Positions 1 to 35,081 of a stretch of DNA of 35,081 nt are shown here, piece by piece. How positions within the stretch are numbered: the first letter of the stretch is position 1; every line of letters begins with the position of its first letter. Made by a program: the position numbers and the translations under genes. Source of the stretch: Clostridia bacterium (GTDB taxonomy: Bacteria; Bacillota; Clostridia; Oscillospirales; CAG-272); NCBI GenBank assembly GCA_017416885.1, contig JAFQAM010000280.1, positions 1-35,081 of the forward strand, read 5' to 3'. Below the pieces are notes generated by a model, which was not told where the DNA came from, ran no database searches, and saw only the letters and a program-made list of their open reading frames with translations.

Positions 1-1348
1 CCTTGGTTGAATAGTCGCTCTTTTCTGTATTTCCACCGCCCATTCCACCGGGACCGCCCATTCCACCAAAGCCCCCGCCCTGTATTTGCGTGGTGTAGTT
101 AGTCCAATTATATCCCCATTGATATCCACGGCTTGTAAGCGCAAGCGTATCATAAGCATCATTCGGTGTTAATAGCTCCGTCGCCAAATAATATTCCGCA
201 TCCTGCCCTTGCTCCATTTCACTTGTGTAAATAAAGAATTGCATTTTCTCATACTCAGTTAGCTTGGGCAGAGAATAGTAATAGTATGTGCTTCTGCCCC
301 CTGACACCTTAGAATGATAGGTTGCATCTACCCATAAATAGTCCTCATCGGAATTATAATACTTTACCGAATAGAAATAGCTGTTTTGTGAAAAGCGAAT
401 ATAATATACACCTTCACTTGTGTCTGTCACCTCATCGGAATAATTTGAATATTTATCCGTGTAAATATTTAAGACTGTGTTTTCATTATCAATAATTACA
501 TTGTATGCAGCATCTATACCGTCACAAGCGGCATAAATTGTATGACTGCCACCTAAAACAGAAACCGTTCCTCTTTGATTTCCCTTTTCGGAAATACTGC
601 TGTTAGTGGTTTTTATTCCGTCGCCCTGTGTTGAAATCAGAGTTAAATTTCCGCTTTCGATAGTAACACTGTCATTTCCCTTTAGCGAGTTATCCACACA
701 GGATACGGTCAATGTTAGATTTTTAATCTCTAAATCGTCCTTAGTGTGTATGCCATTATTGTTTTTTGAAATAACATTTAGTTCGCCCTTGCCGCAAATT
801 TCAAGGTCAACCAAGGAATAAATCGCGCCCGAATATAATGTCTCATCGGTGCTATCTATTGCTTCACGGTTATCGTAAATATAGCTTTTATACTGATTTT
901 TTGCAGTAAGCGAAACCTTGCTTCCGCTTAAAACAGTAATAGGATTTACATTTTCGCTAACCAATGAAAAATCCAACATTTCAAGGTCAAATTTATATTC
1001 GTCGCCAATGTCAATTATAATGTTTCCCTTAAATTGACCGCTTATTGAATAAACGCTATCCTCTTTTACACTTGAAAAGTAAATAGTACCGTCCTCAATT
1101 CTGTAAGCATTTTCAGTTCCCGAAGCGCAAAGAATTGTAACATCCTGTGTTTCCTCTTCAAAATATCCGTCAAAAATGCCTGTGTCCTCTAAATCTGTAC
1201 CGAATGAGGAATTGTCATCACCTAAATCGGTGGTAGGCTTGTTTTGATTATTCGGTGTCTCCCAGTCCTTGTCAGGCTCATCTACAATACAGGAAACCGT
1301 TGAAAGAGCAAATAATAATATCAAAAATAAGCAAATCGCTTTTTTCAT
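1..1348 (-). CDS. Secreted lipoprotein with carbohydrate-binding-like repeats (DUF4353-like) and a Gly-rich region; C-terminus lies outside the window
   Basis: Uninterrupted minus-strand frame from ATG 1348-1346 (SD GAGGTGAT upstream) to the window edge. N-terminus MKKAICLFLILLLFALSTVSC is a signal peptide with a lipobox-like Cys. Repeated GDGIKT / NGIHTKDDLEI-type motifs; GGGFGGMGGPGGMGGG near the edge. Absent from the ORF track because its stop is off-window. Confidence 0.7.
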   Translation of the reverse strand, partial: MKKAICLFLILLFALSTVSCIVDEPDKDWETPNNQNKPTTDLGDDNSSFGTDLEDTGIFDGYFEEETQDVTILCASGTENAYRIEDGTIYFSSVKEDSVYSISGQFKGNIIIDIGDEYKFDLEMLDFSLVSENVNPITVLSGSKVSLTAKNQYKSYIYDNREAIDSTDETLYSGAIYSLVDLEICGKGELNVISKNNNGIHTKDDLEIKNLTLTVSCVDNSLKGNDSVTIESGNLTLISTQGDGIKTTNSSISEKGNQRGTVSVLGGSHTIYAACDGIDAAYNVIIDNENTVLNIYTDKYSNYSDEVTDTSEGVYYIRFSQNSYFYSVKYYNSDEDYLWVDATYHSKVSGGRSTYYYYSLPKLTEYEKMQFFIYTSEMEQGQDAEYYLATELLTPNDAYDTLALTSRGYQWGYNWTNYTTQIQGGGFGGMGGPGGMGGGNTEKSDYSTK

Positions 1349-1429
1349 TTAATCACCTCATTTAAGATTATATGGCGCGCTACTTAAACAATCCTTAAAA
1401 AGTATTTTCAGTATTTTTTCAGTAAGCTA

Positions 1430-1458
1430 TTGCAAAATATAATAGGAAAAAGTATAAT
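1430..1458 (+). promoter_or_regulatory. Sigma-A type promoter for the RR/HK operon
   Basis: TTGCAA (1430-1435), 17-nt spacer, TATAAT (1453-1458), 18 nt before the ATG at 1476; SD GAGGTG at 1466-1470. Confidence 0.5.
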
Positions 1459-1475
1459 TTTTATGAGGTGAATAT

Positions 1476-2156
1476 ATGAGAATTTTAATAGTAGAGGACG
1501 AAAAGAATTTAGCCGACGCATTATGCCAAATTTTAACCGAGCAAAAATATATGGTTGATGCGGTATATAACGGTAAGGATGGCTACGATTACGGCAAAAG
1601 CGGAATATACGATATTATAATACTTGACATAATGCTGCCTTATATGGACGGCTTCGAGGTGCTTTCCAAGCTAAGAAGCGACAAAATCAACTCTGCCATT
1701 ATGCTTCTTACTGCCAAGGATGGAGTAAGCGACAAGGTTAAGGGACTTGATTTAGGCGCAGACGATTATATGACAAAGCCATTTTCCACCGAGGAGCTGC
1801 TTGCAAGAATAAGAATGCTTTCCCGTCGCAAGGGCGAAATTGTTTTAAACACAATGGAATATGGCGACATAATATTAAATATCGACACCTCAGAGCTTTC
1901 CTGTGTAAGCTCCGATAAAAGCGTGCGCCTTATTTATAAGGAAGCAAAGCTTCTTGAATTGCTTTTAGCAAGAGCAGAAATTATTACTCCAAAGGACGAC
2001 ATAATCGTTAAAATATGGGGCTATGACTCAAACGCAGGGGATAACAATGTGGAAGCATATATATCCTTCCTTCGCAAAAAGCTTAATTTTGTAGGCTGTA
2101 AAACAGAAATTATTTCAATAAAAAAGCTTGGCTATCGCTTAGCAAAAAGGGACTAA
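1476..2156 (+). CDS. OmpR-family response regulator
   Basis: N-terminal receiver domain (MRILIVEDE..., IILDIMLP with phospho-Asp, LTAKD) and a C-terminal winged-helix domain ending LGYRL. Confidence 0.9.
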   Translation: MRILIVEDEKNLADALCQILTEQKYMVDAVYNGKDGYDYGKSGIYDIIILDIMLPYMDGFEVLSKLRSDKINSAIMLLTAKDGVSDKVKGLDLGADDYMTKPFSTEELLARIRMLSRRKGEIVLNTMEYGDIILNIDTSELSCVSSDKSVRLIYKEAKLLELLLARAEIITPKDDIIVKIWGYDSNAGDNNVEAYISFLRKKLNFVGCKTEIISIKKLGYRLAKRD

Positions 2157-2157
2157 A

Positions 2158-3414
2158 ATGTTAAAAAAGCTAAAAAATAAATTTATTTTAATTAATATGC
2201 TAACCGTTGGCATTGTGCTTTTGCTTATCGTAGTTGCAATAACTGTAATTACATATAATCAAGAGATTAAATTTGCCAAGGAATCGGTAGAGCTTCAATC
2301 CTTGTCGGATAGCTTTCCGTCGTTTTCAAGCAAGCCACCGCCAAAGCCTATGACGGATATTAAGAATAATAGCGCCTCAAAGCATATCGCAAGAGCATAT
2401 ACAATTACCGCCTTCATAGATAAAAACGGGGAGGTTGCAACCTTGCATAACTATTTAGACGGTTATACAAGCGAGGAGTTTAATCAGCTTATAACCAAAT
2501 TAATGAATTTGGAGGAAAAGCAAGGAAAAGCATACGGCGTAATTTACGGCAAAAGAAAAATCACTGAGCCAAATTTATCAGAGCAATTTGAATATCAAGT
2601 GGTAATTGCACCGCTATCTGCCATTTACAGAGATACACATGGCATATTTTTTATAGGCTTATCAGTTGTTCTTGGAGCAATGCTAATTTTCTATTTTATA
2701 AGCAAAATCCTTGCAAATGTGGCTGTAAAACCAACAGAAGAGGTGTGGAACAAGCAAAAAAGATTTATTCAAGATGCATCCCACGACTTAAAAACACCGC
2801 TAACCGTTATTATGGCAAATAATGAGATTTTACTGTCCCATAGTGAGAGCAAAATAGATGAGCAAAAAAAGTGGCTTGAAAGCACCAAGCTTGAGGGCGA
2901 GCATATGCGTCAGCTAATAGACCAAATGCTTGACCTTGCCAAAAGCGAAGCGCTTTTATCATCAATCACATTTGAGGATGTCAACATAAGCGAGCTAACG
3001 GAAATGGTTTCATTACAGCTTGAGCCAATCGCATACGAAAATAATGTGTTAATTAATACTGAAATCCAAAATGATATAGTAGTAAAATCAAACAAAAACG
3101 AGTTTACAAGGCTTTTATATATCCTGATTGATAACGGTATTAAATACGCAAGCAGCGACACAGGTGTAACCGTTTCTCTTGAAAAAAACAAAAAACACAC
3201 CGTGCTGTGTGTGAATAATAAGGGAAATACCATTCCAAGCAAGGATTTACCGTATATATTTGATAGATTTTATCGCACCGATAACGCAAGAACAAAGGGC
3301 GGCTTTGGCTTAGGACTTTCAATCGCCAAAAATATTGTCACCGCCTTAAATGGCGAAATTGCCGTTAGCAGCACCGAAACCGACGGAACAACATTTACCG
3401 TAAAGCTTAAATAA
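2158..3414 (+). CDS. Sensor histidine kinase (HisKA + HATPase_c), two TM segments
   Basis: H-box ASHDLKTPL, N-box IDNGIKYA, G-box GGFGLGLSI. ATG follows 1 nt after the RR stop, so the two are coupled. Confidence 0.9.
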   Translation: MLKKLKNKFILINMLTVGIVLLLIVVAITVITYNQEIKFAKESVELQSLSDSFPSFSSKPPPKPMTDIKNNSASKHIARAYTITAFIDKNGEVATLHNYLDGYTSEEFNQLITKLMNLEEKQGKAYGVIYGKRKITEPNLSEQFEYQVVIAPLSAIYRDTHGIFFIGLSVVLGAMLIFYFISKILANVAVKPTEEVWNKQKRFIQDASHDLKTPLTVIMANNEILLSHSESKIDEQKKWLESTKLEGEHMRQLIDQMLDLAKSEALLSSITFEDVNISELTEMVSLQLEPIAYENNVLINTEIQNDIVVKSNKNEFTRLLYILIDNGIKYASSDTGVTVSLEKNKKHTVLCVNNKGNTIPSKDLPYIFDRFYRTDNARTKGGFGLGLSIAKNIVTALNGEIAVSSTETDGTTFTVKLK

Positions 3415-3416
3415 CA

Positions 3417-3444
3417 AAATCTCTGCTTTTGCAGAGATTTTTTA
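3417..3444. terminator. Bidirectional rho-independent terminator between convergent genes
   Basis: aaaatctctgc-tttt-gcagagatttt hairpin with an A-run on one side and a T-run on the other. Confidence 0.7.
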
Positions 3445-4233
3445 ATACCAATATTCATTCATTTCGGAAATAATATTTTTATTAACCGCTTCGTCAATGC
3501 TATCAGGCAAAATTGAATCCGTGTTGCATTTAGGGCAAAGCGCAGTTTCACCATTATCGGTATATTTTGTAATTTCGCTTCGCATAAATGTGCTTTTACA
3601 GTAAAAGCAATAGCAGCTTTCCGACATATCAACCAAGCTTTTATTGTGTGAGCTATAAGCGTGTAGCTTGTTTAACAGCGCTTTCTTTTCGTAGGAATAG
3701 GACCTCATAATTTTCATTTTGTATGTGCCCTTATGTCTTTTTATAGCGCCAACTATAATAAATACGGTAAATATTGCAATAACCGCTAATAATGTCAGCA
3801 AATCCTTTGGTGTTTGCTCCGTTGAATTAAAATAGTAAATTGTAAAAAATAAAGCGACAAAAGCAATAGAAAATATAATTTTATTCATCAAAAGACCTTT
3901 AGCGCGACTTTTCTTGCATTCCTCATAATCGTTTTTTATTTCATAAGAGGATAAAACTCTTTTGCGGTTTTTCTTTTGAATTTTTTCAATTATACACTGC
4001 TCATCATAGGAAATTCTTGCTTGACAGGAGGGACACATAAATCTGTAATCATACACATCATAGTCCCCTTGTGGAAATTTGCCTGCCTTATGATAGCGAT
4101 AATAATCCTTGTCTTCCTTTGTAACAATCCTGTGCGTTTTTTCCTTTTTTAGCTTGCATCCACATTTTGAGCAATAATGCTTTTTAAATATCATTCCCAA
4201 TGGAAGCGAAAAGCTCTTTCCCTTTAAGCCCAT
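3442..4233 (-). CDS. Membrane protein with two cytoplasmic CxxC...CxxC zinc-ribbon modules, unknown function
   Basis: ATG with SD GAGGTGAT. N-terminal CSKCGC...CPSC, two central hydrophobic helices, C-terminal CFYC...CPKCNTDSILPD...MNEYWY. Confidence 0.6.
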   Translation of the reverse strand: MGLKGKSFSLPLGMIFKKHYCSKCGCKLKKEKTHRIVTKEDKDYYRYHKAGKFPQGDYDVYDYRFMCPSCQARISYDEQCIIEKIQKKNRKRVLSSYEIKNDYEECKKSRAKGLLMNKIIFSIAFVALFFTIYYFNSTEQTPKDLLTLLAVIAIFTVFIIVGAIKRHKGTYKMKIMRSYSYEKKALLNKLHAYSSHNKSLVDMSESCYCFYCKSTFMRSEITKYTDNGETALCPKCNTDSILPDSIDEAVNKNIISEMNEYWY

Positions 4234-4264
4234 AAAATCACCTCAAAAATATTATAACATAAAA

Positions 4265-4290
4265 GCTGCCAAAAATCAATTCTTGGCAGC
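4265..4290 (-). terminator. Terminator after the histidine kinase gene
   Basis: gctgccaa / ttggcagc 8-bp stem; on the minus strand it is followed by a short T-run (TTTTAT). Confidence 0.55.
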
Positions 4291-4296
4291 CTTATG

Positions 4297-5718
4297 CTAA
4301 TCAACTATTTTAAATTCAAACCAGAATATAGAGCCCTTGTGAATTTCACTTGACACACCGAAGCGTGAGCCGTGAAGCAAAAGAACATTCTTTACAATGG
4401 AAAGACCAAGACCCGTGCCAATAACGGCGCGCTTGTGAATCTTGTCAACCTTGTAATATCTATCCCAGATTAACGGAAGGTCCTCTTCCTTGATTCCCTC
4501 GCCGCTATCCTTAACGGAAATTCTTACGACATCGTTTTCAACCGTTTGCGTAACTATAACTGTTTTGTCGATACCTGTGTAGTTAATTGCGTTATTTATC
4601 AGATTATAAATAACCTGTAAAAGCCTGATTTCATCTGCATTGATATAAACCTCGCGGTCATAATCGAATACAATGTTAAAATCGTTATGCTCCTTGAAGC
4701 GAGCATATCTTTCAACAGTATTTGATACCGCCCTTGTTAAATTCATTCTTTGAATATTCATTGTCTGCGTACCTGCTTGTAGCTTGGACACATTAAGCAG
4801 GTCATTTACAAGAGAGGTAAGACGGGCAGATTCATCAATAATAACCTGTAAATTTTCAGTAGTAATTTCATCGGGAATATCGCGCATAACCTCTGCATAA
4901 CCTGAAATCATAGTAAGAGGTGTGCGTAAATCGTGGGAAATATTTGCAATAAGCTCCTTTTGCATTGAGTCAAGTCTGCCAAGCTCCTTAGTGGCAATTG
5001 TCAGAGTTTTTGCAAGCTCCCTTGTTTCAATAGGTCCCTCAACATCAAATTCAACATCATAATTCGCTCTTGCCAGCTTTTTTGCATTGTTATTCATTTT
5101 TACAATTGGGGAGGATAGCCTTTTCGCCAAAATAAACGAAATAACAACCGCAACAATCAAGAATAAAATTGAAATCAAAATCAGCAAGGTACGAATTGCG
5201 CTGATAGTGGATTGCATTGGCTCAATTGAAGCATTTAATACAAGTAAATATACAACGCCCTTTGTATCGGTAACAACTCTTGCGAAAACTAAAAAGTCCT
5301 CGCCGTTTTCAGAGGAGCTAATCTCGGAAAACTTGCCCTCATTACTGTCATTTGCGCCGCTTAGCCAATGAAAATAAAGCGTATCATCGGTAACTCCGTG
5401 AATAATACAGCCGTTTGACTTACATTCGGGAGTGTAAATGATAGATGCGTCCTTGCAGTTATATACCTGCATGCATAAATCGTATTCGTCAATAATTTGC
5501 TCAACGGTATTGCCAATATTTTCAGAGCCGATAGCATCAACAATTAAGTTTGATGCAATCTCAATATCGTTTTCCTTTGTTGCTCTGTAAACCTCATTGA
5601 AGAATATAGCCTCAAGCGACCATAAGAATGCGATCATAACAACGGTGAGAGACAAAAAAGAAATGAAAATATTAGTTGTAATTGAAAAATGTATGCGTTT
5701 TTTCTTCATATTTTTCAC
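4297..5718 (-). CDS. Sensor histidine kinase (two TM segments, extracytoplasmic loop, HAMP, HisKA, HATPase_c)
   Basis: H-box ISHDLRTPL, N-box NLINNAINYT, G-box GTGLGLSIV. The start overlaps the RR stop (GTG 5718, or ATG 5709). Confidence 0.9.
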   Translation of the reverse strand: MKNMKKKRIHFSITTNIFISFLSLTVVMIAFLWSLEAIFFNEVYRATKENDIEIASNLIVDAIGSENIGNTVEQIIDEYDLCMQVYNCKDASIIYTPECKSNGCIIHGVTDDTLYFHWLSGANDSNEGKFSEISSSENGEDFLVFARVVTDTKGVVYLLVLNASIEPMQSTISAIRTLLILISILFLIVAVVISFILAKRLSSPIVKMNNNAKKLARANYDVEFDVEGPIETRELAKTLTIATKELGRLDSMQKELIANISHDLRTPLTMISGYAEVMRDIPDEITTENLQVIIDESARLTSLVNDLLNVSKLQAGTQTMNIQRMNLTRAVSNTVERYARFKEHNDFNIVFDYDREVYINADEIRLLQVIYNLINNAINYTGIDKTVIVTQTVENDVVRISVKDSGEGIKEEDLPLIWDRYYKVDKIHKRAVIGTGLGLSIVKNVLLLHGSRFGVSSEIHKGSIFWFEFKIVD

Positions 5719-6419
5719 TGCAGCTTCTTTTCCTCAAAGCGATAGCCCATGCCGCGAATGGTAACTACAAAATCGCTATATCGACCGAGGCTTTTTCTTA
5801 AAATTTTAATATGAGTATCAAGAGTTCTGTCATCACCGAAAAAGTCATAGCCCCATACATCCTGTAAAAGCTTATCTCTTGAAAGAGCAATATTCTTATT
5901 TCTGAGTAAGTAGAAGAATAATTCATACTCCTTAGGTGACATATCAATTCTCACACCGTCAACATAAACAATTCTTGCAGTAATATCGGCAACAAGACCG
6001 CCGTCAGCCATAGTGACGATTTCGTTTTTCTTTTCCTCAACCTTTTCAGTTGCTGTTCTTTTAAGTATAGCGTTAATTCTTAAAAGCAGCTCCTTAGGCG
6101 AAAACGGTTTAACAACATAATCATCAATACCAATCTCAAAGCCGTTTATCTTGTCATACTCCTCGCCACGCGCGGAAAGCATAATGATAGGAATATCAGA
6201 GGTTTTTCTGATTTCGCGGCAAGCGGAGAAACCGTCAAGCTCAGGCATCATAATATCCATAACGATTAAATCAAAATCGTTATGTCTGAACTTGGTAACC
6301 GCATCCAAGCCGTCGCAAGCCTCAACAACCTCATAACCGTCAAATTCGGCATATTTACGAATGAGCTTTCTGATCATTTCCTCATCGTCAACAATTAATA
6401 ATTTGTGCATTTTCATCAC
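5715..6419 (-). CDS. OmpR-family response regulator
   Basis: Receiver domain (LLIVDDEE, LIVMDIMMPELDG, LSARG) plus a winged helix ending MGYRF; SD GAGGTGATG upstream. Confidence 0.9.
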   Translation of the reverse strand: MMKMHKLLIVDDEEMIRKLIRKYAEFDGYEVVEACDGLDAVTKFRHNDFDLIVMDIMMPELDGFSACREIRKTSDIPIIMLSARGEEYDKINGFEIGIDDYVVKPFSPKELLLRINAILKRTATEKVEEKKNEIVTMADGGLVADITARIVYVDGVRIDMSPKEYELFFYLLRNKNIALSRDKLLQDVWGYDFFGDDRTLDTHIKILRKSLGRYSDFVVTIRGMGYRFEEKKLQ

Positions 6420-6428
6420 CTCATAAGT

Positions 6429-6457
6429 ATTTTATCATATATGTAAAATAATTGCAA
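6429..6457 (-). promoter_or_regulatory. Sigma-A type promoter for the RR/HK operon (minus strand)
   Basis: On the minus strand: TTGCAA (6457-6452), 17-nt spacer, TAAAAT (6434-6429). Confidence 0.45.
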
Positions 6458-6472
6458 TAGTTATTTAGCTGC

Positions 6473-6549
6473 CGACCGTCAGCCGTCAGCCGTCAGCAGT
6501 CAGCAGTCAGCCGTCAGCAGTCAGCAGTCAGCAGTCAGCCGTCAGCGAG
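6473..6549. repeat. Tandem heptamer array, about 10 units of CAGCCGT / CAGCAGT
   Basis: Direct reading: cagccgt x2, cagcagt x2, cagccgt, cagcagt x3, cagccgt, cagcgag, preceded by the degenerate unit gaccgt. Confidence 0.95.
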
Positions 6550-6600
6550 ATTAGATACACGGTGGATTTGAAAAATTTTCAAACTTGGTGAAAGGATAGC

Positions 6601-6645
6601 CCATAGTGTAGCCATCTAACAACTGACAGCTAATGGCTAACGGCT
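6601..6645. repeat. Degenerate inverted copy of the YAGCNGT heptamer array
   Basis: Reverse complement reads aagccgt tagccat tagctgt cagttgt tagatgg. Partly complementary to 6473-6549. Confidence 0.6.
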
Positions 6646-6677
6646 TTCATTTTTACGAATGCTTCGTAAAAATGAAA
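6645..6677. repeat. Perfect 15-bp inverted repeat with a 3-nt loop
   Basis: tttcatttttacgaa-tgc-ttcgtaaaaatgaaa. Confidence 0.9.
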
Positions 6678-6713
6678 ATACAGCACTTAATTTTTTAGAT
6701 TTCGTGCTGTATT
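6678..6713 (-). terminator. Terminator of the htrA-like gene
   Basis: aatacagcac / gtgctgtatt stem; on the minus strand it is followed by TTTTCATTTTT. Confidence 0.55.
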
Positions 6714-6743
6714 TCCATATTTTAAGGAGAGAAAGATATAGTC

Positions 6744-7955
6744 TTATTTAGAAGGTGTGTACTCAAAAACCTTTGCTTCAACAGTTATGGTCTGATATTC
6801 ACGACCTACGCTGCGGGCAACCTTAAACTTAATGGTTGAACCGATTTCGCTTTTTCTTACGATAGCAATGATTTCTGATGCAGAGCTTACAGGCTCACCG
6901 TTTACACTGATGATTTTGTCGCCTGTTCTGAACACCTTTTCGTTATAGCCCTTTTCAAGAGAATAAATTCTCACAGAGCCGTCAATATATTCTGCAAATA
7001 CAGCGCCGATTGTTGGCTTATCCTTTACATATCCGTAATTGATAATATCGCTGTACATCTTGCAAGCATCCTTAGCAGGGATTGCAAAGCCAAGACCTTC
7101 AATGCCTGTGCCTGAGGATTTTGCATTAACAATGCCAACAAGTCTGCCACTCATATCGAAAAGTCCGCCGCCTGAGTTGCCGGGGTTTATAGCAGCATTT
7201 GTTTGCATTAAATTCATTATATTACCGTCAATTTCTATTTCACGGTCAAGGGCGCTTATTACACCTGTTGTTACGCTTCCGCCAAGCTCGCCAAGAGGAT
7301 TACCGATAGCGATTACGCTATCTCCCACTCTTAAATCATCATCGCCTGTAAATGAAGCGCAGGAAAGCTCCTTGCTTTTTTCTTCTATTCTTATAATAGC
7401 AACATCGCCTTCAACATCAAAGCCTACGCAGTAAGCGTTATATTGTGTGCCGTCTCTTAAAATTACAGTAATCTTAGAGGCGATACTTCCTGCGCTCTGA
7501 CCTTGAATTACATGAGCATTTGTGATTATATTATATCCGGTTTTTTCACCGTTTAACTGATATTCACCAACGATTACGCCACTTCCCGCGCCGCTTCTAA
7601 CAGCCTGATAGTAGGAGTGAATAACATATTCTGTCTGTATTTCAACTACTGAGTCCTGAACAAGCTCAACAATATCAGCAAGCTTTGCTGTCTCATTTTC
7701 GTTTACAACGATTTGGTTAGCAACAGGAGCCTTATAAATAGTGTTTGTATATACATCGGTTTTTATCACACGGTTTTTAGAAACCAAAAATCCGCCTAAA
7801 ATACCGAACAGCAGAGAAAATACTGCGCAAGCAATGCAAACCGTGATTAATAAGCGAGAGCTTATTCTGTTTTCACTTGAATCGTCTTCTAAATCTATGT
7901 TAGGTCCATAACCGTTAGAGTTTGAAAAATCATCATTATAAATGTAATTTGACAT
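6744..7955 (-). CDS. htrA: HtrA/DegP-family serine protease, N-terminal TM anchor, trypsin-like domain plus PDZ domain
   Basis: Catalytic triad contexts ITNAHVI, GDVAIIRI and GNSGGGLF. C-terminal PDZ-like region (GDKIISVNGEPV). Confidence 0.9.
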   Translation of the reverse strand: MSNYIYNDDFSNSNGYGPNIDLEDDSSENRISSRLLITVCIACAVFSLLFGILGGFLVSKNRVIKTDVYTNTIYKAPVANQIVVNENETAKLADIVELVQDSVVEIQTEYVIHSYYQAVRSGAGSGVIVGEYQLNGEKTGYNIITNAHVIQGQSAGSIASKITVILRDGTQYNAYCVGFDVEGDVAIIRIEEKSKELSCASFTGDDDLRVGDSVIAIGNPLGELGGSVTTGVISALDREIEIDGNIMNLMQTNAAINPGNSGGGLFDMSGRLVGIVNAKSSGTGIEGLGFAIPAKDACKMYSDIINYGYVKDKPTIGAVFAEYIDGSVRIYSLEKGYNEKVFRTGDKIISVNGEPVSSASEIIAIVRKSEIGSTIKFKVARSVGREYQTITVEAKVFEYTPSK

Positions 7956-8357
7956 TTAAAACCTCTATATTTTTAAACCGTTTGGTTAATTTCCGCTAAG
8001 CGCTTGCTTTGCGTTACGGTCTTATTATATACTGCTTATGTGACGGTTTAGTGAACATTAACAAAAATCTAATTGAAAAAACAGTAAACAAACGGGGAAA
8101 ATTGTCTATTTTGCCACATTTTACAAAAATATCATAGCTGCAAGACAGAAGTCCTCTTGATTTTATTGCAAACAATAGTACAATAAATATAAGAAAGCTT
8201 TAGGGGAATAATGCGACGCCGCATAATGAGCCGAATACACTGTACATCTCTTTTTTGTCATTGGCATCATTAATTCTGTTTCCACTTACAACCGCCGTTG
8301 CTTCATCAAAACGGTTCTTCATCCTTGTTGGCGTTTTGAATAATCTGCCTTTAGTTG

Positions 8358-8386
8358 TTGACACCATAATTTTATTGTGGTACAAT
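8358..8386 (+). promoter_or_regulatory. Consensus sigma-A promoter with an extended -10
   Basis: TTGACA (8358-8363), 17-nt spacer ending TGg, TACAAT (8381-8386), 45 nt before the ATG at 8431. Confidence 0.65.
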
Positions 8387-8430
8387 ATATAATGAAAAAA
8401 TATGTGCAAAATTATATTTAGGAGAAAAAT

Positions 8431-9168
8431 ATGCTACAAATAAATAATTTAACTAAAATTTACGGCGAAAAGAAGGCGGTTGACAATCTGTCCTTACACA
8501 TAAAGGCGGGTGAAATGTACGCATTTATCGGACACAACGGCGCAGGTAAAACAACCACCATTAAATCCGTTTGCGGTCTTTTGAATTTTGAGGCAGGCGA
8601 GATACTTATTGACGGAATTTCCATAAAGGAAAATCCAATTGAATGTAAAAGAAAAATATCATATCTTCCCGACAACCCCGACCTTTACGAGTTTATGTCA
8701 GGCATTAAATACCTCAATTTTATTGCCGATATATACGGCGTTGACAAAAAGGAAAGAGCGGAAAGCATTAAAAAATACGGTGATATGTTCGGTATCACAA
8801 GCGATTTAGCGCAGCCTATCTCCGCATATTCCCACGGTATGAAGCAAAAGCTTGCTTTAATATCAGCACTTATCCATAAGCCGAAGCTGCTGATAATGGA
8901 TGAGCCCTTTGTGGGACTTGATCCAAAGGCGTCATATCTCTTAAAGGAGGAAATGAAGCGAATTTGCGAAAACGGCGGAGCAATCTTTTTCTCAACTCAT
9001 GTATTGGAGGTCGCAGAAAAAATCTGCGATAAAATAGCCATCATCAAGGACGGCAAATTGGTTGTAAGCGGAAATATGGACGATGTTAAGGGCAATACCT
9101 CACTTGAAAATATCTTCCTTGAATTAGAGGGAGAGGGAAGCTTTAAGGTTGGTGACAATAATGCTTAA
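8431..9168 (+). CDS. ABC transporter ATP-binding protein
   Basis: Walker A GHNGAGKTT, signature YSHGMKQKL, Walker B LLIMDEP. Confidence 0.9.
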   Translation: MLQINNLTKIYGEKKAVDNLSLHIKAGEMYAFIGHNGAGKTTTIKSVCGLLNFEAGEILIDGISIKENPIECKRKISYLPDNPDLYEFMSGIKYLNFIADIYGVDKKERAESIKKYGDMFGITSDLAQPISAYSHGMKQKLALISALIHKPKLLIMDEPFVGLDPKASYLLKEEMKRICENGGAIFFSTHVLEVAEKICDKIAIIKDGKLVVSGNMDDVKGNTSLENIFLELEGEGSFKVGDNNA

Positions 9169-10780
9169 AACACTTATAAAATCACGACTTTTAGCGCTTT
9201 GGGCATCATTATCCCAAGGCAACAAAAAGAAGAAGACTAACGCAAGCGGCATTATTCTTATAGTGGTATTCGCGTTTTTAGCTGTATATATGTTAGGCGC
9301 AATCTCACTTATGTTTTTTGGATTAGGCATTGCTATGAATGAAAGCGGTGATTCTTGGGCGTTTTTCACTCTTGCATCATTGATCGCATCAGCATTATGC
9401 TTATTTGGCAGTATCTTTACTACAAAAACACAAATATTTGAATCCAAGGACAATGAGCTTTTACTGTCAATGCCAATCAAGCCAAAATATATACTCATCA
9501 GCAGAATTTTAGTTTTACTTATAGTAAACTACATTTTAGAGGCGCTTGTAATGCTTCCTGCCATAGTTATGTACGGTATCATAATCGGCTACTCATTTGT
9601 CGGCTTCATTTTTGCATTGCTCAGCTTTATTTTAATCCCGTTTGTAACGCTTGCAGTATCCGCAATAATTGCTTGGATAATTTCATTTATCGCATCAAAA
9701 ATCAGAAATAAAACACTCGTTTCAACAGCTTTGTTTATCATATTTTTCGGCGCGTATATGTATTTTTGCTTCAGTCTTGGAAGCTTTACAGGTAGCGGCG
9801 AGGAAATAAATATAGATTTTTCGGGACTTAAAAATACCTTCGTGTTTTATTATATTGGCAACAGTATAGCAAATAAAAGCTTCTTGCATTTTGTATTGTT
9901 TGCTCTGTGCGCAATAATTCCGTCTGCGCTTACATTTACAGTTATCAGCCGCAGCTTTATTAAAATTATAACCACAAAAAAGACAGCCAAGAAAATAGAA
10001 TACAAGGAAAAATCCGCAAAAGCAAGCTCACCCTTTATGGCGCTTGTTAAAAAGGAAATAAAACGCTTCTTTTCCTCAACCGCATATATGATGAACTGCG
10101 GTATCGGTAGCATAATGCTTTTGATTGTATCCGTAATTATAGCAATTAATGCTCCCGATTTACTGTTAGCCATAAAAACACAGTTTAGTGATCCAACACA
10201 AGCAATACCGATTGATTTAATTTACGGCTTTATTCCTGTAATTATAGCAATCATATTCTGCTTTATTTCATCAATGAGCCTTGTATCCACACCGTCAATT
10301 TCACTTGAAAACAAAAATCTCTGGATACTGCATTCATTACCGGTAAAGCCGAAAACAATACTCTTTGCAAAAATCACAAACCATATGATTATTTGCGCCC
10401 CTGTGTCGATAATTGCAACAATTATCGCTTGTATTTCCTTAAAGGTCAGCGTAATAAATACGATACTTGTAATCCTGTCGGTGCTTATGATTATCGCTTT
10501 TACCGCTTACTTTGGAATGTTCTTAGGACTTAAATTTCCGAAATTTGATTGGCAAAACGAAAATGTAGCCGTAAAGCAGGGCTTTGCAATATTCGGCGCT
10601 ATGTTCGGCTCAATGATTTATGCAACGGTACTGTCAGTGGGCGCATTTTTTATCGCGCTGCTTAATGCAACGGTAGCTTTAATCGCAATGATATTAATTA
10701 GCCTTATTATGTGTGTATTATTGCACCTTTATTTCGTATTTTTAGCCGAAAAGGATTTTGAAAAATTAAAAGATAAATAA
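9161..10780 (+). CDS. Polytopic membrane permease partner of the ABC ATPase (putative ABC exporter type)
   Basis: More than 10 hydrophobic helices. ATG 9161 overlaps the upstream stop (ATGCTTAA), so I prefer it to the TTG at 9149 given in the track. Confidence 0.7.
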   Translation: MLKTLIKSRLLALWASLSQGNKKKKTNASGIILIVVFAFLAVYMLGAISLMFFGLGIAMNESGDSWAFFTLASLIASALCLFGSIFTTKTQIFESKDNELLLSMPIKPKYILISRILVLLIVNYILEALVMLPAIVMYGIIIGYSFVGFIFALLSFILIPFVTLAVSAIIAWIISFIASKIRNKTLVSTALFIIFFGAYMYFCFSLGSFTGSGEEINIDFSGLKNTFVFYYIGNSIANKSFLHFVLFALCAIIPSALTFTVISRSFIKIITTKKTAKKIEYKEKSAKASSPFMALVKKEIKRFFSSTAYMMNCGIGSIMLLIVSVIIAINAPDLLLAIKTQFSDPTQAIPIDLIYGFIPVIIAIIFCFISSMSLVSTPSISLENKNLWILHSLPVKPKTILFAKITNHMIICAPVSIIATIIACISLKVSVINTILVILSVLMIIAFTAYFGMFLGLKFPKFDWQNENVAVKQGFAIFGAMFGSMIYATVLSVGAFFIALLNATVALIAMILISLIMCVLLHLYFVFLAEKDFEKLKDK

Positions 10781-10804
10781 TATTTAATAAAATAGGAAGA
10801 AAAA

Positions 10805-12040
10805 ATGAAAGAATTACTTTGTCCGGCGGGCAATTTTGAAAAAATGAAATCAGCCATACTCTATGGCGCAGATGCGGTATATTTAGCGTCTGATATGTTT
10901 GGTATGCGCGCGGCAGCCGATAACTTTACATTAGATGAGTTAGAGGAAGCAACCGAGTATGCCCACAAAAGAAATGTAAAAATCTATGTAACTGTAAACA
11001 CAATGCCCCATACCTGTGAGTATGAAAGACTGAAAAAATATCTGATAAGACTTGATGAAATCGGCGTGGATGCTTTGATTATTTCCGACCTTGGCGTATT
11101 TACCTTAGCAAGAGAAATAATACCTAATATGGAAATCCACATTTCCACTCAGGCAAGCACCGTTTCTGCATATACCGCCAACACCTGGCATAAAATGGGA
11201 GCAAAGAGAGTTGTTTTGGCAAGAGAGCTTTCCCTTGATGAAATTAACGAAATCCGCAAAAATACCGATAAATCCTTAGAGCTTGAATGCTTTATTCACG
11301 GCTCAATGTGTATTTCATTCAGCGGCAGATGCTTGCTATCCAATTACTACACAGGCAGAGACGCAAACCGCGGAGCCTGTGCGCAGCCTTGCAGATGGAA
11401 TTATGTAAACGCAAGCCCGATTGAATTTTGCGAGGAAAAAAGGCTTGACCATAAGCTTGCATTAGAGGAATATAAGGAAGGCTCCTTTGTAATGTCCTCA
11501 AAGGATATGTGTATGATAGAGCATATTCCGGATCTTATGGAAAGCGGTATTGACAGCTTTAAAATTGAGGGCAGAATGAAGAGCGCATACTATACGGCTA
11601 TTTGCGCCAATACCTACAAAATGGCTATGAATGAATACTTAAAAAACCCCGAGGAGTATCGCTATAATCCGCTTTGGCTACGGGAGCTTGAAAGCGTTTC
11701 CCACCGTGAATATGCGACAGGCTTCTATTACGATAATCCTATGGATAATCCTCAAATTGTGACACAGGGTGGCTATTTACGCGAAAAAGCATACCTATGC
11801 GTCGCAACAGGCGAAAAAATAGGCGAGCATTATATGTTCGTTCAAAGAAACAAATTAACAGAGGGCGAAAGAGTTGAGCTTATAACTCCAGGTAAATGCG
11901 GAGTCGCATTTGAAGCGCTTGACCTTCGCAACGAAAAAGGTGAAAAAATCGAAAGCGCCCCGCATCCATCTATGAAATTTATGATGAAGGTCCCCTTTGA
12001 GGTAAAAGAGGGCGACATTCTTCGTTCAAACGATAGATAG
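10805..12040 (+). CDS. Peptidase U32 family protein
   Basis: N-terminus MKELLCPAGNFEKMKSAILYGADAVYL and the ...HISTQ...EGR... pattern typical of U32 (PrtC/YhbU-like) proteins. Confidence 0.8.
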   Translation: MKELLCPAGNFEKMKSAILYGADAVYLASDMFGMRAAADNFTLDELEEATEYAHKRNVKIYVTVNTMPHTCEYERLKKYLIRLDEIGVDALIISDLGVFTLAREIIPNMEIHISTQASTVSAYTANTWHKMGAKRVVLARELSLDEINEIRKNTDKSLELECFIHGSMCISFSGRCLLSNYYTGRDANRGACAQPCRWNYVNASPIEFCEEKRLDHKLALEEYKEGSFVMSSKDMCMIEHIPDLMESGIDSFKIEGRMKSAYYTAICANTYKMAMNEYLKNPEEYRYNPLWLRELESVSHREYATGFYYDNPMDNPQIVTQGGYLREKAYLCVATGEKIGEHYMFVQRNKLTEGERVELITPGKCGVAFEALDLRNEKGEKIESAPHPSMKFMMKVPFEVKEGDILRSNDR

Positions 12041-12163
12041 TGGTTAGCTCACATTTTCGCAAAGCGAAAATATATCGAAACTGCATAGCAGTTATATCGA
12101 ATTTCACGCAGTGAAATATATCGAATTTGCGAAGCAAATATATCGAGTGCGAAGCACATATAA

Positions 12164-12226
12164 GTGGTCAGTGGTTAGTGGTTAGTGGTTAGTGGTTAGT
12201 GGTTAGTGGTTAGTGGTCAGTGGTTA
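12164..12226. repeat. Tandem heptamer array, 9 units of GTGGT(T/C)A
   Basis: gtggtca, gtggtta x6, gtggtca, gtggtta, read directly. Confidence 0.95.
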
Positions 12227-12376
12227 GCCACTCCCTGTGAGCGAAGCGAGCCCCTATCCCCTACACCACTTGCTACACAAGTCGATATATTTGCTTCGCA
12301 AATTCGATATAGCCTTCGGCTTCGATATAATTCGCCAAGGCGAATTTCGATATATTTTGCTTCGCAAAATGTGAGA

Positions 12377-12426
12377 CATCCCTACATCCTACATCCTACA
12401 TCCTACATCCTACATCCTACATCCTA
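12377..12426. repeat. Tandem heptamer array, 7 units of CATCCTA (first unit is 8 nt)
   Basis: catcccta followed by catccta x6, then a degenerate tail taccctatcccctataccc to 12445. Confidence 0.95.
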
Positions 12427-12463
12427 TACCCTATCCCCTATACCCTGCGACGAAAGGAGCAAA

Positions 12464-13309
12464 ATGGAAACATTTATTGAAATTTTAAAAGCCATTTTTA
12501 TCGGTATTGTTCAAGGCATAACAGAATGGCTTCCCGTGTCAAGCACAGGACATATGATTATTGCCAATGAATTTGTCAGCCTTAAAGTAAGCGACGGCTG
12601 TTGGAGCTTATTTGAGGTAATAACTCAGCTTGGCTCAATTTTAGCGGTTATAATTTTATTCTTTAACAAGCTAAACCCCTTTGCAAAATCTAAAACCGAA
12701 ACGGAAAAAAAGCAAACCTGGACACTGTGGTTCAAGGTTATAGTTGCAGTTTTACCTGCTGCAATCATCGGCATTATTTTTGAAGACTTCCTTGACAAAA
12801 CATTTTATAAATTTGTTCCTGTTGCAATTGCATTAATAGTTTACGGTATTCTTTTCATAATTATTGAAAGAATAAATAAAAACAGAAAAATGAAATATGA
12901 AACCGTTTACGATATTGACTATTCCACCGCGCTTAAAATCGGTTGCTTTCAGGTTTTATCCTTAATCCCGGGCACATCCCGTTCAGGCTCTACAATTTTA
13001 GGCGCATCAACAATTAAGGTGTCAAGAACAGCGGCGGCGGAATTTTCATTCTTTTTGGCTATCCCTGTAATGCTTGGAGCATCTCTTTTAAAGGTTGTAA
13101 AATTTGTGCTTGACGGCTTAACACTGAATTCCACCGAAATAATTGTGCTTACAGTAGGCACTCTTACCGCATTTTTAGTATCACTTTTTGTAATTAAATT
13201 TTTAATGTCATTTGTTAAAAAGCATAGCTTTGAAAGCTTCGGCTGGTACCGTATAATATTAGGTATCATTTTGGTGATATACTATATTATTAAAATTAGC
13301 ATACACTAA
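12464..13309 (+). CDS. uppP: Undecaprenyl-diphosphate phosphatase
   Basis: METFIEILKAIFIGIVQGITEWLPVSSTGH... and PGTSRSGSTI motifs. SD AAAGGAG lies 5-11 nt before ATG 12464. The track ORF start (12206) is read-through of the repeats. Confidence 0.9.
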   Translation: METFIEILKAIFIGIVQGITEWLPVSSTGHMIIANEFVSLKVSDGCWSLFEVITQLGSILAVIILFFNKLNPFAKSKTETEKKQTWTLWFKVIVAVLPAAIIGIIFEDFLDKTFYKFVPVAIALIVYGILFIIIERINKNRKMKYETVYDIDYSTALKIGCFQVLSLIPGTSRSGSTILGASTIKVSRTAAAEFSFFLAIPVMLGASLLKVVKFVLDGLTLNSTEIIVLTVGTLTAFLVSLFVIKFLMSFVKKHSFESFGWYRIILGIILVIYYIIKISIH

Positions 13310-13322
13310 ATTAAAAAAACTA

Positions 13323-13351
13323 TTGAATAAATTGCTAATTTATGGTATAAT
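13323..13351 (+). promoter_or_regulatory. Sigma-A promoter upstream of pgk
   Basis: TTGAAT (13323-13328), 17-nt spacer ending TGg, TATAAT (13346-13351). Confidence 0.55.
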
Positions 13352-13396
13352 ATCTGTCGGTAAAAAAATAAAGTTAAAATATAGGAGATTAAAACA

Positions 13397-14698
13397 ATGA
13401 CCTACAACAAGAAAACCATTGAAGATGTAAATGTAAGTGGCAAAACTGTCCTTGTAAGATGCGACTTTAATGTTCCTCTAAAGGACGGCGTTATCACTTC
13501 AGACAAGAGAATCGTTGGCGCGCTTCCAACAATCAAGTATTTACTTGACAACGGCGCTAAGGTTATCCTTTGCTCACATATGGGCAAGCCACACAGCATT
13601 TTCACAGAGGGCTTCGGCTTAACAAAGAAGGAAAAGAAAAAGGTAGAGGAGCTTCCAGAAAACGAAAGAGAAGCAGAAACAAAGAAGCTTCTTGAAAAGG
13701 CTCTTAAGGATGACAAGAAGAAGCTTACATTAAAGCCTGTTGCAGTAAGACTTAACGAGCTTCTTGGCGAAGGTACAGTAACATTCGCTGAGGATATCGT
13801 AGGCGAGGACGCAAAGGCTAAGGTTGCAGCTTTAGAGGCAGGCAAGGCTGTTCTTCTTGAGAATGTTCGTTTTGATGCAAGAGAAACAAAGAACAATCCT
13901 GAGTTTGCAAAGGAGCTTGCTGCATATGCAGACATCTATGTAAATGACGCATTCGGTACAGCTCACCGTGCTCACGCAACAACAGCAGGTGTTGCAGACT
14001 ACCTCCCGGCAGTTTGCGGTTACCTCATTCAAAAGGAAATCGGCGTAATGGGCAAGGCTCTTGCTGATCCTGCAAGACCGTTCGTTGCTATCCTTGGCGG
14101 CGCTAAGGTTTCTGATAAGATCGGTGTTATTAAGAACCTTATCGAAAAGGTTGACACACTTATTATCGGTGGCGGTATGGCTTACACATTCTTTAAGGCT
14201 AACGGCTACAATGTTGGTACATCACTCTGTGAGGACGACAAGGTTGAATTAGCTAAGGAAATGATGGCTAAGGCTCAGGCTAAGGGCGTTAAGTTCTTAA
14301 TCCCTGTTGATAACAAGCTCGGTAAGGAATACGACGAAAACACAGAATCAATGTACTGCGATTCTGACAAGATTCCTGACGGCTGGATGGGACTTGATAT
14401 CGGTCCTAAGACACAAGAATTATTTGCAAACGCAATCAAGGGCGCAGGCACAGTAGTATGGAACGGACCTATGGGTGTTTCTGAGTGGAAGAACTTCGCT
14501 GCAGGTACAGAGGCTGTTGCTAATGCAGTTGCTGAAAGCGGCGCAATCTCAATCATCGGTGGCGGTGACTCTGCTGCCGCAGTTGAAAAGCTTGGCTTTG
14601 CAGATAAGATGACTCACATCTCAACAGGTGGCGGCGCATCTCTTGAATTCCTCGAAGGCCTTGAGCTTCCGGGTATCGCTTGTCTCCAAGACAAATAA
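13397..14698 (+). CDS. pgk: Phosphoglycerate kinase carrying a Lys/Glu-rich insertion of about 37 aa
   Basis: [27 protein letters not shown] and GGGDSAAAV motifs. It is 433 aa, against roughly 395 aa for the bacterial Pgk proteins I recall. Confidence 0.95.
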
Positions 14699-14708
14699 TT
14701 AAACTATA

Positions 14709-14734
14709 ATATCCGCAAGGCAACTTGCGGATAT
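14709..14734 (+). terminator. Stem-loop between pgk and tpiA (partial terminator or attenuator)
   Basis: atatccgcaag-gcaa-cttgcggatat; the following T-tract is weak (ttgcatatttt). Confidence 0.35.
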
Positions 14735-14816
14735 TTGCATATTTTGCGCATAAAATAAACTTATGCTCAAATTAACATATGAACAGCTATAAATATGAAA
14801 TAGGAGAATAAAGAAA

Positions 14817-15572
14817 ATGAGAAGAAAAGTTATTGCAGGAAACTGGAAAATGAATATGACACCTTCACAAGCAAAAGCGCTTGTTGAGGAAACAAAGCCA
14901 CTCGTAGCTGGTAAGGATAACTGTGATGTTATTTTCTGCGTACCGTATGTAGATATCTTTGCAGCGCAAGAGGCAGCAAAGGGCTCAAACATCAAAATCG
15001 GCGCAGAGAATGTTCACTTTGCAGCTAAGGGCGCATACACAGGCGAAATCTCAGCAGAAATGCTTAAGGAGTGCGGCGTTGAATATGTAATCATCGGCCA
15101 TAGCGAAAGAAGACAGTATTTCGGTGAAACAGACGAAACTGTAAACTTAAGAACAAAGGCAGCTCTTGAGGCAGGTCTTACAGTAATCCTTTGTCTTGGT
15201 GAGGTTAAGGACGAAAGACTTAACGGCATCACAGACGAGGTTGTATCAATGCAAACAAAGCTTGACTTAAAGGATGTAACAGAGGAACAGCTCAAGAATG
15301 TTATCATCGCATATGAGCCTGTATGGGCAATCGGCACAGGTCTTACAGCTACACCTGAGCAAGCAGACGAAACATGCGGAGTAATCAGAAATACAATTAA
15401 GTCACTCTACGGCGAAAAGGCTGCTGAGGAAATCATCATCCAATACGGCGGATCAATGAACGCAGGCAACGCAGCTGAGCTTCTTGCAAAGGAAAATGTT
15501 GACGGCGGCCTTATCGGCGGCGCATCATTAAAGGCTAAGGACTTTAGCATCATCGTAGAAGCTGCTCAATAA
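14817..15572 (+). CDS. tpiA: Triosephosphate isomerase
   Basis: IAGNWKMN, IIGHSERR, AYEPVWAIGTG and GGASL motifs. Confidence 0.95.
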   Translation: MRRKVIAGNWKMNMTPSQAKALVEETKPLVAGKDNCDVIFCVPYVDIFAAQEAAKGSNIKIGAENVHFAAKGAYTGEISAEMLKECGVEYVIIGHSERRQYFGETDETVNLRTKAALEAGLTVILCLGEVKDERLNGITDEVVSMQTKLDLKDVTEEQLKNVIIAYEPVWAIGTGLTATPEQADETCGVIRNTIKSLYGEKAAEEIIIQYGGSMNAGNAAELLAKENVDGGLIGGASLKAKDFSIIVEAAQ

Positions 15573-15586
15573 TTTATAAAAATATT

Positions 15587-15622
15587 AAGAGATACTACTA
15601 AATTAGTGGTATCTCTTTTTTT
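15587..15622 (+). terminator. Rho-independent terminator after tpiA
   Basis: aagagatactac / tagtggtatctctt stem followed by a T-run. Confidence 0.75.
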
Positions 15623-15626
15623 GATT

Positions 15627-15872
15627 CTATTCGGAGAATATTCCTCTTATCGCTTTATATGCAAATTTAGTACCGCCAATAAATGAATCGAGCTTCTCTA
15701 AATCTAAAACATCAAATGATAATTTTATATAATCATCAAAAATCTTTTTACCGTTTTCATCTAACATTTGTCGTAGCTTGTTTTCATAGTTGACAAGTAT
15801 GTATTGCTTTCTGCTTATATCCTCTCCGTAAATATAATGCTTTCCAGAGAGTCTAAAATCCTCATACCACAT
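15627..15872 (-). CDS. Small hypothetical protein, DUF6809-like
   Basis: The pattern YIYGEDIS...NYENKLRQMLDENGKKIFDDY...FIGGTKFAYKAI resembles small Clostridial proteins (ELYYGNI.P.E ... GFRLGARL) that I recall sitting next to XRE genes. No SD precedes this ATG. Confidence 0.5.
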   Translation of the reverse strand: MWYEDFRLSGKHYIYGEDISRKQYILVNYENKLRQMLDENGKKIFDDYIKLSFDVLDLEKLDSFIGGTKFAYKAIRGIFSE

Positions 15873-15936
15873 TTTTTAATTAAATCGTTCATATTATAAT
15901 ACTCCTTTGTTTTTATAGATATATTATAACATATAT

Positions 15937-15978
15937 TTGTATGTAAGTCAATACATATTTTTGTATGTATGATATACT
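15937..15978. promoter_or_regulatory. Divergent control region: repeated TTTGTATGTA boxes, a TATGTA-N6-TACATA palindrome and an extended -10
   Basis: tttgtatgta at 15937-15946 and again near 15959-15968. tgaTATACT at 15970-15978, 33 nt before the XRE ATG. Confidence 0.4.
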
Positions 15979-16010
15979 AAATTTGATAATAAATTGAGGA
16001 GAAAAAATCA

Positions 16011-16229
16011 ATGTATTGCTATCAAAGAATTAAAGATTTACGAGAAGATAAAGACAAAAGCCAAAAGGAAATTGCATCTCTTTTGGAAATATCGCAACAG
16101 CATTATTCACTGTATGAAAAGGGAGAAAGAGAATTGCCAATGCATCATTTTATAACATTAGCAAAATATTATAATGTGTCCCTTGACTATCTTGCAGGAC
16201 TTACTAATACATTTAAGCCTTTGAATTAA
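16011..16229 (+). CDS. XRE-family helix-turn-helix transcriptional regulator (72 aa)
   Basis: IKDLREDKDKSQKEIASLLEISQQHYSLYEKGERELP is a Cro/C1-type HTH; SD GAGGAG upstream. Confidence 0.85.
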   Translation: MYCYQRIKDLREDKDKSQKEIASLLEISQQHYSLYEKGERELPMHHFITLAKYYNVSLDYLAGLTNTFKPLN

Positions 16230-16245
16230 TTGTTGAGGTGATTTT

Positions 16246-17733
16246 ATGCAAAATGTAATCAGTGTAGAAAATATGCGTAAAAGCGATAAATATACAATAG
16301 ATAATATTACACCGTCACTTGTACTTATGGAAAGAGCAGGCAAGGCTGTATTCAGTAGTGTAAAATGGAGTGGCAAAGCAGCTATTATCTGTGGCACAGG
16401 CAATAACGGCGGCGACGGCTATGTCTTGGCGCTTGAAATGGCGAAAAACAATCTTGACTGTGAGATAATTTTAGTTAAGGATAAATTTTCTCCCGACGGC
16501 AAATACTATTTTAGTAAATGCAAGGAGCTGAATATACCTTATATAATATATAATGAAAGCATTGACTTAAATAAATACGATTTCATTGTTGACTGCATTT
16601 TCGGCACAGGCTTTAAAGGTGATGTAAACGGTATTGAAAAGGAAATTATCGAAAAAATTAATAGCTCAAACGCATATACTGTGTCCGTTGATATTAATAG
16701 CGGTTTAAATGGGGATAACGGTCTTACAAGCTTATGTGTTATATCCGATTTAACCGTGTCAATAGGTACATTAAAAGCAGGGCATATTTTAAATATGGCT
16801 AAGGATAAAATAGGTAAGCTGATAAATAAGGATATCGGTATTACCGTAATTGATAAATCATACAGCTTGCTTGAAAATGACGATATAAAGAGCATTATAA
16901 AGATACGAAAAAGCTATTCCCACAAGGGAACATACGGATATGTGTCGCTGATTGGCGGTAGCATAGAATACAGTGGCGCAATCAAGCTTGCCAATATTTC
17001 ATCAAGCGCTGTGCGTAGCGGCGCAGGTGTTGTAAGATTATGCGTGCCAAATTCCATTACAAACGGAGTATTGCCATATATCCTTGAAAGCACTTTGTAT
17101 CCATTAAGCGACAAAAACGGAAGCATAGCATTTAATCAAGAGGAGCTTGACATCTTAATTAATTCAAGCAAGGTAATTGCCATAGGAATGGGACTTGGAA
17201 CAAAAGGCGAAAACGAAAAAATCCTTACCTATCTTATAAATAATTATAAAGGCATATTAATAATAGATGCCGACGGACTGAACACTCTTGCAAAAATGGA
17301 TTTAGACCTGAAAAATTTAAGCTGCAAAATCGTACTGACGCCGCATCCAAAGGAATTTGAACGACTTTCGAAAATCCCAATGTCACAGGTAAACGAAAAT
17401 CCTATTAAATACAGTATGGATTATGCAAAAAATAATAATGTAATCTTGCTTTTAAAGGGAACAGCAACCATAGTAACCGACGGCGAAAATACATACTTAA
17501 TAAACACAGGATGCCCCGGAATGGCAACAGGCGGAAGCGGTGATGTCTTAAGCGGTATTCTATCAGGCATCTGCGCATCAAATGATGCAAGCTTAATTGA
17601 AAATGTAGCCGCAGGCGCATATATAAATGGCATTGCTGGCGAAATTGCAAAAGATAAAAGCAATGATATTTCAATGAGCGCATACGATACCGCAAGCAGT
17701 GTAAAGGAAGCTATCACAAAAATAATTAAATAA
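16246..17733 (+). CDS. nnr: Bifunctional NAD(P)H-hydrate repair enzyme (epimerase + ADP-dependent dehydratase)
   Basis: YjeF N-terminal domain (CGTGNNGGDGYV) fused to a carbohydrate-kinase-like C-terminal domain (GGSGDVLSG). Confidence 0.9.
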   Translation: MQNVISVENMRKSDKYTIDNITPSLVLMERAGKAVFSSVKWSGKAAIICGTGNNGGDGYVLALEMAKNNLDCEIILVKDKFSPDGKYYFSKCKELNIPYIIYNESIDLNKYDFIVDCIFGTGFKGDVNGIEKEIIEKINSSNAYTVSVDINSGLNGDNGLTSLCVISDLTVSIGTLKAGHILNMAKDKIGKLINKDIGITVIDKSYSLLENDDIKSIIKIRKSYSHKGTYGYVSLIGGSIEYSGAIKLANISSSAVRSGAGVVRLCVPNSITNGVLPYILESTLYPLSDKNGSIAFNQEELDILINSSKVIAIGMGLGTKGENEKILTYLINNYKGILIIDADGLNTLAKMDLDLKNLSCKIVLTPHPKEFERLSKIPMSQVNENPIKYSMDYAKNNNVILLLKGTATIVTDGENTYLINTGCPGMATGGSGDVLSGILSGICASNDASLIENVAAGAYINGIAGEIAKDKSNDISMSAYDTASSVKEAITKIIK

Positions 17734-17782
17734 CAAAATGAAATTCAATCATACGAAAATAAAATGATAATATTTACATATA

Positions 17783-17815
17783 AAAAACAGGATTTTTTAT
17801 CCTGTTTTTTGTTTT
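17783..17815 (+). terminator. Rho-independent terminator after nnr
   Basis: aaaaaacaggat-tttt-atcctgtttttt followed by gtttt. Confidence 0.8.
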
Positions 17816-17878
17816 GTCTGCATAAATAGAAAATAAAGTGCCAAAATATAAATAAACGAATTTTGCGAGGTGAAAGAA

Positions 17879-18145
17879 ATGGAGCAATTTACCTTTGTAA
17901 TTAAAGATAAAAACGGAATGCACGCGCGTCCTGCAGGCGCATTTGTAAACGAAGCCAAAAAATACAATTCAAGCGTCACCGTAATCAAGGAAGGCAAGGA
18001 AGCCAACGGCAAAAGACTTTTATCACTTATGGGGCTTGGCGCAACCTGTAATTCGATATTAAATATACAAATTGAGGGAGACGACGAAAAGGAAGCCAAA
18101 ATAGCCATAGAAAAGGTATTAAAGGATAATTTAAGCGAGGGCTGA
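17879..18145 (+). CDS. ptsH: Phosphocarrier protein HPr (His15 present, residue 46 is Arg)
   Basis: GMHARPAG with His15. ATG 17879 sits 6 nt after GAGGTG, so I prefer it to the GTG at 17870 in the track. Confidence 0.9.
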   Translation: MEQFTFVIKDKNGMHARPAGAFVNEAKKYNSSVTVIKEGKEANGKRLLSLMGLGATCNSILNIQIEGDDEKEAKIAIEKVLKDNLSEG

Positions 18146-18146
18146 A

Positions 18147-26315: not shown

Positions 26316-27503
26316 TTAATCCGCAATGGAATCCTTTTTGGATACAGCAAGCGTCCAAATGGCAGTAGGTAATACGCTGATTATGAACACGCCAAGGAGG
26401 ATAATTAATTCAAAGATGTAAACCTTGCCCATATTAAGCACAACGCCGTAATTTGAAACAAAATCGCTCATAAATATTAGGCAAAGCCTTGAAACGCCAA
26501 AAGCTAAAACAGTGGAAGCAAGACCGATTATGCTATTTTGAATAATATATAAAAGATTAATTTTTCCCATACTTATACCTATCAATCTCATAAGCGATAT
26601 TTCTTTTGAGGAATGATACATATTAAGCAATGTAATTATGGAAATAACCATAATGTTCATTATAAGAATAATCGCGCAAAGCACATAAACTATGTATTTT
26701 GTGTTATTGGCATCATTCAAAACGCCTCTTACCGCATTCATAGGCACAATAGCCTGTAATGTGTGTGTCTCGTTATGCTCATCAGTTACAATTTTGTCAT
26801 CATATTCGGAAACTATCTGTCCTGCATACGCATCGTTTTTAGTTTTTACAAGAATAGCGCAAACCGTTGCGTGGCTATGTCCCTCGTGTCCTTCTTCTGC
26901 GTGCTCGTGCATTTGCCACAGTGTGCGGATTTGCGTAAATACAACATTGTCATATGACGAATGTGTTTCTCTTAAAATTCCGCGAATTGTGATGCCCTGT
27001 GTGTGAGTTTCCGCGCTGTTTGCAGAGTGGCTTGTATAAATCACATCACCGACTTTTAAATCATTGTATTTTGCTACATTATATCCAATCACCGCTTGTA
27101 ATGAGGAATTGTCATCAAGCATTTGTCCCTCTTTAAGCTCCTTTTCAATCAGAAGCTCGCTTGATGTGCCTACAACATTATATCCGTTATAGCTATCAGC
27201 CATAGCAAAAGGAATAACCGTTCTTACTCTTTGGTCCATTTGAAGCTGTGATACAACAGAGTAAGGAATAGTGCCAAGAGGCTCCTCCGCAAAGTACATA
27301 GTATTCATTGCAAGCTGAGTTTCGCTTCCCGATGGACCGATAATAGCAGAATAATAGCCTGCATTTTCGGTAATGCCGTCGCTTACCTGGTTAGAAACAT
27401 TGAAGGCGAGAACACCTATTCCCGCTGAAATAACAATCGAAAGCACAATGAGAATTACCTGCACCTTCTTAATAGCCATATTTTTTAGCGCAAATTTCAG
27501 CAT
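26316..27503 (-). CDS. FtsX/MacB-type ABC permease with a His-rich insert in its extracytoplasmic domain
   Basis: ATG 27503 sits 7 nt after GAAGGAGGTG. One N-terminal TM segment, an external domain of about 250 aa containing MHEHAEEGHEGHSH (26871-26912), then 3 C-terminal TM segments. Confidence 0.85.
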   Translation of the reverse strand: MLKFALKNMAIKKVQVILIVLSIVISAGIGVLAFNVSNQVSDGITENAGYYSAIIGPSGSETQLAMNTMYFAEEPLGTIPYSVVSQLQMDQRVRTVIPFAMADSYNGYNVVGTSSELLIEKELKEGQMLDDNSSLQAVIGYNVAKYNDLKVGDVIYTSHSANSAETHTQGITIRGILRETHSSYDNVVFTQIRTLWQMHEHAEEGHEGHSHATVCAILVKTKNDAYAGQIVSEYDDKIVTDEHNETHTLQAIVPMNAVRGVLNDANNTKYIVYVLCAIILIMNIMVISIITLLNMYHSSKEISLMRLIGISMGKINLLYIIQNSIIGLASTVLAFGVSRLCLIFMSDFVSNYGVVLNMGKVYIFELIILLGVFIISVLPTAIWTLAVSKKDSIAD

Positions 27504-27504
27504 A

Positions 27505-28167
27505 TTATTCCACCTCCTTCGGTGAAATAACATCCTTCATTCCGCTTGTTATTTCGTTCATATCAATAATTTCATCAAAATAAATACCAAGTCGCTCATC
27601 GTGTGTAACGGCGATTAATGTTTTGCCCTTTGATACCTTAACAAGCTCCTTGATAACCTGCTCGCCGATAGCAAAATTCAGATTGCCCGTAGGCTCGTCG
27701 GCAAGTATAATTTCAGGAGATTTAACAAGCGCTCTTGCAATAGCGACTCTTTGCTTTTGTCCGCCTGAAAGATGCTTGATTTTACTGCTTTTCTTTTCAA
27801 GTATTCCAAGCTCACTAAGTAATTTTGGCGCATTTTGTGTGTCTATTCCCTCTAATTTTAGAATATCGATATTATCCATAACGGTCATATCGTTAATCAA
27901 CTTGAAATCCTGGAAAATATAGCCAATAGATTTAATGCGGAATTTATCCTTTTCCTTTTGGCTTTTTTCTTGCATATTGACACCGTCAATAATAATTGAG
28001 CCGCTTGTAGGCGACATAATACCCGCAATCATATTCAAAAGAGTAGATTTTCCGCAACCGCTTGCGCCAAGCAGCATATAGGATTTTCCGCTTTCAAAAA
28101 TTATATCCTTATAATCAATAGCAGTTTCATTTTGAAATTGCTTTGTAACGCTTTTTATTTCTATCAT
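27505..28167 (-). CDS. ABC transporter ATP-binding protein (MacB/LolD-like)
   Basis: Walker A GASGCGKST, signature LSGGQKQRV, Walker B ILADEPTGNLN. Confidence 0.9.
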   Translation of the reverse strand: MIEIKSVTKQFQNETAIDYKDIIFESGKSYMLLGASGCGKSTLLNMIAGIMSPTSGSIIIDGVNMQEKSQKEKDKFRIKSIGYIFQDFKLINDMTVMDNIDILKLEGIDTQNAPKLLSELGILEKKSSKIKHLSGGQKQRVAIARALVKSPEIILADEPTGNLNFAIGEQVIKELVKVSKGKTLIAVTHDERLGIYFDEIIDMNEITSGMKDVISPKEVE

Positions 28168-28188
28168 ATTAGTTCCTTTCTTTTTTTG

Positions 28189-28211
28189 CAGAAAAGAACA
28201 GGTCTTTTCTG
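28189..28211 (-). other. Intercistronic stem-loop between the small membrane-protein gene and the ATPase gene
   Basis: cagaaaaga-acagg-tcttttctg. No T-tract follows on the coding (minus) strand, so a processing or stability element is more likely than a terminator. Confidence 0.3.
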
Positions 28212-28243
28212 TATTTATAAAAAATAATATAAATACGGAAAAA

Positions 28244-28528
28244 TCAATCGGATAGCTTGTCTCTTAGCTTAATAGGAGTTAATTCCACACCCCTGTATTT
28301 TGTTAAAATAAAGGCGAGTAAGGAAACAATATAATAAGCTACAGCTAAGATAAAAATCAGAACAAAAAGCAACGAAAGAAAATCATTTAAGCTTCTTAAC
28401 AGCTCGCATTGAGTACAGGTTGTATGATCACAAATATGTTCGTGCGCGCCGAAGCAAGCAAGCGTAAGCATAAAAAGAACCAACAGAACCATAATGACAG
28501 ATATAAAGGATTTAACTGCTTTATTCAT
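28244..28528 (-). CDS. Small two-TM membrane protein with a His/Cys cluster (HEHICDHTTCTQC)
   Basis: SD AAAGGAGGG lies 6 nt before the ATG. TM1, then GAHEHICDHTTCTQCE, then TM2; first gene of the ABC operon. Confidence 0.65.
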   Translation of the reverse strand: MNKAVKSFISVIMVLLVLFMLTLACFGAHEHICDHTTCTQCELLRSLNDFLSLLFVLIFILAVAYYIVSLLAFILTKYRGVELTPIKLRDKLSD

Positions 28529-28554
28529 TGTATCCCTCCTTTCCTATATTATAG

Positions 28555-28583
28555 ATTATAGCACCGATAGCAGCAGATGTCAA
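28555..28583 (-). promoter_or_regulatory. Perfect-consensus sigma-A promoter for the small-protein/ABC operon
   Basis: Minus strand: TTGACA (28583-28578), 17-nt spacer, TATAAT (28560-28555). The AACAA-N5-TTGTT palindrome (28582-28596) overlaps the -35. Confidence 0.7.
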
Positions 28584-28596
28584 CAAACTAATTGTT

Positions 28597-28628
28597 AAAA
28601 ATAAATTGCCATTCCTTAAAGAATGGCG
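28597..28628 (-). terminator. Terminator after the L-serine dehydratase gene
   Basis: gccattc / gaatggc stem; on the minus strand it is followed by AATTTATTTTT. Confidence 0.6.
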
Positions 28629-28632
28629 AAAT

Positions 28633-29850
28633 TTATTGATGATTTTTATAGTATTTAGCAAGACCGCCCGATGAGGTTTCACGGTAGTCGCTAAGTAGGT
28701 TTTTGCCTGTTTCGTACATAACCTTAACTACCATATCAAAGCGAAGCTTGCTTGAGCTTGCCAGAAAATTAGCAAGTGATAATGCGTTAATAGCGCGCAT
28801 TGCGGCAACCGCATTTCTTTCAATGCAAGGAATTTGAACAAGACCGCCGATAGGATCACAGGTTAAGCCTAAATGATGCTCCATTGCAACCTCGGCGGCA
28901 TATTCAATTTGATTTAAGCCCATTTCAAAAAGCTCAGCCAAAGCGCCCGCCGCCATTGAGCAAGCAGTACCGATTTCCGCCTGACAGCCACATTCCGCGC
29001 CGCTTATAGAAGCATTTTTCTTTATGATGTTACCGATAATACCGCCTGTTGCAAGAGCATGTAAAATTTCAGTGTCGGAAAAATGCTGCTTGTCCTGCAT
29101 ATATTTCAGAACAGAAGGCACAACACCGCACGCGCCACAGGTTGGAGCAGTCACAATAGTGCCGCCGCCTGCATTTTGCTCGCCAACCGCAAAGGCGTAT
29201 GAGCATACAAGACGGTTTTCCCTTGTTTGAGCAGATTCATCAATATGCTTTTGATTAAAGAGAATTTGCGCTCTTCTTTGAGTACCAAGACCGCCGGGCA
29301 AAATGCCTGTTGTAATAAGACCTTGACGGATTGATTCCTTCATTTGTTGCCAGATTTTTGAAAGATAATCCCAAATCTCCTTGCCCTCACATTCCTCAAC
29401 ATATTCCCAGATACGAATATTCTTGCGAGCGCAGTAATCTGCAATTTCAGAAAAGGTATTTAGACTGTAAACCTCTTTGTTTGTAATTTTAGTGTCGGGA
29501 TTTTCCTCTCCGTCAAAAACGATAGTACCGCCGCCCACACTGTAAACTCTCTTTTTACCAAGAAAAGCTCCGTTTTCGTATGCTTCAATATCCATTGTGT
29601 TAGGATGCACATTGCAAGGCGATACCTTATCCATGGTGATTTCACAGCTTACAGGCTCAAATGTCTCGCGGATAATTCTGTCAGTGCCGTGTCCCTCGCC
29701 TGTTAAAGCAAGCGAGCCATAAAGAGTAACCTTAAAAAGGTCAGCGGTAGGGAATAGCTTTTTAACGCTTTTTACAGCTCTTTCAGGTCCCATAGTATGT
29801 GAGCTTGACGGACCTCTGCCTATTTTATATAATTCACGAAGAGATTGCAT
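28633..29850 (-). CDS. sdaA: L-serine ammonia-lyase (iron-sulfur dependent, single-chain form)
   Basis: N-terminus LRELYKIGRGPSSSHTMGP, then TAPTCGACGVVPSVL and SGAECGCQAEIGTA cysteine motifs. Confidence 0.85.
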   Translation of the reverse strand: MQSLRELYKIGRGPSSSHTMGPERAVKSVKKLFPTADLFKVTLYGSLALTGEGHGTDRIIRETFEPVSCEITMDKVSPCNVHPNTMDIEAYENGAFLGKKRVYSVGGGTIVFDGEENPDTKITNKEVYSLNTFSEIADYCARKNIRIWEYVEECEGKEIWDYLSKIWQQMKESIRQGLITTGILPGGLGTQRRAQILFNQKHIDESAQTRENRLVCSYAFAVGEQNAGGGTIVTAPTCGACGVVPSVLKYMQDKQHFSDTEILHALATGGIIGNIIKKNASISGAECGCQAEIGTACSMAAGALAELFEMGLNQIEYAAEVAMEHHLGLTCDPIGGLVQIPCIERNAVAAMRAINALSLANFLASSSKLRFDMVVKVMYETGKNLLSDYRETSSGGLAKYYKNHQ

Positions 29851-29879
29851 AAATACTCCTTAAAATTGTTTTCAATAAT

Positions 29880-29908
29880 ATTGTAACCTTAAATTGATAA
29901 AAAGTCAA
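29880..29908 (-). promoter_or_regulatory. Sigma-A promoter for sdaA
   Basis: Minus strand: TTGACT (29908-29903), 17-nt spacer, TACAAT (29885-29880). Confidence 0.55.
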
Positions 29909-29910
29909 CC

Positions 29911-32175
29911 TTAATTCTTTATTCTTATTTTAAAAGGCTTATCGGTTACGAATTTATTTTCAATTCCTTCATAAAATTCACCGTCCGCAAAGCTTTCGCT
30001 TCCGCCCATAAAAACACAGTATTCCATATTGGGCATATAATACATAAATTGCTTTTTAAAGCTTGCGCCGTTTGCACCGAATACCAGAGCATCACTCTCA
30101 TATGCTCTTTTAGTATTTTCCATTGATATTAAATCAAATGTGGACGCGCCAAAATATGAATACTTGAAATTTCCCTTGGTAAGGGAAAACGCAATACATC
30201 TTTTCGTTGAGCGCTCAATATACATTTCCTCATTCATATCAAAATTAAAGCTTCCCAATGTAAGCTCATTTGAAAACACAGTATATTCTATATCCTTATT
30301 TTCTAAAACTTCAACGCATTCCTTAAAATATTTTTCCTCATTTTCAGTTTGCGGCAATGCTAAAAATATATGCCTTATAACCACATCCCCTGTCATTTTA
30401 TCAAAATATGCGCAGGATTTATTATTGTAGGTAAGGATAACATACTCGCTTATCTCACCGTATCCAAGATATTTACTCATATCGCTCGAGAAAACCGAGG
30501 ACTTTGAGTGATTTGAAATATCAATTACAGTCAGACTGTTATTTTCCTCAATGCAAACCGCATCATTGTGATTATAGGAATAAGCAGTAATATATGTATT
30601 GTTATTCCTATTAACAAAAAGCATAATATTTGAAGCAATGAATATTACAATGCACACAGCCATAACGGATAACGAAAGCTTCAATTTCTTTCTTGGCAAA
30701 ATGAAAATAAGTATCACCGATGCGCACAGTAAAACAGAAGCAATTAACTGTAAATTACTTGTTATCGGCAAAAGCAAATTCTTGAAATCAGATGTATATT
30801 TGCACACATCAAGAACAAAATCGCAAATAATCTCGCAAAAATAAATAAGCGGATTAGAAATAAACCGAATAGGCAGCAGTATTAAAATGAAAGGCACTAA
30901 ATAGATAATTATATTTATAATCGGCACTAAAATTATATTTGCCAAAACAGAGGCTAAGGAAAAGGAGCCGAAATATAAATATGTAAAGGGCAAGCAAAGA
31001 AATGTCACTGCCATAGTTGTGCATAGCGTCAAAAAGCAAAATCTTAATAATTTGCTTCTTAATTTATAAATAACTCTTGTTCTGTAAATTAGTTTTGCCG
31101 AAAGCATACATCCGACCATTGCAAGAAAGGATAGCATTAAGCCTATTGAAAAAATCAAATAAGGCGAAAAAGCGCAAATTAGAGTAACAGTTACAAAAAG
31201 AGTAGTTATCTTTTCAGGCACCGACCAAAAAATATACGATGAAAAGAATAATATCTGCATAAGTCCTGCGCGGATTGCAGGCTCTGAAAATCCCGATATA
31301 CCCACAAAGAAAAAGATAATAACGGAAATTAATATAAACTGCGCCGACGACGGAAGAAAGGTTTTAGAAAGAGCAAACCCAAGCATTGTAACAATAATTG
31401 AAACATGCATACCGCTAAGCGAAAGAATATGCACAATGCCAAGCCTTGTAAAATCCCTGTTTGTATCTCTTGACAAAAGATCTCTGTTGCCAAGCAAAAG
31501 AGCAGATACCAATGGGTACGCTCTGTCACTTAAATTTTTCTTGATTATACCGTCTAAAAAGGAATTTATCCCTCGTAATGTGTCAATAAAATTGGGTTTT
31601 CCCTCTGAAATTTCCAAATATTCCTCAATTTCACCGTCAATCAGAATCCCATTGTCACGGTAGTATGATGCAGAATCAAAGCCAACAGGCATACTCCGAA
31701 TAGACGAGAAAACCACCTTGGCTTTAAAAATATCATTTCTTTTCATAGATGCGGAATCATCGGTAACCATAGCATTAAACTCCTGCTTTTCGCCGTTTAC
31801 GCTGTCAATCTTAATGCTGTATCCCGCAAAATATTCCTGATTAAAAAGCACATCCTCAACCGTTCCCGAAATTTCATATACCTCACCGTCACAAAGCTCA
31901 TATGCTTTTTTGTCCTTTTGAAAGGTGCAAATTGAAATCACAATAGCCAACAAAACAAAAACCGTGATGCAGGATATCCTGGCAAATAAATCAAGAAGCA
32001 TCTTGCTTTTGCGCGCAAAATATAAGCAGCCAAAAATCAGAGAGGTAATAATCGCTATGCCGCCAACAATAGCCAAAGATACATAATCAAGCTCAAAGCT
32101 GACATATAGCGTCACAAGAAAAAACAAGCAGCCAAGCGCAAGATTTCTATACTTAAATAGGTTAATTATCAACAC
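29911..32175 (-). CDS. comEC: ComEC/Rec2-family DNA internalisation channel protein with a degenerate C-terminal metallo-beta-lactamase domain
   Basis: N-terminal TM plus OB-like domain, central polytopic competence domain (GIVHILSLSGMHVSI). The C-terminal domain lacks HxHxDH. The start is uncertain: GTG 32175 lies inside the SD-like GGAGGTG. Confidence 0.8.
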   Translation of the reverse strand: MLIINLFKYRNLALGCLFFLVTLYVSFELDYVSLAIVGGIAIITSLIFGCLYFARKSKMLLDLFARISCITVFVLLAIVISICTFQKDKKAYELCDGEVYEISGTVEDVLFNQEYFAGYSIKIDSVNGEKQEFNAMVTDDSASMKRNDIFKAKVVFSSIRSMPVGFDSASYYRDNGILIDGEIEEYLEISEGKPNFIDTLRGINSFLDGIIKKNLSDRAYPLVSALLLGNRDLLSRDTNRDFTRLGIVHILSLSGMHVSIIVTMLGFALSKTFLPSSAQFILISVIIFFFVGISGFSEPAIRAGLMQILFFSSYIFWSVPEKITTLFVTVTLICAFSPYLIFSIGLMLSFLAMVGCMLSAKLIYRTRVIYKLRSKLLRFCFLTLCTTMAVTFLCLPFTYLYFGSFSLASVLANIILVPIINIIIYLVPFILILLPIRFISNPLIYFCEIICDFVLDVCKYTSDFKNLLLPITSNLQLIASVLLCASVILIFILPRKKLKLSLSVMAVCIVIFIASNIMLFVNRNNNTYITAYSYNHNDAVCIEENNSLTVIDISNHSKSSVFSSDMSKYLGYGEISEYVILTYNNKSCAYFDKMTGDVVIRHIFLALPQTENEEKYFKECVEVLENKDIEYTVFSNELTLGSFNFDMNEEMYIERSTKRCIAFSLTKGNFKYSYFGASTFDLISMENTKRAYESDALVFGANGASFKKQFMYYMPNMEYCVFMGGSESFADGEFYEGIENKFVTDKPFKIRIKN

Positions 32176-32221
32176 CTCCCCGCATTTTTTCTACATTTTA
32201 CCACATATATATACAAAAAAC

Positions 32222-32257
32222 AAGAGGACACTTGCTTTATGTGCAAAATGTCCTCGT
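32222..32257 (-). terminator. Terminator after livF
   Basis: gaggaca / tgtcctc stem with an internal ttgc/gcaa extension; on the minus strand it is followed by TTGTTTTTTG. Confidence 0.6.
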
Positions 32258-32267
32258 TTTTATTTAA

Positions 32268-32981
32268 TTAACCGCCAAGATATGCCTTGCGTACCATTTC
32301 GCTTGAAGCAAGCTCACTGCCTGTGCCTGAAAGAACGATTTTACCGTTTTCCAAAACATAGGCTCTGTCGGAGATAGCAAGTGATTTGCCGGCATTTTGC
32401 TCAACCAATAAAATAGTTGTGCCGTCCTTGTTGATATCCTTAATGATTTTAAACACCTCATCAACTAAAAGCGGTGAAAGTCCCATTGAAGGCTCATCAA
32501 GCATAAGAAGCTTAGGATGACTCATAAGCGCTCTGCCGATTGCAAGCATTTGCTGCTCACCGCCTGAAAGCGTGCCCGCAATCTGATTTTTTCTTTCTGC
32601 AAGCCTTGGAAATCTCTCATAAACCATTTCGATATCTTGCTTGAAATCCGCTTGATCCTTTTTCATTGAATAAGCGCCCATTAAAAGATTTTCGTAAACC
32701 GAAAGCTCTTGGAAAATTCTTCTTCCCTCAGGCACCTGTGTCATACCTAAATGAACGATTTTGTGGCAAGGCGTCTTTGTAATGTCCGCTCCGTCAAATG
32801 TAACCACACCTGATTTTTTAGGAATAAGTCCTACAACAGATTGCATTGTGGTTGTTTTTCCTGCGCCGTTAGCGCCGATAAGCGTTACAATTTCACCTTG
32901 ATTTACCTCGAAGCTAATGCCGTGTAGTGCTCTGATTACGCCGTAGCAAACCTCAAGGTCATGTACCTCTAATAAAGCCAT
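32268..32981 (-). CDS. livF: Branched-chain amino acid ABC transporter ATP-binding protein LivF
   Basis: LEVHDLEVCYG..., GANGAGKTT, LSGGEQQML, LLMLDEPSMGL. Confidence 0.9.
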   Translation of the reverse strand: MALLEVHDLEVCYGVIRALHGISFEVNQGEIVTLIGANGAGKTTTMQSVVGLIPKKSGVVTFDGADITKTPCHKIVHLGMTQVPEGRRIFQELSVYENLLMGAYSMKKDQADFKQDIEMVYERFPRLAERKNQIAGTLSGGEQQMLAIGRALMSHPKLLMLDEPSMGLSPLLVDEVFKIIKDINKDGTTILLVEQNAGKSLAISDRAYVLENGKIVLSGTGSELASSEMVRKAYLGG

Positions 32982-32985
32982 AGCA

Positions 32986-33834
32986 TTAACCTCCTATATA
33001 TGCCTTAATAACCTCTGGGTTACTAAGCGCAGTTTTTGTATCGCCCTCTGCAAGCACAGTACCGAAGTTAAGAACTGTAATTTCATCGCAAAGACCTGAC
33101 ACAAATTTCATATCGTGCTCAATCAATAGAATTGTCATATCAAATTGCTCACGGATAATCTTAATTGTTTTTACAAGGTCCTCAGTTTCGTGAGGATTCA
33201 TTCCTGCCGCAGGCTCGTCAAGAAGTAAAAGCTTTGGATTTGTAGCCAACGCTCTTGCTATTTCAAGCTTTCTTTGCTTGCCGTACGGAAGGTTGCAGGC
33301 AAGATTGTTTCTTTCATCCTCTAAATCGAAGATGCGAAGAAGCTCCTTTGCTCTTGCTCTCATCGATTTTTCAACCTTGAAATGACGGGGAAGACGGAAA
33401 ATGCTTTCAAAAAGATTGCATTTAAACTCAGGCTGATTTGAAAGACCAACCATAACATTACGGACAACAGTCATATTGTTAAATAAACGAATGTTCTGGA
33501 ATGTTCTTGCAATACCCTTGTGATTGATTTTATCCTGCGGTAAGCCTGTCAGGTTTTCACCGTTTAAGAAAAATTCGCCGTCAGTTGGTTGATATACGCC
33601 TGTCAAAAGGTTAAATACAGTAGTTTTACCTGCGCCGTTAGGACCGATAAGACCGTAAATTTGATTTTTCTTGATTTTGAGATTTACATTTTGAGCCGCC
33701 TTAAGACCGCCAAAGGTGATACCTAAGTCTCTTGTCTCAAGAACATAGTCACTCTCGATGTTTTCTCGCTTGTGTGATTTTTTGAGGATTTTAGTATTAA
33801 CAAAGGATTTTATATTATCAAAAAATTTTGCCAT
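32986..33834 (-). CDS. livG: Branched-chain amino acid ABC transporter ATP-binding protein LivG
   Basis: GPNGAGKTT, LPYGKQRKLEIARAL, LLLLDEPAAGMNP, and the C-terminal ...NPEVIKAYIG typical of LivG. Confidence 0.9.
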   Translation of the reverse strand: MAKFFDNIKSFVNTKILKKSHKRENIESDYVLETRDLGITFGGLKAAQNVNLKIKKNQIYGLIGPNGAGKTTVFNLLTGVYQPTDGEFFLNGENLTGLPQDKINHKGIARTFQNIRLFNNMTVVRNVMVGLSNQPEFKCNLFESIFRLPRHFKVEKSMRARAKELLRIFDLEDERNNLACNLPYGKQRKLEIARALATNPKLLLLDEPAAGMNPHETEDLVKTIKIIREQFDMTILLIEHDMKFVSGLCDEITVLNFGTVLAEGDTKTALSNPEVIKAYIGG

Positions 33835-34982
33835 TACTTGTTACCTCCTCTTTCACCAATATCTGCGCTGTTATCGCCTGTATTATCAATGATAACATCA
33901 GTTGAAAGCACCTCATCCATTGAAATCTTAGTAGGTACAACATCCCAACGAACCGCGTCATCGCCGATTTTAGACGGATCATGCTTAGGCTTAATAAGTA
34001 AGCGCCATAGGTTAGTAAAGTTATACTTTTCACGGAATGTCTTAAGTGATGGAGCATTTCTGTAAATAACCAAAATAATAAGAACAAGCGCGTAAATAAG
34101 ATCCTTAGCAACCGCAAAGTTACCGCCAAGCTTAGTTTGAAGGATAGTATTTAAAGCAGTAATAAGAACAGCGGAAATAATTGAGCCGTTAACTGTCATA
34201 CCGCCTAAAACTACAATAACCAATATTTCAATAGAGTAGTTGTAATCAAATGTAACTGCTTGAATGCTTTGTACACTATAACTGTATAAAACGCCTGCAA
34301 GACCTGCAAAAACCGCAGATACAACGAAGCCCATAAGCTTGTATTTTGTTACATTAATACCGGTAGCTCTTGCCGCAATTTCATTATCACGAATAGCGGT
34401 AATAGCTCTGCCGTGCTTACTCTTAATAATATTTTGAATTACAAAAATAGTTAAAAGAACAACAAGCGCGCCTACTGTAAATAGCATAAAGCGCATGCTT
34501 CTGTTTGTTGTAAAGTCAGGAGTTCTAAGACCTGTATGGCTTCCAAAGAACTCACTGTTTTCAATAATGTTCTTTACGATCTCACCAAATGCAAGAGTTA
34601 CAATTGCAAGATAGTCACCTCTTAATCTGAGAGCCGGAAGACCAACGATAAAGCCGCAAAGACCTGCGCAAAGACCGCCAACAATAAGAGCAAGAATTAC
34701 TGTGACAATATTAGTGCCACCAAGTGAGCTTGAAAGAAGAACCGCAAGCTTACCGCCTACATAAGCACCAATACACATAAAGCCCGCGTGACCGAGTGAA
34801 AGCTCACCAAGGAAGCCTACAACCATATTAAGTGAAACTGCAAGAATAATAGCAATTACGCTTTGCTCTAAAAGGGCTAAGGTCGTTCCGGGAAGAGCGC
34901 CGAGCGCGCCCATAATTGTTAAAATAATGGCAAGAGAACCGATAACGGTATAGCTTAAATAATTTTTTACAAATTTTCTCAT
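33834..34982 (-). CDS. livM: Branched-chain amino acid ABC transporter permease LivM, with a hydrophilic C-terminal tail of about 60 aa
   Basis: Polytopic, with GELSLGHAGFMCIGAY and LRLRGDYLAIVTLAFGEI motifs. The start overlaps the livH stop (TAATG). Confidence 0.85.
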   Translation of the reverse strand: MRKFVKNYLSYTVIGSLAIILTIMGALGALPGTTLALLEQSVIAIILAVSLNMVVGFLGELSLGHAGFMCIGAYVGGKLAVLLSSSLGGTNIVTVILALIVGGLCAGLCGFIVGLPALRLRGDYLAIVTLAFGEIVKNIIENSEFFGSHTGLRTPDFTTNRSMRFMLFTVGALVVLLTIFVIQNIIKSKHGRAITAIRDNEIAARATGINVTKYKLMGFVVSAVFAGLAGVLYSYSVQSIQAVTFDYNYSIEILVIVVLGGMTVNGSIISAVLITALNTILQTKLGGNFAVAKDLIYALVLIILVIYRNAPSLKTFREKYNFTNLWRLLIKPKHDPSKIGDDAVRWDVVPTKISMDEVLSTDVIIDNTGDNSADIGERGGNK

Positions 34983-35081
34983 TATACCTTCTCCCTTCTT
35001 TTCTTACCAAGAATACCTGTTGGCTTTACTAAAAGTACAATAATAAGAATTGAGAATTCAATTGCAACCGCATAGTCACCA
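34982..35081 (-). CDS. livH: Branched-chain amino acid ABC transporter permease LivH, C-terminal fragment only
   Basis: The minus-strand frame from the window edge reads GDYAVAIEFSILIIVLLVKPTGILGKKRREKV and stops at a TAA overlapping the livM ATG. Confidence 0.7.
   Translation of the reverse strand, partial: GDYAVAIEFSILIIVLLVKPTGILGKKRREKV

Follow-up and report, generated by a model that had tools for sequence, protein, structure and literature searches.

Heptamer arrays and two inverted arms of a dispersed, REPIN/BIME-like box-hairpin repeat family as the probable content of a U32 peptidase-uppP spacer in Oscillospirales

The window, which is the whole stretch of 35,081 nt analyzed from a Clostridia bacterium contig, harbors a U32-family peptidase ORF at positions 10805-12040 and the uppP gene at 12464-13309, with a spacer of 423 nt between them. 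A mechanically called ORF at 12206-13309 was set aside, being merely the uppP frame, which is stop-free across the repeat arrays. The spacer starts with TGGTTAG (12041-12047), the first unit of heptamer array A, which is split from the remainder of the array by the insertion of a left arm and is uninterrupted at this point in the relative L175. The left arm occupies 12048-12163 and is composed of CTCAC, five hairpins with perfect stems (12053-12071, 12079-12093, 12101-12117, 12125-12139 and 12147-12157) alternating with four TATATCGA boxes (12071-78, 12093-100, 12117-24 and 12139-46), and ATATAA. It is followed by the main part of array A at 12164-12227, with about nine units of GTGGTYA (TRF span 12163-12227, 9.3 copies) and an orthologous array in L175, and by the junction between arrays A and B at 12228-12250, where CCACTCCC (compare CACCTCTTC in L175) is joined by an extra 15-nt piece, TGTGAGCGAAGCGAG. 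Within this piece lies the mini-hairpin GAGC-GAA-GCGAG (12239-12250), with tandem G.A pairs as in hairpin H3 of the family described below. Array B starts at 12251-12267 with CCCCTAT CCCCTAC ACC and is parted from its remainder by the insertion of the right arm at 12268-12375, which lies on the minus strand and repeats the left-arm architecture with five perfect-stemmed hairpins (12268-82, 12289-303, 12311-21, 12329-46 and 12354-70), four TCGATATA boxes (12282-89, 12304-11, 12322-29 and 12347-54) and a terminal GTGAG. The main part of array B, at 12376-12446, contains about seven units of ACATCCT (7.1 copies by TRF) grading into CCCTATA-type units, is G-rich on the minus strand, and has the orthologous array (CCTACAY)6 in L175. 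The last segment, at 12447-12463, is conserved, carries the Shine-Dalgarno site GCGACGAAAGGAGCAAA, and is the sole part of the spacer common to most relatives having spacers of at least 50 nt. All of these features are on the plus strand apart from the right arm with its hairpins and boxes, and the plus strand also carries a further heptamer array, (GTCAGCM) in 9.9 copies, at 6478-6546 in a different intergenic region of the same genome. A scan of the spacer detected no terminator and promoter matches at chance level only, and by inspection arrays A and B do not base-pair with each other, whether G-U is allowed or not. The public contig L001, which has the same uppP protein, matches the window spacer exactly. 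The initial annotation had placed the two arms at 12047-12163 and 12268-12378; both arms are real, with limits better drawn at 12048-12163 and 12268-12375. It had also read 12251-12267 as the end of the first array, whereas the comparison with L175 identifies this piece as the opening stretch of the second array, which the right arm has separated from the rest.

The arms are about 110 nt each, and their eight ATATCGA/TCGATAT boxes lie at 12072-12146 (four, plus strand) and 12282-12353 (four, minus strand), with a spacing of roughly 18-25 nt. In the 35-kb window ATATCGA/TCGATAT occurs 15 times against 5.3 expected, and 100 shuffles never gave as many. Perfect stems of 4-8 bp are formed by each of the ten segments that lie between the boxes or beyond them. 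The motif GCGAAGC/GCTTCGC is found at five positions (12129, 12149, 12241, 12293 and 12359), where 4.6 occurrences are expected per 35 kb, or about 0.05 per 400 nt, and a gccttcggc hairpin lies at 12312-12320. GCGAAGC falls in the class of C-G-closed GNA triloops, which are exceptionally stable DNA hairpins; their stability was reportedly established by Hirao and colleagues. These boxes, mini-hairpins, GCGAAGC positions and heptamer arrays had all been described in the initial annotation, and that description held in every detail checked. A perfect inverted repeat of 30 nt joins the arms (12117-12146/12282-12311), and their outer ends form 10-nt terminal inverted repeats, CTCACATTTT (12048-12057) and AAAATGTGAG (12366-12375). 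Folding of the spacer compared with shuffles gave z = -10.2 with DNA parameters and z = -9.9 with RNA parameters, the RNA fold reaching -153 kcal/mol, and in the predicted fold the boxes of opposite arms pair together while the small hairpins protrude as side branches. The left and right arms are 78% identical and three of their five hairpins are wholly different, so they represent two members of a family and no fresh duplication. Single box-hairpin-box modules of the window arms match modules from other genomes at 94-100% identity, and no near-identical donor copy for either arm was found among the retrieved loci.

A scan of genomes, one per species, for three TATATCGA boxes 8-20 nt apart yielded at least 108 loci, and 63 of the 108 matches listed carry one or more arms with distinct inter-box hairpins, so that related copies do exist elsewhere, as the initial annotation had proposed to check. 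Among the listed matches the family takes the form of 28 divergent doublets, six convergent doublets, 32 singlets and two tandem multimers (two copies in L060 and three in L109); the window element is one of the six convergent doublets. The commonest form, the divergent doublet, is about 175 nt long and consists of four TCGATAT(A/G) boxes, a conserved center, TTCGATATGATATAAATCC, and four ATATCGA boxes, with a hairpin in nearly every inter-box gap. Several copies can occur per contig or MAG, and dispersed copies within one genome are 88-99% identical (0.93 in L012, 0.99 in L010 and 0.88 for L027/L034), whereas copies from different genomes have a median identity of 74%. The hosts, for family loci with checked record titles, are MAGs of Acutalibacteraceae, Oscillospiraceae, Faecousia, Ruminococcus/Ruminococcaceae, Eubacteriales and 'Clostridia', and the family is widespread among Oscillospirales bacteria of the gut and rumen. 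Matches in Bacillus, Mesobacillus, Sporolactobacillus, Bacteroidetes and others were rejected as unrelated tandem or coding repeats, and in a scan of viral contigs for the box pattern 44 of 46 matches were ordinary tandem repeats without hairpins, L128 and L166 being the only family members. A metagenome scan for the window-specific end pattern CTCACATTTT-N7-13-AAAATATATCGAA returned just three chance matches in AT-rich, unrelated DNA, and BLASTN of the whole spacer against plasmid and phage collections gave no match. Rfam models produced nothing at gathering score in the window and nothing on the element at E ≤ 1 in eight family loci. A full-text literature search with the box sequence returned primers and unrelated sequences only, and the repeat family is apparently undescribed before.

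The hairpins of the family vary in sequence while their pairing is kept. A perfect terminal stem of 4 bp or more was found in 70% of the 220 inter-box segments (179 distinct) and in 5% of shuffles. When 23 doublets were aligned, standard pairs made up 96.9% of the cells, and the double-change cells number 89 against 29 ± 5 in shuffles (0/500 reached this value), with 16 pairs showing double changes; when the partner columns were slid by 1-3 positions, pairing fell to 21-43%. Only five one-sided changes were seen among 964 alignment cells. Even paralogues in one MAG differ by compensatory double changes, as for gctccctgcgggagc and gctctctgcgagagc in L027 and L034. The proposal that pairing is preserved and sequence is not, first made from the two window arms, therefore extends across the family, and the hairpin changes are compensatory and not random. 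The boxes are invariant while the inter-box sequence varies, and the predicted long-range pairs between boxes are uninformative on covariation because they never vary. The stem pairs comprise 943 Watson-Crick, seven G-T and one A-C, G-U pairs are put at about 0.5%, and the loops of 3-4 nt are each about as frequent as their complement (GAA 8, TTC 7). Functional RNA helices normally tolerate G-U pairs. The near absence of G-U together with the symmetric loops suggests that pairing is upheld at the DNA level or on both strands. Hairpin H3 keeps its tandem G.A pairs on one strand only.

The orthologous U32-uppP junctions of relatives were retrieved via uppP homologues. L122, of the same species (uppP nucleotide identity 98%), has an arm-less spacer of 50 nt with about four GCTRRCN heptamers. 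L175 (85%) has an arm-less spacer of 120 nt, TAG(TGGTCAG)3(CGGTCAG)4-cacctcttc-(CCTACAY)6, and L176, L178, L113 and L192 (80-84%) have spacers of 96-111 nt with (GCTGACN)-type units that are degenerate in L192; an additional GC-rich hairpin was observed in the spacers of L176 and L192. Those of L172, L114, L116 and L118 (76-83%), with 11, 24, 7 and 4 nt, respectively, are essentially empty. When both arms are removed, the window spacer aligns with that of L175, in which both window arrays accordingly stand side by side without arms. The left arm was inserted behind the first TGGTTAG unit of array A, and the right arm behind the first 17 nt of array B. The last peptidase codons were altered by the insertion (...RSNDR* in the window, ...RSCN* in L122). 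On this comparison the window copy is a recent insertion, and copies of the element are gained or lost between close relatives. The initial annotation had presented the spacer as one palindromic unit of about 400 bp; the evidence resolves it into four layers, namely a pair of older heptamer arrays and two arms that were inserted separately. Neither the two junctions in the window nor that of L180 showed an evident target-site duplication, and when the empty sites of L175, L122 and L182 were compared, no more than 2 nt of ambiguous microhomology remained. Relative to the G-rich strand of the array that hosts it, each arm has the same polarity as the other, which, with two cases only, is a hint of strand-specific insertion. 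It is unusual for independent events to leave related arms in opposite orientations some 100 nt from each other, and this close, opposed placement suggests a target preference or a coupled event.

Arrays of period 7 predominate among the tandem repeats of the family loci, with 33 of the roughly 62 arrays, a density of 11 per 100 kb and a typical length of 22-50 nt. Favored units recur at several loci per genome, such as ATTCTGC/ATTTTGC in L055 and AATTCGR in L092. In the window lineage the favored unit is GTCAGCN/GCTGACN; the array at 6478-6546 has it in the orientation reverse-complementary to the GCTGACN units that relatives carry in their U32-uppP spacer, and array A of L175 is in turn reverse-complementary to the unit of this lineage. 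Arrays often adjoin GC-rich mini-hairpins, for example GGAAGC-NNN-GCTTCC, and are often paired in inverted orientation. At the U32-uppP spacer the unit type and copy count differ between close relatives. A general preference of the arms for heptamer arrays was considered and discarded: among the loci other than the window, L096 alone has an array no more than 100 nt from an element, so no general target preference is shown, and the co-location of arms and arrays here probably reflects a spacer that had been almost wholly array. A literature search for heptamer repeats in Clostridia found no earlier description.

Copies of the element lie mostly at the 3' ends of genes, just past stop codons. 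Among 26 doublets that could be oriented relative to both neighboring genes, 13 have co-directional flanking genes with the doublet in one orientation and five with it in the other, seven lie between convergent genes and one between divergent genes; about eight of the 13 in the commoner co-directional class belong to one orthologous rlmD locus, and when these are set aside no orientation preference remains, only avoidance of promoter regions. At this rlmD-element-IVP locus the element is kept across about eight species, a retention that counts against a reading by mobility alone and also fits a locally useful function. At nine family loci the start of a PF05635 gene lies 16-37 nt from one and the same end of the element. 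PF05635, the '23S rRNA intervening-sequence protein', is a small four-helix bundle whose family includes the DGR accessory protein Avd. The upstream contexts of these genes are three, rlmD, carB and an HD-domain gene, and in L026 the PF05635 gene lies between one full and one half element. In a tblastn search with three PF05635 proteins against the sequence retrieved by then, nine of the ten matches start beside an element. As the nine cases are orthologues, they provide only 2-3 independent contexts, and no PF05635 gene lies near the window element or most others. Neither a transposase nor any other mobilizing gene was seen near any copy among neighbors within the 8-kb stretches around the matches. 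A second, independent case of presence and absence is found on one viral or prophage contig, where a segment of about 290 nt with an eight-box element is inserted after a rep gene; a relative with 86% identity lacks this segment, as do nine other homologues. Because these ten homologous rep loci lack the element, the adjacency to rep in L128 is an incidental insertion; both the rolling-circle Rep gene of L128 as the mobilizing enzyme and a rolling-circle replication origin, suggested by this single Rep-adjacent case (L128/L166), were discarded.

The explanation that best accommodates these observations, to which we assign a probability of about 0.72, is that the spacer is a strain-specific set of layered repeats, in which heptamer microsatellites received two inserted, inverted arms of a dispersed, non-autonomous, REPIN/BIME-like mobile DNA family. 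Counting against it, no mobilizing gene was seen near any copy in the 8-kb stretches, no target-site duplication was evident at the junctions compared, no near-identical donor of either arm turned up among the retrieved loci, and the opposed placement of the two arms would be an unusual outcome of independent events. The first layer would be the heptanucleotide microsatellites (TGGTYAG)n and (CCTACAT)n, of a kind that is abundant and fast-changing in this lineage, presumably by replication slippage, and the second would be the two box-hairpin arms of about 110 nt, one per array and in opposite orientation, each with four constant TATATCGA(A) boxes and five short, perfect, sequence-variable hairpins. 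The element would spread as DNA, most likely by a route in which the hairpins, once extruded in single-stranded DNA, expose the constant linkers for recognition by an enzyme acting in trans, as modeled on REPINs and RAYT transposases (PMC3116915). Selection for the ability to form hairpins, or correction of mismatches inside them, may keep the stems perfect. The insertion would separate two genes that otherwise lie 4-24 nt apart and place a self-pairing structure of about 330 nt into the presumed U32-uppP transcript, and an effect on uppP, if any, would be a side effect; dedicated regulation of uppP by the spacer element is not supported. Among the four roles offered in the initial annotation, a MITE-like element fits best, given the copies in many genomes and contexts and the absence in a same-species strain. 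A related reading that we consider unlikely is that the box-hairpin arrays may be the cis partner of an unrecognised system, in which a protein reads the invariant TATATCGAA linkers between extruded mini-hairpins; element and protein would jointly make up a new class of repeats mobilized through single-stranded DNA. The candidate protein would be the Avd-like four-helix-bundle 'IVS protein' beside some copies, or a hairpin-specific HUH enzyme; the hairpins might be renewed by a templated process, for which the perfect stems and the lack of G-T intermediates would speak, and the heptamer arrays might be landing pads or by-products.

REP elements are thought to stabilize mRNA in E. coli, and a structured RNA acting in cis, as an intercistronic insulator, an RNase processing site or a 3'-end stabilizer of the upstream mRNA, could likewise produce the very stable RNA fold (-153 kcal/mol, z = -9.9), the covarying stems, the position of most elements directly past stop codons with avoidance of divergent promoter regions, the conservation downstream of rlmD in about eight species and the one-stranded G.A pairs of H3. 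Though it covers these points, we rate it as unlikely, for the near absence of G-U pairing would be atypical of functional RNA helices, elements outside the rlmD locus show no preferred orientation with respect to transcription, the same spacer is arm-less in the same-species strain L122, Rfam gave no match, and the spacer has no terminator and no promoter signal above chance. The dedicated structured RNA or insulator put forward in the initial annotation is disfavored on the same grounds, namely absence in close relatives, few G-U pairs, occurrence in both orientations and no Rfam match. Iterated sites for a sequence-specific DNA- or RNA-binding protein, with PF05635 as the candidate and element plus protein as a functional or mobile module, would account for boxes that stay invariant at a spacing of about 18-25 nt while everything between them varies, and for PF05635 genes placed 16-37 nt from the same element end at nine loci in three upstream contexts, flanked by a full and a half element in L026 and starting beside an element in 9/10 tblastn matches. 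However, the nine cases are orthologous and reduce to 2-3 independent contexts, most elements, including that of the window, have no such gene nearby, and a simple binding array leaves the covarying hairpins unexplained, which makes this reading very unlikely.

It is also conceivable that the heptamer arrays form a contingency (phase-variation) switch whose copy number tunes uppP expression, the arms being incidental. Unit and copy number do vary between close relatives at this spacer, and other bacteria are known to control expression through simple-sequence repeats in 5' regions (PMC12721329, PMC4679880). We regard such a switch as highly improbable, though, since the arrays sit between a stop codon and a Shine-Dalgarno site, with the genes 4-24 nt apart in relatives, the scan gave no credible promoter whose spacing the arrays could alter, arrays of this sort occur beside unrelated genes at a density of about 11 per 100 kb, and the assemblies examined show no within-sample length heterogeneity, L001 being identical to the window. 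The repeat-length control of uppP listed in the initial annotation likewise finds no support in these data.

If the spacer does consist of layered mobile and tandem repeats, the consequences reach beyond this locus. Oscillospirales (Acutalibacteraceae, Ruminococcaceae and relatives) abound in the gut and rumen, are represented largely by MAGs and have an essentially uncharted repeat content, and structured repeats together with hypervariable heptamer arrays break assemblies and inflate intergenic regions, while being usable as strain-typing markers. Large self-pairing structures are placed in operons such as U32-uppP, with possible effects on the mRNA. The family may serve as a new model, outside Proteobacteria, for the spread of REPIN-like DNA, and it reverses the usual REP logic by combining constant linkers with variable, perfect hairpins. 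The near absence of G-T pairs raises the testable question of how bacterial palindromes stay perfect.

Compared with known systems, the heptamer arrays are a fresh occurrence of a known kind. Heptamers are an over-represented long microsatellite in cyanobacteria, Beggiatoaceae and Xanthomonas, and vary between close relatives (PMC4679880, PMC4692102). The cyanobacterial STRR sequences, the TAACTGA repeats of Beggiatoaceae (PMC4679880) and the GGGAATC/GGGGAYT repeats of Xanthomonas and Nostoc (PMC4692102) are, like the present arrays, intergenic with period 7 and about 4-10 units, with one unit at many loci per genome, length and sequence variable between relatives, and frequent inverted pairs. 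In our loci the intergenic, multi-locus period-7 arrays were found by TRF, and their variation between relatives was seen in the orthologous spacers. According to an excerpt of PMC4390886, in which this is cited, small hairpin elements of cyanobacteria insert at precise short sequences, as SDR5 does into HIP1. The arrays described here differ in belonging to Bacillota (Oscillospirales), in their units (GTGGTTA, CATCCTA, GTCAGCN, ATTCTGC, AATTCGG and others), and in that the array is the landing site of a structured repeat of about 110 nt.

The regular alternation of constant and variable segments with a period of about 22 nt also recalls CRISPR arrays. The constant unit here is only 8-9 nt long and non-palindromic, whereas CRISPR direct repeats measure roughly 23-50 nt, the variable segments are perfect palindromes of 10-18 nt and no foreign-derived spacers, the arms are inverted, and no cas genes were found near the element; the short constant unit, the palindromic variable units and the inverted arms rule out a CRISPR array. 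An RNA of the Rfam type was likewise rejected, with no covariance-model match, G-U pairs at about 0.5% and mixed orientation relative to genes. Modular MITE-like repeats are known from Firmicutes and Neisseria, namely the pneumococcal BOX and RUP and the Correia elements. They resemble the family in being non-coding and multi-copy, with modules in variable number, terminal inverted repeats (CTCACATTTT/AAAATGTGAG in the window, where the whole arms are also inverted copies), intergenic insertion and co-transcription with neighboring genes. The family differs from them in that no target-site duplication, no related autonomous insertion sequence or known parent and no sequence similarity were found, and in its regular alternation of boxes and mini-hairpins.

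The closest likeness is to REP/REPIN sequences (Bertels & Rainey 2011, PMC3116915) and enterobacterial BIMEs, which share with the family short extragenic palindromic units, occurrence as singlets, tandem clusters and inverted doublets that can fold into a long hairpin or a 'clover' of small ones, compensatory stem changes, similar copies within a genome, a mosaic modular build, and presence or absence among strains. The family consists of multi-copy extragenic palindromes, often as inverted doublets, with pairing between the boxes of the arms predicted. REP palindromes carry a conserved GTAG or CGTC tag at one end (PMC3733652), which is absent from the family alignments, where TATATCGA(A)/(T)TCGATATA boxes flank the hairpins, and no RAYT gene was seen among the scanned neighbors within the 8-kb stretches around the matches. 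The hosts also differ, Clostridia for the family and Proteobacteria for REP/REPIN. In REPs the palindrome is the conserved part, whereas here it is the unpaired linker of 8-9 nt, TATATCGAA, present four times per arm, and the palindromes vary. The element appears to be an intergenic mobile repeat of the REP/REPIN/BIME kind with an inverted logic, in which constant linkers hold variable, perfect hairpins.

At nine loci, namely L010 (4132-4488), L026 (725-1078), L033 (4121-4486), L029, L036, L062, L071, L079 and L094, the box-hairpin element has a PF05635 gene starting 16–37 nt away from it, always at the same end. When three of these PF05635 proteins were searched with tblastn against the retrieved sequence, the start lay beside an element in nine of the 10 matches. 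The PF05635 product is a '23S rRNA intervening-sequence protein', an Avd-like four-helix bundle, and three different genes (rlmD-like, carB-like and HD-domain) were found upstream of the element-linked copies. The PF05635 gene of L026 has a full 8-box element upstream and a lone half-element just downstream (634-701), which contains four boxes with hairpins and GAGATTATAA at its end, so that this gene is bracketed by copies of the family.

The element was also observed in a viral or prophage locus, where an 8-box element with three GC-rich hairpins, including GTCAGC-TTC-GCTGAC, occupies positions 3712-4000 of L180 (5020-5310 of L128), as compared with 2099-2130 of the relative L182. This insert lies immediately 3′ of a small HUH Rep gene (PF23343), and is missing from L182, which is 86% identical, and from nine further homologues.

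A recurrent composite occupies entire intergenic regions in Oscillospirales MAGs, as detected in L092 (311-520 and 6566-6844), L055 (3034-3234), L096 (150-215) and L097 (1989-2362). It consists of a heptamer array of ~32 nt (~4.6 units) joined to a GC-rich mini-hairpin (GGAAGC-NNN-GCTTCC or GCGAAGC), often as inverted array pairs, such as AATTCGR versus AATTCCG in L092, and appears to be a small repeat family in its own right. The window itself harbors a second long heptamer array, (GTCAGCM) × 9.9 at 6478-6546, between a response-regulator gene (5715-6419, minus strand) and an htrA-like gene (6744-7955, minus strand); three inverted units, ctgacag ctaatgg ctaacgg, are located ~75 nt beyond it (~6622-6642), followed by a 33-nt hairpin with perfect pairing (6648-6680). 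The ORF at 23603-24076 is closely preceded by 2.1 copies of the 34-nt unit AAACACTTTCATGTTTGCTTTTATGATATAATAA (23516-23585), and the unit contains a TATAAT-like motif, suggesting that the repeat may be a duplicated promoter region.

In the U32-uppP spacer, the arrays upstream of uppP differ in strand among relatives: L175 and the window have (GGTCAGY)n, whereas its reverse complement, (GCTGACN)n, occupies the corresponding position in L176, L178, L113 and the same-species strain L122, as seen between L175 (1378-1430) and L176 (1440-1475). Two explanations are offered: inversion of the array, or renewed seeding from the same favoured hexamer. The insertion in this spacer also gave the U32 peptidase different final codons (window 12029-12040): its C-terminus reads ...RSNDR* in the window and ...RSCN* in L122. 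On the other side, the uppP reading frame runs without stop codons through the heptamer arrays, which yields a spurious 367-aa GTG ORF (12206-13309) that gene-calling software could take for a long uppP.

The minus strand at the end of array B (12427-12446), GGGTATAGGGGATAGGGTATAGG, lies just before the Shine-Dalgarno site of uppP and carries three G3-4 tracts and one G2 tract, which make it a possible G-quadruplex. For the G-rich heptamer arrays found in Xanthomonas and Nostoc, formation of structures of this type has been demonstrated (PMC4692102).
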